Part shown: positions 1 through 64,000 of the stretch, one piece after another
How the letters are laid out: each line of letters opens with the position of its first letter
How positions within the stretch are numbered: position 1 is the first letter of the stretch
Virus record (IMG/VR): IMGVR_UViG_3300027896_000017
Span: 32,001-96,000 of that record
Source: a virus
Strand: one strand, 5' to 3'
Length of the DNA: 64,000 nucleotides
Position numbers and translations under genes: made by a program
The notes under the pieces: generated by a model
What the model saw: only the letters and a program-made list of their open reading frames with translations
What the model was told of the DNA's origin: nothing
Database searches by the model: none

Positions 1-69
1 CCATTCCCAGCCCCCACTATGATCTATCATTTCTTGAAGATTTACTTTCTGAGTAGATTCGTCACTCAT
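1..69 (-). CDS. 5' end of a gene running off the window (MSDESTQKVNLQEMIDHSGGWEW...), possibly tail tube
   Basis: ATG at 69 with GGAGG 5 nt upstream; open to the window edge; directly downstream of the sheath gene (product inferred from synteny only). Confidence 0.5.
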   Translation of the reverse strand, partial: MSDESTQKVNLQEMIDHSGGWEW

Positions 70-108
70 TGGATCCTCCTAATTTTAGTTTTTATCATTT
101 AGTTAAAT

Positions 109-2739
109 TTAACGCGTTTTAACAAGTAAAGTAATATCATAATAATTCCCAGCAATAAAAGCTGTTGCCGTAAGGAAGAAATTAATCTTATCATCAATGA
201 CCGCATCTCGTTCTATTTTATCCACTGTAAGTTTGGCTATAATGCCATCAGTAACCAATTTGGTGCAAACGATTGAACAGACCTGGCCTAAAAACTTAAA
301 AAGATTGGGATCGTTAATATTATAACGCCCAACATAAGGGGCTACAGCCGATCTTACCGTTTTAGCGCAAACGTCAGCCTGTTTAGTGATCGATCTTTCA
401 CGATACTGTACTGCGTCCATATTGGTTGTAAGATCATGCCTGGAGCGAATGGTGGGAGTTATAGTGGCATCCTGAATCATGATGTCTACGCCGCCTCCGC
501 CTATTTCATCAAGCTGAGCTTTTCTGAAATATGTATTAGTACCCAGCTGGATATTAGAAAGGCCAGGTATGCTGAAAGGCATATTAGTAAGCGACTGAGA
601 AACTATAACCCCACCATCCATACCACAAACTGAAGCGGCAATAAAATATGGAGGCACAAGCAAGTTTTCATTGCCATAACTGGCAGAGAACCATCCAGGC
701 CACACCATACCTACGCGCCTATTACCATATTTGATTGACCCTCCACGATTGGCCTGATCATCCTTGCGGCCACTCTCAAATTTAAAGGAAGGAGTAGTTA
801 CGGCATCACCAACATAATCAGTATTTACGGTAGTAACCACTGTAGGAGTAGACGTAACTGTAGCTGTGGTAATATAAGCAGTTACACTATAAATCTGAAC
901 TTTATCTCCAGTAGTGAGACCAGCGCTAAGAGGATTAAATGAACCATGGAGTGTTATTACTCCAGTATCTTTATTAATACTTCCGGTATCATTGCCCATA
1001 AGATAAATGTCATCTAAATCATAACAAATAACACCTATTCTTTCATGGGCTTCGTATGGCTCCGACTGTTCATCACAATAGGCGCCAATAATACCATTAA
1101 CGCCGGCATCAGTGGTGCCAAAGCAATGACTATAAACATCAAAAAGCTTAAGTTCCTCAAGAGCATTTTCATATTCAGTAGCAAGACTGTCTGAGGAATC
1201 AACATTGACTCCATAACAAACTTTACCACCGGAGCGGCCAAAAATAATATTCATCATAAAAGCCAATTCATTGCGAGGATCTATAGTCTGATCATCTGAA
1301 CGGACCCAAGCGTCACGTATATCTTTAACGCTGGTTATACGTTTTACAACATTATGTTCCTCAGAACGAATTGCCCTGAAATCGCTAATTATTTCAGTTG
1401 TTACCATAGGCTGCCATGCTTGAATAAAATCGCCAGTGGCAATGGGCGTATCGCCTGAGACCCCAGATCGATTCATAGCAGTTATGGTTGTAATAGTATA
1501 ATAAGTTCCATCAAATGAAATGGTGTCGATTGCATATATTCTTTTATAAGTAGTATCTCTTTCTTCTGCAGAACTTGCGGTATTAGCAGCAGTAATTATA
1601 AACAAATCACCCTTATTTAACGCAGGAACATCGTTATCGCTTGGCGCAGGTGTTGTAGAGGTCGTAGTGGGAAGAGTTATTGTCTTGGGAATTTTGAATG
1701 AAGTTTTAGTTGAAGAAACACTGGATATTTTAACACCAACATTGCCATGGAGTCTTTTTAAACCGTAACTCTGAGAAAAACCCACCAATCTGTTAATGCT
1801 GTAAGAATAAAGCTGAATAGTGGATCCAATACTGGTTGCAAAAGCCTTATATTTCAGATAATCACTATCAGCATGCCCAGCACCAAGGGCTTCTGTATTA
1901 AATCTTAAAGTATGTTTATTTATAATCGCGGTTACTGTTGCCAGTTCGGGATCATTAATAGATCCAGATATGGCAAGACTAGAAAGAGATATAATATCTC
2001 CAACCTTTACTTTAGCTGCGATAAAATCAGCAGAAGCATCGTATAACACTTCAGGATAATTAGGAAGATCATTACTGGCGCATCCAACAATAATCTTATC
2101 CCCATCAGTAATATCTACACTATAAGCTTTTGATAAAAATATTTTGGTTTCATCATTACCAATAGAACCTATAATGCCAACATCAAGCCAACTTGAGCCT
2201 GAATGTATAAAAACTCTTTGTCCAGGTTTCAATTGAGCGGTAACTATTGCTCCGCCAATAATTGAAATAATATTAAGACTTGTTGCTGATATGGTTACGT
2301 CACCAGTAGTAAGGACGGCATTATAATACGGAAGTATGGCCTGACAAGAACCCGCTACCTTTTCAGTATTGGGAAGAACATACATTTCATCTCTGGCTAT
2401 AGCCACACCATTAGAAGAAAAATCCGTTGAGTCCAAAGCAAGATCTATTTGACCAACAAGACTATTTGCATAAGCCGCAGGAGGGTAAAAATCAAATGCC
2501 CTTTTTCCAGCAATAGATTCATTATAAACTACTTTATTACTTGTCCCCCATAAAAGATCAGTAGTATGATCGGCATCGTCTTTCTGGCCAATGCCATAAA
2601 AAGTGCCCAACGATTGTTTGTTATATACGTCGTATGCGGTAGCCACAGCAACCGATGGTAAACTTTCAACTGCAACAGCTCCAGGCGAAACAACAAATTG
2701 CTGTCTGACTGATACGTTTGGACCCTGATAGGTACCCAT
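109..2739 (-). CDS. contractile tail sheath protein
   Basis: 876 aa; N-terminal Y..P.V.V.Q motif; C-terminal sheath-like region (RHDLTT...RERSITKQAD...DKINFFLTATAFIAGNYYDITL); AAGGAG RBS. Confidence 0.8.
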   Translation of the reverse strand: MGTYQGPNVSVRQQFVVSPGAVAVESLPSVAVATAYDVYNKQSLGTFYGIGQKDDADHTTDLLWGTSNKVVYNESIAGKRAFDFYPPAAYANSLVGQIDLALDSTDFSSNGVAIARDEMYVLPNTEKVAGSCQAILPYYNAVLTTGDVTISATSLNIISIIGGAIVTAQLKPGQRVFIHSGSSWLDVGIIGSIGNDETKIFLSKAYSVDITDGDKIIVGCASNDLPNYPEVLYDASADFIAAKVKVGDIISLSSLAISGSINDPELATVTAIINKHTLRFNTEALGAGHADSDYLKYKAFATSIGSTIQLYSYSINRLVGFSQSYGLKRLHGNVGVKISSVSSTKTSFKIPKTITLPTTTSTTPAPSDNDVPALNKGDLFIITAANTASSAEERDTTYKRIYAIDTISFDGTYYTITTITAMNRSGVSGDTPIATGDFIQAWQPMVTTEIISDFRAIRSEEHNVVKRITSVKDIRDAWVRSDDQTIDPRNELAFMMNIIFGRSGGKVCYGVNVDSSDSLATEYENALEELKLFDVYSHCFGTTDAGVNGIIGAYCDEQSEPYEAHERIGVICYDLDDIYLMGNDTGSINKDTGVITLHGSFNPLSAGLTTGDKVQIYSVTAYITTATVTSTPTVVTTVNTDYVGDAVTTPSFKFESGRKDDQANRGGSIKYGNRRVGMVWPGWFSASYGNENLLVPPYFIAASVCGMDGGVIVSQSLTNMPFSIPGLSNIQLGTNTYFRKAQLDEIGGGGVDIMIQDATITPTIRSRHDLTTNMDAVQYRERSITKQADVCAKTVRSAVAPYVGRYNINDPNLFKFLGQVCSIVCTKLVTDGIIAKLTVDKIERDAVIDDKINFFLTATAFIAGNYYDITLLVKTR

Positions 2740-2781
2740 GTTATTCTCCTTATAAAAAGTGAAAAATTTATCTTAAATTAT

Positions 2782-3720
2782 CTATTTCGTAGTATTGTTC
2801 GGAACTTCCATTTTTAAATGTAATGAACTCCATAATAAATTATATTCAATATTACTTTTTGATTCCGGCGCAACCCATGGTACAGGTTGATTATTTATAT
2901 CATGAGTTTCAAGTTTTAAAGTATGATTATCCGTTATTTCTTTTACAGTATATAATTGGGCATTATCATCATCTTTAAATCTAATATAATACCAGCCTTT
3001 ATTCAACTCTTGTTCAAGCAATCTTGGGTTATTATCAGGATCAATCCCAAAATTCTGAGTAGTATCGACAAGAACATCCGAATCTTTGATAACACTTCCT
3101 TTATCAGATAGTGGAGCATCTGTACTTGATTTATCAGTTTGATATATTGTAGCAGATTTCCACACTTTAGGTTCTCGAAGTGGCTTTATCCACCCCATTT
3201 GCAATGATACAAAAATCCTAACTGTTACTTCCCATCTTCGTATTTCAGTATCTTTAACCACAGGCACTTCAGGACCGATATCGAGATGGTATAAATTTCT
3301 AACAAAACTAAGATTATCTATAATACCATGTCTGTCGGCCTGAAGCATAACAGCTATATAATTGGCCAAACTTGAAGCTTCAGCACTTTCCTTGGAGCCA
3401 CATATTATGTTCATTGTACCATTGGCTATGGCAACATATTGTGGATTCAGGAAAGTATTGGCCTCGGCACCTTTTAAATTATCGAGAATCCTATTATCAA
3501 ATTGAAAACCTCCTCGTTCAACCACTACAAATGGGGCACTCATTGGTTTTTCATTATCTATTACAAATGGAGCGCATATCCTGATAAAACTCTTTCTATC
3601 ATCAGGATCCCATCTATACTCGGATGGAGTTATTTCCGGATTCTTAAAAATCCATTGTAAATAACTTAATAGGCCATCCATTATGGCTGAAACAGGAAAA
3701 TTTATCATTGGCGCTGGCAT
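2782..3720 (-). CDS. putative tail completion/terminator protein
   Basis: Immediately upstream of the sheath gene; PFVVVER motif typical of tail-completion proteins; ATG 3720 preceded by AAGGGA. Confidence 0.4.
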   Translation of the reverse strand: MPAPMINFPVSAIMDGLLSYLQWIFKNPEITPSEYRWDPDDRKSFIRICAPFVIDNEKPMSAPFVVVERGGFQFDNRILDNLKGAEANTFLNPQYVAIANGTMNIICGSKESAEASSLANYIAVMLQADRHGIIDNLSFVRNLYHLDIGPEVPVVKDTEIRRWEVTVRIFVSLQMGWIKPLREPKVWKSATIYQTDKSSTDAPLSDKGSVIKDSDVLVDTTQNFGIDPDNNPRLLEQELNKGWYYIRFKDDDNAQLYTVKEITDNHTLKLETHDINNQPVPWVAPESKSNIEYNLLWSSLHLKMEVPNNTTK

Positions 3721-3807
3721 TGTATTATCCCTTGATTCTTTCAAAGAACCATATGATCATGTTTAATTTTATTATATCATTCATGGTAAACAATTTCAAC
3801 AAGGTAT

Positions 3808-6800
3808 TTATTTTGTTTTGATTAATAAATCTTTTATATAAAAAAACGCATCTTTAGCTGGATAAAATGCCTGATCATTTTTTTTAACAAACTCTTGCCC
3901 CCATGGTTCAAATTGATTTGATCGCAAAAGATTTTTTGATTTTAATAAATTAGTATTGTAATGATATCCAAATAATTCAGGATTAGATAAGCCCCATAAT
4001 ATTATACCTGGAATAATCTGAGGCATGGTGTTTACCATATGTTGAAGAAAATTATCCACTGAAATCCATGTATAGCATTTTGAAATTTTATCTTGCAAAT
4101 CTTTTAATGAATAATCAAAACAATATTCGTCCATATTATCTAATGGTTTTTCATTTTTAGAACCTATTTGAACAAGTTTATATCCAAGGGGTTTTATCAT
4201 TGCGATTAATTCATTCCAATATGGATAACTCTTGGGGTGATCATCTTTGTGACTATAAGGACTTATTATTATTTCATTTTCAGAACCATATTTAATGATA
4301 TCTTTTGATCCAAATTTGCCGCGAACAGGCTCTCCAGATAATTGATAGATTTGTTTATAAGCCCACGCAATACCTTTGTTCCAATTATTATTTGCCATAA
4401 ATTTATAAATATTATAGTTATCTATATTTTTAAGCAACATTTTAGATTCAGCTATTGAGGCCAATTTAATATCTGGAATGTCTTTAAAAACTTCAGGAAA
4501 AGTAACAAAGAAAATATGAGTTTTATTTTTATATTTTTCAAAATATAATGGCAGGACACTTTTAAAAGCAAAATGATCGCCAAGACCATGTTCTAATACA
4601 ACAAAAGAATAGTCATTTAATTTAACCCCCGACTCTGTCATTTTTTTTAAAAATACGCGCTCGTCATTGGATGCATATTCTTTTGTCTTATTAATATAAC
4701 TATTGTCTCTATTGCCTCCGGTATTATCGCGCAAATGCCACGTAATAGCGCTTGGATCAAAAATATTTGTATAACCCTTTTTAGTCATATTGTAAGTTAA
4801 CATCGTTTCTTCTCTATGGCATATTGGCGATAATTCACGCGAGTATTCAGCTATAGATTTTCTATAAATAAATGTGCTGTGAAGATGATCGACAATTTTA
4901 GGCTGAGAATTTTTAGGATACATATACCACTGTTCGTTTGCTCCAAGAAAAATATCTTCAATTTTATTAGATGCTATAGAAGACGGCGACATAATACCAT
5001 TTCCATCTATTACGCATCCCCCGACAGCGCCCGTCTTATCGGTTACATGTTTTAATAGTTTTTCAAGTACATCATATTCGGGAACCCCATCGTCATCAAC
5101 TCTCCACAAAAATTCTGTTTTAGCTTTTTGGATTGATGATATATGATTTGTAACCCAACTGGTACTATTAGAAAAAACAACTTCCCATGATATTCCCTTA
5201 GCGGATATAATTGAAAAAATATGGGAATATAATGGATCTTTTCTTAAATCTTTATGTTCGCCATCATCATAAATTATTAAATGTTTGGGCTTAACAGTTT
5301 GATTTGCTATAGCCATTAAAGTCAATGGTAGTGTGGTATGATATCTATTTTTAGTTAAAATTACACAAGTTACATCAGTATTTGTTTTCTTATATTTATT
5401 TCTTAAAATTTCTAAATTTCTTTTAAAAATGTCGCTCCATCCAGGTAAATTATTAACTGTAGCTTCGGCTTCATGATATAAGGGAAATTGAGTAGTCCAG
5501 CGACCATTTTCTATATATGGCTTATCATCAATCGGAACTCTAATTAATTCTAAGCCAACTAATTTAACCCTCATGCAATAATCGATATCTTCACTCGATC
5601 CTGGAGAAAATATTTCATCTAAAAGCCCAACAGAATTGATTGTTCTTTTAGATATCATTACACAGAAAAAAATAAGAAAATCAATATCTATTTCACTGTT
5701 ATGTACACAAACAGTCCCAGTAACACCGCATTTATCATTATTTATAAACGGCTCATTCAAACATTTTAACCAACGATCTTTTTCCCAATAATCAAGAATT
5801 CTGCAATCATTATTTAATAAAACAACATAATCCCCAGATGAAGATGTTATGCCAGTGTTAATGGCTTTAGGATAACCTATCGGTTCTGAAAAATCCAATA
5901 ATTTAAAAGAAGGCCCCAGCGATTTTACATATTCTTGCGTGCCATCAGTACAACCATTGGCAACTACTATTATTTCTATACTTTCATTTAATGTGGTATT
6001 TTTGATTATACTTTCACAACATGGTTTAAGGCATGTTTCTAAATTATTAAACGTAGGTATAATAATGGAAAATTTTATGTTATTTTTTACAAATTTATCA
6101 TCAATCCATTTCATTAATATAAGACTAAAACCGTTATCTTGAGGTGTTTTGTATATTATATTATTTTCGGTTAAGTATAAATATTCAAATCCTGGAAAAT
6201 CTTTTTCTGTTAATCTATGCAATTTATGATGTGGACCATATCCGCCAGGCGTTTCATTATATGGTGTAGTGGTAAGCAGACATTTACAATGTTGTTTTAG
6301 TCGTTGTGCCAATTCTTTACCGTTTTCAATATGTTCTAAAAATTCAAAAGCTATGATCGTATCATATTGTTCAAACTTAAAATCATTAACATTGGCTTTT
6401 TGAAATTTTACACCAGGAATATCTCCAAAATTTTTTATAGCATAATCTATAATATTTTGATCATAATCAATTCCGGTATAATCTAAATTTGGAATATCTT
6501 TAAAAAATCTTAATCCATATCCGTAACTACAACCTAATTCTAAAATCTTGGATCCATAAATATTTCTACTACACCATTCATATCTAATCTTTTCTTTTGG
6601 ATTTATATTATCATTTTTTCCAAATACAGCTCTTTCTCCATTATTTCCAAATTTAAATTGATCATTATATCGATCTTGTAATATTTTACGATTTCTTTCA
6701 ATTATATCATTCCAATTTGGAATTTCATGACAAGTAATACCAGCTCTATGATATAAAGGAAAAGTACTAATCCATTGCCCATTTTTAATATAAGGTGTTT

Positions 6801-7353
6801 CTCCTACAGGGACCCTAACAAGTTTAAAACCAGCCCTAATTGTTTTCATACAAAAATCAGTATCTTCACCAGCCCCAGGAGTAAATGCTTCATCTAAATC
6901 TCCTATTAAATCAAACATTGATCTTGGAATCATTACACAACAAAAAGTTAAAACATATGCACCAGCCGCTGAACACCAATTCATTACCGACCCAGTAATT
7001 CCGCATTTTTTATTTTTTATAAATGGACCATTAAGGGTTTCTATCCATTTATTTTTTTCCCAATAATCAAGAATAGTGCAATCGTTATTAAATAAAACAA
7101 TATATTCACCTAAAGCTATTTTAAGTCCAGAATTTATGGCCTTAGGATATCCTATAGCTTCAGGAAAATCTAGTAGTTTAAATTGTGGGCCTAATGACTT
7201 TATATAATCTTGAGTTCCATCAGTACAACCATTAGCAACTATTATTATTTCAATATCTTCATTTAACGTGGTATTTTTTATTATACTTTCGCAGCATGGT
7301 TTTAAACAATCATTTAAATGTTGAAACGTGGGGATAATAATGGAAAACTTCAA
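3808..7353 (-). CDS. multi-domain glycosyltransferase: GT2 - SAM methyltransferase - GT2 - GT2 - GT9-like
   Basis: Two near-duplicate FSIIIPTF...IIVANGCTDGT...LNNDC...EDxD GT2 domains; ILELGCSYGYG SAM motif I; third GT-A domain (RVDDD); C-terminal GLGD...KSYPYW...VDNFLQH...LWG GT9-like domain; TTG start with GGAGGG RBS. Confidence 0.85.
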   Translation of the reverse strand: MKFSIIIPTFQHLNDCLKPCCESIIKNTTLNEDIEIIIVANGCTDGTQDYIKSLGPQFKLLDFPEAIGYPKAINSGLKIALGEYIVLFNNDCTILDYWEKNKWIETLNGPFIKNKKCGITGSVMNWCSAAGAYVLTFCCVMIPRSMFDLIGDLDEAFTPGAGEDTDFCMKTIRAGFKLVRVPVGETPYIKNGQWISTFPLYHRAGITCHEIPNWNDIIERNRKILQDRYNDQFKFGNNGERAVFGKNDNINPKEKIRYEWCSRNIYGSKILELGCSYGYGLRFFKDIPNLDYTGIDYDQNIIDYAIKNFGDIPGVKFQKANVNDFKFEQYDTIIAFEFLEHIENGKELAQRLKQHCKCLLTTTPYNETPGGYGPHHKLHRLTEKDFPGFEYLYLTENNIIYKTPQDNGFSLILMKWIDDKFVKNNIKFSIIIPTFNNLETCLKPCCESIIKNTTLNESIEIIVVANGCTDGTQEYVKSLGPSFKLLDFSEPIGYPKAINTGITSSSGDYVVLLNNDCRILDYWEKDRWLKCLNEPFINNDKCGVTGTVCVHNSEIDIDFLIFFCVMISKRTINSVGLLDEIFSPGSSEDIDYCMRVKLVGLELIRVPIDDKPYIENGRWTTQFPLYHEAEATVNNLPGWSDIFKRNLEILRNKYKKTNTDVTCVILTKNRYHTTLPLTLMAIANQTVKPKHLIIYDDGEHKDLRKDPLYSHIFSIISAKGISWEVVFSNSTSWVTNHISSIQKAKTEFLWRVDDDGVPEYDVLEKLLKHVTDKTGAVGGCVIDGNGIMSPSSIASNKIEDIFLGANEQWYMYPKNSQPKIVDHLHSTFIYRKSIAEYSRELSPICHREETMLTYNMTKKGYTNIFDPSAITWHLRDNTGGNRDNSYINKTKEYASNDERVFLKKMTESGVKLNDYSFVVLEHGLGDHFAFKSVLPLYFEKYKNKTHIFFVTFPEVFKDIPDIKLASIAESKMLLKNIDNYNIYKFMANNNWNKGIAWAYKQIYQLSGEPVRGKFGSKDIIKYGSENEIIISPYSHKDDHPKSYPYWNELIAMIKPLGYKLVQIGSKNEKPLDNMDEYCFDYSLKDLQDKISKCYTWISVDNFLQHMVNTMPQIIPGIILWGLSNPELFGYHYNTNLLKSKNLLRSNQFEPWGQEFVKKNDQAFYPAKDAFFYIKDLLIKTK

Positions 7354-7415
7354 GAATCCCTCCTGTGATTATTGAATTAAATTGGCCACCATTTATTAAT
7401 ATAATATATTTGTAA

Positions 7416-8810
7416 TTAAGATGCAAATGCTTTTGTAATAGTGGAAAAATAATTGGTACCGTTATAATATATAGACACTATATCAATAGCACTTGCTGTA
7501 GTGCTTAATACTAATCCTAAAGCTGTACCCCCAGGTGCTCTTACAGTATTGGGCCAAGTTGCGACTTTACTACCAGTACCGTCTTGAGTGCATCTTAATA
7601 CTAAATTGCAGGGCCCATTAGGAGCTGAAAAGATAAAAGTGCAATTTCCAGTTAAGGTTATTTTTTGTTTTTGCCCATTAATCCAGTTAATTGTGGTAGC
7701 CCCGCTACCATTACCATTATCGTACTCAGATACATATGATGCTGTTTTTAAGGCGGACATATCGCCAGAATCGCTTAATATTACAGAGCTATTTTGAATG
7801 GTTTTGCCATCAGCGCCACTCCATCTAACAATAGCCTTATCTGTAGAAGAAACTGGCATAACATATCCAGATCCAGAATAACCAGAAGTTCCTGACGTTC
7901 CAGACGCCCCAGATATTCCAGATGTTCCAGAAGTCCCAGACACACCAGAAGTTCCAGACGTTCCAGATGCTCCAGATGTTCCAGAAGTTCCAGAAGTTCC
8001 AGAAGTTCCAGAGGTTCCAGAAGTACCTATTCCAGAGACTCCAGACGTTCCAGAAGTTCCTGATGTTCCAGACACCCCAGATATTCCAGATGTCCCAGAA
8101 GCCCCAGACACACCAGAAGTTCCAGATGCTCCAGATGTTCCAGATGTTCCAGATGTTCCAGATGTTCCAGATGTTCCAGAGGTTCCAGAAGTACCTATTC
8201 CAGAGGCTCCAGACGTTCCAGAAGTTCCTGACGTTCCAGATACCCCAGATATTCCAGATGTCCCAGAAGTCCCAGACATACCAGAAGTTCCAGACGTTCC
8301 AGATGCTCCAGATGTTCCAGATGTTCCAGATATTCCAGAGGTTCCAGATGTTCCAGAAGTACCTATTCCAGAAGCCCCAGACGCTCCAGAAGCTCCTGAT
8401 GTTCCAGATGCCCCAGATATTCCAGATGTCCCAGAAACCCCAGACGTTCCAGACGCTCCAGACGTTCCAGAAGTTCCAGAAGTTCCTGAAGTTCCAGACG
8501 CTCCAGATGTTCCAGATTCTCCAGATGTCCCAGATGTTCCAGAAACTCCTGATGTTCCAGATCTTCCTGACGTCCCAGATGTTCCTGATGCCCCTGATAT
8601 TCCAGACGTTCCAGAATAACCAGAATAGCCATAAGTATTAGGATTTATAGAACGATAAACCCCATTAGCGTCTCGATATCCTAAATTTCCAGTATCGTTC
8701 TCAATCCCTATTTGACATAAATCTATATGGCTATTTAAATCCGAACTAGTGTTATTAATTTCGGTAATGTGGACCTGTTCGGCATTAATATCATTATAAG
8801 TATTGGGCAT
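7416..8810 (-). CDS. tail fibre-like protein with (SGT)n Gly-X-X repeats
   Basis: N-terminal QIGIENDTGNLGY anchor-like motif; about 250 aa of SGT/SGA repeats; C-terminal TINW.NG...LTGN...TQDGTG...WP fibre-tip-like domain. Confidence 0.7.
   Translation of the reverse strand: MPNTYNDINAEQVHITEINNTSSDLNSHIDLCQIGIENDTGNLGYRDANGVYRSINPNTYGYSGYSGTSGISGASGTSGTSGRSGTSGVSGTSGTSGESGTSGASGTSGTSGTSGTSGASGTSGVSGTSGISGASGTSGASGASGASGIGTSGTSGTSGISGTSGTSGASGTSGTSGMSGTSGTSGISGVSGTSGTSGTSGASGIGTSGTSGTSGTSGTSGTSGTSGASGTSGVSGASGTSGISGVSGTSGTSGTSGVSGIGTSGTSGTSGTSGTSGTSGASGTSGTSGVSGTSGTSGISGASGTSGTSGYSGSGYVMPVSSTDKAIVRWSGADGKTIQNSSVILSDSGDMSALKTASYVSEYDNGNGSGATTINWINGQKQKITLTGNCTFIFSAPNGPCNLVLRCTQDGTGSKVATWPNTVRAPGGTALGLVLSTTASAIDIVSIYYNGTNYFSTITKAFAS
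7866..8630. repeat. degenerate 9-bp tandem repeat (GATGTTCCA)n encoding Ser-Gly-Thr
   Basis: Visible ccagatgtt periodicity. Confidence 0.95.
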
Positions 8811-8841
8811 AAACTTTTCCTTTTTTTATATTAACTATTTA

Positions 8842-11040
8842 TTAAGAGTTAATTCCAAATTCTAAACCAGCTATTAAAGATAATATTGGACCAACACCCC
8901 AAAATGTTTGAGGTTCATTTTGACTATTATAATCAGTTAAAATCCAATCTGTGGAACGAGCAATATTTGAGATTCTTATTTCATCTAATGAACCATAGAA
9001 ATACGTTTGTGCCGATGCTGTACCTCGACCAATAACCAATTGTGTAGTATAGCTACCTGTTCCCGCCGTATTTACTGTAATGCTTCGCTGAAACGTTCCA
9101 TTAAGATAAAAAGATAAAGTCGTTCCCGAATATACTAGACTTGCCCTATACCATACCCCAGCACTTATGGCAGTTTGGTCGGTAGCATTCCATAAGATAT
9201 TAGGCGCATGACGAGCCACACCTATACCAGTGGTCCATTGGAAAATCCTGTAATCGACTTTTGCGCCATCATCGTAATGCGAAACTAAGGCAGAATGGTC
9301 ATCTGTGTCAGTGGTACTAACTGCATTGAACCAGACCTCTTCAGTTATATCTCCACTAGTTATTCCTAAATTTTGTGAAACTGCTGCGTATTGTGTCGTA
9401 CCATTACAACTTCGCGCCTTGCCAATGTTGTTGTATCCTGTAGTTTCAGTTGTTCCACTATTAGTTAATGTATAACCGTTGGAAGTAGAGTCTGCAAGAG
9501 TGGCTGGGCTTCCCACACCATCTCCGTGATAAACAGCTTTATGGCTTGTGCTGTCCCAAACAGCATATTGTCCATAAGTTGCTGTTGGTTGATACGGCAA
9601 CGCATCAGATTTTCCCCACCATACATAAATTTTAATATCTACAGAAGAACTAATCGAAGGTACCTTTACCCATATTTCTGCCGAGGAAGTGCTTGGGGTT
9701 CCTGTATTATTAAACGAAACAATTTCAAAAGGTAATTGCACAAGCCCGCCTACATCACTAGAAAATCTTATATCACTACCATCTGAATTTGCCCCTAATC
9801 CACTTGTAAATATTTGTTGATCTAAATTCGATGTTCCTTGTGACCCAGTCCATACAAAAGGTGTAGTAAAGTTAGAATAAGTTGGGGCACCTAAACTGCA
9901 TTTTGTATGATTTTGAGTTAGTATAAGTTCCTGTTTCCATCCAATTGGAAAAATAGGAATAGTAAACCGTTCGTCATAATAAATAAAAGTCTCTGGTGAA
10001 CTTTGTGCTGCATAAGCACTTTTGGTATACGCCTCACTAGCTATACTATTTCCTATTCTTATTTCGTCAAGATAGCCATTGAGATATCCATCACCCGCCC
10101 AATTTGATTTTCCTAAATAGCAATTAGGTCGAGCTGCATCACGTAACCAACTTGGTGCAGATGTGGCAGAACCTACTACGACACCATTTATATATAAATT
10201 CAGTGTTCCTGCCGAACCATCCCATGTATATATAAAATGTTTCCACGCACCTGTTGACCATAAATTAGTATCTTGCCGGTAATAGTTGTTTGTGTTGTTA
10301 AACAGATGTATAGATCCTGTGACTGGACTGGTACCAGAATCGTGGTGTATTTCAAAGTTGTCCTGTCCTGCTCCGTTACCAAAATCAATTATACGAGAAC
10401 CCTGTTCAGCAAACGAGTTCCAATACACCCACCCCATAGCCGTCCAATAAGTTCCAAAATTCGGATTTCCAGCAGAAAGGCCTCCATTGATATACATATA
10501 GTTACTTGATCCATTGAAACTTCTTGCTTTACCAATAACACCATTTACTACTGATGTGCCAGAGTTTGTCATGTTAAACGAAGATCCAACCGAATTGTTC
10601 ATATTCGTACTGCCTGTATCATCACCATGATATACCATATTCCATCCCGGAAAAGCATTATAACGGCCAAAGGAATGACTGCTTGAATACTGCGTAGCAA
10701 GTGAATACCCCCACCAAAGATAAAAAGCCGTATCAACTATTGTTGATAAAGAAGGTAATTTTACCCATATTTCTGCACGATAATTTACAGTATCAAAAGT
10801 CACCACATCAAAAGGCAATTCCGTCAATCCTGCCGCATCTATACTAAACCTCAAATCACCACCACCATTCAATGCGGAATAAGCGCCTCCATCTATTAAA
10901 TATGATGGTATATTAGATGTTTCTGCGGTCCATATTAAAAGCACAGCAAAAGCCGAGTAGTCATTCTTAACCTTAGAAGAATTGACATTAAGTTTTAGTC
11001 TGTATTTCCACAGAGCTGTGTCTAATCTAATATCTGCCAT
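8842..11040 (-). CDS. tandem DUF2341 + LamG/concanavalin-like virion protein
   Basis: Two modules of GGDLRFS...LPFE/D...AEIWVK...WWG followed by a LamG-type W.H....YING...G.LDEIRIS motif. Confidence 0.8.
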   Translation of the reverse strand: MADIRLDTALWKYRLKLNVNSSKVKNDYSAFAVLLIWTAETSNIPSYLIDGGAYSALNGGGDLRFSIDAAGLTELPFDVVTFDTVNYRAEIWVKLPSLSTIVDTAFYLWWGYSLATQYSSSHSFGRYNAFPGWNMVYHGDDTGSTNMNNSVGSSFNMTNSGTSVVNGVIGKARSFNGSSNYMYINGGLSAGNPNFGTYWTAMGWVYWNSFAEQGSRIIDFGNGAGQDNFEIHHDSGTSPVTGSIHLFNNTNNYYRQDTNLWSTGAWKHFIYTWDGSAGTLNLYINGVVVGSATSAPSWLRDAARPNCYLGKSNWAGDGYLNGYLDEIRIGNSIASEAYTKSAYAAQSSPETFIYYDERFTIPIFPIGWKQELILTQNHTKCSLGAPTYSNFTTPFVWTGSQGTSNLDQQIFTSGLGANSDGSDIRFSSDVGGLVQLPFEIVSFNNTGTPSTSSAEIWVKVPSISSSVDIKIYVWWGKSDALPYQPTATYGQYAVWDSTSHKAVYHGDGVGSPATLADSTSNGYTLTNSGTTETTGYNNIGKARSCNGTTQYAAVSQNLGITSGDITEEVWFNAVSTTDTDDHSALVSHYDDGAKVDYRIFQWTTGIGVARHAPNILWNATDQTAISAGVWYRASLVYSGTTLSFYLNGTFQRSITVNTAGTGSYTTQLVIGRGTASAQTYFYGSLDEIRISNIARSTDWILTDYNSQNEPQTFWGVGPILSLIAGLEFGINS

Positions 11041-11049
11041 TATTTTCTC

Positions 11050-11298
11050 TTATTGAAGTATATTTGTTGGGATTTCGCCTTCATAAAATGCTTGTTCAGT
11101 TTCAGTGCCCTCATTAATAACATAAAAATTAACTTGGCGCTGAATTCCTATTGGTATTCCGTCTTTTATCTTTGTTTCAAAAACATTGGTTAAATATCTT
11201 TTTGTTATAAGATTTAATTCATTCTGGGCATGAGGTTCAACCTGCACGATTGCAGTAAAACGCGAAACAAGATCAGCAAGTAACTCAGTCTTTGTCAT
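11050..11298 (-). CDS. hypothetical protein (82 aa)
   Basis: ORF with AGGGAG RBS between the two LamG genes. Confidence 0.7.
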   Translation of the reverse strand: MTKTELLADLVSRFTAIVQVEPHAQNELNLITKRYLTNVFETKIKDGIPIGIQRQVNFYVINEGTETEQAFYEGEIPTNILQ

Positions 11299-11319
11299 AA
11301 CATCTCCCTTGTTGTTGGA

Positions 11320-13479
11320 TTAAAAGAAAACAAAAAAGCTTCCACCTAATGTTGTTATTGCACCTACACTCCAAAAAGTCTGAGGCGAATTTTGGCTATT
11401 ATAATCAGTCAAAACCCATGCCGCAGAACGTTCTATACTTGATACGCGAAATTCATCTATTGAGCCATCATAAGAAAATGACCCACCCGGATAAATACCC
11501 ATTTCAAAGTCGGTTATGGTTCCAAATGCCTTAGTTTTACCTGTGTCAGATTGTATCTGTGAACCGTTACGATAAATTCTCATTGTCCCTGCAGCCACAT
11601 CTTTTGTAAACACCCAATAATTCCATTGCCCTTTCCAGTGTGATGAATCGTTGTCAAGAATATTTATTCTATCATAATTTCCTGCACAGTCCCAATAAAT
11701 ATTCTGATCGTCACCCCACGGACAATGCACATTTAGTTGTCGTGCTGGGCCTGCGGAAATCGCACCAAAAAGAGTGCCTTGCATCGGTTGGGTCGGCCCT
11801 CCATAATTCCACAATCCAATCGTAATCTTTCCACCTGATACTATAGTTGTATTAAGTACTGATACTGGAGGTGTAATGGCTTGACCGGAAACATTGAACT
11901 GGAACGCCTTGCCCAATTTTCCATCTATTAGTGTCGGCCAACTTGTAGCCGTAATACAATTTCTTGCATACGAAGTTGAGTCAGCACAAGCAGATGCAGT
12001 TTTCATGTGATAAACAGCTTCATGGCTTGTGCTATCCCAAACACCATACTGTCCGTAGGTTTCACTTGGAAGATATGCTATCGCATCTGATTTTCCCCAC
12101 CAGACATATATTATCGTGTCAGTAGAACTATTTACCGAAGAAACCTTAACCCATATTTCTGCAGAACCATTCCCTGATTTACTAAATGATACAATTTCAA
12201 ATGGCAGTTCTGTCGTTCCGGCAGCACCACTTGTGAAACGTATATCAGAACCATCAGAATTTGCACCTCCATTTGACGCAAAAATCTGAGAAGGCAGATT
12301 AGATGTTCCTGCCGTTCCTGTCCAGATAAATGGTGTAGTAAAATTACTCTGAGTGCCTGTTCCTACTTTAGTATGGTCTTGAGTTAATAAACACCTATAC
12401 TTCCATCCTGTTGGAAAAATTATACTATTAACAGTTCCAACACTCCAGAATGTCTGTGGCGAATTCTGATTATTATAATCAGTTGAAAGCCACTCAGCAG
12501 AACGAGCAATATTTGAGATTCTTATTTCATCTAATGAACCGTAAAAATATGTTTGAGCTGTTGCTGTGCCGCGTCCAATAACTAATTGTGTAGTATAAGT
12601 ACCTGATCCAGATGAGCTTACTGTTACACTACGTTGGAACGAACCGTTAAGATAAAAAGACAAAGTTGTTCCTGAATATACTAAGTCTGCTTTATACCAA
12701 GTGCCTGCACTTATTGCTGTTTCCGAAGTAGAGTTCCATGCAACAGCAGGTGCGTGACGAGCTACACCTATTCCTGTTGTATACTGAAATATTCTATAAT
12801 CAATTTTTGCCGTATCATCATAATGAGAAATCAAGGCTGAGTGGTCATCAGAATCAGTGGTATTAACAGCATTAAACCATAACGATTCTGTAACATTATC
12901 GTTTGTTATTCCTTGATTATCGGAACGAGATGCATATTGAGATAATCCATCACAACTTCTAGCCTTTCCAATCTTGCCTGTCGTTGATGTTGTTCCACTA
13001 TTAGTTGCCGTATAACCATTGGAAGTAGAATCTGCAAGATCACCTGAACCATCTCCATGATAAACAGCTTTATAAGAAGTCATCCAGACATTATTGCTTC
13101 CATATGTATCTGTAGGCCCATAAGCTGTAGCGTCAGATTTCCCCCACCAAACATAAGCCACTACATCAGTGATAGAATTAACTGATGGAATTTTAACCCA
13201 TATTTCAGCGGAGGATGTTCCAGGTGTTCCTGTATTGGTAATAGCTACAATTTCAAAAGGTAATTCGGTTGTTCCTTTTCTATCGCTAGTAAAACGTATG
13301 TCACTTCCGTCAGATTTTGCGCCTACTCCGCTAGTAAATATTTCTTGAGGCAAATTTGACGTACCAGAAGAACCGGTCCACACAAACAAGCTTGGAAAAT
13401 CTGATTGTGTGCCTGTACCAACTTTTGTGTGGTCTTGCACTAAGCGACATTTATAAGCCCAACCAGTAGGAAACGCCAT
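11320..13479 (-). CDS. tandem DUF2341 + LamG/concanavalin-like virion protein
   Basis: Two SDIRFTS...LPFEIV...AEIWVK...VWWG + LamG modules; paralogue of 8842..11040. Confidence 0.8.
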   Translation of the reverse strand: MAFPTGWAYKCRLVQDHTKVGTGTQSDFPSLFVWTGSSGTSNLPQEIFTSGVGAKSDGSDIRFTSDRKGTTELPFEIVAITNTGTPGTSSAEIWVKIPSVNSITDVVAYVWWGKSDATAYGPTDTYGSNNVWMTSYKAVYHGDGSGDLADSTSNGYTATNSGTTSTTGKIGKARSCDGLSQYASRSDNQGITNDNVTESLWFNAVNTTDSDDHSALISHYDDTAKIDYRIFQYTTGIGVARHAPAVAWNSTSETAISAGTWYKADLVYSGTTLSFYLNGSFQRSVTVSSSGSGTYTTQLVIGRGTATAQTYFYGSLDEIRISNIARSAEWLSTDYNNQNSPQTFWSVGTVNSIIFPTGWKYRCLLTQDHTKVGTGTQSNFTTPFIWTGTAGTSNLPSQIFASNGGANSDGSDIRFTSGAAGTTELPFEIVSFSKSGNGSAEIWVKVSSVNSSTDTIIYVWWGKSDAIAYLPSETYGQYGVWDSTSHEAVYHMKTASACADSTSYARNCITATSWPTLIDGKLGKAFQFNVSGQAITPPVSVLNTTIVSGGKITIGLWNYGGPTQPMQGTLFGAISAGPARQLNVHCPWGDDQNIYWDCAGNYDRINILDNDSSHWKGQWNYWVFTKDVAAGTMRIYRNGSQIQSDTGKTKAFGTITDFEMGIYPGGSFSYDGSIDEFRVSSIERSAAWVLTDYNSQNSPQTFWSVGAITTLGGSFFVFF

Positions 13480-13480
13480 G

Positions 13481-16400
13481 TTATGTCTCCTGACTTAAGG
13501 CTATTAAGTCCCATTTATCATCAGCCGCATGATAAATAAATCCCATATACAAAGTCTTTGATAAAACAGTTGTAGTAGGCAAAGCATTCCCCATTGCCCG
13601 ATACTTATCTCCAAAAGAAATAGCTCTTGCTGTTCCATTATCTTTTATTCTGATTATTAATTTTTCTCCCAATACCGGCGTTGATGTAGAATGATTATTT
13701 ATAGTTATTGCACCAGCTAAGGCGGTTATTGCGTAAATATCATATGTATCTATTTCAGGTGTCAAAGAAGTGTTAGAGGCCACACTTAAAGATCTTGGCT
13801 GATTCCTTTTATTAGTAAATGTAGTTGTGCTACTTGCAGTAACTCCTGCATATCCCGAAACACCAGAAGTTCCAGATGTTCCAGATGTTCCAGATGTCCC
13901 TGATGTTCCAGACACCCCAGACGTTCCAGATGTTCCAGAATACCCAGACGTTCCAGACGTTCCAGACGTTCCAGACGTTCCAGACGTTCCAGACGTTCCA
14001 GACGTTCCAGACGTTCCAGATGTTCCAGATGTTCCAGACGTCCCAGATGTCCCAGATGTTCCAGAATATCCACTTGTTCCAGATGTTCCAGATGTTCCAG
14101 ATGTTCCAGATGTTCCAGATGTTCCAGATGTTCCAGATGTTCCAGATGTTCCAGATGTTCCAGATGTTCCAGATGTTCCAGATGTTCCAGATGTTCCAGA
14201 TGTTCCAGAATATCCACTTGTTCCAGATGTTCCAGAATATCCACTTGTTCCAGATGTTCCAGATATTCCAGACGTCCCAGACGCTCCAGACGCTCCAGAC
14301 ACTCCAGACACTCCAGATGTGCCACTATATCCAGAAACCCCTTGAACAGTAAATGTAGTTTCTACCCAAGAAGAATCAGTCGTGCCCTGATATGTCCATG
14401 TCGCATTATGAGCATTAGCTTCACTATTTATAGCGACCACTCTAATTATAATTCTGTCTGTACTAAGTATTGATATTGGAGATTCTATTGTCCAATAGGT
14501 GTCATATGCGGTCACATCCACTGTAAGGGCCCCTGTAGATCCTACTACACCTCCAGATAGGGCGGTTACCACACCTGTAGCGGATCGTTTTTCTATTACA
14601 TAACCCGCTGATACATGCGCATTATTTGCAGAAAATCTACCATGAAATTTCCACGTTCCAACTGGTATTGAGGTCTCGCCTGGAACCGTTGCAACTGTTA
14701 GATAGCTATCAAAAGGAACATATGAAGAAGCGCTGGTTATTCCAGTAAGATTTTCTGTTGTTTCAGTACCTGTTGCCGGAACTCTTGTCAATTTTTCACA
14801 ATTTATTGTAATGGTAGCGGTAGTATTATTATTTGAATTAGTTAAAGAACCATATCCATTAGTAACAGTTATTGTCGAAGCAGTAACTGAGCGTATTGCC
14901 CATTCGTGGGTATCCATGGCTGTTGAAGAATTTGTAACTATAAATTTTTGACCAACTACCCAATTATCAGTTACAAAACTACCCGCGCCACTTCGAACTA
15001 TCGTGCCGGCGGCAGCAGAAAATGTAAAAGTATCTCCACCTGAAGCTTGTGAAGTAGGAGTGGTAATATCAGAACTTGTAGTATCAAACCAAAATTTTTG
15101 TCCAGTTACAGCCCCTTGTACTCCACTATACCCACTATTTCCAGAATATCCAGATGTCCCGGATGTTCCAGATGCTCCAGATGTTCCAGATGCTCCAGAC
15201 GCTCCAGATGTTCCAGAATATCCGCTTGTTCCAGACGCCCCAGACGCTCCAGACGCCCCAGATGTTCCAGATTCTCCAGATGTTCCAGATTCTCCAGATG
15301 TTCCAGATTCTCCAGACGTTCCAGATTCTCCGGATGTTCCAGATTCTCCAGAATATCCAGATTCGCCAGATGTTCCAGATGTTCCAGATACTCCAGATGC
15401 TCCAGACGTACCAGACGCCCCAGAATATCCTGACGTGCCAGAATAACCTTGTAATCCTGGTTCATCAGAAAAATTTATAGGTCTTGCAAAATCTTCTGGG
15501 ACAGTTTCTAAATTCCATCTTTTTGCATACATGAATTGAAAGTATACGTCTTCAATGAATGCTTTTTCTACTTCGCCATCATTATAAATATATGTAGTAA
15601 GTGTCCATGTTCCCGAATATCCAGAAATTCCGCCAGAATGCGTAATCTTACCATAATATTCATTGCCGCTTTCATCTGCTATTGGATTATGATTAATACC
15701 ATTTCTTAAATTACATATATCTTCATAGCCGCTTACCGGGACGCCTTCAGTTGTGTCAGGAAAAGAATCAACCGCCCTTTCTCCAATCATAGAATCGCTA
15801 ATATCATATTGAGAAATTCCTGAATATCCAGAAACGCCCACAAAAGCTTGTGTATTAGATATAATTTTTCTACCTTCAAAATTTGCGGTACTTCCTGATA
15901 TTCCAGATTCTCCAGAATATCCTGATTCACCAGAATATCCTGATTCACCAGAATATCCTGATTCACCAGAATATCCAGATTCGCCTGACGTTCCAGATGT
16001 CCCAGATGTCCCAGATGTTCCAGATGCCCCAGATTTTCCTGAAGTTCCAGATGCTCCAGATTCTCCAGAATATCCTGATTCTCCAGAATATCCAGATTCG
16101 CCTGATGTTCCAGACGCTCCAGATGTTCCAGATGTTCCAGACGTTCCAGATTTTCCTGAAGTTCCAGATGTTCCGGATTCTCCAGAATATCCTGATTCTC
16201 CAGAATAACCCGATTCTCCAGAATATCCTGATTCTCCAGAATATCCTGATTCTCCAGAATATCCAGATTCACCTGATGTTCCAGACGTTCCAGACGCCCC
16301 AGATGTTCCAGATGTTCCAGACGTTCCAGATTTTCCTGAAGTTCCAGATGTTCCGGATTCTCCAGAATATCCTGATTCTCCAGAATATCCTGATTCTCCA

Positions 16401-19180
16401 GAATATCCAGATTCGCCTGATGTTCCAGACGTTCCAGACGCCCCAGATGTTCCAGATGTTCCAGACGTTCCAGATTTTCCTGAAGTTCCAGATGTACCAG
16501 ATTCTCCAGACGTTCCAGATTCTCCAGAATATCCTGATTCCCCAGAATACCCTGATTCTCCAGAATATCCTGATTCTCCAGAATATCCTGATTCTCCAGA
16601 ATATCCAGATTCACCTGATGCTCCAGATGTTCCAGACGTTCCAGATGTTCCAGATGTTCCAGATGCTCCAGATGTTCCAGATTTTCCTGAAGTTCCAGAT
16701 ATACCAGATTCTCCAGATGTTCCTGATTCTCCAGAATACCCTGATTCTCCAGAATATCCTGATTCTCCAGAATATCCTGATTCTCCAGAATATCCAGATT
16801 CACCTGATGTTCCAGATGTTCCAGACGTTCCAGATGTTCCAGATGTTCCAGATGTTCCAGATGTTCCAGATGTTCCAGATGTTCCAGACGTTCCAGATTT
16901 TCCTGAAGTTCCAGATGTACCAGATTCTCCAGAATATCCTGATTCTCCAGAATATCCTGATTCTCCAGAATGTCCTGATTCTCCAGAATATCCAGATGTC
17001 CCGGATGTTCCAGATGCTCCAGATGTTCCAGATGCTCCAGACGCTCCAGATGTTCCAGAATATCCGCTTGTTCCAGACGCCCCAGACGCTCCAGACGCCC
17101 CAGATGTTCCAGATTCTCCAGATGTTCCAGATTCTCCAGATGTTCCAGATTCTCCAGACGTTCCAGATTCTCCGGATGTTCCAGATTCTCCAGAATATCC
17201 AGATTCGCCAGATGTTCCAGATGTTCCAGATACTCCAGATGCTCCAGACGTACCAGACGCCCCAGAATATCCTGACGTGCCAGAATAACCTTGTAATCCT
17301 GGTTCATCAGAAAAATTTATAGGTCTTGCAAAATCTTCTGGGACAGTTTCTAAATTCCATCTTTTTGCATACATGAATTGAAAGTATACGTCTTCAATGA
17401 ATGCTTTTTCTACTTCGCCATCATTATAAATATATGTAGTAAGTGTCCATGTTCCCGAATATCCAGAAATTCCGCCAGAATGCGTAATCTTACCATAATA
17501 TTCATTGCCGCTTTCATCTGCTATTGGATTATGATTAATACCATTTCTTAAATTACATATATCTTCATAGCCGCTTACCGGGACGCCTTCAGTTGTGTCA
17601 GGAAAAGAATCAACCGCCCTTTCTCCAATCATAGAATCGCTAATATCATATTGAGAAATTCCTGAATATCCAGAAACGCCCACAAAAGCTTGTGTATTAG
17701 ATATAATTTTTCTACCTTCAAAATTTGCGGTACTTCCTGATATTCCAGATTCTCCAGAATATCCTGATTCACCAGAATATCCTGATTCACCAGAATATCC
17801 TGATTCACCAGAATATCCAGATTCGCCTGACGTTCCAGATGTCCCAGATGTCCCAGATGTTCCAGATGCCCCAGATTTTCCTGAAGTTCCAGATGCTCCA
17901 GATTCTCCAGAATATCCTGATTCTCCAGAATATCCAGATTCGCCTGATGTTCCAGACGCTCCAGATGTTCCAGATGTTCCAGACGTTCCAGATTTTCCTG
18001 AAGTTCCAGATGTTCCGGATTCTCCAGAATATCCTGATTCTCCAGAATAACCCGATTCTCCAGAATATCCTGATTCTCCAGAATATCCTGATTCTCCAGA
18101 ATATCCAGATTCACCTGATGTTCCAGACGTTCCAGACGCCCCAGATGTTCCAGATGTTCCAGACGTTCCAGATTTTCCTGAAGTTCCAGATGTTCCGGAT
18201 TCTCCAGAATATCCTGATTCTCCAGAATATCCTGATTCTCCAGAATATCCAGATTCGCCTGATGTTCCAGACGTTCCAGACGCCCCAGATGTTCCAGATG
18301 TTCCAGACGTTCCAGATTTTCCTGAAGTTCCAGATGTACCAGATTCTCCAGACGTTCCAGATTCTCCAGAATATCCTGATTCCCCAGAATACCCTGATTC
18401 TCCAGAATATCCTGATTCTCCAGAATATCCTGATTCTCCAGAATATCCAGATTCACCTGATGCTCCAGATGTTCCAGACGTTCCAGATGTTCCAGATGTT
18501 CCAGATGCTCCAGATGTTCCAGATTTTCCTGAAGTTCCAGATATACCAGATTCTCCAGATGTTCCTGATTCTCCAGAATACCCTGATTCTCCAGAATATC
18601 CTGATTCTCCAGAATATCCTGATTCTCCAGAATATCCAGATTCACCTGATGTTCCAGATGTTCCAGACGTTCCAGATGTTCCAGATGTTCCAGATGTTCC
18701 AGATGTTCCAGATGTTCCAGATTTTCCTGAAGTTCCAGATGTACCAGATTCTCCAGACGTTCCAGATTCTCCAGAATATCCTGATTCTCCAGAATATCCT
18801 GATTCTCCAGAATATCCAGATTTACCTGATGTTCCAGATGTTCCAGATGTTCCAGATGTTCCAGATGTTCCGGATTTTCCTGAAGTTCCAGATGTACCAG
18901 ATTCTCCAGAATACCCAGATTCTCCAGAATATCCTGATTCTCCAGAATATCCAGATTCACCTGATGCCCCAGATGCTCCTGAATATCCTGAATATCCTAT
19001 ACTATCTGGATTTATAGTATGATAAGTCCCATGGGAATCTCTATATCCAAGATTGCCGGTATCATTTTCAATGGCTATTTGACCAAGATCTAAATGTTGG
19101 CGCAATAAAGTTTCAGAATTATTGATCTCGGTAATATGCACCTGTTCGGCAAGCGGGTCTTCATATATATCGTCTGACAT
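13481..19180 (-). CDS. long tail fibre-like protein with (SGT/SGE/SGY)n repeats and an internal duplication
   Basis: Same N-terminal anchor motif as 7416..8810; Gly at every third residue over more than 1000 aa, interrupted by globular domains; fibre-tip-like C-terminus (IRIKDNGTARAI); ATG 19180 preferred over TTG 19195. Confidence 0.75.
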   Translation of the reverse strand: MSDDIYEDPLAEQVHITEINNSETLLRQHLDLGQIAIENDTGNLGYRDSHGTYHTINPDSIGYSGYSGASGASGESGYSGESGYSGESGYSGESGTSGTSGKSGTSGTSGTSGTSGTSGKSGYSGESGYSGESGYSGESGTSGESGTSGTSGKSGTSGTSGTSGTSGTSGTSGTSGTSGESGYSGESGYSGESGYSGESGYSGESGTSGESGISGTSGKSGTSGASGTSGTSGTSGTSGASGESGYSGESGYSGESGYSGESGYSGESGYSGESGTSGESGTSGTSGKSGTSGTSGTSGASGTSGTSGESGYSGESGYSGESGYSGESGTSGTSGKSGTSGTSGTSGASGTSGTSGESGYSGESGYSGESGYSGESGYSGESGYSGESGTSGTSGKSGTSGTSGTSGASGTSGESGYSGESGYSGESGASGTSGKSGASGTSGTSGTSGTSGESGYSGESGYSGESGYSGESGYSGESGISGSTANFEGRKIISNTQAFVGVSGYSGISQYDISDSMIGERAVDSFPDTTEGVPVSGYEDICNLRNGINHNPIADESGNEYYGKITHSGGISGYSGTWTLTTYIYNDGEVEKAFIEDVYFQFMYAKRWNLETVPEDFARPINFSDEPGLQGYSGTSGYSGASGTSGASGVSGTSGTSGESGYSGESGTSGESGTSGESGTSGESGTSGESGTSGASGASGASGTSGYSGTSGASGASGTSGASGTSGTSGYSGESGHSGESGYSGESGYSGESGTSGTSGKSGTSGTSGTSGTSGTSGTSGTSGTSGTSGTSGESGYSGESGYSGESGYSGESGYSGESGTSGESGISGTSGKSGTSGASGTSGTSGTSGTSGASGESGYSGESGYSGESGYSGESGYSGESGYSGESGTSGESGTSGTSGKSGTSGTSGTSGASGTSGTSGESGYSGESGYSGESGYSGESGTSGTSGKSGTSGTSGTSGASGTSGTSGESGYSGESGYSGESGYSGESGYSGESGYSGESGTSGTSGKSGTSGTSGTSGASGTSGESGYSGESGYSGESGASGTSGKSGASGTSGTSGTSGTSGESGYSGESGYSGESGYSGESGYSGESGISGSTANFEGRKIISNTQAFVGVSGYSGISQYDISDSMIGERAVDSFPDTTEGVPVSGYEDICNLRNGINHNPIADESGNEYYGKITHSGGISGYSGTWTLTTYIYNDGEVEKAFIEDVYFQFMYAKRWNLETVPEDFARPINFSDEPGLQGYSGTSGYSGASGTSGASGVSGTSGTSGESGYSGESGTSGESGTSGESGTSGESGTSGESGTSGASGASGASGTSGYSGTSGASGASGTSGASGTSGTSGYSGNSGYSGVQGAVTGQKFWFDTTSSDITTPTSQASGGDTFTFSAAAGTIVRSGAGSFVTDNWVVGQKFIVTNSSTAMDTHEWAIRSVTASTITVTNGYGSLTNSNNNTTATITINCEKLTRVPATGTETTENLTGITSASSYVPFDSYLTVATVPGETSIPVGTWKFHGRFSANNAHVSAGYVIEKRSATGVVTALSGGVVGSTGALTVDVTAYDTYWTIESPISILSTDRIIIRVVAINSEANAHNATWTYQGTTDSSWVETTFTVQGVSGYSGTSGVSGVSGASGASGTSGISGTSGTSGYSGTSGTSGYSGTSGTSGTSGTSGTSGTSGTSGTSGTSGTSGTSGTSGTSGTSGTSGYSGTSGTSGTSGTSGTSGTSGTSGTSGTSGTSGTSGTSGTSGYSGTSGTSGVSGTSGTSGTSGTSGTSGVSGYAGVTASSTTTFTNKRNQPRSLSVASNTSLTPEIDTYDIYAITALAGAITINNHSTSTPVLGEKLIIRIKDNGTARAISFGDKYRAMGNALPTTTVLSKTLYMGFIYHAADDKWDLIALSQET
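15140..18722. repeat. direct duplication: 15140-16880 repeated at 16982-18722 (period 1842 bp)
   Basis: Copies look identical wherever compared, including the non-repetitive STANFEGRKII...DEPGLQG domain; shadow ORF coordinates also differ by 1842. Confidence 0.9.
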
Positions 19181-19224
19181 AATATTTTCTTTCAATGGTT
19201 AAGTGCATGTTTAATATTCAATAA

Positions 19225-21765
19225 TTATCCAATATGATACGCTGTAGCAAGATAATTATTCTGCATATTAGGCAACCCTGAACCTCGCTCAAAGAATGTA
19301 AGATATGATTTTTGAAATCTTTTAAAATCCTCATGGCCAAAACCATAAATATTTTGATAAAATAAAATTATTTGTTTAGGAGCAATGGTAATATTCATAC
19401 TGTAATTGCTTGGAAAATAAGAACCAAATTCAGCATATTTTAAATATCGAATAGTTTCCAATATATTAGATTTTTCATGAATTCCATTATATTTTTTAAA
19501 TTGATCAAATTGAGACCAAGATGGAAAAGTGGACTCATTAAAAATGGACGCATTTCTTGCAAGAATTTGATATTTCGTAACACTATCTTCCGGATTTAAG
19601 ATTGTATCAATAGGCGCATCTAAATAAGCTTTAAAATAATCACCATTATTTAATTGTAAATATAAAAATTTATGTGTAGGCCAGGGTATATGAACAAAAC
19701 TACCAACTACATCGTTTGCCGAAACGCCCATATAATCATTATAAAGGGGCTCTTTTAAAATAGATTTTTTATATAATTGTAATCTAACTAAGCCTTGTTC
19801 TTTATTGTGCCATATTGCTTGAGTTATATGATAAATGCCACTATAATCAGAGGTTTTATTGGTATTATTATAAATTAAAATCTCAGGATATTTAATCCCT
19901 TTTGATGTATCATATACAAAATTAATCATATGTTGAATAGGCATTGGACCCTCTGCCGAATATATTACTATCGACGCTGGCGTATACTGTTCTTCAGCGG
20001 CGACATCTTTTAAAATAAAATTATTAGTTAATTTTAAATATAACAAATCTTCTTTCAGTAAATCAGAAACATCGGATAATTTAATAATTCCATTAAGTCT
20101 ATCTATAATTGAAATTATTGATATATCGCCATATTTAGTTAAAAATTTACCACCCACCTGAACAAAAGGATGTAGTGCATTAGGGCTTTTTAATTCAACA
20201 GTTATTAAATTATTGTTCTTATCAATACTTATAATTTTATATGGATAAGATTCGTATAATCCTATTACTTTACCATCATCTGGCGATAATGGCTGCCCAT
20301 AATATGAATTCATCGCCTGCTTGTATTCTAATCCATTATTAATGTTTTGAATGCCTTTCATAATACTGGATATAGCCATTTTTCCACTATAATTATTGTG
20401 ATTATAAATATTCCAATCTGAAATATTAATTAAATTTCCATATAATTCATATAAATAATTTTCTATAATAGATACTTTTTGACAATAAACTATAGAATCA
20501 ATAGGAATGGCCCCGTCTTCAAATATATTTCGATTAAATTCTAAAATATAATTATTAAAAGTAAAATCTATATCTTTTCTAAATTCTACAGGGTATCCAC
20601 CGCTAATATGTGAATGTAGGTACTGAATATCTATTACATTTTTATCGATATCATAAGCTTTAGCTGTGGTCAAATAAATATTAAAAGTTTCATTTTCAAG
20701 ATAAGATAAATCACCATCAACTTTTATCATAAATTTACTTTTTGATTCATCAGAGACCCATTCACCTTGATTTGTAGTTCCTATAGTACCATTAGAGGAA
20801 TTATAACCACTATACCATTTCCATATATTACCTTCATATGGATAATATCTTCCATTAGGTTGTTCCGCGCATTTATATAAAGACAATTTTAAAAACTCTA
20901 CAGCATACTCGTCTAAATCGGTTCCGCCAAAAATTGGCAAAAGGGCTGAACTATAATTTAAACCGGATTTATTAATAAATGTAGCCCAAGGGGTACCCGT
21001 ACTGGAGGCACTAATAACATCATTAATATTATCGCCTGACGCGACCTTAATTAATAAATAATCATCACCCCATATAATTTCAGACTCATCAGCGCTGATA
21101 ACCTGAACATTATAATGCGAAATATCTTTATAATCAGGTTGATCTGGAGTGTATAGCCCCTCTATCGACATTACGCCAATTAAATCGTCTGAAATTTCAC
21201 CATTACTAAATGATTTATCTATTTCAGCATAATGTTTTCTATCATTGGGCTCTTTAGATGATAATAAATTTAATATTTTAAAATATTGGTCTTTAATATC
21301 TGATCTATTGGCCTTAACAACAATATAATTATTTAAACCAATTTCCCTTATTTTATAATAATCTGAAGAAGAGATTTCTATTAAATCTTGATAAATAGGT
21401 TTTAAATTTGAATCGTATTGAGGTTCTATAGATACTTCACGAATAGCCCTGATAGTATAATTATCATTTTTATTTGTAGGATCAAGATTTAAGGGCTTAG
21501 AAGTTAACGGCCCTAAAATTATTTCATAATAATCTTCAATTGGATATATTTCAGATTGTTCAGGTGCGGAACTATTATATAATCGTGTTGATTTGGTAAT
21601 TAAATTGTTAGTGGCTAATCTCAACCCTTGCCAATAATTCTCAAATAATTCCCTATCATCATCAGATAAATAGTCCCAGAAAGTGGTTAAATAATCCCAC
21701 AAATTTAAATTAAATTTATCCTCTTGAACTAAAGGATAATATTGCGTATTATCGTTCTGGCTCAT
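19225..21765 (-). CDS. putative baseplate/structural protein
   Basis: 846 aa, overlaps the stop of the baseplate J-like gene (ATGA coupling); position in the tail module. Confidence 0.5.
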   Translation of the reverse strand: MSQNDNTQYYPLVQEDKFNLNLWDYLTTFWDYLSDDDRELFENYWQGLRLATNNLITKSTRLYNSSAPEQSEIYPIEDYYEIILGPLTSKPLNLDPTNKNDNYTIRAIREVSIEPQYDSNLKPIYQDLIEISSSDYYKIREIGLNNYIVVKANRSDIKDQYFKILNLLSSKEPNDRKHYAEIDKSFSNGEISDDLIGVMSIEGLYTPDQPDYKDISHYNVQVISADESEIIWGDDYLLIKVASGDNINDVISASSTGTPWATFINKSGLNYSSALLPIFGGTDLDEYAVEFLKLSLYKCAEQPNGRYYPYEGNIWKWYSGYNSSNGTIGTTNQGEWVSDESKSKFMIKVDGDLSYLENETFNIYLTTAKAYDIDKNVIDIQYLHSHISGGYPVEFRKDIDFTFNNYILEFNRNIFEDGAIPIDSIVYCQKVSIIENYLYELYGNLINISDWNIYNHNNYSGKMAISSIMKGIQNINNGLEYKQAMNSYYGQPLSPDDGKVIGLYESYPYKIISIDKNNNLITVELKSPNALHPFVQVGGKFLTKYGDISIISIIDRLNGIIKLSDVSDLLKEDLLYLKLTNNFILKDVAAEEQYTPASIVIYSAEGPMPIQHMINFVYDTSKGIKYPEILIYNNTNKTSDYSGIYHITQAIWHNKEQGLVRLQLYKKSILKEPLYNDYMGVSANDVVGSFVHIPWPTHKFLYLQLNNGDYFKAYLDAPIDTILNPEDSVTKYQILARNASIFNESTFPSWSQFDQFKKYNGIHEKSNILETIRYLKYAEFGSYFPSNYSMNITIAPKQIILFYQNIYGFGHEDFKRFQKSYLTFFERGSGLPNMQNNYLATAYHIG

Positions 21766-24743
21766 AATGTAGTTGCCGATAATGATGTGATTCTAAAAAA
21801 TTCTATCGAATTCGCCTCTAATTGGTCGGTAAATGTTCCAGTTATAAGATTGCCTAAATTATCATATCTGATGTAAGACACAGTTATAGGTTCTTGAATA
21901 TTATTAACTATATTTTGATTATATAAATAACTAACAAGATCTTTAACAACAAATACACCATCTATATTGTCATCAAAATATTTTTTTATAGCATCAGTAA
22001 CCTGATTGTCGCTTGATTTTCCAGTATAATAAATGGCAAATGAAAGACTGATTGGCGATTTATGTTTAACAAGGATATCTCCATATACTCTGCCAAAAAT
22101 AGGACCTTCAAAAAAATCCTGCATAGCAGATATGGATGGATAGGTGGTATATTCAACGGTAATAGAGTCAGAATCAATATTATTTAAATATATTTTAACG
22201 ATCTCTTTTGACGATCTTACTAATAATAAATCTGAACGCATTACCGTATAATCTGAATTTGATAAAATTTTAGTTTCATTAAGAGTGGCCCCTATAGTAA
22301 CGGATAAAATATCAATAATAGGCATATTACAACCAAGCGCCCTGCTCATTTCAAAATAATTATCATTAATTTGTTTAGTTAAAGTGATTGAGGATGAAAT
22401 TAAATTTTCATAATTACTTAATGTAGCCACGTAAATATCCGATTTGTTATTGGCATGATACGATCCTGAAGAACCACTTTCAGCTTTTATATAATCAATA
22501 TGAAGAACCGAATGTATGTCATCTTCAGTTTCATTTGAATATCTACTTTTTAATTTGGTAGTTCCGGTTGTTATAAATAAAATAAAAATATTAGTTCCAA
22601 ATCTATTTAAAACTTTATAACGATCTATGCCGTCTAAATCCTGTGTAAATAATGATTCTAAACTATTTTTAGAGCCATCTGGGTTAGATAATCCAGATAT
22701 TGCAGTCCAGGCTCCACTGGTTAATTCAGTGGATCCGGTAGCAACGCTTTGCCCCTCTTTATCCCATATATAAGCCTGAAAGCCATCTGTTAAGGTGTTA
22801 TTTATGGCGCTGGAGCCATTAGCACGAGCGTATAAAGTAATAGGGCCATCAAGATGTTCTACATTCAAAGCAAACATTGCTGTGGCTTTCTTTTCTGAAA
22901 TATCAAAAGCTTTTAAATTTGTTATTTGCCATTGATCGGCAGTAGATAGACTTTTGGTATCTAATGATATTTTCATCATAGTTCCATAACGAGTAGAAGA
23001 TATATTTCTTAATTCGGTGCCATAAACACTTAACAGCGCACTCTGTGTTTGAATTCTTAATACATTTTCTGATGGCGTAGTGTCTGGACTTGATTCCGCT
23101 GTTTTATGCAAATAAAGGGTCATTCTTAAATCGTCATAAATAATAAATTCAAATTCATATTCTGATAAAGGTTCTATGCGCCACAAGGTTTCAAATAAAG
23201 CGTTAATATCGCCTATGGTGTGCTGTTGTTCTTCATCCTCATCCACAAGATATACTTGAGCAGTTCCATATTTTTCAGCATGAGCGAAATAAATAGAAGC
23301 ATTATTAGGAGGGGGCGTTCCCTCAGAAATCTCATTTTGAGGAACAAATTTATTATTTATTCTAATTCCAAAACCAATTCCAGTATAACCGTCTACTGTA
23401 TTATCATTAGTTCCACCTATCATTATCTGAAGATTGCTATTAGCTGTAAGGGCTGAATCGTCAGCGACATCGGGCCATGTAAAAGTTCCGGACAATTTAA
23501 CACCAATACGTTTATTGATATCTTTACCAACAGACAAAGAATTCAGCGCTCCACCGCAAATATTAATAGTATTATTGGTAAAATTTAAAACTTTAATATC
23601 TTCTGCGCCATCGGCTAACGGCCCAAGATTACTAGGAGTAAATCCATTAGCGCCATAAATCCATTCTGGAGACGGAACAATTACAGGAGTATACCCAACA
23701 TTTTCATCAATAATATTAAATAGGTCTTTTGTTGCAACTTCCATATATGTTTTATAATCATCAAAAAATATCCCTTTATACATATCGTCGGTGCATTCCT
23801 GATTTAATGCATAACCATGAAATGCCGGTTCTTGAGAATTAATATCACTAGGTTCTATGGTAAGAGGATAATCATAATCTGTGGGGATAGAAAGAGGACC
23901 CCATTGACCAGCGTTAACATTCCCAGCTTCAAATGGATATATCTGATAAAAACCTATACTTTTAATAAGATTTTCACCTTGAACTTTTCCAAGAAACGTT
24001 ACTTGCTGCGGAGGGGCTGATAAATCTATAGCTTCAACTAAATCGCGATTCATATATCTGTCGCCGGCTGAAGCTATGTATTGGGATCGTATAATAGGAA
24101 AAAATTCAGGCAATCTGGCATATATACTACGCTTATTCATTAAGCTTCTGTCATTAATAGCATATGTTAATCTTTTAAAATATTGTTCATTATTTTCATA
24201 TTTAGAACCATTTTTAATAGCCTCAGGATTAGATACCATTTTATAAGTAAAATCAATATTTGTTATTTGGGATATTCCGCCAACATCAATATTGTAAGAA
24301 CCCCCTCTTACTGTAGCTATAATTGGAACGTCAATATAATAAATAGCAAATCGATCTGTAGAACGTAAAAATGATCCACTATTGATATATCCAGGTTGAA
24401 TGGCTTGATATTGTAATCCATCAGAACTTATAAACCTGGTGTCGGCAGTTATTTCAATATTAACCTTTTGATCAAACCATATTCTTGCATAGCCAAAGGC
24501 ATAATCTCCATATACTCTAGGTTCAAAAAATTTATTACCAAAAAAATCCAATTCCTGTTCAGACATATTTTGCCAATTAGTTACATCATTTATTCTATGC
24601 TCGCTGGCTAAAGAATTATAGAAATCGCCCAAAATTATACCTGAAGGCTTTACAGCCAATTCATCAATTACAGTTCCTTTTTGGCCGGAAGACTCTGAAA
24701 CCTCGGACCATTTTTTTCTAATAAAAGCTGTAAAATTAAACAT
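21762..24743 (-). CDS. baseplate wedge (baseplate J/gp6-like) protein
   Basis: N-terminal GTVIDELAVKP...ELDFFG..FF.PR..G.YA.G..RI...A...GGSYNI...NP.AI.NG...ENNEQY..R pattern typical of baseplate J-like proteins. Confidence 0.7.
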   Translation of the reverse strand: MFNFTAFIRKKWSEVSESSGQKGTVIDELAVKPSGIILGDFYNSLASEHRINDVTNWQNMSEQELDFFGNKFFEPRVYGDYAFGYARIWFDQKVNIEITADTRFISSDGLQYQAIQPGYINSGSFLRSTDRFAIYYIDVPIIATVRGGSYNIDVGGISQITNIDFTYKMVSNPEAIKNGSKYENNEQYFKRLTYAINDRSLMNKRSIYARLPEFFPIIRSQYIASAGDRYMNRDLVEAIDLSAPPQQVTFLGKVQGENLIKSIGFYQIYPFEAGNVNAGQWGPLSIPTDYDYPLTIEPSDINSQEPAFHGYALNQECTDDMYKGIFFDDYKTYMEVATKDLFNIIDENVGYTPVIVPSPEWIYGANGFTPSNLGPLADGAEDIKVLNFTNNTINICGGALNSLSVGKDINKRIGVKLSGTFTWPDVADDSALTANSNLQIMIGGTNDNTVDGYTGIGFGIRINNKFVPQNEISEGTPPPNNASIYFAHAEKYGTAQVYLVDEDEEQQHTIGDINALFETLWRIEPLSEYEFEFIIYDDLRMTLYLHKTAESSPDTTPSENVLRIQTQSALLSVYGTELRNISSTRYGTMMKISLDTKSLSTADQWQITNLKAFDISEKKATAMFALNVEHLDGPITLYARANGSSAINNTLTDGFQAYIWDKEGQSVATGSTELTSGAWTAISGLSNPDGSKNSLESLFTQDLDGIDRYKVLNRFGTNIFILFITTGTTKLKSRYSNETEDDIHSVLHIDYIKAESGSSGSYHANNKSDIYVATLSNYENLISSSITLTKQINDNYFEMSRALGCNMPIIDILSVTIGATLNETKILSNSDYTVMRSDLLLVRSSKEIVKIYLNNIDSDSITVEYTTYPSISAMQDFFEGPIFGRVYGDILVKHKSPISLSFAIYYTGKSSDNQVTDAIKKYFDDNIDGVFVVKDLVSYLYNQNIVNNIQEPITVSYIRYDNLGNLITGTFTDQLEANSIEFFRITSLSATTL

Positions 24744-24842
24744 AGTATTCCTTGGGGGTTAAAGAGGCCCTATTATTGAATATATATATAATATACCTTT
24801 AAACCATCTTTTCTTCAATATGTTATTTTAAAAGTAATTAGG

Positions 24843-24855
24843 AAATAACTATAAT
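24843..24855 (+). promoter_or_regulatory. putative phage promoter AAATAAC-TATAAT
   Basis: Recurs upstream of plus-strand units (35342, 41751, 52769, weaker at 26176); contains a -10-like hexamer. Confidence 0.55.
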
Positions 24856-24906
24856 AGTGAGATTTAATTTAGACTGATCATCTTTAACTAAACAAAGGAG
24901 TTTAAT

Positions 24907-25656
24907 ATGGGAAAGCTGCATGAACACATTGCGGTGGAAAATGACATCAAAGGAACGCTATCGAAAATTATAGCAGAAGCCGCGACTACGTTCACCAAAA
25001 AAGACACGCATTTTGATGAGTCTTCAAGGCTTTATACTCCGTTTGTAGATGGAGATAAAGATATTCCAGAAACTGAAGTAACGCATATGGTTACTACAGT
25101 AAAAGACAAGCTTGACTATGTATTTCCATATCTGGCCAAAAACCTAGATCATACATATCAGAAGGAATTGGCCAATACGGTAGCAAAAGCTGATGTGGTT
25201 CTGGAGAACGGGACGGTTTTGGCAGAAAAAGTGCCGGTGCTTGTTCTGGTTCAGCTGGAGAATACATTAGAAGGCTTCAGAAAAAATGTTCTGGAAATCA
25301 TTCCCACATTGGATCCCAAGATTGATTGGGAACCTGATACGTCAGCTAAAAATGTGTGGAAGACCCGCAATGCCATCAAAACAGTCAGAACGAAGAAAAT
25401 AAATAAGCCAGTAATCGTAGTGCCGGCTTCAGACAAGTTTCAGGCACAAGGGCAATTGGTGCCTGAAGACATCCCTGTGGGCGAATTTGTCAAAACAGCT
25501 CGCACAGGAAGGTTCTCACCTCTTCAGAAAAGTGATATTCTTGCTAAAATGGACGTAATCATAGCTGCTGTAAAAAAGGCTCGCGCAAGGGCCAATGATA
25601 CGCCTATTGAGAACGTAACAATTGGCAAGAAGATTGTGGATTTTATTCTTGGTTGA
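24907..25656 (+). CDS. conserved hypothetical protein (family recalled from actinobacteria and phages)
   Basis: KLHEHIAVE...ANTVAKADVV...VPV..LVQLE...RTKK...PASDKFQAQ...EDIPVG...AVKKAR..AN pattern recognised from memory; AAGGAG RBS. Confidence 0.7.
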   Translation: MGKLHEHIAVENDIKGTLSKIIAEAATTFTKKDTHFDESSRLYTPFVDGDKDIPETEVTHMVTTVKDKLDYVFPYLAKNLDHTYQKELANTVAKADVVLENGTVLAEKVPVLVLVQLENTLEGFRKNVLEIIPTLDPKIDWEPDTSAKNVWKTRNAIKTVRTKKINKPVIVVPASDKFQAQGQLVPEDIPVGEFVKTARTGRFSPLQKSDILAKMDVIIAAVKKARARANDTPIENVTIGKKIVDFILG

Positions 25657-25663
25657 ATATTAA

Positions 25664-25760
25664 TTTATATATTGCTAGTGTAGGATAGTCGGGAGGCTTT
25701 GAAGTGGGGGCGCTAGTTTCCATGGAGCCAAAAGTGGAATACCGATCTGCAATATATAAA
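25664..25760 (+). ncRNA. 23S rRNA L1-stalk (H76-H78) mimic RNA
   Basis: GTGTAGGATAGTCGGGAGGCTTTGAAGTGGGGGCGCTAGTTTCCATGGAGCC...GAATACCGATC aligns with the 23S L1-stalk head (E. coli, as recalled: GUGUAGGAUAGGUGGGAGGCUUUGAAGUGUGGACGCCAGUCUGCAUGGAGCC...AAAUACCACCC); closed by a 12-bp TTTATATATTGC/GCAATATATAAA stem. Confidence 0.85.
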
Positions 25761-25892
25761 ATAATATAATTGTATAAAGATTGACAATGCGAACTTATAA
25801 CTTCGCATTGTTATTATAGACACAATAGTCATATTTATATTCAGATTAATGAATAAAACTCAGGCTATTATGTGTCCCATGCTAAAAACAAA

Positions 25893-26051
25893 AATGGTCG
25901 ATTTTGGTCTACAAAATCGTTATCCAAGCCCAATCACCGGTTCAAATCCGGTCTGGCTCTCTAAGAACATCTATATGATGTTTTTAAAGAGCCGGTAGCT
26001 TAGAGGTCAAAGCGGGGTGATAACAGTAAAATACGATTTGTTGTAACCATT
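25893..26051 (+). ncRNA. circularly permuted tRNA-like RNA (YrlA/bacterial Y RNA-like)
   Basis: T-arm ACCGG-TTCAAAT-CCGGT (25936-52), acceptor CTGGCTC/GAGCCGG capped by a hairpin, then TA + D-arm GCTT-AGAGGTCA-AAGC; ends pair as AATGGTCGA/TTGTAACCATT. Confidence 0.75.
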
Positions 26052-26099
26052 ATCTTCTATGTAGCTCATCCTATAAAGATGATAACTATATAACTGACC

Positions 26100-26136
26100 G
26101 CCTGGGGGGAAGGGTATTCCCCCTGGGTATTTTTTT
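26100..26136 (+). terminator. intrinsic terminator
   Basis: GCCTGGGGGGAA/TTCCCCCTGGGT 12-bp stem followed by a T7 tract. Confidence 0.8.
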
Positions 26137-26238
26137 ACCTTTTTTTATAAAACGTTATTTTAAGGTATTTTATGGTATAACTATATTGGAGAGGGTATAT
26201 CCGTACCTGATCCATAAACCTTTTTCCAGGGAGTGTAT

Positions 26239-26421
26239 ATGAATCCGGTTACAGCGCCCGCAGGAGCATTTGGTAAGGAAGTTATCAATAGCGTCATTTT
26301 TGGCGCTATCGCAGGAATTCTGATGGGGGTCACAGGGAGTGTCGTGACCAAAGCTTTGCAGCCCAGGGTTGACAAAGCAAATCAGGCCACCGGCAAGCCC
26401 GCCGGTGATACCAAGAATTAA
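26239..26421 (+). CDS. small membrane protein (60 aa)
   Basis: AGGGAG RBS; hydrophobic GxxxG segment VIFGAIAGILMGVTG; followed by a terminator. Confidence 0.6.
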   Translation: MNPVTAPAGAFGKEVINSVIFGAIAGILMGVTGSVVTKALQPRVDKANQATGKPAGDTKN

Positions 26422-26437
26422 TTGGGTGCTGTTAATG

Positions 26438-26470
26438 AAAAGCACCAGAAGAAATTCTGGTGCTTTTTTT
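26438..26470. terminator. bidirectional terminator between convergent genes
   Basis: AAAAGCACCAGAA-gaaa-TTCTGGTGCTTTT hairpin with A/T tracts. Confidence 0.8.
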
Positions 26471-26492
26471 ACTTAATCTTTTTTTTTACTTA

Positions 26493-27275
26493 TTACGATC
26501 TTATACTTCCTTCACCATGCACATCAACCTGTTGTCCTTTTGCAGGGGTATCATTTGGGGATTTATTATTATTCTGATTTTCTTCATTGTCAGGCGTGAC
26601 TGCTTGCCCTTCATCACCACCCTCCACTTTCTGAAGCATGGTATAATAATCTGCCTTTTCAGCCAAATGATCTAATGCTATCTTTTTTCGAGTGGCAGGA
26701 TCTTCACTATGTTCAGCTTCAACCTCAATACCCATTTCCAGCTGTTGAGGATCAACAGTATTGGGATCTAATCCCTGAGATTTTCCACCTCTTAAAAATT
26801 GAATATACTTACCAGCTAAAATATAAGCAGCGGCTTCGGCTTGAGGAATATCATATCCTTTAGATTCCGCGAATTCATGAAACATTTCATCTGTTGGAGT
26901 AGGGTTCTGTTGAAAAAAATCAAATATCATTTTGGGGTCAATAGCACTTGTTCCTGTAGACGCCGCTTCTTCAGCAGGCTCATTTCCTGTAATCTCTTTT
27001 TCACCATTATTCTGAGGTTTATTTTCTCCAAAGTTTCCTTTATTATTTTGTTCCTTATTTTGTTCTTTACCTTCTGTATTATCTGGTTTCTTATTTTTAT
27101 CTTTGCTTTCATTATCTTGTTTGACTGGTTTGTTTCCCATTCCTTTAGGAGGGAATGGCTTCTTATCTGATCCTTTTTTAGCAGTATTAGATTTATTTGT
27201 TTCAGACTTAGACTGTTTTGATTCATCCGCAGGTATCTCCGCAGCTAATTTGGTTAAAAGATCTGAATTTTCCAT
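26493..27275 (-). CDS. protein with disordered N-terminus and DUF5661-like C-terminal domain
   Basis: QLEMGIEVEAEH..D....KIALDHL.E..DYY motif; GAGGTG RBS before ATG 27275. Confidence 0.65.
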   Translation of the reverse strand: MENSDLLTKLAAEIPADESKQSKSETNKSNTAKKGSDKKPFPPKGMGNKPVKQDNESKDKNKKPDNTEGKEQNKEQNNKGNFGENKPQNNGEKEITGNEPAEEAASTGTSAIDPKMIFDFFQQNPTPTDEMFHEFAESKGYDIPQAEAAAYILAGKYIQFLRGGKSQGLDPNTVDPQQLEMGIEVEAEHSEDPATRKKIALDHLAEKADYYTMLQKVEGGDEGQAVTPDNEENQNNNKSPNDTPAKGQQVDVHGEGSIRS

Positions 27276-27319
27276 AAGCACCTCTTTTGTGTTAAGTTTA
27301 TATATTTTAACATACTTTA

Positions 27320-30300
27320 CTACCACGTATAATTCCCCGTAACGTACTCGGGGATAGGGTGATTTAACGGATTGCTGATTGATTTCCAACTCTGTGTGGT
27401 TCCTTCTTCAAGAACTTTTGCAATTCTATTGTGGGCCAATCTGGCTATCCAGTCCTCAGATGATTGGGCTTTTGCCTGAATTCCAGTAGGAGTTAAAAAT
27501 GGCTCATGTTTAATTCTGTCTTTAAAAACTTTGATTCTTTTGAATCCCCTTTCATCAAGTTTATTAATAACACTTTCATCTATTTTAGTATTCGCTTTAA
27601 ATGGCCCATAATTTTGAGCCAGATGATCCCCTTCAGTATCATAAATACTTTCTTCTTTTAAATTATTATTATTGTAATGTTCAACAGTCGTTAAAGGCGC
27701 GACGTCACCTTTTAAATAATTAGGATGACTGCCTGGTTCAAGTATTCTTGTGGTATTAGTTAATCCTCTGACTACAGTTTCAATATCGCGTTTATCCAAT
27801 TTACCTTCCATCAATTCATTTATATGATTAACAAGAAATTTTTGAGTTTCAGGCATACCTTTATATTTTAAAATATCATGAGCCGACGGAGTGCCAGTGC
27901 TTAACAGATCGCCGGATTTGACTAAAACACCAGGTTTAACTAATGGTTGATTGTTGGCATCAATATATCGTATTTCTTGTTTTTCTCCATTATCCAAATG
28001 AACATCCCATCCGCCAATGGGAGATTTTTTAATATCTTTTACAACACCATCGATACTCGCCAATGTGGCTTTGTCAGGATTATTTTTAGTAAATCGTAAC
28101 GTATCAAATAATTGATCAAATACTGTAGATCCTGGTTTTTTCTGAATTTGTAATGCGCCTCCGGTATGGAATGCTTTCATCGCCATGTTTAATGAAGGCT
28201 CAGTGATCGTGTGGGCTGAGATGATTCCAATATTATCTCCAATATTAGGTTTTTTTCCATCATAATTTACACCATATGAAAACGAAGAAAAGCCGTCTCC
28301 AGGAGTTGGGTCCGTTATTGGAGACTGAACATAAACTTTTTTAATTCCATGTTGGCTTAATTTATTCGCCACATCAGATGTTACAATATCATTTCGTTTT
28401 GCTATAATTTTTCCATTATCAGCTTTTGCGTCTTGCGCAAGGAACCTGTTTAATATGCCTTTATTGTCATTAATATCATATTCAAAACCTTTATTATCAA
28501 CCGGCTCATCGTGAGTTATTCTGGTTTCATAAATTGAATTAATCAAATCTTTTGTAAGCCATCCAGGCTTTGAAGAAGAAATTGATTTTTTAATATTACC
28601 ACCACGGGCCCCATGTGCAGCAGACCAATATCCAAAAGTATCCAATCCTTCAGAATAAGATTTAGTAATAGGCAGAGGTATAGGTCTATCTTCCGCATCA
28701 GTAACTATTCCAGGCATTAAAGCAATAGCGCTTATATTATCAATACCTTTAGTTCCTCCTGATTTCAAGCCAACGCCTATCATGGTATTTTCGCCATATT
28801 TATTTTCAAGTTCTTTTCTACCCTTCATTGTCATGGAACTGAACGCTTTAACTATAGACATGGGGTCTTTTTTATCTGAATTTTTTTCCGCCTCTCTTAC
28901 AAGAGAATCTCTTAAATCTCTATCAACAACCGTATCTGAAACACCAAGGGTGAAGCCAAAAATAGTAGAATAGTTATTTCCAACATCTTTAATTTTATCG
29001 GCTAATCCTAAAGCAATTTTTCCATTGTGTTTTTTGGTGACATCTCTAATCCACGATTCTACATTTTTACCATTCAATTCGATATCGTATTTTTTTAAAT
29101 CATCAGGAACCACACTGTTAATTTCATGCATACCAAAGGGAGCTTTTTTATCTCCAACCGTTACGGAGTCGGCATAGGTAAATTTATTCTGTTTAAAAGC
29201 ATTACGAGCCTGTTCCAGCGTATCAAATTTTAGACCAGTATCCTGTCCACCTTTACCCTTGGAGACAAGCCAGCTGCCTACAATCATGTCCATTTGAGGT
29301 ACATTAAGAACTGAATCGTATCCAGTTTTAAGCATAGAGGCTGAGGGTTTCATTTTTTCAGCTTCGGCAATGGCTTTGGGGGAAATGGGGACGTGTAACT
29401 GAAAGGTATCAAAAACAGGAATTCCATTTGAACACATAAACGTCATTGGCCCCGGAACGGTAATGTCATATAAACATTGTTTTTTATCAATAAAATTAAC
29501 TTTATCGGCGGTAAGCCATGTTATAGTATTATTATTAACAATTTCAATCCATTCACTTGGCAAACAATTATTAGACATAGAAATTATTTTTTTAGACATT
29601 AATCTCCCAAGCAAACCTTTTCGACAAGCCTTTCTCATTGAATCTCGCATTATTGGATCTTTAATAAATTTTTCGCATTTATCATACAAATCTTTATTCC
29701 AAGGCACCCTATCTACCATATTAATTGTTCTATTGGTAGCCATTGATGAAGATAAAAATTTTCTATATATTAAAGATTTTTCTTTATTCTTAAATATTAA
29801 TTCTTTGCCCCTTATATCAATAGAAGACATGCCAATATTATAATATGAATTATTATTTTTACTATAATAACTTATTAAACATGATATATTTAAACTTTTA
29901 CACATAGTTAAAATTTCGTCGGCAAGACGCAAAGATGTTGTTGCATATCTAAATTTAAAAGATCCATTACTATTAGAAAAGCCTATACTTCCGTCGGTAT
30001 CAAGCATTCCAGATAACAAACCAAGTTTAAATTCTTTAGGGGAAGACATATAACATGGCGGCAAGTGTTTGTTATAACAATTATGCCCAATTATATTTCT
30101 TAAATTTTCTGCCAAAGAAATATTTGATAATGATATATTTTTTCCAATATATTCATTTTTACTATTACAAATTTTCTTTTTATATTCATTAGACCAAAAT
30201 GTTGGTTCTGTTTTTAACAATTTTATAATATTAGATTTAAAAGAATTTTCAATATCTTGATGAATGGTCGCTATGTCGATTTTTTTTCCACTAGTACTAC

Positions 30301-33300
30301 CGTTTCCTATCATGATTCCTAAAAAATATCCAAATTCTTTTGTTAATTCTACACTATCAACACAATTAATAGACATTTTGTTTCTTTTAGAATAATTATT
30401 TAATAAAATATGTGTCACTGATTCCTCAATATTAAGTTGTTTAACTTTAGGTATTTGTTTTCCTACAATTTGTTTAGGGCTAATTTTTTCAAGATTCCAA
30501 GTATTAGTATTTAAATACACTGCACTATGATCGTCAGATAATATTAATGAATTTTTATCAGACATAGTAATTATACATGAGTTTAAATTTGGATGAATAG
30601 AAAAATGAGATACCGGTACAGATATGATTTGTTTTGTTTTATTGTCGATTGTTATAATTTTTATTCCTTTAGGAACCTCATATTCAATATTATTGCTATT
30701 TGTTAGCCGTTGAGTTCCCTCGATTCGGGGGAAATCTTCAATATTAATATGTATAATCTTTTCGCTGTCATTAATAATTAATCTATTTAATGTTGGCATA
30801 CTAACAATCCTTTCTGATAAGTATTTAATTGGATTATAATAAATATACTTATTTGAAAGGAATTGTGCAAGATATTTTTCATGTAAATTATTTAATTTAT
30901 TTCTATCAAAATCTCCGCCAAAATGAATTATTTTCTCATTCTTAATTTCATGTTTAATAATATTAAAATTAACTATAACAAAGACACTTTCCAACCCGCT
31001 ATCTCCGTCAAAATCCCCTCCAAAGTTTTTACTTACCACTACTCCTGGCACCTCTATAGATTTACCTTCTGTCAATATCGGTTTAAATGCAGTCATATTC
31101 CATCTGTGTAATGATGGCGCTCTGTTAGCTATTATTAATCGCTCATCAGCCACAACGTCCCTAGCTCTTTCTGCAACAGAAGTTTTATCTTCTATTTGTT
31201 TTTGTGCTTCAAGAGGCGTATACCCCCAACTCACCATTTTTTTCATTATAAAAGGTCTGAATATTTTAGAAGCCATTTCTTTAGGTATACCCATCTGATC
31301 TCCACCCAAATCTGGATTTAAAATAATAGTGGAGCGACCAACAAGATCCTGGCGTCTTTCTAAAACCTTATCTTGAAAGAAGCCTTCTTTTGATTGATTA
31401 GAACCCGCAATCTGTTCTACAAATCCTTTTTTATTTTTAATTCTATTAAGATATGAAGTTGGCGCTTGAAGGCCGGTAACAGATTTTAAGTCGTTATATA
31501 ACTGCCCCCTGGCTTCGGCTAATTGTAAGTTTTTAATATCCTCATTAGGGATTGATTTATCAAGTTGAGATTTTAAATCTTTTAACGCATTGGCTGTATG
31601 AGCTGTCTGTTGATACAAATCATTTATATCAGACATTATAATGGCGCCATCTCCAGCCATAGGTATCACCGGTCTGTATTTAGAAGGAGTGACCAATACG
31701 TTAGAAACTAAATAATCGGCAGGCTTCATTTTATGTTCTTTTAGTGCCCTTAAATATTTAATTTTTTTATTAAGTTTATCTATTTTTGTTGAATTTCTTT
31801 CATTTTTTAAAGCTTCAGTAGCTTGGTCTAAAGTTTCATTTACATCAATTGCTCCCAACATCGTCTCAAGGGCAGGTCCACCTGAAATGGAATCAGGAGT
31901 TCCAGGGCTAACTAGTTGTCCCGTTTTTTTATTAATAAATTGTTTGCCAGTAATGACGCCTTCCAATTTTATTAAAGGCATATCTAAAAGATTGGCTGCG
32001 GCATTCGCGGCAATTGGATTAAGTGTTTTTTCTGGTAATGAGAAATGTGTAAAATGATCACCAAAAATTCCACCAGCTTTAACAGGGTCAAACAGCCCTT
32101 CTTTAATGGGGGCCATGTCTTTTAAACGATATGTTTCCGTAGGATTTAATAATTCTCCGCGAGACCGCTCCAATATATCCTTATCAGTCAGGGGTTTTAA
32201 AATAAAATTTTTCCCTTTTTGTTGAACATTAATTCCAGAGCCTTGCATATTAGCAAGAAGCTTATCCCACACAAAAGCTTTATTAGGCGGAGGCAAAGTT
32301 TGACCTGTTTCCATAGCTTTCCAATATTCATCATTGCGCTGCCCCTTTATTGAAAACATTTCTCTTAAATTTTCTTTAGCCCCACGAGCAAGTAGTGCGG
32401 CCGTTTCCATGCGACCAATATTTTTACCACCAGTTTCGCCACCAGATGCGGGCTGCTCATTAGAATCGTATTCATCACGGTATCTGGCTGAATATTTATG
32501 ATCTATTTTATGTTCTAGTTTAAGTATATGAGCAAAACCTGTTGCGACAGGATTTTTGTATGGCTGCTTAGTATCTGGATCGATTAATATATCCTTATCG
32601 GAAACTCCAGCTTCTTTCATATCTTGTAAAATTTTTCTAGAATTATCTTCTGGTGAAAAATTTCTAATAGGATATTGCTGTCCGGTTTTCCAGGCAATTT
32701 TACCAGCAGCGGATTCTAATAATTGCGAGGTATTGATTCTATTAGAAACTCCTATAGGACTCATGGTTAAATCAATATTTTTACCAGTTGTTGGATTAAA
32801 TGGCATTTCATTATCCGGAACTATCTTTGCTATTATATGTTTATTGCCATGCAATCCCGATATTTTATCGGCAACCTTTAAAGGTTCTTCTGTTTTAACG
32901 CTGACAACAACACTATTGCCTGATTTTTTTACATCTGTAACCGTTCCAATATGATCGTTATCCCAACGAATGGCATTGTCAGCCATATCTCTTTTCAATT
33001 GCTTGTCAAGTCTTCCAATAGCAATATCATCAGCAGTAGGAGATTTGCGCTCCAAATGAGCAATAACAATATCATCACGTTTTACTGTTTGGCCAGGAAG
33101 AATAACACCTTCTTTATCTAATTTTTTCATGTTTTCTGAGGTCAGTTCTTCAGGATAATAAGCCTTATATTTATTTGCAGAAAATACGCCTTTTGATGTA
33201 CGTTTAGTTTTTAAATCATATATATGTTGAGATGTTAATTTTTTTGCAGCAGACTCAGACATGATTGCAGAATCTTCATAATTGTAACCTTTATAAGGCA

Positions 33301-35260
33301 TATAGGCCACATGAAGATTGGCGCCCAAAGCCATCTGACCATCTTTGGTAAAATTATTATCAGCTAATATATCATTAACTTTTACTTTATCACCAACTTT
33401 TACTAAAGGTTCATTATGTAAATAACTTTCAGAATTTAATGAAAAATTATGATAAACAGGAATGACATATTCTTTGCCCGATTTATCTGAAAGAGTAATT
33501 TTATTAGGAGTTATTTTTTTAACTTCCCCGTCTATGGGGGACTTAGGAATTGCTATAAGACTGGCCAATTCTTCGCCAAAAGGTTTACCCTTATCATTAA
33601 TAATTTTAAATAAAGGTTTTTCACGATTTTTTAATGATATGGCTTGCTCTTGCATTTTAGAGGCTGTTAATCCACGGTTGCCTTGAATGGAATCAAGAAA
33701 TGGGATTGAGTTGGCTGAAGTATCGAACATACCCATAGGACTGGCTATTATATAATCTACGTCGCCTTTTTTAACTTCGCCCAATTTGCCGGCTCGCACT
33801 ATTTTAATTTTATCTGAAATCGGATTAGGCTTCTTGTCGCCCATATTATTAAATTGAAATTGATCTGGAAAAGCCACATTTTTATTATGAACATCAATGG
33901 GTCTTAAAAGAACATATTCACCATTGGGCTTCATAAATTTAGAATAAAGATCGTTTCCAACTTTGATAGTATCATAAGAAGTATGCACAGCAATCCCAAT
34001 GTTACCACCTTCAGGCGTATGCAATGGGTCTACAAAGCCAACTTCACTATTTGATATCTGTCTGGCCTCATTGGTCACTGCGTTAGCGGAACCTATACCG
34101 CCTTCGCCCATCACGGTAAATTTAGTACCTTCTCCAATAATAGCCATTGGATTTGTTTGATTGGGAGGGCTGGATAATTGGCTATTGGTAATTGTGCCTA
34201 TAGTATAAGCATTAAATGTTTGAGGACTTAAAGATTTATTAATAGAACGATTTCTATTTAACTTGAATTTAATGTTATTAACAATCTTTCCGGCATTTTT
34301 AATTAAATTCTCTTTAATGTGATCCTCTACATCATAAAAAGATTTAAATACTAATGCTTCTCTATCATCGCTATCTACGACGCCGCGATTTATATCTATA
34401 ATTTTTTTAGAAGCATCGAGTATGGCGTCTTTATTTACATTGGTATATGGCTTACCAAGAGTGATCTGTGTAACATCCGGATCTAATTTGGTGGCAAACA
34501 ATCTGGTTTTAATTTGTTCAGAAACATTTAATGGATTTAAATCTTTAGCTGGTTGTTTACCGAACACCGCTTCATAAAATTTTTTTTGATTGACGTCTTG
34601 CTGGCGAGTATAGGCCATTGAGTTAATATCGAAAACATCCTGACCCCATGAATTAATTAGTTCTTTATCGGTGATTCCAACAGATCTTAAAGCATTAATT
34701 AAAGGCACATGCTTTGTGCCATAGGCCATTGAGAATATTTTTCTTTCAGGGTCAAATTCAATTTTAAAATTATTATTAAATCCTCGCGCAAAATCTATTG
34801 TTTTGTCTACATTAAAAAAAGAACTAATTTCACCGTTCTTTTGATATTTAGTATAGACACCAGGTTTTAATCTGGCTTGTTTTATAAATTGATATTCATT
34901 CCCTCCGATTAAAAACGTCCCCCTGTCAGTCAGCTTGGGGATATCTGCTATTTTCATGTTATTAACTTTATCAATGACTTTATTGGTTTTTTTATCTATT
35001 AATTCTAAATCAGCCCTGATATCATTGGACCATAATTGGCCTTTATTACGCACATCTTTTTGTTCTTCTATATCTTTATTATCATACTTTTCAACAATTT
35101 TAACATTATTGGCTTTTAATTGAATATTAGGATCGTCAATGGAATTTAAAATTTGCCCAACTGTAGTTTTTACAGCAGTATTAATAAGAATATTATTTCT
35201 TACATCCTGATCTAAATTTAATAATTTATTTAAAATCTGTTGAGAGGATTCGGTTGACAT
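27320..35260 (-). CDS. rpoBC: DNA-directed RNA polymerase beta-beta' fusion, intein-containing
   Basis: beta motifs TPEGGNIG, NRGLTASKMQEQA, GYNYED, DKISGLHGNK, KLEHKIDHK, GGKNIGRME; beta' motifs RRQDLVGRS, NRAPSLHR, GGDFDGD, GARGG (bridge helix), EPSLNMAMKAFHTGG (trigger loop). Confidence 0.95.
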   Translation of the reverse strand: MSTESSQQILNKLLNLDQDVRNNILINTAVKTTVGQILNSIDDPNIQLKANNVKIVEKYDNKDIEEQKDVRNKGQLWSNDIRADLELIDKKTNKVIDKVNNMKIADIPKLTDRGTFLIGGNEYQFIKQARLKPGVYTKYQKNGEISSFFNVDKTIDFARGFNNNFKIEFDPERKIFSMAYGTKHVPLINALRSVGITDKELINSWGQDVFDINSMAYTRQQDVNQKKFYEAVFGKQPAKDLNPLNVSEQIKTRLFATKLDPDVTQITLGKPYTNVNKDAILDASKKIIDINRGVVDSDDREALVFKSFYDVEDHIKENLIKNAGKIVNNIKFKLNRNRSINKSLSPQTFNAYTIGTITNSQLSSPPNQTNPMAIIGEGTKFTVMGEGGIGSANAVTNEARQISNSEVGFVDPLHTPEGGNIGIAVHTSYDTIKVGNDLYSKFMKPNGEYVLLRPIDVHNKNVAFPDQFQFNNMGDKKPNPISDKIKIVRAGKLGEVKKGDVDYIIASPMGMFDTSANSIPFLDSIQGNRGLTASKMQEQAISLKNREKPLFKIINDKGKPFGEELASLIAIPKSPIDGEVKKITPNKITLSDKSGKEYVIPVYHNFSLNSESYLHNEPLVKVGDKVKVNDILADNNFTKDGQMALGANLHVAYMPYKGYNYEDSAIMSESAAKKLTSQHIYDLKTKRTSKGVFSANKYKAYYPEELTSENMKKLDKEGVILPGQTVKRDDIVIAHLERKSPTADDIAIGRLDKQLKRDMADNAIRWDNDHIGTVTDVKKSGNSVVVSVKTEEPLKVADKISGLHGNKHIIAKIVPDNEMPFNPTTGKNIDLTMSPIGVSNRINTSQLLESAAGKIAWKTGQQYPIRNFSPEDNSRKILQDMKEAGVSDKDILIDPDTKQPYKNPVATGFAHILKLEHKIDHKYSARYRDEYDSNEQPASGGETGGKNIGRMETAALLARGAKENLREMFSIKGQRNDEYWKAMETGQTLPPPNKAFVWDKLLANMQGSGINVQQKGKNFILKPLTDKDILERSRGELLNPTETYRLKDMAPIKEGLFDPVKAGGIFGDHFTHFSLPEKTLNPIAANAAANLLDMPLIKLEGVITGKQFINKKTGQLVSPGTPDSISGGPALETMLGAIDVNETLDQATEALKNERNSTKIDKLNKKIKYLRALKEHKMKPADYLVSNVLVTPSKYRPVIPMAGDGAIIMSDINDLYQQTAHTANALKDLKSQLDKSIPNEDIKNLQLAEARGQLYNDLKSVTGLQAPTSYLNRIKNKKGFVEQIAGSNQSKEGFFQDKVLERRQDLVGRSTIILNPDLGGDQMGIPKEMASKIFRPFIMKKMVSWGYTPLEAQKQIEDKTSVAERARDVVADERLIIANRAPSLHRWNMTAFKPILTEGKSIEVPGVVVSKNFGGDFDGDSGLESVFVIVNFNIIKHEIKNEKIIHFGGDFDRNKLNNLHEKYLAQFLSNKYIYYNPIKYLSERIVSMPTLNRLIINDSEKIIHINIEDFPRIEGTQRLTNSNNIEYEVPKGIKIITIDNKTKQIISVPVSHFSIHPNLNSCIITMSDKNSLILSDDHSAVYLNTNTWNLEKISPKQIVGKQIPKVKQLNIEESVTHILLNNYSKRNKMSINCVDSVELTKEFGYFLGIMIGNGSTSGKKIDIATIHQDIENSFKSNIIKLLKTEPTFWSNEYKKKICNSKNEYIGKNISLSNISLAENLRNIIGHNCYNKHLPPCYMSSPKEFKLGLLSGMLDTDGSIGFSNSNGSFKFRYATTSLRLADEILTMCKSLNISCLISYYSKNNNSYYNIGMSSIDIRGKELIFKNKEKSLIYRKFLSSSMATNRTINMVDRVPWNKDLYDKCEKFIKDPIMRDSMRKACRKGLLGRLMSKKIISMSNNCLPSEWIEIVNNNTITWLTADKVNFIDKKQCLYDITVPGPMTFMCSNGIPVFDTFQLHVPISPKAIAEAEKMKPSASMLKTGYDSVLNVPQMDMIVGSWLVSKGKGGQDTGLKFDTLEQARNAFKQNKFTYADSVTVGDKKAPFGMHEINSVVPDDLKKYDIELNGKNVESWIRDVTKKHNGKIALGLADKIKDVGNNYSTIFGFTLGVSDTVVDRDLRDSLVREAEKNSDKKDPMSIVKAFSSMTMKGRKELENKYGENTMIGVGLKSGGTKGIDNISAIALMPGIVTDAEDRPIPLPITKSYSEGLDTFGYWSAAHGARGGNIKKSISSSKPGWLTKDLINSIYETRITHDEPVDNKGFEYDINDNKGILNRFLAQDAKADNGKIIAKRNDIVTSDVANKLSQHGIKKVYVQSPITDPTPGDGFSSFSYGVNYDGKKPNIGDNIGIISAHTITEPSLNMAMKAFHTGGALQIQKKPGSTVFDQLFDTLRFTKNNPDKATLASIDGVVKDIKKSPIGGWDVHLDNGEKQEIRYIDANNQPLVKPGVLVKSGDLLSTGTPSAHDILKYKGMPETQKFLVNHINELMEGKLDKRDIETVVRGLTNTTRILEPGSHPNYLKGDVAPLTTVEHYNNNNLKEESIYDTEGDHLAQNYGPFKANTKIDESVINKLDERGFKRIKVFKDRIKHEPFLTPTGIQAKAQSSEDWIARLAHNRIAKVLEEGTTQSWKSISNPLNHPIPEYVTGNYTW
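29408..31000 (-). mobile_element. intein with LAGLIDADG homing endonuclease (531 aa; Ser1 ... Phe-Asp | Thr+1)
   Basis: Interrupts DFDGD|TFQLHVP; block B SDDH; LAGLIDADG motifs FLGIMIGNG and LLSGMLDTDGS; block F/G LYDITVPGPMTFMCSNGIPVFD. Confidence 0.9.
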
Positions 35261-35341
35261 TTTATTACCTTAAGTGTGAGTGGTTAATACTATAAATATA
35301 ATAAATGGCTTATTTATTGTGATATTTATTAAAAATAACTG

Positions 35342-35354
35342 AAATAACTATTAT
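35342..35354 (+). promoter_or_regulatory. putative phage promoter AAATAAC-TATTAT
   Basis: Copy of the recurring motif at the head of the plus-strand replication region. Confidence 0.5.
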
Positions 35355-35484
35355 GGATGATTTAATATTTTTTGTCTTTAAATTAATAGCCCCTAATCTA
35401 AATATTACTATTGAAAAGAAAAAAAATCCACTATAATGAAGAGGTCGGTCTTCATTTATTTATTCACAACAACAAAGGGGTCTT

Positions 35485-35988
35485 ATGAGAGCTTATACAT
35501 TTGTGTTAGGAAGGTTGATGCCTGGTATCGCTACCACCAAAGATGAAGCGTTAAAGGAAGAGATCGTGTTTCTGGGTAATAACGATGGTCCTAAATCAAA
35601 ATGTAAGAAGGTATCGATGGATAAAAGCAATCCAGCCCAAATAAAAGATGGACTGATTACTTTTGCTCACCCAAGAACTATTGGAAAAGATAAGAGCAGG
35701 TTTCTTGTTTTAGCACGACCCGACCGTGGAATCAATAACGTGCTGTTGAGGGTTAACACCGGCTCATTGGATTCTAACAGCAAGTCGCGTGGATGGTGGA
35801 CACCTAAGGATGGAAATGCACAAGTTAAATATGAAGCAAAAGGGTGTCGTCCTAATGGCAGCACATATTGTGATGACTTGGTAACATTGGCTCCGGGAGA
35901 TAGCATCATTGCTTATCCAGAAGGTGAAGAAAAAGGTTACGAACTCAAGAATACGATGGGGAAGTTGCACATGTGGAGAGAAAAATAA
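35485..35988 (+). CDS. hypothetical protein
   Basis: 167-aa ORF, AAGGGG RBS, followed by a terminator. Confidence 0.75.
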   Translation: MRAYTFVLGRLMPGIATTKDEALKEEIVFLGNNDGPKSKCKKVSMDKSNPAQIKDGLITFAHPRTIGKDKSRFLVLARPDRGINNVLLRVNTGSLDSNSKSRGWWTPKDGNAQVKYEAKGCRPNGSTYCDDLVTLAPGDSIIAYPEGEEKGYELKNTMGKLHMWREK

Positions 35989-36006
35989 TAATTAAAATTA
36001 TATAAA

Positions 36007-36063
36007 GAATTTGGTTTGGTTGAATTAATATTCAGCCAAACCAATTCTCTCTTTACTTTTTTT
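36007..36063 (+). terminator. intrinsic terminator
   Basis: TTGGTTTGGTTGAAT/ATTCAGCCAAACCAA hairpin plus T-rich tail. Confidence 0.65.
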
Positions 36064-36147
36064 CAGGAGGGTTATGTTTGCAATAATGTTAATGATTCTT
36101 GGCTGGTAAATTTAATTTCCAGATTAGAATTATTATTGGAGGAATAG

Positions 36148-36942
36148 ATGGGTGTTTTTGATATTTTTAAATTTAAAAAACAAAAAAAATACGATATCAC
36201 TGAAAAGCGACTAAAGAAATATGCAAAAATTACATTTAAATGTATTATTGGATTTTATAAAGATATTTATAAATTAGCCGTCGCCCAAGATGAACTGGAT
36301 TCTTGGAAAAAATTTATACGCGAAATGGAAGATGAGTTTGGATTTGGAATCAATTCCAAATTCAGCATGGAATATTTAGAAAACATTAATTTCAAGTTAG
36401 TATCAATATATCATTATGGTATTTCAAAAATTATAAAAAGAAAATTATCATATTCTGATTATAGTTTATATAAATCTATGATGGAAAAAACTCTGGATAA
36501 TAGTATTAAGTCCAGGATTACATCCAACGAATCCATCATAATGAACATGCTTAATGTTGATCCATCAATATTGCCTATTAAATATGTTCAAATGGTTTTA
36601 TCGATTAATGACTTTGTTCATGCTACTAATTTGATTATTAAAGAATTAAAAAAAGTAAATGATTTTAAAAATTATGATTCATATATGCAATATTATGAGT
36701 ATGTTAAAAATAAAGTTCAAATAATTAATAATCTACTTCATGAAAATGGATTTTATAATACTCATAATTTAGAAAGATTTACTCTTTTGGCAATGTCGTA
36801 TGTATGTGGGTTTCCAACTATGGATACGTTATATAAAAAACCAATAAATGATGGTGAAACGGTTCCGGATGAAATGATTAAAGAAATTCAAAAACGATTA
36901 TTTCAGATGGTTGGTAAAAATATAGACGAACTTGATGCATAA
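36148..36942 (+). CDS. hypothetical protein
   Basis: 264-aa ORF with GGAGG RBS. Confidence 0.75.
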   Translation: MGVFDIFKFKKQKKYDITEKRLKKYAKITFKCIIGFYKDIYKLAVAQDELDSWKKFIREMEDEFGFGINSKFSMEYLENINFKLVSIYHYGISKIIKRKLSYSDYSLYKSMMEKTLDNSIKSRITSNESIIMNMLNVDPSILPIKYVQMVLSINDFVHATNLIIKELKKVNDFKNYDSYMQYYEYVKNKVQIINNLLHENGFYNTHNLERFTLLAMSYVCGFPTMDTLYKKPINDGETVPDEMIKEIQKRLFQMVGKNIDELDA

Positions 36943-36996
36943 AAGGATCAAATCTAAAATTTGATCCTATTTTTTTTATTATATTACAGGAGAATT

Positions 36997-37254
36997 ATGA
37001 CTACTAAAAGATTATGTAAAACAAATAAAGAAGCGCTTAGATGGTGTAAATCCAGAGGCGCCGTGATAGAATTTGGAGACTGGAGAAAATTCATAGGTAT
37101 GAGGCATATTCCTGAAGGAATAACCTGCATGGTGGCTATAACAAAATTAAAAAAAAATGAAAAAGTAAGTTACGCCCCAGAGGATAGTATAAGCAAAACC
37201 CTTTTAGACGCAGTAAATAAATGGATTAAAAAAATAAATTTAAAAAAAAAGTAG
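36997..37254 (+). CDS. hypothetical protein
   Basis: AGGAG RBS before ATG 36997. Confidence 0.65.
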   Translation: MTTKRLCKTNKEALRWCKSRGAVIEFGDWRKFIGMRHIPEGITCMVAITKLKKNEKVSYAPEDSISKTLLDAVNKWIKKINLKKK

Positions 37255-37468
37255 TATATTTTTTTAATTACATACCACTATATATAGTGTGGTATTTAAT
37301 AAAAAACACAACATGTAGTTAAGTTAAATTTATTAACAATTAGTATAAAGTTTTATATAGATTTTAATTATTTATTATGATATATTTAAAATCTAACAAG
37401 GTTAAAAAAATGCCAATCCATTCTATCAATATTTCATTCAATTCAACCTCAACAATAATGGAGCTGTT

Positions 37469-37708
37469 ATGTCAAACACAAAAGTGTATGATGGTAAATT
37501 TTCAAATGGCGTTGCATATGAAATTCATCATTCAACAGGTTTTTCCAATCAGTCGGAATTGGCTGTTAAAATAGGAGATGCTTTCATCACTGTTATTAAG
37601 TCCTCACAAAAACGAAATGGCAATATAGAATTTTCCGCATCATCCAATGGAAAAGTTATAATTAAAACCGTTAAAGATCTTCCCGCAGAATCTCTCAAAT
37701 CTCTTTAA
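37469..37708 (+). CDS. hypothetical protein (79 aa)
   Basis: GGAG RBS; plausible composition. Confidence 0.6.
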   Translation: MSNTKVYDGKFSNGVAYEIHHSTGFSNQSELAVKIGDAFITVIKSSQKRNGNIEFSASSNGKVIIKTVKDLPAESLKSL

Positions 37709-37767
37709 TAAATAATATTATTTATTAAATATATTTTTTTACATTTTTCCACCAATAAGAGGTTTAC

Positions 37768-40700
37768 ATGGGCGATAAATATAAAGTTAAAAAAGACGAT
37801 CTTCGTGCTTTATTTTCCACAGCCGACATGCTCATGGAAAACCGCTATCACGGCCTATATGAAAAATTTGGCTGGAAAAAGGGTTCCAATGGGAATTATC
37901 ATTGCTGGAATGTAGGCGCTCACTCAAAGGGCGCTGACCTTCATGCGTCATTGTCGGTAGATAATAGAACTGGTCTATGGCATTGTTTTTCCTGCGGTAT
38001 TAAAGGCAATTTCCAATCGTATTGGAAAGAATACCTGAAAGGAAGACATGGCGACTCATATACTGATTTTATTATCGATTTTTTAGGTTTGCAGAATAAA
38101 ATAAATTTCAGCAAAGAACTTAGCGATCCAGACTATGAAAAGAATTCAAAACAGATATGTGAACTATTTGACAGGCTTCAAACAGAAAGAGTAAAAGAGC
38201 GCGGTAAGCCTATGATGTTGTCGAGCAGCCTTACAGAAATAATAAAAGAGACAACATCATTACCTATGTCTGAATTAAACGAGATGGTAGATAGATTATT
38301 GAAGGATACTGAAGCTTTAAATTATCTACATGAAACCCGCAGAATTACTCCTGAAGTAATCAAGAAATACAAATTGGGATTAACAGACAAGGGAAAATTT
38401 ATCTTTCCCCAGATCGGTGCTGATGGTTCATTAATTAACCTGAAAGCATATGATCCACGCAATCCTAATACTGATTTCAAGTGGAGTTATCCTCATAGAG
38501 GGCTTGGATATGGTCCAATGCCTATCAATAACTTTACTCACCAAAAGATCTATTTCTTTGCCGGCGAACCTGACTGTTATTGCGCTTTAGCTATGGGAAT
38601 AGACGGGGCGGTAACATTAGGGAGTGAAGCCATGACGGACGTAGATAAGATATTTGGAGAAGATAAAGCCAAACAATTGTTTTATGGAAAAGAAACAGTT
38701 GTTTGTCTGGATGCTGACGATTCAGGAATGATCGCGTCAAAAAAGTTAGCTGATTCTCTATATAAATATGTTAAACAGGTTAAAATCATTAATTTTAATA
38801 TATCAGAAATAAATCCTAATGGATTAGATCCTAATAAAATGATTAAGATTTCTAAAGATGGTAAAGAAAAAATGAAAAGAGCGGAAAAAGATTTTACCGA
38901 ATTTATGGTAAAAAATGGGTTTGGTAAAGAAGCCATTGATATGTTTTATGCTTTAGAAAAAGAAACAATAGTATATACACAAAATACAGACAGGACATCC
39001 AGAGAAATTTTTAAAGTAACCTTACAAGAATCAAGAATGCCAAAGTATTATAGTTTTGATGGTAGTAAGGTCATTCGTTTAGTGGCGTCAGTGGGAGATT
39101 TTGATGGAAGGGCCATTTTATATCCTAAAGAAATTGGTGTTAAATGTGGCGCAATGTGCAATCCCGACAATGTTACGACAATGTGCAGATATTGCAAATT
39201 ACCTACATTATCAGGATTTAACAAAGCTTCTAGTCAAACATTACATATTGAACGGGAGCTACCCAAGGAATTTGAAAATGATCCCACTTATATTAAAGCT
39301 ACCGAACACGATATATTAGGACTTGTAGAAGTAACTGAAAATCAGAAATTACAGCAAATTAAAAAATTGTGTCAGATTAATGACCACTGTAAAAGCGCTA
39401 TTATTCAAGATTTGGCTCATGAAAAACTTTTACACGTCAGATTGGTTAAAGATATTAACGAATTTGGCGATCCTACCGATTCGGCCGGACAGACATTTAC
39501 AGCTATTGATATGGACGCTTATATGGTTGAAAAGGATATTTATCCTAATCGATCTTATGAATTTGAGGCCGTTTTAACCACATCTTGGAATGGCCAGCAA
39601 AGCGTATTATTTTGCCATAAAGCCGAACCAATAGCGACTTGTATTGATACATTTAAAATGGATCAGCAGAATTATGAAATTCTGCAAGTTTTTAAGCCAA
39701 AGCCAAATGAAACTATTAAACAGCATCTTAAAAGGCGATATGACATATTCGCCAACGCCTGCGGTGTAACTGAAAGGCGAGAAATGTTTTTTGTAGAAGA
39801 TTTGGTTTTCTTCTCTCCATTGCAAATTAATAATAAAAAACTTTTACCAGGAATCACCAGAGGATGGGTAGAAGCTCTTATTATTGGAGATACAAGAACA
39901 TGCAAAACATTGATAACTAAATGGTTAAGAAATCATTATAAAATGGGTGATATGGTGACTGGATCTACCGCAGTTACTCGTTCAGGATTGTTGGGCGGCA
40001 TTAGAACGGGATTAAACAGACCAATGGTTTCATGGGGTAAAATACCAATGAATGATGGCGGTTTAATTATTATAGATGAATTGAGCAACGTTGATATTAA
40101 AACGTTGATTGATTTAACCGGTTGTCGCTCAGAGGGCATTGCTTCTATTGATGGCATCGCTTCTGGTAAAGTATTAGCAAGAACCAGAAAAATAATGCTC
40201 TCAAATCCCAGGGCTATGCGTTCTGAAAATGAAAAGAATCCACCCTATGGAATTATAGGTGTTAAGGATTTTTGTGTAAAAGATGAGGTTCTATCTCGTT
40301 TTGATATAGTGCTTATTGTTCGGGAAAGCGATGTTCCCGCAGCTTCATATGTTTCATCATATGAACAAATAAACACTGAATTTAACGAGCTTCAATGTCA
40401 GACATTGATACGTTGGATTTATTCAAGAAAACCCGATCAATATGTATTTGAAGAAGGTTTTGAAGAAGCCATCGATAAGTATATGAAAAAAATGCTTATT
40501 AAATATCATGAATCCACACAGTTGGTTAATCAGGAAATGCGAGCTAAATTAATGAGAATGTCTATGGCATTAGCTGGCGGATTGGCGTCTATGCCGGAAG
40601 ACGATTGGGATAAAATATATACGAAAATAGAACATCTTGATTATATAGTAGAATTTTTAGACCAAATATATTGTCACCCAAATATGCAGATGGACCACTA

Positions 40701-41154
40701 TTCTAAGATGAAGCGGGCCTCTGAAAAATTAGGCGACATGGCTTTTATGAATAATATCTGTAAATACATAGATATTAATCAACTCATTTACGATGATGAT
40801 TTTACTGAAAAACATATACAACAAATGTTTTATGACTATTTGGAGCGAGTGCAAACAAAAGATTTATATATTCCCGATGTTAATAATGTTAAATTGCAGA
40901 GTATAGGACTTAAGATATATGAAAGTACCCCTAAACTTATCAATCTGCTTGTATCAAAAAATTGTTTTACCAGATCCAAAAAGGGTACTTATAGAAAAAC
41001 TAAACAATTCAACATATGGTTATTAAAAAGATTGGAGTTAGGTAATGAAGCCCCTACATCCAATATACTTGAGTGTGTCAAAAATCAACAAAACTCTATT
41101 ATCATTGAGGCTACAGAGAGATTTGGACGACCTGGTAGGCAAAATTCGATCTAA
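37768..41154 (+). CDS. primase (Zn finger + Toprim) fused to MCM-like AAA+ helicase
   Basis: C...H.D..ASLSV....GLWHCFSCG Zn finger; Toprim AGEPD...LDADDSG; Walker A variant GDTRTCKT; MCM-like G.IP.NDGGLIIIDE; LSRFD Arg finger. Confidence 0.85.
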   Translation: MGDKYKVKKDDLRALFSTADMLMENRYHGLYEKFGWKKGSNGNYHCWNVGAHSKGADLHASLSVDNRTGLWHCFSCGIKGNFQSYWKEYLKGRHGDSYTDFIIDFLGLQNKINFSKELSDPDYEKNSKQICELFDRLQTERVKERGKPMMLSSSLTEIIKETTSLPMSELNEMVDRLLKDTEALNYLHETRRITPEVIKKYKLGLTDKGKFIFPQIGADGSLINLKAYDPRNPNTDFKWSYPHRGLGYGPMPINNFTHQKIYFFAGEPDCYCALAMGIDGAVTLGSEAMTDVDKIFGEDKAKQLFYGKETVVCLDADDSGMIASKKLADSLYKYVKQVKIINFNISEINPNGLDPNKMIKISKDGKEKMKRAEKDFTEFMVKNGFGKEAIDMFYALEKETIVYTQNTDRTSREIFKVTLQESRMPKYYSFDGSKVIRLVASVGDFDGRAILYPKEIGVKCGAMCNPDNVTTMCRYCKLPTLSGFNKASSQTLHIERELPKEFENDPTYIKATEHDILGLVEVTENQKLQQIKKLCQINDHCKSAIIQDLAHEKLLHVRLVKDINEFGDPTDSAGQTFTAIDMDAYMVEKDIYPNRSYEFEAVLTTSWNGQQSVLFCHKAEPIATCIDTFKMDQQNYEILQVFKPKPNETIKQHLKRRYDIFANACGVTERREMFFVEDLVFFSPLQINNKKLLPGITRGWVEALIIGDTRTCKTLITKWLRNHYKMGDMVTGSTAVTRSGLLGGIRTGLNRPMVSWGKIPMNDGGLIIIDELSNVDIKTLIDLTGCRSEGIASIDGIASGKVLARTRKIMLSNPRAMRSENEKNPPYGIIGVKDFCVKDEVLSRFDIVLIVRESDVPAASYVSSYEQINTEFNELQCQTLIRWIYSRKPDQYVFEEGFEEAIDKYMKKMLIKYHESTQLVNQEMRAKLMRMSMALAGGLASMPEDDWDKIYTKIEHLDYIVEFLDQIYCHPNMQMDHYSKMKRASEKLGDMAFMNNICKYIDINQLIYDDDFTEKHIQQMFYDYLERVQTKDLYIPDVNNVKLQSIGLKIYESTPKLINLLVSKNCFTRSKKGTYRKTKQFNIWLLKRLELGNEAPTSNILECVKNQQNSIIIEATERFGRPGRQNSI

Positions 41155-41725
41155 AGAAGAAGTTGATACGTATAATTGGAAATATAAACAATTAAAATCC
41201 GTATTGGATTTTTATATTGAAGAAAAGTATTGTAAGATTTATAAAAATGAATTGATGCAATGGGAAGAATTAAATTCGGCAGTGTATTATGTTGAACAAA
41301 CTAAGGAAAAAATGTTGAAAGCAAAGATACTGTCAACACCTGGAATGAAAGACTATCTAGTGGTACATTCGGTATTTAAGACAAATGATTTTAAAAGTAC
41401 CGATTGGTTTATTAAAGAAATGTTACAAATTCTTGTAATTACCGATGAAGATGTTCTAAGGCTTCATAAATTACAATATGTACCACCAGAATTATTAAAT
41501 AAATTATCAATGTTTGATCCTGAACCTATAGGATTAAGAGTTGATAATGTAAGAGTAGAATATACGCATGGGTTTAAAAATAGTATTGATTTAATTGAGA
41601 CGGATTGGGAAGAAATAAAGGCCAATACCGTTAATGTTCAAGAAGTGTTGAGTAAATATAAGCCAATTGATGCGGGGACCAGATCTGTAATAGACAATTC
41701 GTTTTATGATGGCATCCCGTTTTAA
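41045..41725 (+). CDS. hypothetical protein (start uncertain)
   Basis: ORF fills the gap after the primase-helicase; overlaps its 3' end. Confidence 0.55.
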   Translation: MKPLHPIYLSVSKINKTLLSLRLQRDLDDLVGKIRSKEEVDTYNWKYKQLKSVLDFYIEEKYCKIYKNELMQWEELNSAVYYVEQTKEKMLKAKILSTPGMKDYLVVHSVFKTNDFKSTDWFIKEMLQILVITDEDVLRLHKLQYVPPELLNKLSMFDPEPIGLRVDNVRVEYTHGFKNSIDLIETDWEEIKANTVNVQEVLSKYKPIDAGTRSVIDNSFYDGIPF

Positions 41726-41750
41726 TTAGTTATTATTAACGAACATTTGT

Positions 41751-41762
41751 AATAACTATAAT
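41751..41762 (+). promoter_or_regulatory. putative phage promoter AATAAC-TATAAT
   Basis: Copy of the recurring motif upstream of 41794. Confidence 0.55.
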
Positions 41763-41793
41763 AGAGTAATTAACCTTAACTTATGGAGGAACC

Positions 41794-42519
41794 ATGAGTG
41801 ATTTAAGTCAGTTTTTTTCAGAAGTCAGCCAGGAAGAAAAGAAGAGATTGCAAAGCGGAGCCGATAATGCAAGATCTGAAATGGGCGCAGTTGCTATAGC
41901 TTATCCTGGGAAATATGTGTGTGAAATTCCGGCATTTTCATACAAAGAAAGAGACACCAATAAAACCGTATGTTTTCCTGATATTTTCATATCTCCCAAG
42001 AAGGGTAGCTTAAATTTAGTTCTTAGTTTTAAAGTTGTTGATGGGACCGATAAGGTTCCTAAAGGTGCATCTATATTTATGAATATCGTATTGGTCCCTA
42101 AAGATAAAAGTCAAGAAAATATTGATAAAATTCTAATGTATACCAAGCCGCGTTTGATGATTCTAACTGGAACCACCCATCTTGATATGACGCAGGAGTG
42201 GTTTGAGGAATGGTTGATGCCTAAATTCGAATGGAAGAATGATCAATTCGTTTTAATAAAAGATCATAAAATGAAGCAAAGAGTGTTGGTCACTGTAGAC
42301 GAAAAGCAGGGCACTGATGATAAAATAAGATTGTCAGTTGTAGATATTGCTGTCGCTACGCCATCTGAAAAAAGCGTATCGTTTGATATGAAAAATGCAA
42401 ACGCCACAATTGATCCCGCTTTGAATATGAATGTTTCTGATAGAAATATTTCATATGAAGAGGCGCAAAATAGTGGTGTAGTAGCGGCACCCAACATTCC
42501 TGATATGGAAGCTTTCTAA
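41794..42519 (+). CDS. putative ssDNA-binding protein
   Basis: PGKYVCEI...L.F.VVDG OB-like pattern, acidic/Phe C-terminus (PDMEAF), GGAGG RBS, replication context. Confidence 0.45.
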   Translation: MSDLSQFFSEVSQEEKKRLQSGADNARSEMGAVAIAYPGKYVCEIPAFSYKERDTNKTVCFPDIFISPKKGSLNLVLSFKVVDGTDKVPKGASIFMNIVLVPKDKSQENIDKILMYTKPRLMILTGTTHLDMTQEWFEEWLMPKFEWKNDQFVLIKDHKMKQRVLVTVDEKQGTDDKIRLSVVDIAVATPSEKSVSFDMKNANATIDPALNMNVSDRNISYEEAQNSGVVAAPNIPDMEAF

Positions 42520-42580
42520 ATCTTTATGGCTGGTTTATTTTTTTATAATAAACCAGCTAATCTTTTTTTACGGAGGAACT

Positions 42581-43669
42581 ATGATTAAGGGACTTACTCA
42601 TTCTGAAGATGGAGTAATGAACAAGGTTACTAAATACAAAGGTAAAATATCGACTGGGTACGCCCCTAATGAAGGGCCTAATAAGGAAAATCATCCGGTT
42701 CCAGCGGGCTTCTTTAGAATATTAAAAGAAGTTATAAAAAACCAAAGAATAGGCATGACTCAACAAATAGTTGCAGTTAAAGATTGGGTTTTAAATGAGT
42801 CTGTTCAAAAAATGTTAGAACAAAGCTGCAACAATAATCCTCTGCCAAGAAGAATAGAAGTGGTTTGTTTATATAAAGATTTTACTGAAATGTGGGAAAG
42901 TTCATTATGTATGTATTCTGGGACTGAAGGACTTTTATGTAAAAGTCATGGTATAGGAACTTTGGCAAAATATTTAACAATTAATGGCAACGATCGAACA
43001 TGGCAGCAGAAAAATTGTTTATATGAAAATTGTCCGGAATTCAAAGCTGGAAAATGCAAACCTATGGGATTGATGAAATGTTTTCCAATTATTGATATGT
43101 CTCCAAATCCATATCGATTTGAAACTAGAAGCATTAATACCATTATAGGTATCGAATCATCATTTTATGATTTGATGACATTAATGCGAGCTGCTCATAT
43201 GGTAAAACAAATAGAGGCCGGTCGTGAACTTCCATTTGATGGATTGTTTGGGGCTAAGGTTTTTTTAATACAAAGAAAAGTTAAATCTGGTGGAAAAAAT
43301 GTATTTATTACTGATATGGAACCAACCCCAGATTTTTCAACTTCTATTATGGAACCTATTAAAAGAGGATTGGCAGCTAAAGCAAAACAATCCAGAATGA
43401 TAGGCGAGGCTGGATCTGTTTCGCTACTTGGTGATGCCAGTGACAGATTACTTGAAGCGTCACGACTGGCTTTAACAGATGCTACTGAAGCGGAAACTGT
43501 CCCATTAGATATAGACTCTCAACGCGAAATTGCTATCAATTTTGGATCCAATGCAGATGAGGAGTCTACCACTCAATCTATTATTATAGAAAAAAATATT
43601 ATTCCAGAAGATTTAAGTAAAAAGGCTGCTGAAACATTATTGTCTCCTTCAGCATCGCCGGATAAATAA
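42581..43669 (+). CDS. recombination directionality factor (Gp3-like) family protein
   Basis: GKISTG...LLCKSHG...C...CP...GKCKP.G...RFETRSIN pattern recalled for the RDF-like family. Confidence 0.6.
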   Translation: MIKGLTHSEDGVMNKVTKYKGKISTGYAPNEGPNKENHPVPAGFFRILKEVIKNQRIGMTQQIVAVKDWVLNESVQKMLEQSCNNNPLPRRIEVVCLYKDFTEMWESSLCMYSGTEGLLCKSHGIGTLAKYLTINGNDRTWQQKNCLYENCPEFKAGKCKPMGLMKCFPIIDMSPNPYRFETRSINTIIGIESSFYDLMTLMRAAHMVKQIEAGRELPFDGLFGAKVFLIQRKVKSGGKNVFITDMEPTPDFSTSIMEPIKRGLAAKAKQSRMIGEAGSVSLLGDASDRLLEASRLALTDATEAETVPLDIDSQREIAINFGSNADEESTTQSIIIEKNIIPEDLSKKAAETLLSPSASPDK

Positions 43670-43673
43670 TAAA

Positions 43674-44229
43674 TTTTGCATAAGATGTTTTTTTTGTTCA
43701 ACGTTTCGTTGGATAGTGAAAGTATAATCGATCGTCACGACTGGGACGCATCTAATAAAGTTAAATCGACACCTCATCTAAGACGCTGCCTGCAGCTTTC
43801 TTATCTGAGGGTACGATTTAATTTTATTAGATGCTATCGTGACTAGCTGTATTCGGGAGGATGGCCATTGCACACGTTATATTTTTTAGCTCGAAATCAA
43901 TCGCAAAGCCCCGTCATAGTTCTAAACTGGCTTTCGACAACGTTAGGACCTCTTCAGAGGTAATCTCATACATAGTGATCTATGTATGAGATTCCTCCGA
44001 AAGGTCCAAACGTTAGTCGTCGCCGGTATTAGAACATGACAAGCTTTGCGATTGATTTCAGTGCTGCAAAATATAACTAACGGCTCGCACTCACTAATAA
44101 TCTGAATCCGATCGATCAATCGAATGTGATCTTCGACATGATCGAACAGCTTCAGATTATTCTGGGTTCGTGTCGAGCCTTGCAACTGAGCCATCCTCCA
44201 GTCATTTAATCAATCTTAGTTATGCAAAA
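43674..44229 (+). ncRNA. retron-like msr-msd ncRNA #1 (556 nt, branched msd)
   Basis: IR TTTTGCATAA|G43684 ... G44219|TTATGCAAAA; TTCAACG-TTT-CGTTGGA hairpin; long hairpins at 43734-43843, 43876-44077 and 44082-44179. Confidence 0.75.
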
Positions 44230-44261
44230 AAAAATAAATTTATTAAAAAGGGAATATAATT

Positions 44262-44528
44262 ATGCCAAAAAAAACATTAAGCAGAGATTTCATGAAACCA
44301 GTTAAACCCGACAATCATTTAGCTCAAATAGTTGGAAATGGACTTTTAACCAGGCCGCAGATAACGCAAAAAATCTGGAATTATATTAAATTACATAATT
44401 TACAGAAAATATCTGATGGCAGGATAATAAAACCAGACCGCAAATTAAAACCAATTTTTAACAACAAAGCTACTGTTAGTATATTTAATATGTCGAATCT
44501 TATTAGAAATCATTTTGAAATTATTTAA
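44262..44528 (+). CDS. SWIB/MDM2 domain protein
   Basis: FMKP......LAQIVG....TRPQITQKIWNYIK.HNLQ....GR.I.PD.KL..IF.......F.M..LI..H. Confidence 0.9.
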   Translation: MPKKTLSRDFMKPVKPDNHLAQIVGNGLLTRPQITQKIWNYIKLHNLQKISDGRIIKPDRKLKPIFNNKATVSIFNMSNLIRNHFEII

Positions 44529-44687
44529 CATTAGAAGTATTGGGCGTTGTTTCGACGCTTGCGCTTATATAATAAGTAGACGACATTGAAAATCATGTTT
44601 CTCACGTTTAATTGCTCACGAGTACGTGGCAATTAAACTCTAGAAACATATTTTTCAATGAGCGTGTCGATTTTTAGTAATGTCAAA
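44524..44687 (+). ncRNA. retron-like msr-msd ncRNA #2 (164 nt)
   Basis: IR TTTAACATTA|G44534 ... G44677|TAATGTCAAA (one mismatch); GGGCGTTG-TTT-CGACGCTT hairpin; single long mismatched hairpin at 44581-44669. Confidence 0.8.
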
Positions 44688-44689
44688 AA

Positions 44690-44839
44690 AAAGCAATATA
44701 GTTAAAAGTGCTAGATGTTTCGTCTAGTATGATTTTCTCTAAAAAAAATATAGGGAAAACCCCAATAGGCTCATCCAAACCCGTGCGGATTTGGATTCGC
44801 CCCTTAATTTTACACATTCAATATTAAGTATATTGCTTT
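44690..44839 (+). ncRNA. retron-like msr-msd ncRNA #3 (150 nt)
   Basis: IR AAAGCAATATA|G44701 ... G44828|TATATTGCTTT; TGCTAGATG-TTT-CGTCTAGTA hairpin; hairpins at 44733-44759 and 44768-44801. Confidence 0.75.
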
Positions 44840-44859
44840 AATTAGATGAAAGGAACACA

Positions 44860-45213
44860 ATGCCGACATTTAATGCAAAAGTTTTATGTCACGCAGTAGT
44901 TAAAGTTAATGATGGAGTAGATCCTATTGAATTTATTAAAAATAACAATGAATATATCGTTGAACCGAAAAATGCGGATGGTTGCATTGTTGCATTTAAA
45001 CCAAAAGAAGTTAATATTTTAAAAAGAGGTGAACTAACAGATGATAAACTATCTGATAAATTAGATCAATTTATCCATTTCTCATTTAGGGGTTCTTTAA
45101 TTTGCGTTGATACTATTAATAGAACCGTAATTAGTTCTGGAAAAGCCAAGCCTGAAGAAATGACAGGACCTAAAGAAAAGGGTTATTGGCCATTAAATGT
45201 AGAAACATCTTAA
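44860..45213 (+). CDS. hypothetical protein (117 aa)
   Basis: AAGGA RBS; lies between ncRNA #3 and #4. Confidence 0.7.
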   Translation: MPTFNAKVLCHAVVKVNDGVDPIEFIKNNNEYIVEPKNADGCIVAFKPKEVNILKRGELTDDKLSDKLDQFIHFSFRGSLICVDTINRTVISSGKAKPEEMTGPKEKGYWPLNVETS

Positions 45214-45219
45214 ATAAAG

Positions 45220-45798
45220 AAAAAGATTAATACAAGATTGTTTTGGTCAACGCTTCGTTGACTAGATAAATAATATAAACAATAGTTTAGACTCTCACGA
45301 CCACTACCGGCGACCGCTCCTTGCATCAAAGGGCGTCACAAAATATTAATTGAACGTATTCACCAACGCTACGATGCTCCACGATCTACGTGTATGTCAG
45401 GTAAACCTGAAATACACTACGACTCGTTGCGCATCTACGCTCTCGATAGCCATTGAATATATCATCTTCTTGCGCTCATACGCTTACGCGATGGCTTAGA
45501 AGATGATACGAGCCTCGGTTTCATATCACTAAAGTTATATGAAACCTCGGTATGTCAAATGGCTATCATCGGGGTTCTACGTTCTCACCTGCACAGCCTT
45601 CAGTATCCTATCTCATAGCATAGCAATCCTCCACCTCTAAGAGGTGTTTGATTGCCATGCTTACACATTCGATAGGTCTTCCGGCTGTGTCGTGAACATT
45701 AATATTAAGTGGCGCTTTGAGACCTTTGATGCAAGACGCTTCCGCCGTACGTGGTCGTTCAAGTTAAACTATATCAAAATTAGTTGTATTATCTTTTT
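45220..45798 (+). ncRNA. retron-like msr-msd ncRNA #4 (579 nt, branched msd)
   Basis: IR AAAAAGATTAATACAA|G45236 ... G45783|TTGTATTATCTTTTT (one bulge); TTTGGTCAACG-CTT-CGTTGACTAGA hairpin; long closing helix (about 45282-45350 with 45698-45772) enclosing several arms. Confidence 0.75.
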
Positions 45799-45822
45799 TA
45801 ATTCATATTCAAAGGGGATGTA

Positions 45823-46317
45823 ATGCATACATTATTTTATATTATATTATTATTCTTTTTTATAATTGGGTGCGTTGGTACTATTTTTATTCAAATAAAG
45901 ATGTTGTTAAAAAAAGATAAATTTATATCAATGAGAGATAATGAAATTATTGACCTTAGAAAAGGTATAGATAAATTAGAAGAAAATATAGCTCAAAAAG
46001 AAACCTCAATTTTAACTCTTTATCAAAAAATAGAACAAGAATCTAAAAGAAAAAATGAATTACATACCAGGGTAGTTGAGTTGGAAGACGGCATTAAAAA
46101 CGGCGTTGGTATAACATTAAGAAATGAAATCACTACCGTTAAGAGTGAATTTACTGATGTTGAACTGACTATTATGTCAAATGGAGTATACGAATTGATC
46201 CCTCATATTAGTAGAAATTTATCAGATTTTAAATTCTATATTTTATTAATTGAAAAGATTCAAAATATTGTCAAAAAAATGGATGAGTCCAAAAACCAAA
46301 ATACGAAAGGTGTTTAA
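45823..46317 (+). CDS. membrane-anchored coiled-coil protein
   Basis: N-terminal hydrophobic helix followed by a heptad-rich segment. Confidence 0.65.
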   Translation: MHTLFYIILLFFFIIGCVGTIFIQIKMLLKKDKFISMRDNEIIDLRKGIDKLEENIAQKETSILTLYQKIEQESKRKNELHTRVVELEDGIKNGVGITLRNEITTVKSEFTDVELTIMSNGVYELIPHISRNLSDFKFYILLIEKIQNIVKKMDESKNQNTKGV

Positions 46318-48453
46318 ATGGATGTCGTATACGGATTGGTCGGCGTTGATTGTGAAACTACTGGACTTAATTATCAAAAAGATGAAATATTAGAAGTTAC
46401 AGCCATTGAATTTAATGAATATGGACAAATTGGTAAAACCATATCTCAATTGTGTAAGCCAATGAGCGGATATATATCTCCTGAAGTTTCAAAAATAAAT
46501 GGCATTACTTATGATATGGTAAGGGAATGTCCCAATTATTTAACTGACGGTATAAGAGATAAAATATCTGAATTTATAGGGTCAAGAACCGTGGTCGGGC
46601 ATAATGTTATAGAGTTTGATTCTAAATTTATGAGAATAAATTTTAAAAAAGCTTATGATACTCTTTTAATGTGCAGATCAAAATTTAGTGGTGGAAACAA
46701 ATTAAAAACAGCTTGTTTAAGGGTAAATATTAAATGGGATGATAAAGAATCCCATCGTTCAGAATACGATGTTAAAAAATGTATAGAATTATATTGTAAA
46801 TTAAGGGAAATGGAAGAAAAGGAAAAAGCCAAAAAATCCGCTACCCCTTTATTTGCTATACCGGCCGAAGTGCAGGCCGTTTATAATAACAATCAAGAAA
46901 TAATAAAAGAAACTATCGATTTGGATTCTTTAAATGATGTAAAAGTCGGCGTTATTTTAAATGAATCTGATAAAAAATTATTTGCTACTCAAACATATTC
47001 TTATTCGAGATTAAATCTGTTTAATCAATGCGCATTTAAATGGTATATGCAATATATAAAAGGATTCATAGAGCCTGAGCATGATTATTTTGTTACTGGC
47101 AAAATATGTCATAAAGTGGCGGAATGGACTGGTGAATGGTGCTATAAAGAAACTTTTAAAAATAAAATGGAAATATTTTTAACTCAACGTAAAATCAATT
47201 TTCAAGATGTTGTTTTACTTGAAGCGCTAGCCAAATTATATAATAAAAAAAATAAGGATATTACAGTCAGAGATTTTGCTGAATATGTAGCTAAAACACC
47301 TGGCGTGGTACCGACGTATTTTCCTGATATGAAAAATATAGGAGAATTAATTTATACAATCGATAAATCAATACCGGAAAACTCCTATGAAAGACTATCC
47401 ATGCCGGATTTGTATACTTATAATAAAATAATAGAAAATGCTATTAATTACTATAAATGCACTAATCCGGAAATAATCAATGAATGTAAAAGAATAATGT
47501 CAAGATTTTATACTTTAAAAGATTTTTCATTAACACCAGGGGATTTAACTTTAACTGAAAAAAAATTAGTATTTGATAAAGAATGGAAACCATTAAAAGA
47601 TTTTTATGCTAATAATGCCTTTTTCAGAGGCGTAATCGATGTGCTCAGTTATTTTGGGGAGTATGTCATTATAACGGATTATAAAACTTCTAGAAAAACC
47701 ATGAATATTGAACAGTTAAAAGAAGATAGACAAACAATGACTTATGTTCTTTTAACTTATATGTTTTTGCCGCGAGGGAGTTTTAAAAAGATTATTGTAA
47801 GAATTGAATATATTAGATTTGGTGAAACTGTAGAATATGAAATAAATAATCCACAAGAAGTCGTGGACAGGGCATTACAATGGATTAACGATTCAATACA
47901 ATCCATTGAAAAAGAGATGCTTAAAACTGACGGTACGGCTTTTATGCCTAAACGAAATGAATATTGTCATACCTGTTATCTTGGGGAAGATGGGAAGTGT
48001 CCATTATTTAATAAACAGATTGCAGGAAAATTAAATGACCCTTTTTCATGTTCAGTTTCAACAATAGATGAATGCAAAGCCGCGTGGAAACGTATAGAAA
48101 CCAATAAGGCTGAATCTTCACGTTTAACGAAGCTTTGTAAAACTTTTGTTGAACAATGTGAAAATCCAATTAAAATAGATGACAATGCTTTGTTGGATTT
48201 TTATGCTGCAAAATATCGAGAATATGATGTTGAAAAAACCCTTAATTGGCTGCTTGGGGATAAAAAAATAGATATAACGAAAATTATTAAATATATCGGC
48301 ATATCCGGAGCTGAAATTAAAAAACTTATGGAAGATGAAAGAATAGATATAACCCCAGAAGAATTGAATAACATTTCTAAAGTTAAACAAAAAATGATAT
48401 TTGATGCGCTAGTTCCTGAAGAGATTAAAAGAAACGACATTAAAAAAGCATAG
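46318..48453 (+). CDS. DEDDh (DnaQ-like) 3'-5' exonuclease fused to PD-(D/E)XK (Cas4/AddB-like) nuclease
   Basis: VDCETTGL...VGHNV.EFD...HRSEYDV; SYSRL..F.QC.FKW, RGVID....ITDYKT, YCHTC......CP Cys motif. Confidence 0.85.
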   Translation: MDVVYGLVGVDCETTGLNYQKDEILEVTAIEFNEYGQIGKTISQLCKPMSGYISPEVSKINGITYDMVRECPNYLTDGIRDKISEFIGSRTVVGHNVIEFDSKFMRINFKKAYDTLLMCRSKFSGGNKLKTACLRVNIKWDDKESHRSEYDVKKCIELYCKLREMEEKEKAKKSATPLFAIPAEVQAVYNNNQEIIKETIDLDSLNDVKVGVILNESDKKLFATQTYSYSRLNLFNQCAFKWYMQYIKGFIEPEHDYFVTGKICHKVAEWTGEWCYKETFKNKMEIFLTQRKINFQDVVLLEALAKLYNKKNKDITVRDFAEYVAKTPGVVPTYFPDMKNIGELIYTIDKSIPENSYERLSMPDLYTYNKIIENAINYYKCTNPEIINECKRIMSRFYTLKDFSLTPGDLTLTEKKLVFDKEWKPLKDFYANNAFFRGVIDVLSYFGEYVIITDYKTSRKTMNIEQLKEDRQTMTYVLLTYMFLPRGSFKKIIVRIEYIRFGETVEYEINNPQEVVDRALQWINDSIQSIEKEMLKTDGTAFMPKRNEYCHTCYLGEDGKCPLFNKQIAGKLNDPFSCSVSTIDECKAAWKRIETNKAESSRLTKLCKTFVEQCENPIKIDDNALLDFYAAKYREYDVEKTLNWLLGDKKIDITKIIKYIGISGAEIKKLMEDERIDITPEELNNISKVKQKMIFDALVPEEIKRNDIKKA

Positions 48454-48677
48454 TTTCTTTGACATTACCGCCCCGAGGCGCGTGTCGCTATAGAGGGAAA
48501 TTATGTGATTAAATGTGGGGTTACATATTCATTATATCTATATACTGTATTATTGATGGAAGTATTACATGCATAATAATAGATTTAAAAAAGCGACAAA
48601 AATTTAAAGAAAAATCTAAAAATAAAGGGGATCAATAATGATCCCCAATTTTTATTTAACAAAGGATATGTAAGATC

Positions 48678-49370
48678 ATGGATAGTATCATTATTCCGCC
48701 CAACAGATTTTATATAGAAAATGATATTGCAACGGAATTAATTAAAAAATATAATATACAATATTTGCGTTTTGTTTATATTCGCGATATAGACGGGAGA
48801 ATAGTTTTAATAGCTAAAAAATTAAATAATAATGAAATTCCATCAAATAGGTCATGGATGAAAATAAAAGGCAGATCTCACTTTCATACATTTACGCCTA
48901 AGGTGTTAAAACCATATATTGGAAAAAATATTAATTTATATTATGAAAATATATTTCCAGAACCAAATGAAATCTTTAGAATAAAACCAATAGATTTTAT
49001 ATTTAATTTTAGAACTCAAATATATAATAAAGAAACTCCATATTTTACAGCCAATAGCCAGATGGTGATTCCTAAAATATTTATTAAGAATTATATAGGT
49101 AAAAATATTTCTCATGATAAAATATGTTTTGATAATACAACCACGGAAAATATTAAATCTGGAAATTTGATTGTTCTTATTAAAGACCAATCAATACAAG
49201 ATTTGGCTTATAATTTAGATGATTTTATATGTTTTGTAAGATCCGCTAAATTAACTAAAATGATGGATATAATAAAATCTTTTAATAAAATACTTATAAA
49301 TTTTCAATATTCGTATTTTGTTAAAGAATGTAATGCTATTGTTTTTAAGGAGGATATTAATGCAGAATAA
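48678..49370 (+). CDS. hypothetical protein
   Basis: 230-aa ORF, AAGGA RBS. Confidence 0.6.
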   Translation: MDSIIIPPNRFYIENDIATELIKKYNIQYLRFVYIRDIDGRIVLIAKKLNNNEIPSNRSWMKIKGRSHFHTFTPKVLKPYIGKNINLYYENIFPEPNEIFRIKPIDFIFNFRTQIYNKETPYFTANSQMVIPKIFIKNYIGKNISHDKICFDNTTTENIKSGNLIVLIKDQSIQDLAYNLDDFICFVRSAKLTKMMDIIKSFNKILINFQYSYFVKECNAIVFKEDINAE

Positions 49371-49848
49371 TGAATTAAGCGAAAAATATGTAGAGTATGC
49401 GGAAATGTTAAATGAATTAACTACTAATGAATTAAAAGTCCAAAATATCAGAAGATTAGTAGATGAATTAAAAGGAAAAATAGCATCTTCTGAGAATGGC
49501 GATAGTTGCGGAATGGAATTGTCCGCTCATGCTTTTAAGCAATTATCAGAACGGTTAGAAAAACTATCTATGGAAAATAATAATATTTATAATGATGTAT
49601 TTAATAAACCAAATAAATCAGAATGCTTACTCTTGCCGTCTAATTTAAAATGTTTTATTATTACTTTAATATCCGATGCCCACAAGAAAGGTGAATATCA
49701 AAAAGAATCTTCTAAAAATACTCCAGGAGGATTCGAATACAGATTTACCATTAATATAAAAAAATGGGGAACTGAAGATAAGGAACTGCATCTAGTATGT
49801 ATTATTGAAAATTATACTATTAAAACTGGATATTTTAATTGGATATAA
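49360..49848 (+). CDS. hypothetical protein
   Basis: AAGGAGG RBS before ATG 49360. Confidence 0.7.
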   Translation: MQNNELSEKYVEYAEMLNELTTNELKVQNIRRLVDELKGKIASSENGDSCGMELSAHAFKQLSERLEKLSMENNNIYNDVFNKPNKSECLLLPSNLKCFIITLISDAHKKGEYQKESSKNTPGGFEYRFTINIKKWGTEDKELHLVCIIENYTIKTGYFNWI

Positions 49849-49857
49849 AGGAGCAAT

Positions 49858-51669
49858 ATGATAATCTCTTTATTTAAAAATGAGGGTTTTTTAATTGAAT
49901 GTGACAATGTTGATTTGTTAGCTGATATGCAGGCGGTTATGGATGGTTATAAAATAAGAAATAAACCTCAAATAGTGGTTCCATTAAAAGCCGGAGCTTT
50001 AATTCTAAAATATAAAGATCACGGACTCTCTATGGATAGTATTACCACAAATTCTATAAATAAATTAATAGAAAATAATAAATTAAGAATTATTAACATT
50101 CAAAAAATTAAAGATCAATATGGAAAAGAAATAAAATTTGATTATGAATATAAGGGCAAATATACGCCAATGGCTCATCAAAAAATAATGTTTAATGCTA
50201 TATATTATACCGATGCTGCGGCCATCATAGCCGATCCAGGTACGTGTAAAACAGGCCCCTATCTGTGGGCTATAGATAAAAGAATTAAAAAAGGAATAAT
50301 TAAAAAGGCGCTTGTGGTCACTCTTTCAGATCTAAAAAAAAATATATTAGAAGAAATGTCTGTTCAAGTACCGGATCTTAAAGGCGTAATATTAAAAAAT
50401 AAAGATCAATCTAATAAAATCTTAAATAAATTATTTAATGCTAAAAGAAGTTTAGATAAAAATATTGATTATAATATTTATATAGCTAATTATGAATCCA
50501 TGTATTCATTAGTAGATTTAATAAATTCTGATTATTTTGATATGGTAGTGCTAGATGAGGCTCATAGAATAGGATTTCCCACTTCAAGACAAACTAAGGC
50601 CATAATAGAAACTTTTGAAAATTGTAAGTTCAAATATATAATAACAGGCACATTACATGCTAATAATATAATGTCATTTTTTATGCCATTTAGATTTTTA
50701 GGAGCCGACACCGTGCCTTACGCTAATTATTATGAATTTAGAAGGCATTATATGTATACCGTGGATCCTAATCAATATATCTGGGTGCCGTGTTCTGGGG
50801 CTAAAGAGACTGTTAAACAAATTACTGGAAATTTATCAGTAATGTTTAAAAAAGATGACTGCCTTGAATTGCCCCCGTTAATATATGAAAAATATTCTTG
50901 TCCCATGCATTCTAAACAAGAAAAATTATATACACAATTAAAAAATGACCTTGTTGCCGTTATAGATGATATGTGTTCAAAATGTAATAAACAATTTAAA
51001 TGCGACAATTCTTGTGAGAGTCAAATTGTGGCTAAAAATTCATTAGTGCTTTCTGGTAAACTTTCTCAAATAGCTTCAGGGTTTTATATTAATACCAATA
51101 TAGGTATAGATCCTGAAAGCGGATCTGAATATAATAATAGTAATATTATTACACTTGAAGAAAACCCAAAGATGCAATTATTAATTACTACACTTAATAA
51201 TATTCCGGAAGGTTCTCAAGTAATCATATGGACTAATTATATTCATGCTTGTAAGCTTATTTCTGAAGCTCTGAATAAAGCCTTTGGCGAAGAATCGTAT
51301 ATAACGTGTTTTGGAAATGAAGATGCTTACGATCAAGTGAAAAAGTTTCAATCATCAAAAATATCATATATAGTGGCCAACCCTAAAAAAATGGGAGTTG
51401 GACAGAATATTCAATTTTCTCATTATCAAATATTTTATAGTAACTCCAGATCGTGGGTTATTAGAGACCAGGCTGAAGGTAGACAGCATAGGCAGGGTCA
51501 AAAAGAAAAAGTAACAGTTATTGATCTGATTACAGAAAATACTATGGATGAAGTAGCTTTAAAATCCTTGAAGGCCAAACAGGATCTTAATCTTACCCTG
51601 TCACAATTATCCAGAGTTTTAAAAAATTCTAAAGCAATCGATGCCATTATAAATAATCGATCTAGTTAG
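49858..51669 (+). CDS. SNF2-family (SF2) helicase
   Basis: DPGTCKT, VLDEAH, ITGT, GVGQNIQ, QAEGRQHRQGQ motifs. Confidence 0.9.
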   Translation: MIISLFKNEGFLIECDNVDLLADMQAVMDGYKIRNKPQIVVPLKAGALILKYKDHGLSMDSITTNSINKLIENNKLRIINIQKIKDQYGKEIKFDYEYKGKYTPMAHQKIMFNAIYYTDAAAIIADPGTCKTGPYLWAIDKRIKKGIIKKALVVTLSDLKKNILEEMSVQVPDLKGVILKNKDQSNKILNKLFNAKRSLDKNIDYNIYIANYESMYSLVDLINSDYFDMVVLDEAHRIGFPTSRQTKAIIETFENCKFKYIITGTLHANNIMSFFMPFRFLGADTVPYANYYEFRRHYMYTVDPNQYIWVPCSGAKETVKQITGNLSVMFKKDDCLELPPLIYEKYSCPMHSKQEKLYTQLKNDLVAVIDDMCSKCNKQFKCDNSCESQIVAKNSLVLSGKLSQIASGFYINTNIGIDPESGSEYNNSNIITLEENPKMQLLITTLNNIPEGSQVIIWTNYIHACKLISEALNKAFGEESYITCFGNEDAYDQVKKFQSSKISYIVANPKKMGVGQNIQFSHYQIFYSNSRSWVIRDQAEGRQHRQGQKEKVTVIDLITENTMDEVALKSLKAKQDLNLTLSQLSRVLKNSKAIDAIINNRSS

Positions 51670-51693
51670 TTTTTAGCTATTGATTGGAGGGCT

Positions 51694-51993
51694 ATGGCAA
51701 GAAAAGCTGTTGTTAATTTAAGTAAAAGTCAACTTGAAATGTATCAAAAAACGTATAAAACAGATATTGAAATAGCGAAAGCCGTTGGAGTGTCTCGGCA
51801 ATGGATATATATATTAAGAAAAAAATATAATATATTACCTATTAAATCTAAAGATGTAAAAATAAATAGGAATAAAGCTATTTATACATCTTTTATGGCT
51901 GATACGAAAAGAAAAGAATTGGCACATAAACACAAGGTTTCATATATAACTATTTGTAGAATTATTAACAAAAACAAGGGGGAAGCGTGTTAA
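51694..51993 (+). CDS. helix-turn-helix DNA-binding protein
   Basis: TDIEIAKAVGVSRQWIY and RKELAHKHKVSYITICRII double HTH. Confidence 0.75.
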   Translation: MARKAVVNLSKSQLEMYQKTYKTDIEIAKAVGVSRQWIYILRKKYNILPIKSKDVKINRNKAIYTSFMADTKRKELAHKHKVSYITICRIINKNKGEAC

Positions 51994-52430
51994 TAAATAA
52001 TAATGATTTTCTTAAAAAGGTATTATTATTTGCTGCTGAGGAACTATATAAAATTCAATTTGATTTTGATGCACTGATGCCCCATTTAGAAGATTCTATT
52101 AAAGATAAATCTAATTGGATTTCAGATACAATAGAACAATGGTTTGAACAAGTTCAAGAAAAATATCCTAAAGAATTTGGTAATACAGCCATTTGCGATG
52201 TTAATGATGTTCCTGAATTAACTAAAATAACCGAAAATAAGTCAAAAAATTTATCAAGTAAATTTTATAAACTTAAGATAGGTGAATGTTTTGATCTTGA
52301 TAATTTTACTAAAATAACTAAAGTTATGGATGGTTGGATATACGATGGCGTTCATGGCGTGGCATTTATACCTAAACCATACGGAGCACCAGATGATGTT
52401 GATGAAGAGGGGTTAAATCAAGATGTCTGA
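51987..52430 (+). CDS. hypothetical protein
   Basis: ORF coupled to its neighbours, GTG start. Confidence 0.6.
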   Translation: MLINNNDFLKKVLLFAAEELYKIQFDFDALMPHLEDSIKDKSNWISDTIEQWFEQVQEKYPKEFGNTAICDVNDVPELTKITENKSKNLSSKFYKLKIGECFDLDNFTKITKVMDGWIYDGVHGVAFIPKPYGAPDDVDEEGLNQDV

Positions 52431-52755
52431 AGAATCAAATCTTCAATCTAAAATACTTAATGATCTTAGATCGTTTGGTAAATATTGTGAATGTTTTAAA
52501 ATAATCAAAGCAAGCGATAATGGGGAACCTGATATATTTTTTACTACAATATTAACCGGTGGCGTTTTATTAGAATTAAAACGCCTAACCGGCTCTGCTG
52601 AAAAACTTCAAATATTTAAAATAAATAAACTTAATAAATGCGGAACTAAAACATTTGTATGTCATTCGTGGCAAGAATGGGTATCTATTAAAAAAATATT
52701 AAATTTAGAAAAATTTACTGTAGAATTAGTTCATAAACATAAGTCTTCGTTATAA
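52423..52755 (+). CDS. VRR-NUC domain nuclease
   Basis: E..LQSKI...L...GEPDI.....LLELK..G....LQ motif. Confidence 0.85.
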   Translation: MSEESNLQSKILNDLRSFGKYCECFKIIKASDNGEPDIFFTTILTGGVLLELKRLTGSAEKLQIFKINKLNKCGTKTFVCHSWQEWVSIKKILNLEKFTVELVHKHKSSL

Positions 52756-52768
52756 TTAATTCAATTCT

Positions 52769-52782
52769 GAAATAACAATAAT
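52769..52782 (+). promoter_or_regulatory. putative phage promoter GAAATAAC-AATAAT
   Basis: Copy of the recurring motif upstream of the Ubl operon. Confidence 0.45.
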
Positions 52783-52818
52783 ATAGGATTTATTCCTTTT
52801 TTTAAACTTGGAGGGTGT

Positions 52819-54873
52819 ATGTATGGATTTGTAGAACCATGGATTACAGAATTACTTGATGTTCAATTTGATGCCTATAATATTGGCGATGGATTAATCG
52901 CCAACATTGTCAGTGCTGATAATTTTGAAAGAATTTTGCATATATTTTTACATATATTTAGTGATAGGACCAATATTAGAAATGGAAAAAATAGTATTGA
53001 AAGGCCAATAAAAATTAGTTCGAACGTAATCGGTATGCATCTATTACTTATGAGGTACTGGATTAATGAAGATATTCTTTACGCTTTAACAGATGGCCAA
53101 ATTAAAGCCAGAGATAGCTTTGTGGCTTTTATGGAGATGCCTAATCCCAGATTTAATTTAGAACATATTAAAGATATGTTTATTCGTATAGCTATGGAGC
53201 ATAGATTTGGTTTGCGTGACGGAATAAGACTTATTAATACCGAAGAGACACATACTACTGAATTAACAGATCAACATGATGCTATTGATGACGAGAGGGG
53301 GATTCTCGCCGAATTAAGGGATCAATATAATATTATTGATATTAATAATCCCAATGTTGGGGTTGTCCCTGACGCTTTAATTGAACACGTTCCTGTTGAA
53401 CAAGCTCCTGTTGAACAAGGTATTAACATAGAACAGAAAGTCAACATGGATAAAAAACAAGAGAAAAACGAAAGTATAAAAAAGATTTTTATTGAAGATG
53501 TAATAACAAACGTACAAAAAATATATTCTTTATATCAATTCACTACCCCCAATAATAATTGTATAATATGCGATCAGACCCCCAATGAAATTAGAATGAA
53601 TATATTATTTGATTTGGCAGATAAATTGAATAAAAATATTATAATGACTTTACATTATAATAGTGCATATCTTAAAATAATAAAAAAAAGTTATAATACT
53701 AAAGAGGTCGAACAGCACACATTGTTTATTGATACATGCCCTATATATTCTTCTGAAGAAAAGAAGTTTGTAAAATTGGTTAAAAATTCATATACTATAT
53801 GCATGGGTACAATGACAATGCAGCCATTATTGGTATATGGAACGGATGTTAATAATGATGTTAATCTATTATACAAAAGTCATAAAACAGACGAATCTAT
53901 CGAAAAAATAAAAAATGGAGAAAATTCTCCATATTATAAATATGATCAAATATTTAAAGATACCTACACAAATGTGGTGTGGGCTGTTAAAGATCGATGT
54001 GTTATTCACGTGCTTTGTCAGCAATGTTCTGAACGATTTATGGATACTATATTGATTGAACTCACAAAAAGAATAAATAATAAATTATCATATAAAGAAT
54101 TGTTGGCAATAGATAAAGCATATTTCGACAATATGAATGCCAACAATATGGATTCATATATTAATTTCGCTTTAGAGAATTCAAAAAGAATATATGATGA
54201 TATGAATAACGAGTTAAAAAAATTAAGAATCTCTTTTAACTCATATATGTCTCAAGCTATGGAAACCGCAAAAATTGCCCAAAGAATTGAAGATCAACTG
54301 TCAGCTTTTGACATGAATGGATTTGAGGCAAAAGAAAAAGAAAAGGCTATAAAAAATTATAAAGATACCATGGGAATAGACAAAGTTAAGTGTATATGTA
54401 TTGAAGATAATAAAATACATATATACACAAAAAATTTATACGTTAAAGATCCTCGAAGTAAGAAATGGCATGACATTGGAACTTTCCATATTATTCTTGG
54501 AATGCTTGGGAAATCGTATGATACCTCCAATACTATTGCTATTTTTAATACCAAATATAATGGCATGGGTATGAATAATGATTTTCAGGCGCCCCATGTA
54601 TATGGTGATGGCCACGTATGTCATGGAAATATGGCCGCATCAATGGTTGAATCTTATAAGCAAAGAAATCTATTTGAATTAATTTATCAAATCATAATAT
54701 TCTTACAATCTGTTAATGTGGGAGATGCTGCCGGAGCTTATATCCATACTTGGCCTGAAGTAACCGAAGATATGGTTAAGCGCGATGAAGATGGCGCAAC
54801 TTATGATGAGATTAGTGAAATAGAAAAAAAATGGGATAATCAACTGGCGGAAGCGTTGCCAATTCACATATAA
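52819..54873 (+). CDS. coiled-coil protein with C-terminal prokaryotic E2-like domain
   Basis: DIGTFHI...APHVYGDGHVCHGN...II.FLQS.N..D..G.....WP; operon context. Confidence 0.65.
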   Translation: MYGFVEPWITELLDVQFDAYNIGDGLIANIVSADNFERILHIFLHIFSDRTNIRNGKNSIERPIKISSNVIGMHLLLMRYWINEDILYALTDGQIKARDSFVAFMEMPNPRFNLEHIKDMFIRIAMEHRFGLRDGIRLINTEETHTTELTDQHDAIDDERGILAELRDQYNIIDINNPNVGVVPDALIEHVPVEQAPVEQGINIEQKVNMDKKQEKNESIKKIFIEDVITNVQKIYSLYQFTTPNNNCIICDQTPNEIRMNILFDLADKLNKNIIMTLHYNSAYLKIIKKSYNTKEVEQHTLFIDTCPIYSSEEKKFVKLVKNSYTICMGTMTMQPLLVYGTDVNNDVNLLYKSHKTDESIEKIKNGENSPYYKYDQIFKDTYTNVVWAVKDRCVIHVLCQQCSERFMDTILIELTKRINNKLSYKELLAIDKAYFDNMNANNMDSYINFALENSKRIYDDMNNELKKLRISFNSYMSQAMETAKIAQRIEDQLSAFDMNGFEAKEKEKAIKNYKDTMGIDKVKCICIEDNKIHIYTKNLYVKDPRSKKWHDIGTFHIILGMLGKSYDTSNTIAIFNTKYNGMGMNNDFQAPHVYGDGHVCHGNMAASMVESYKQRNLFELIYQIIIFLQSVNVGDAAGAYIHTWPEVTEDMVKRDEDGATYDEISEIEKKWDNQLAEALPIHI

Positions 54874-54886
54874 CAAGGAATAAGCA

Positions 54887-55930
54887 ATGACGACACTTAC
54901 TTTTGAAAATTCAACTGGATTGAATTTGAACAATTTTCCAGCAGAGCTTTTAATTTTGGCCACCAATGTAAGTACAAATGCAACTGGTCTGTTAACTATT
55001 GATGTCGATAATGGTTTGCTACCACGCTTCTCAGCAGATTTAAATGTTCTTAATCGCAATCTGATATTTTGTCAGATTAATGCTAACTCTATATATATAC
55101 GAGATACTGAGCGGGCCATGAATCAAATGCAAAATATTGTTCGACAAAATGCTGAACAATTGCTGCAACCAGAACCAACGCGAGAGCCAATAGCTCCAGC
55201 ACCAGCAACAGTTGCAATAATGAATGATCCTGACGAATCAGCGGAAGATAGTTTTGAAGTAATGAATAATGATAGACAATTTCCAATAAATCAATGTTTA
55301 GAAGAAGAAATTTTGCCTTTTATGGCAACAAAATTAAGAAATGCGTGCAGTCCAAATGCGGCAGCAATTCTGAATATTCTTAATCAACTTCAGGATTTAA
55401 CATGTCGCACCATTATTCTTAAGAATAAATTAACCGAACTAACGAAAAATATAGTTCCAGAAGATAAAATAATAAAATTGAAGGAACAAATGGATCAATT
55501 GATAAGAGAAGACAATTTAATAGATAAAGTTCAAATAAATAAAGATACCGGATGGCTGTGGATTACTACCAAAAATCTTCAAACTGAAGAGTTGGAAGAT
55601 GGCACCAAAAGAGATATTGGAGTTATGTTAATCCAATTAAATCTTAATGTTATGTTATCTACAGTAACACTTGAAAGTGAACATCTACTTCTAAAAATCT
55701 TTAATAAAACAAGATATGTATATGATAACGAAGCTGATTGTGAATTTGAAAGTGGCCATATTAGGCATGACGGCACAGTATGTTTAGGCAATGGATATGA
55801 GCCATTATTCGCATCGTTATCAAGAAATAATTTGTTACAGGCTATCGATCTTATCATCAAATTTATAAGAAACCCCGACATTGATGATGCGTGGGGAAAA
55901 ATGATACTTCATTTTCCCGAGGTAGCATAA
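54887..55930 (+). CDS. prokaryotic E2-like protein
   Basis: DIGVMLI...GHIRHDGTVCLGN...IIKFIRNP..DDAWG....FP; paralogous to the upstream C-terminal domain. Confidence 0.65.
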   Translation: MTTLTFENSTGLNLNNFPAELLILATNVSTNATGLLTIDVDNGLLPRFSADLNVLNRNLIFCQINANSIYIRDTERAMNQMQNIVRQNAEQLLQPEPTREPIAPAPATVAIMNDPDESAEDSFEVMNNDRQFPINQCLEEEILPFMATKLRNACSPNAAAILNILNQLQDLTCRTIILKNKLTELTKNIVPEDKIIKLKEQMDQLIREDNLIDKVQINKDTGWLWITTKNLQTEELEDGTKRDIGVMLIQLNLNVMLSTVTLESEHLLLKIFNKTRYVYDNEADCEFESGHIRHDGTVCLGNGYEPLFASLSRNNLLQAIDLIIKFIRNPDIDDAWGKMILHFPEVA

Positions 55931-55931
55931 A

Positions 55932-56819
55932 ATGAAAAATATAACGCAAGGCACCACTTATACTGTGCTTAAACCAGAAAAAAAGGTTCCTCCCACAATA
56001 ACATTCACATCAAAAGCATTAAAGTGGATAGAGGCTATTATTGATAACCATGAAAATGAAGTTGGTTTTTATGGTATTGTGGAGGAAGATGAAGTGAATT
56101 ATTCTTATCGTGTTGTGGATATATTCTATCCTAAACATCAATTAGCCACTTCAGCTACATGCGAGATATCTCCTGAAGGAGAGGCCGCAATAATGAATTG
56201 GCTTATTGAGCATAACAGAACAACGGACATTGCCAATATGATGTTGTGGGGGCATTCCCATCACACAATGGGAATTTCTCCGTCAGCTCAAGATGATAAA
56301 CAGGCTATAGATAGAATGGAATCTACAAGACATAATATAATTCGAATTATAGTCAATAAAGAAAAATTAATGTCAGTTTCTTTCTTTGATTATAAAAAAC
56401 AATTAAGATTTGACAATATTATATGGCAAGAAGAAAAAATAAGCGACGAAACTATTAATTTGGAAATGCTGAATAAAATTCGCGCTATTTTAGATTCCGA
56501 CGCCGCACATGATAAAAAAATAGATGAAATAGATAAAGTTATGTACGTTGATGTTGAAATGGAAAACATCACTGCAAAAGTTAAAGAACTTAAAAAAATT
56601 AATATACCTGAAAATAATTATCAAAACAACCATCAAATATATGGTCGAGATTATAGCAATTATCCAACATTTGGTGGATGCCGTAAACATGGTAAAAATA
56701 AGAAAAATGATCTTCTTCAAACAGATGCTTTTGATGATTTTAATAATTACCCCCGCTCGACATCTGTTGAAAAAGAAGTAGAAGAATTAATGAGTGAATG
56801 GAATGGGATGGGGGAGTAA
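55932..56819 (+). CDS. JAB/MPN+ metalloprotease (deubiquitinase-like)
   Basis: EVGFYG ... WGHSHHTMGISPSAQD (E-x-HxH-x-S-x2-D JAMM motif). Confidence 0.9.
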   Translation: MKNITQGTTYTVLKPEKKVPPTITFTSKALKWIEAIIDNHENEVGFYGIVEEDEVNYSYRVVDIFYPKHQLATSATCEISPEGEAAIMNWLIEHNRTTDIANMMLWGHSHHTMGISPSAQDDKQAIDRMESTRHNIIRIIVNKEKLMSVSFFDYKKQLRFDNIIWQEEKISDETINLEMLNKIRAILDSDAAHDKKIDEIDKVMYVDVEMENITAKVKELKKINIPENNYQNNHQIYGRDYSNYPTFGGCRKHGKNKKNDLLQTDAFDDFNNYPRSTSVEKEVEELMSEWNGMGE

Positions 56820-56820
56820 T

Positions 56821-57588
56821 ATGAATTATTCCCGCCAAGCCCAATTACTTGACCCACAACAAATCAAAAACAGATCTATTACTATTATAGGAGCCGGCGC
56901 TACTGGATCTTATATGGCATTATTCTTGGCCCAAATGGGCTGGGGAAATCAGCCTTTTAATCAAGGAGAACTAAAAGTATTTGATGGAGATGTGGTAGAA
57001 GAACATAACTTGGCCAACCAGGTTTATGAAAAAAGCCATATCGGAAAGCCTAAAGTCGAAGCGTTAAAAGAAGTAATTATTAGAAAATGCGGCTTCGAAA
57101 TTCAGGTTTATAATCAGATGGTAACCGACAAAACACCAACTGATTTAATCCAATCAACATACGTTTTAATCCTGACAGACACCATGAAAAGCAGAAAAGA
57201 AATCTTTGAACATCACCTAAAAACACCATTCAATACCGACCTTGTTATTGAAACAAGAATGGGTTTACGAGATGGAAGGGTATATGCATTTAATCCTAAC
57301 ATGGGTGAACACGTCAAAGAATGGAAAGCCACTCTGTATGACGACAATGTCGCAGAAGCTTCCCTATGTGGTGCAAGTCAGTCGATTGTCTCTACGGTAG
57401 GATTTTTGTCGAGTCTTGCCACTGGAAGAATAATACAGCATTTTAATTACCAGTATGGCAGCGATAGTCTTAGAGGACCTAAGGGTAATAATGACTTCAT
57501 GATGTGGAATGAAGTTCATTTTTCACTTTATCCTGAATGTTTTTATCTTAGACGATTTGGCACCAATGAACCGGTAGTAACTGCTTAA
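56821..57588 (+). CDS. ThiF/E1-like activating enzyme
   Basis: YSRQ, IIGAGATGS, DGDVVEEHNLANQ, GKPKV, LTD....R, candidate catalytic Cys in ASLCG. Confidence 0.9.
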   Translation: MNYSRQAQLLDPQQIKNRSITIIGAGATGSYMALFLAQMGWGNQPFNQGELKVFDGDVVEEHNLANQVYEKSHIGKPKVEALKEVIIRKCGFEIQVYNQMVTDKTPTDLIQSTYVLILTDTMKSRKEIFEHHLKTPFNTDLVIETRMGLRDGRVYAFNPNMGEHVKEWKATLYDDNVAEASLCGASQSIVSTVGFLSSLATGRIIQHFNYQYGSDSLRGPKGNNDFMMWNEVHFSLYPECFYLRRFGTNEPVVTA

Positions 57589-57627
57589 TCGACAGGCATT
57601 ATTAACTTTTTTTTGAAAGGCTTTACC

Positions 57628-58107
57628 ATGATCGTAGTTAAAATCATGCAGCTGAACTGCCCGGTCGAAACTTATGCGCTCCAGCCTGGAGCTACTGTTC
57701 AAGATTTATTTGAAGAATCAAATAAAGAATATGTAGAGGGTGAAGTTACCCGTCGTCATCAGCGTGTTTCTGAAAATGACACTCTTTTTGACGGTGATGT
57801 AATCATGATTTCTAAAATGACGAAGGGAAATCAGGATTTGTTTGAGGTTGAAATTCTGCGCATTAGTGGTGGTGGACGCGTCCTTACTCTTACTGCGCAG
57901 CCGGGATATACCATCAAACAGGTTCTTGATCAGCTTCCTACAGAGGATCGCGCACAGTTTTTTCGTGCCGATGGAACATCTGCTTATGAATTTCGGCTGA
58001 GTGGAGCTGGAAGTTCAAGCGAACCTGTTCCTATGACATATGCACTGAATGCCCCTGCTGGTGGAAAAGTGCGTATTCTGTGCAGTCAGGTTGTTAAAGG
58101 TAATTAA
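57628..58107 (+). CDS. tandem ubiquitin-like (2 x beta-grasp) protein, each domain ending KGN
   Basis: PGATVQDL...LFDGDVIMISKMTKGN and PGYTIKQVL...ILCSQVVKGN; last gene of the E2/JAB/E1 cluster. Confidence 0.8.
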   Translation: MIVVKIMQLNCPVETYALQPGATVQDLFEESNKEYVEGEVTRRHQRVSENDTLFDGDVIMISKMTKGNQDLFEVEILRISGGGRVLTLTAQPGYTIKQVLDQLPTEDRAQFFRADGTSAYEFRLSGAGSSSEPVPMTYALNAPAGGKVRILCSQVVKGN

Positions 58108-58175
58108 TTGGATACCGAACGTTAACTAAGGAAGGGAATAGTAATATTCCCCTCCTTATATTGTTAGGATAAACT

Positions 58176-58523
58176 ATGGGTGCGTTATTGCATATACTAC
58201 AATTTGGTGATAGTGAATGTACTACTTATGTGGTTGAAATTGCAAGCATATCGCATTGTAAGTTTCGATATCCAAAAGAATTACCAATCGCGCTTTCTAC
58301 AAAAGATCGATATCCAAGTTTGGATATTCATCTTATGTCAGAAGCGAAAATTCAATTGTATTTGAATAGTAAAACTGTTTTTAGAGTTATCGAAGATGAT
58401 GGGCCTGTTAAAGAGACCACTTCTTTAAAAGAATTTGAAAATTCCATCATTGAGTTGATTCAAGGAAACGGAATTACTGGTAGTTCAATGGACCCGCAAT
58501 TAGAGACCCAAAGTGATACATAA
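58176..58523 (+). CDS. hypothetical protein
   Basis: 115-aa ORF, AGGA RBS. Confidence 0.6.
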   Translation: MGALLHILQFGDSECTTYVVEIASISHCKFRYPKELPIALSTKDRYPSLDIHLMSEAKIQLYLNSKTVFRVIEDDGPVKETTSLKEFENSIIELIQGNGITGSSMDPQLETQSDT

Positions 58524-58548
58524 CAACTATTACCAAAAAAATAATAAT

Positions 58549-58588
58549 AAGGCCCCGAAAGGGGCCTTGTTTTACCTATTATTTTTTT
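58549..58588. terminator. bidirectional terminator at convergent strand switch
   Basis: AAGGCCCC-GAAA-GGGGCCTT with flanking A/T tracts. Confidence 0.85.
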
Positions 58589-58679
58589 AGCTATTAGAAA
58601 GAAATATGGCTGAGCCTAGATGATTAATCTAAACCCAGCCACCGATCGCACAGGAGGGAACAAGGGTGGCCTTGCGATC

Positions 58680-60773
58680 TTAAATAGAAGCACTTAAAGA
58701 GCGAGGAGGTTTAACTTCAGGTAAACGATTTACTATTCCAGGATCAGAATTTGCCCCTGCTGCTGATGGCGGATCATCTGCCGTACTAGCACCCTGTGTA
58801 TAAGTAGGTATTTGACCAGTAGCAATATTTTGAGGCGTAAGAGTTGGGGCAATGTCCGCTTCGATTAGATTCATTTCTTTTAAGTTGCGATAGACTTCTT
58901 CATAAAGACTGGGGGTGGAATTTTTCATAGCCAACATTCGTATTTTAAATTCTTCAGGATCAACTTTAGCCAATCTTGAAAATCTTTGGGTAAGTAATAA
59001 AATAAGATTAGGTACGGATATAGTTTGAGGGTCATGGCCTTTATTGACAGCCATATTCCCAACTTCCTGTTGAACCCCAGTAGCGTTTTGTTCAGAATTG
59101 ATTTGTCTATCCTGATCGCGCTTAATTTGAGCCTCATTCTGGCTCACCTCAAGCCTTCTGGCCTGTTCTACCTGAGCATCTGCCCCATATAAGGCCTGAA
59201 TTATTGTAGCGGCTCCTTGGGCTTCTGCCGACCCTTCAGCCTCTTTTATTTTAAGTTCTATTCTCTTGTCCAAATCATCTTCAATGCTTTTAAATTCCTT
59301 CTCTGGGTCAAGACCCAATTCCTTTTGAACCGTAGTTTTAGAAACTAAACTATCAGAATTAAGTTGTTCTGAAGCCTGTATCATAATTTTCTTTTTTTCC
59401 AAATCATCAGCCATCTTAAAATCAGACATTCTAAGAGATATTTTTGGTATATCCATAAATTTGGCTATATTTTTAACAACAAATTCAAGCAATAAATGCA
59501 TATCATTTCTATGATTAAGAAAAGAGTTTTCCACCACCCTTAAAGACACATTACTTCCAGACCAGGATGCTCCACCACGTATGATTTCAGGTATCACGCC
59601 CATTCCTGTAATAATTGTGTTCTCAGTATCTCTGATTTCAGGAGAAATCATAAGAAGTCTGGCGTCACCACTGAAGTTCTGCATCCCAAGCGGTATAGGA
59701 ACAATAGATATATAGTTTGGATCTGAGCGCCAACGCCTGATTTCTTGTTCAACTTTAGCGCGCCAATCACTTAAACTAATAGTAGCATGAGGGCTAACGT
59801 CGCCAACAGGCTGAGGAAATAAAATTCTTAAAGGAACGATATGATCAAAAGCGATCATTTCATTACCCTTTTTTAATACTTTTGTATGAAAAATATCTTT
59901 TAAAACAGCCATCACAGATGGGATGCCCCAGCCTCGTTCTGCAGGAACAATATATTGAGGACCTGAGCGTTTTAAATGAAAAACGTTATCAGCCATTAAT
60001 TTTAATTGTTTACGTTTTTCAACAGCACTAATAATTTCAAGTCTTGTGCTATTAATAATATCCATATCACCGCGACGTATAGCAAATTGCAAATCTGGCG
60101 GTATTGTATAATAATAAAAATGATCTCCAGTAATAGAGTTATATTTAATATCAAGATAAAGCAAATCCCAATGCACCAAGCCTAATTTACTTATTTCTTT
60201 TGTATTAACATCACGGGCTTCCATTTCACCAACATAACCGCATTTTTTATCAGGGCATTTAGCTTTAAATTTAAAGTTTTCAAATTTTACTTGAAGCCCA
60301 TCAGTAGTATATTGTTTTTTACAAAGCGGACATTTTAACATTCTTTTAAACGGATAATTAATAGATATTAAAGAATTGCCATAAGCGTGATAATCCATGC
60401 CGCACTGTTTCAATGATTTTAAAATATTCATTGAATTTTCAAGAATATTTTTCCATTTTTCTACTGTTTTATCGTCCTTTATTTTAGTCTCGCCCTCATC
60501 GTCGCCATAAATAAGAGAAGTAATGGGATATTCGGACATTTTGGTAATACACTGAGAAAGCAGTCCATCGCTTACTACATATGCTGCGATAAATTTTAAT
60601 ATACCTTTAATAGTGCGAGGGATAAACGTACTGGTCATATCAAGAAAAGGCGAATCATAACGTATAGATCCTCTTGAAAAAGAAACCTGAACGTTATTAC
60701 CGGCCCCGCCAATTCCTTGACCACTCTCAGGTGAGGTTATTGAGGTTCCACCAATATCATCAAATTGTCCCAT
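58680..60773 (-). CDS. putative portal protein with Zn-ribbon insertion
   Basis: Portal-like pattern (..CI.K.SEYPIT...DY..YGN...VFHLK...WGIP...I.G.G.); CPLC...CPDKKC insertion; length about 700 aa. Confidence 0.6.
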   Translation of the reverse strand: MGQFDDIGGTSITSPESGQGIGGAGNNVQVSFSRGSIRYDSPFLDMTSTFIPRTIKGILKFIAAYVVSDGLLSQCITKMSEYPITSLIYGDDEGETKIKDDKTVEKWKNILENSMNILKSLKQCGMDYHAYGNSLISINYPFKRMLKCPLCKKQYTTDGLQVKFENFKFKAKCPDKKCGYVGEMEARDVNTKEISKLGLVHWDLLYLDIKYNSITGDHFYYYTIPPDLQFAIRRGDMDIINSTRLEIISAVEKRKQLKLMADNVFHLKRSGPQYIVPAERGWGIPSVMAVLKDIFHTKVLKKGNEMIAFDHIVPLRILFPQPVGDVSPHATISLSDWRAKVEQEIRRWRSDPNYISIVPIPLGMQNFSGDARLLMISPEIRDTENTIITGMGVIPEIIRGGASWSGSNVSLRVVENSFLNHRNDMHLLLEFVVKNIAKFMDIPKISLRMSDFKMADDLEKKKIMIQASEQLNSDSLVSKTTVQKELGLDPEKEFKSIEDDLDKRIELKIKEAEGSAEAQGAATIIQALYGADAQVEQARRLEVSQNEAQIKRDQDRQINSEQNATGVQQEVGNMAVNKGHDPQTISVPNLILLLTQRFSRLAKVDPEEFKIRMLAMKNSTPSLYEEVYRNLKEMNLIEADIAPTLTPQNIATGQIPTYTQGASTADDPPSAAGANSDPGIVNRLPEVKPPRSLSASI

Positions 60774-60784
60774 GATTACTCCTT

Positions 60785-61531
60785 TTAGGATCCATATGCA
60801 GCCGCAGATGCTTCTGCACTTAATAGCCGCCTTGCCTGAACATCAATAATATTATCTTCGATATTAATATTTTCACCTTTGACCAATTGGCTGAATCGCT
60901 CTAAAATTTTTGGCCATTGATCCTTCATATCTTGTGATACTGTTGCGCCTATTCTATCTTTAATCATATCCATAAGCGAAGGCGGGGGAGTGTAAATACC
61001 ATCATCGTTTAATAAAACACAAATATACCTAATAATATCTCCACCAAATTTTCCTTCTCTATCAGGTCTGATATAATTCATCATTTTAACTGCATTAATA
61101 GCCATTCCTGGAGATGGTTTTTTTAAACATTCAAAATCAGCCATTGCTCCAGAAAATGCTAAAGCCAACTGGTTAAATTCATACCAATCAAAAAATGCTC
61201 TATCACTATTGCATAAATGACGTATTGCAAAAACCTTTTCTCTATTTAACCCTTCTAACACAACAGCATAATGTATCCATAATACATGTTCAATAGTTTC
61301 AGTTTCCCATTCCCACCAATTCGGACTTAAATTTTTATTTAAAAAATCATAAATAAACTCAACAGAACTTTTTTCATTATTAAAAACAGTATTGAAATTA
61401 ACTATTCTTTCGTTCGGTTTTGCAGTAGAATTTTTAATTCTATCATTAATTTCATTTTTTATTTTTTCAACCTCATCTTTATTGCCCGATATTTCAGCAT
61501 CATAAAGAGCGGTTGATAATTTTGTGGCCAT
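60785..61531 (-). CDS. hypothetical protein (head-assembly region)
   Basis: 248-aa ORF directly upstream of the portal-like gene. Confidence 0.7.
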   Translation of the reverse strand: MATKLSTALYDAEISGNKDEVEKIKNEINDRIKNSTAKPNERIVNFNTVFNNEKSSVEFIYDFLNKNLSPNWWEWETETIEHVLWIHYAVVLEGLNREKVFAIRHLCNSDRAFFDWYEFNQLALAFSGAMADFECLKKPSPGMAINAVKMMNYIRPDREGKFGGDIIRYICVLLNDDGIYTPPPSLMDMIKDRIGATVSQDMKDQWPKILERFSQLVKGENINIEDNIIDVQARRLLSAEASAAAYGS

Positions 61532-61533
61532 AG

Positions 61534-62202
61534 TTATCTCTCAAGAACTTTAAGAAATACTTCTTTTTCTATAGAACTCATTCCTTTAACTACCCCTGCC
61601 GGATCGTTGATAAATTCTTTTTTAGTTTTAACATCAAGATATTCGCCCACTTTTTTAAACTCACCGGATAAATCGGAGGCTATTTTTTTTAAATCATTTT
61701 CAGTATAATCACCGATAATTTTATCAGAATCAAAATTAGAATGATTAAGACTGCCAAAAACAGTCATAATAGGATCTAATATCGATTTATCCCATTGATA
61801 TTCTAAACCGGCCAGTTTATCAAACTCAAAAATTGAATCTACTGTGGTGTAGGCGCTTTGATTAGATGCTGCTGTTTTTATTTTATCTATCAATTCGTTC
61901 GTATTAACATTTTTATCATTAATTTTAATATCCTTATTAACACAGGCGTGTTTGCGCATATCCATATTTTTTTCAAAATCAGGAGATACGGATGAGCGAT
62001 TCAGCATTGGTCTGGAATAATTTTTAATCCAGTCATAATCCAGATTAATTCGCAAATCACTTGCGCGTTTTTCAATAGCGGTGGCAAATGCGGATCGTTC
62101 TCTTGGATGAAATCTGGGAAGATAACGATCAAGATAGGCTGCTGTTTTTACGAGTTGATCTTTTGTTTCAATTGGATATTTCCCTTTAAGAGCATAATTC
62201 AT
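61534..62202 (-). CDS. hypothetical protein
   Basis: AAGGAG RBS before ATG 62202. Confidence 0.7.
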   Translation of the reverse strand: MNYALKGKYPIETKDQLVKTAAYLDRYLPRFHPRERSAFATAIEKRASDLRINLDYDWIKNYSRPMLNRSSVSPDFEKNMDMRKHACVNKDIKINDKNVNTNELIDKIKTAASNQSAYTTVDSIFEFDKLAGLEYQWDKSILDPIMTVFGSLNHSNFDSDKIIGDYTENDLKKIASDLSGEFKKVGEYLDVKTKKEFINDPAGVVKGMSSIEKEVFLKVLER

Positions 62203-62224
62203 ATACGTTCTCCTTTTATTTAAT

Positions 62225-63118
62225 TTATGTTGACCAGCCAATACATATTCCACCACTAAACGAAAGTTTTTTCGCTAATCCAGTAGTATCCGCGATGCCT
62301 GATACGCCAACATTTTCAGCCGCACTAAATCCTGAACCAGAAACAGTCCCAGTGCATGTTAAACTCCCGCCTATAGCGGCATTTAATTGAACAATAAGAG
62401 TTTTAATTGTTGCTATGGCTGTTCGAGCGTCTAATGTTGATAAAAATGTTCCAACATCAGCCGTTAAACTATCTTTTACTACAATATTTTCAAAAACAGA
62501 ATCTAAACCAGTAGCAATTCCTCGAACGGAAGTTGATTCTACACTTGTAACGGATCCGGAACTTGTTATTACTTTTCCTAAATAAACACAATCGTCAGGA
62601 TCTGGTTCTGGTAATGCATCGGTTGGCGATCGTATAATTATACTATCAACTACTTCATTAACTTGATTCCCTTTAGAAGCAGCCAAATCATCATATACTA
62701 TATTCTCTGGAGTTCCATTAGAAACAAAACCAGTTTTCTTTCCTTCAGGATATATATCCCCATCTAAAGTATCAAGAATATGTTTTAAATAAATGTAAGT
62801 GGTGGTGTTTCCAGGGACGGTAACTTTTAATTCTGACTCAACAACAATAATGTCCCCATTTGGTGTTACCGCCAACCCCGAACCAACATTAATATATAAA
62901 CCTGAAGCGGGTTTAGTTAAAATTAATCCATTAACAACTCTTCCAAAACCAATAGCATCACCCACTATCCCTTTGTTCGTGCGACGTATATTAGCCATCA
63001 TGGCCGATTGAACAGACCATGGAGTAATTCCTTTAACATTACCTTCGGTGCCGTAATCTGTACCAAAGATTTCATTTAATCGTTGCTTTAAACCATTTTT
63101 AATATTGACTCGTCTCAT
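62225..63118 (-). CDS. putative virion structural protein
   Basis: GLYINVGSGLAVTPNG.II beta-rich motif common in phage structural proteins; beta-helix-like C-terminus. Confidence 0.55.
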   Translation of the reverse strand: MRRVNIKNGLKQRLNEIFGTDYGTEGNVKGITPWSVQSAMMANIRRTNKGIVGDAIGFGRVVNGLILTKPASGLYINVGSGLAVTPNGDIIVVESELKVTVPGNTTTYIYLKHILDTLDGDIYPEGKKTGFVSNGTPENIVYDDLAASKGNQVNEVVDSIIIRSPTDALPEPDPDDCVYLGKVITSSGSVTSVESTSVRGIATGLDSVFENIVVKDSLTADVGTFLSTLDARTAIATIKTLIVQLNAAIGGSLTCTGTVSGSGFSAAENVGVSGIADTTGLAKKLSFSGGICIGWST

Positions 63119-63119
63119 T

Positions 63120-63551
63120 TTATTTTCCTTTGCTTAATTCATCAATATCGATCTGAGGCAGAGTTTTGGATGTAGATCCTGCCATATCGATTTTTGCTTG
63201 TGAATTATTATTATTATTAAGAGAATCTTGCCCAGCAAGCACAGGCTCAGGCAATTGATAAGCCAAACACCATTCATCTATATTTTCTTTAGGAAGTTGT
63301 TCGGCTATTAGTTCTGATAACGTATTTACGGAACCTATAAATTGATTTAACTTTGACCTGGATTCATTGATAAATTTCTGAGCCTTTTTCATTTCTTCAC
63401 TTAGACCTGAAGCCATAGAATCATATGATTCAAGTTTTTCAAAAAGTTTTATAGAAGATTCCGGTCTTAATTCTTTTTTGCCCATTAAATAAGCTACAGC
63501 AACAAGACTTCTTTGAGTAGGATTTAATACTACAAGCTGTTCACGAGTCAT
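63120..63551 (-). CDS. hypothetical coiled-coil protein
   Basis: GGAGGG RBS; 143 aa. Confidence 0.7.
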   Translation of the reverse strand: MTREQLVVLNPTQRSLVAVAYLMGKKELRPESSIKLFEKLESYDSMASGLSEEMKKAQKFINESRSKLNQFIGSVNTLSELIAEQLPKENIDEWCLAYQLPEPVLAGQDSLNNNNNSQAKIDMAGSTSKTLPQIDIDELSKGK

Positions 63552-63586
63552 AAATCACCCTCCTGTTAATTGTTAGTGGCCACCCA

Positions 63587-63994
63587 TTAACTAACCGTAT
63601 TACTATAATTATACAATTCAGTTGCATTGTTTTGGACTGAAATATTTTCAAATACGGAAAAGCGCTGATTAACATCCTCATTAATATCCATTATATTAGA
63701 AAACATTCCATCATAAGCATATATTCTAAAAATTTTAGGAGTAGGACTGGATCCTATATTTCCAGAAATAAATCTTGAACTTCTCCATTTTTCCAGACCC
63801 ATAGATTTATTTGCTGTTCCTTCAGATATATTATTTATAATGCCATACCATTCAATATATTCGCTATCATTTTGTATAATTAATTTAAGAATATCTCCTA
63901 TTGAAGCGTGGTTTGATAATTCTACAATATATCCTGGAGACAGTTCTGAAATAGTTATATTATTGCTATCAGTTATAGTGATAATTATAGACAT
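63587..63994 (-). CDS. hypothetical protein
   Basis: 135-aa ORF at the window edge. Confidence 0.55.
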   Translation of the reverse strand: MSIIITITDSNNITISELSPGYIVELSNHASIGDILKLIIQNDSEYIEWYGIINNISEGTANKSMGLEKWRSSRFISGNIGSSPTPKIFRIYAYDGMFSNIMDINEDVNQRFSVFENISVQNNATELYNYSNTVS

Positions 63995-64000
63995 ATCTAT

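Follow-up and report, generated by a model that had tools for sequence, protein, structure and literature searches.

The stretch of DNA analysed here, referred to as the window, is 64,000 nt in length and corresponds to positions 32,001–96,000 of the IMG/VR virus record IMGVR_UViG_3300027896_000017 (hereafter G000), which is 116,767 bp long with a CheckV completeness of 65%. A gene coding for a DUF7873 protein is followed, on the same strand, by a run of structured RNA elements (Table 1), and the ORF list holds no ORF of 40 aa or more from the end of this gene at 25656 to the next structured elements. The first element of the run is a copy of the L1 stalk of bacterial 23S rRNA (helices H76, H77 and H78); since the DUF7873 stop codon adjoins it, co-transcription of the two is likely.

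A Y-RNA-like candidate lies 140 nt 3' of the L1-stalk RNA, its score being below the YrlA gathering score of 69; YrlA-type Y-RNA-like RNAs are reportedly tRNA mimics. A terminator-like hairpin, recognised as a pattern match, would end the DUF7873/L1-stalk/Y-RNA-like unit as a candidate terminator. Two more hairpins were predicted between the two RNAs, the first of which has a terminator-like score on the minus strand as well. Elsewhere in the window, on the minus strand, a 2,646-aa ORF (27320–35260) carries fused Rpb2 (RNA polymerase beta-like) and Rpb1 (beta'-like) domains and is split by an intein with a LAGLIDADG domain.

Table 1. Position and supporting basis of the features found at the L1-stalk RNA locus of the window.
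Feature	Position (nt)	Strand	Basis
DUF7873 gene, 249 aa	24907–25656	+	Pfam PF25283, E 1.3e-62; ORF list; context
H76-like closing helix, 5' strand, AT-rich	25657–25678	+	MFE fold; Rfam alignment; junction-anchored duplex
9-nt junction TGTAGGATA	25679–25687	+	TGTAG[G/C]ATA in 8/11 family members
Platform residue G25680, putative equivalent of 2112	25680	+	Alignment mapping
T-loop 1, AGGATA, putative equivalent of 2114–2119	25682–25687	+	Alignment mapping
H77, 5' strand GTCGG, pairs with 25742–25746	25688–25692	+	RNAalifold; pair counts
GA linker H77–H78 (J1-2), part of putative uL1 contact region	25693–25694	+	11/11 members
H78: base GGC/GCC, internal loop, 8-bp upper stem, GCTA loop	25695–25729	+	Rfam; pair counts
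Loop B with T-loop 2 (TGGAA, 25735–25739)	25730–25741	+	TG.AATACC invariant in family
Platform residue G25737, putative equivalent of 2169	25737	+	Alignment mapping
H77, 3' strand CCGAT	25742–25746	+	RNAalifold; pair counts
H76-like closing helix, 3' strand	25747–25767	+	Rfam alignment; MFE fold; junction-anchored duplex
Hairpin between L1-stalk RNA and Y-RNA-like RNA	25783–25812	+	
Hairpin between L1-stalk RNA and Y-RNA-like RNA	25819–25876	+	
Y-RNA-like (YrlA-type) candidate tRNA mimic	25908–26047	+	Rfam YrlA 31.8 bits, E 5.2e-05; context
Terminator-like hairpin and T run (candidate)	26100–26138	+	Consensus scan: 12-bp stem, 7 GC pairs, then ATTTTTTTAC

Identity and fold of the L1-stalk RNA

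A cmscan of the region 25500–26100 returned a match with LSU_rRNA_bacteria at 25653–25792 (+) with a score of 58.5 bits (E 8.5e-17; gathering score 50), corresponding to positions 2112–2259 of the 2925 of the model. The Rfam alignment spans H76, H77 and H78 in their canonical arrangement (LSU model 2112–2216), whereas the part past the stalk is low-confidence filler. The match with the L1-stalk head of bacterial 23S rRNA, proposed in an initial annotation of this DNA, was thus borne out, together with the prediction that only H76–H78 would be hit: indeed, when blastn was run against 50,697 GenBank phage records, only nt 39–104 of the query (window 25678–25743), that is the head, matched, with 79–83% identity to 23S rRNA. 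No match with T-box or RNase P RNA was found in the 601-nt Rfam scan up to E 10.

No other rRNA sequence flanks the element, as had been annotated. Comparison of ±1.5 kb with four 23S references gave 66 aligned nt and no further rRNA homology, while in the positive control, a true 23S rRNA in the viral contig L086, 1,932 nt were aligned; the window element is not embedded in a full 23S rRNA gene. A search of the whole 116.8-kb record with the LSU family gave no match, this search being insensitive to fragments because the L1-stalk element was missed too. Rfam scans of the whole window (1–64000), both at the gathering threshold and at E ≤ 0.01, likewise reported nothing and missed the element. 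Speed filters conceal short rRNA-domain copies from routine annotation, as is evident from the E value obtained with the 601-nt scan, and annotation pipelines, with Rfam silent on the whole window, overlook the element.

The predicted fold had an MFE of −35.2 kcal/mol versus −24.4 ± 3.6 kcal/mol for shuffled sequences (z −3.05), with one of 200 shuffles as good. In the Rfam alignment the AT-rich stem threads onto all 18 pairs of H76 with one 1-nt insertion, and the closing helix counts ≈20 pairs, interrupted by a single A·A mismatch and a single bulged U; a helix of this size fits the H76 pairs, so that the length of H76 results preserved and its sequence rewritten. The 12-bp AT-rich stem originally described (25664–25675/25749–25760) is real, but rather than replacing H76 it is the core of this ≈20-bp, H76-length helix.

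When the core was compared with the closest 23S found, which is of Syntrophales type, 59 of 69 positions were identical, and the changes falling in H77 among the ten differences were compensated. The H77 combination GTCGG/CCGAT was present in none of the 97 real 23S sequences parsed. That the differences from bacterial rRNA keep the pairing could also be confirmed against Salmonella 23S, both in H77 (GGTGG/CCACC versus GTCGG/CCGAT) and in the arms of H78.

In 23S rRNA, T-loop 1 (2114–2119) has the core AG..A and T-loop 2 (2167–2171) the core UG..A, and the 2112:2169 platform, reported as purine:purine in 578 of 591 rRNAs, stacks on the G19:C56 elbow of tRNA (Lehmann et al. 2013, PMC3664808). 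The T-loop and platform positions were mapped onto the window by alignment, and we infer from this mapping that both cores are present, in loops predicted to interlock, and that the platform is purine:purine, being formed by G25680 and G25737 (G:G). As to uL1, domain I of the protein is described as contacting H77, the linker joining it to H78 and the H78 base, loop B being the site of domain II (PMC5689012). All of these regions (H77, J1-2, H78 base and loop B) are present in the window element, which is therefore a putative uL1 ligand.

Independent assembly and host hint

An 8,633-nt contig produced by a different assembler matches positions 24800–26400 end to end with no differences, the second-assembler contigs coming from the single public run listed for this DNA, probably that of the source sample; no RNA run was listed for it. 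The element is thus not chimeric, because an independent assembly covers the site without differences, and the concern about an assembly chimera raised in the initial annotation is answered. Bacterial 23S sequence occurs in the same sample on its own contig of 77 nt, which differs at two positions in the head and continues differently.

When one genome per species was examined (185,579 species), the H78 motif of the window was found in 20 contigs: 19 carry Syntrophales, Smithella, Syntrophaceae or delta-proteobacterial labels, and the remaining one is Nitrospiraceae. A 23S fragment with a tail characteristic of those Syntrophales/Smithella-type genomes was detected in the same sample. The expectation that the best match may point to the host held, H78 being of Syntrophales/Smithella type, and this sequence likeness weakly suggests a host, or an rRNA donor, belonging to that clade.

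A family of free-standing copies

To look for the same cassette in other phages, as had been recommended, a covariance model (R1) was built from the window, its phage relative L041 and two rRNAs, and IMG/VR was scanned with five degenerate core motifs, R1 serving to score contigs; the motif scans demand exact core motifs, and the family count is therefore an undercount. Besides the window, 17 IMG/VR contigs were R1-positive, namely one true 23S, three ambiguous contigs and 13 free-standing ones (28–222 kb, plus one of 4.8 kb), the latter representing ten distinct sequences: L041, L095, L096, L102, L097 (=L099), L100, L101, L103, L246 (=L244, L247) and L248. The true 23S (L086, Rfam 2,214 bits), the contigs G001/L085/L092, L093 and L245, and the duplicates L099, L244, L247 and L084 were dropped from the family count, and four more contigs (L094, L098, L104 and L105) matched the motif pattern and not R1. 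The score of the window (108.1 bits) is high by construction, as it is a training member of R1, and the ten others scored 51.6–102.1 bits, L041 being a training member too.

The window combines an R1 match, non-rRNA flanks and a viral contig, as required for membership. Non-rRNA flanks were found in the members tested, L246 and L248 being classed by contig position and unrelated flanks. In the 12 member records searched (a set to which G009 and G010 do not belong) a single copy was present per record, internal to the contig, and G003, a record of 45.7 kb, is complete and carries terminal repeats. The closing helix adjoins the junction in every complete copy, and varies in both sequence and length.

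An exact 27-nt scan of viral contigs gave no matches. No free-standing copy was detectable in GenBank phages by blastn with four members, each of which returned either no match or the same 15 records, 23S-annotated or short and unannotated, aligned over the head only. In five putative host genomes (four Syntrophales-type and one Nitrospiraceae) R1 gave a single match each, and therefore no free-standing copy is present in those five. A G at the position equivalent to 2169 was also considered as a mark of a phage subfamily and rejected: a metagenome scan returned at least 118 stretches, and all the 80 loci fetched were true 23S with rRNA flanks, hence no free-standing copy occurs among the matches listed.

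Conservation of the fold

In the alignment of the 11 sequences (A6), 96.2% of the cells were paired, versus 37–49% with the partners slid by 1–3 columns, the structure being somewhat favoured since A6 was fitted to the model. Double changes were observed in 18 of 22 pairs, and none of 500 shuffles reached the observed values. All H77 cells are paired in the family, and all eight pairs of the H78 upper stem are doubly changed. The case of L097 and L246 is instructive in this respect: their flanks cannot be aligned and the element is ≈80% identical, with a compensated change in H76 (GGTAG/CTACC versus GGTTG/CAACC) and a rebuilt H78. Read at the level of sequence, this pattern indicates evolution under structural constraint within phages, and not only repeated capture of rRNA. 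Covariation could partly come from differing source rRNAs, because H77 varies in real 23S as well (20 of 97 are not GGTGG/CCACC).

The invariant columns read T..AG..ATAG..GGGAG ... TG.AATACC. The T-loop cores AG..A and TG..A are kept in 11 of 11 members, as are the two junction-proximal G-C pairs of H77, the GA linker and the base of H78, whose middle pair covaries; the platform is purine:purine in ten of them, with U:A in L103 as the exception. Part of the invariance of GGGAG, GGAG.C and G.AATACC stems from the searches themselves, most of whose patterns demanded these motifs; TG.AATACC was a requirement in three of the four member-finding scans. Two patterns placed no constraint on T-loop 1, and in the last scan, based on T-loops only, GGGAG was present in five of five new matches though not required. 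On its 3' side, the internal loop of H78 is different in two members, L246 and L248.

The original view that structure has been under selection here, and that the element is not just a random piece of rRNA, thus finds support in the 11 covarying copies, in the better conservation of the element with respect to its flanks and in the second assembly.

Genomic context

A co-oriented tRNA is located within 3.5 kb in seven of the 11 copies, the distance downstream being 34 nt in L096, 35 nt in L102 and 44 nt in L041, with tRNAs at 0.5 kb in L097, at 1.6 kb in L100 and L103 and at 3.2 kb in L246. As for the four remaining copies, the tRNA lies 1.2 kb away on the other strand in L095 and 23 kb away in L248, and none is present in G008 and in G000. 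Since most members lie in tRNA clusters, they are probably transcribed and trimmed together with the tRNAs; ncRNA genes may, for their part, sit among tRNAs merely for common expression or processing.

The DUF7873 gene lies among co-oriented tRNAs in eight of 12 other loci scanned, and in six of the 12 a sub-threshold YrlA match follows it by ≈50–250 nt (L002, L003, L006, L009, L010 and L013, at ≈3300–3560), as also in L041 (3387–3504), with 24–36 bits versus a gathering score of 69. DUF7873 and the Y-RNA-like RNA seem to form a module conserved in phage tRNA islands and, the DUF7873 loci elsewhere being tRNA-rich, the window locus can be regarded as a tRNA-island-type region without canonical tRNAs. 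The tRNA island that holds the DUF7873 gene in L009 also contains a phage tmRNA (5043–5399, +, 89.6 bits).

That the L1-stalk RNA is tied to DUF7873 was considered and rejected, as R1 was positive in two of 81 sources (80 DUF7873 loci and the window) and DUF7873 was present in two of ten L1-bearing records, with a working positive control. The idea that DUF7873 is uL1-like was also rejected: its AlphaFold model (mean pLDDT 92.1), made of long helices and a long beta hairpin, had no match at E ≤ 0.001 in a PDB search, as distinct from a direct comparison with uL1. About 400 DUF7873 relatives are present in IMG/VR, and a single-protein search for such relatives confirmed none. Pfam analysis of ten neighbouring ORFs gave no partner in common. 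A Ribosomal_L1 gene was found in none of the eight records G000–G007, seven of which are family members, the control being positive in 14 of 14 genomes.

A second rRNA centre in some of the phages

Proteins uL11 and uL1 are encoded in one operon. The H43/H44 centre, to which uL11 binds, was modelled (R2) from 11 true 23S sequences, and 13 L1-bearing records were searched with this model. A full-length match (30.4 bits, E 1.2e-5) was found in G006 (L249 967–1033, +), 670 nt upstream of its own L1 copy, and a partial one (25.6 bits, E 1.2e-4) in G009 (L250 1501–1546, −); G004 gave a weak match (E 0.03) and G000 none. Judged by these matches, two different rRNA centres are copied by some L1-bearing phages, the H43/H44 copies of G006 and G009 being free-standing as well.

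Comparison with known RNAs

The L1-stalk fold itself is familiar, but not in the role of a separate gene of a virus. To our knowledge, no rRNA domain is known as a separate viral gene, and no description of a phage L1-stalk RNA was found in the literature searched, main texts only. With respect to the 23S L1 stalk (Rfam RF02541, ≈2112–2216), the phage RNA is alike in helix lengths, 9-nt junction, T-loops, platform and the H77/H78-base/loop B surface, but it is phage-encoded between protein genes, outside any rRNA, and has a G:G platform and, in place of H76, an unrelated AT-rich helix with a free end and no H75/H79 junction.

A further likeness concerns the uL1 operator, which is not known to contain H76 or the T-loops. 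This leader of rplK–rplA (L11 operon) is likewise an off-ribosome RNA mimicking the uL1 site of 23S and, as far as it is described in PMC10931766 and PMC5689012, is a short irregular stem-loop that precedes rplK or rplA and lacks the long loop B. The phage RNA is, on the contrary, a complete stalk with no r-protein gene adjoining, and in the window it lies downstream of the DUF7873 gene and not in the 5' UTR of rplK or rplA. T-box Stem I and RNase P modules share the AG..A/UG..A T-loop core and the platform for the G19:C56 elbow, and function without H78, according to the account given in PMC3664808. They also lack the uL1 surface and are located inside a riboswitch or a ribozyme, whereas the phage RNA is homologous in sequence to rRNA and not alike in motif only.

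As to niche, the phage RNA resembles the RNAs of phage tRNA islands (tRNAs, tmRNA and YrlA-type mimics), all of them found in co-oriented ncRNA clusters of large phages; those are tRNAs or tRNA mimics, while the L1-stalk RNA mimics the ribosomal partner of tRNA. A virus with L1-stalk components is also represented by the Microcystis jumbo phage PhiMa05, reported to encode the uL1 and uL11 proteins (PMC13157829), but there the component is protein, whereas in the present case the RNA component occurs without its protein.

Possible function

As the fold is preserved across the copies of other phages, the RNA is probably used away from the ribosome. The reading we lean towards, though we stop short of calling it probable, is that 25657–25767 is a phage gene for a stand-alone L1-stalk RNA (H76–H78), a member of a rare RNA family found in large uncultured phages, which would act through host uL1 and by docking on tRNA elbows. 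The RNA would fold autonomously in the infected cell and be bound by uL1 of the host (no uL1 gene was found in the phage records searched), thus giving a small off-ribosome L1-stalk particle. Such a particle would dock on the elbows of tRNA-shaped RNAs, either phage and host tRNAs or, at this locus, the Y-RNA-like mimic from the DUF7873/L1-stalk/Y-RNA-like unit, and the role we judge most likely for it would be to hold, stabilise or sequester these RNAs, with titration of uL1 as a side effect. In trans, a free L1 stalk would be expected to have only weak affinity for tRNA. The location in tRNA clusters and the preservation of the T-loop platform speak for elbow docking, while the kept H77, H78 base and loop B, together with the retention of H78, speak for uL1 binding as part of the function.

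Titration could instead be the function itself, an option that we consider rather unlikely: the RNA would soak up free host uL1, leading to derepression of rplK–rplA and/or to new ribosomes devoid of uL1, and thus reshaping host translation, and the elbow platform would be retained solely as a requirement of the fold. The lack of a phage uL1 gene in the eight records points this way, as does the copying, in some of the same phages, of the centre that binds uL11, the operon partner of uL1. The parts of the stalk bound by L1 (H77, GA linker, H78 base and loop B; PMC5689012) are all kept, H78 is present in 11 of 11 copies though the RNase P and T-box modules described in PMC3664808 do without it, and the affinity of uL1 is reported to be higher for rRNA than for the operator of its own mRNA, from which new rRNA frees it (PMC10931766). 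However, the benefit for the phage is not evident, one gene copy would face abundant ribosome assembly, the 2112:2169 pair is purine:purine in ten of 11 members though uL1 binding should not need it, and this reading does not account for the link with tRNA clusters.

Less likely again is that the RNA is a decoy, whose imitation of the L1 stalk diverts a host factor, a toxin, a defence nuclease or a translation factor that touches the stalk. The part of the ribosome that it copies faithfully is exposed and mobile, and the second exposed centre (H43/H44) copied in G006 and G009 would suit a general mimicry of the ribosome surface; against this, we know of no defence system or toxin targeting H76–H78, and no defence-related gene was linked to the element among the neighbours scanned. 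A passive role in cis, with the stable domain ending ncRNA/tRNA transcripts, punctuating their processing or blocking nucleases, no action in trans and an incidental rRNA origin, seems improbable to us. It would agree with the short distance (34–44 nt) to a downstream tRNA in three phages, with the T-rich run after the closing helix in L097, L246 and L248 and with the window copy placed directly after a stop codon, but any hairpin would suffice for it, and intact T-loops, platform and uL1 surface amid freely changing helices would have no explanation. Finally, that the element is neutral debris or an artefact, a host 23S scrap acquired by recombination or by an assembler join, is hardly credible and already largely refuted: the contig-end copies of G001, L093 and L245, rRNA-identical or rRNA-like, do look so, and the window H78 is nearly that of Syntrophales 23S, but the second assembler gives the same continuous sequence, the core is 10 of 69 positions off the closest 23S with H77 compensated and H76 entirely different, and ten other free-standing copies covary within the same boundaries.

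A selected stand-alone L1 stalk in unrelated phages would imply an off-ribosome use of the tRNA-gripping, uL1-binding module. If confirmed, it would add a new type of molecular mimicry in phages, beside tRNAs, tmRNA and Y-RNA-like mimics, and structural and single-molecule studies would gain a minimal L1-stalk construct of natural origin; it may also bear on the investment of large phages in translation parts. A broader view, possible but doubtful at present, is that large phages use off-ribosome copies of tRNA-handling rRNA domains (the L1 stalk and, in some, the uL11-binding GTPase centre) with host r-proteins as particles that capture tRNAs, mimics or translation factors, thereby re-routing tRNA traffic, ribosome assembly or translation-linked defence. 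Viral RNAs of this kind, serving to take over the host, would form a class that has so far gone unrecognised.

Flanking complements and contig-end copies

In L096 (4673–4900, −) and L102 (225–565, −) a 9-nt perfect complement, GGAAACGTA / TACGTTTCC, flanks the L1 copy together with ≈100 nt upstream of it. The bracketed region directly precedes a tRNA-Arg gene, and a larger RNA was considered possible; for L096 this idea was rejected, the 228-nt fold being no better than shuffles (z −1.42).

The copies set aside because of their position at contig ends deserve a separate mention. G001 (L092) is a 42.8-kb phage contig (CheckV 90%) ending inside the L1-stalk sequence (1–100, −), with a copy identical to Smithella-type 23S and non-rRNA sequence upstream; either the assembly broke at a very recent capture or the contig end is a chimera. 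In L093 and L245 an rRNA-like H76 is found at the contig ends. L093, 3.9 kb in length, codes for a cystovirus-type P4 packaging NTPase (PF11602, E 2.1e-22) at 536–3888 and ends in a 122-nt piece of the 23S L1 stalk on the strand opposite to the P4 gene, and is thus either an rRNA chimera or the product of recombination between a dsRNA phage and host rRNA.
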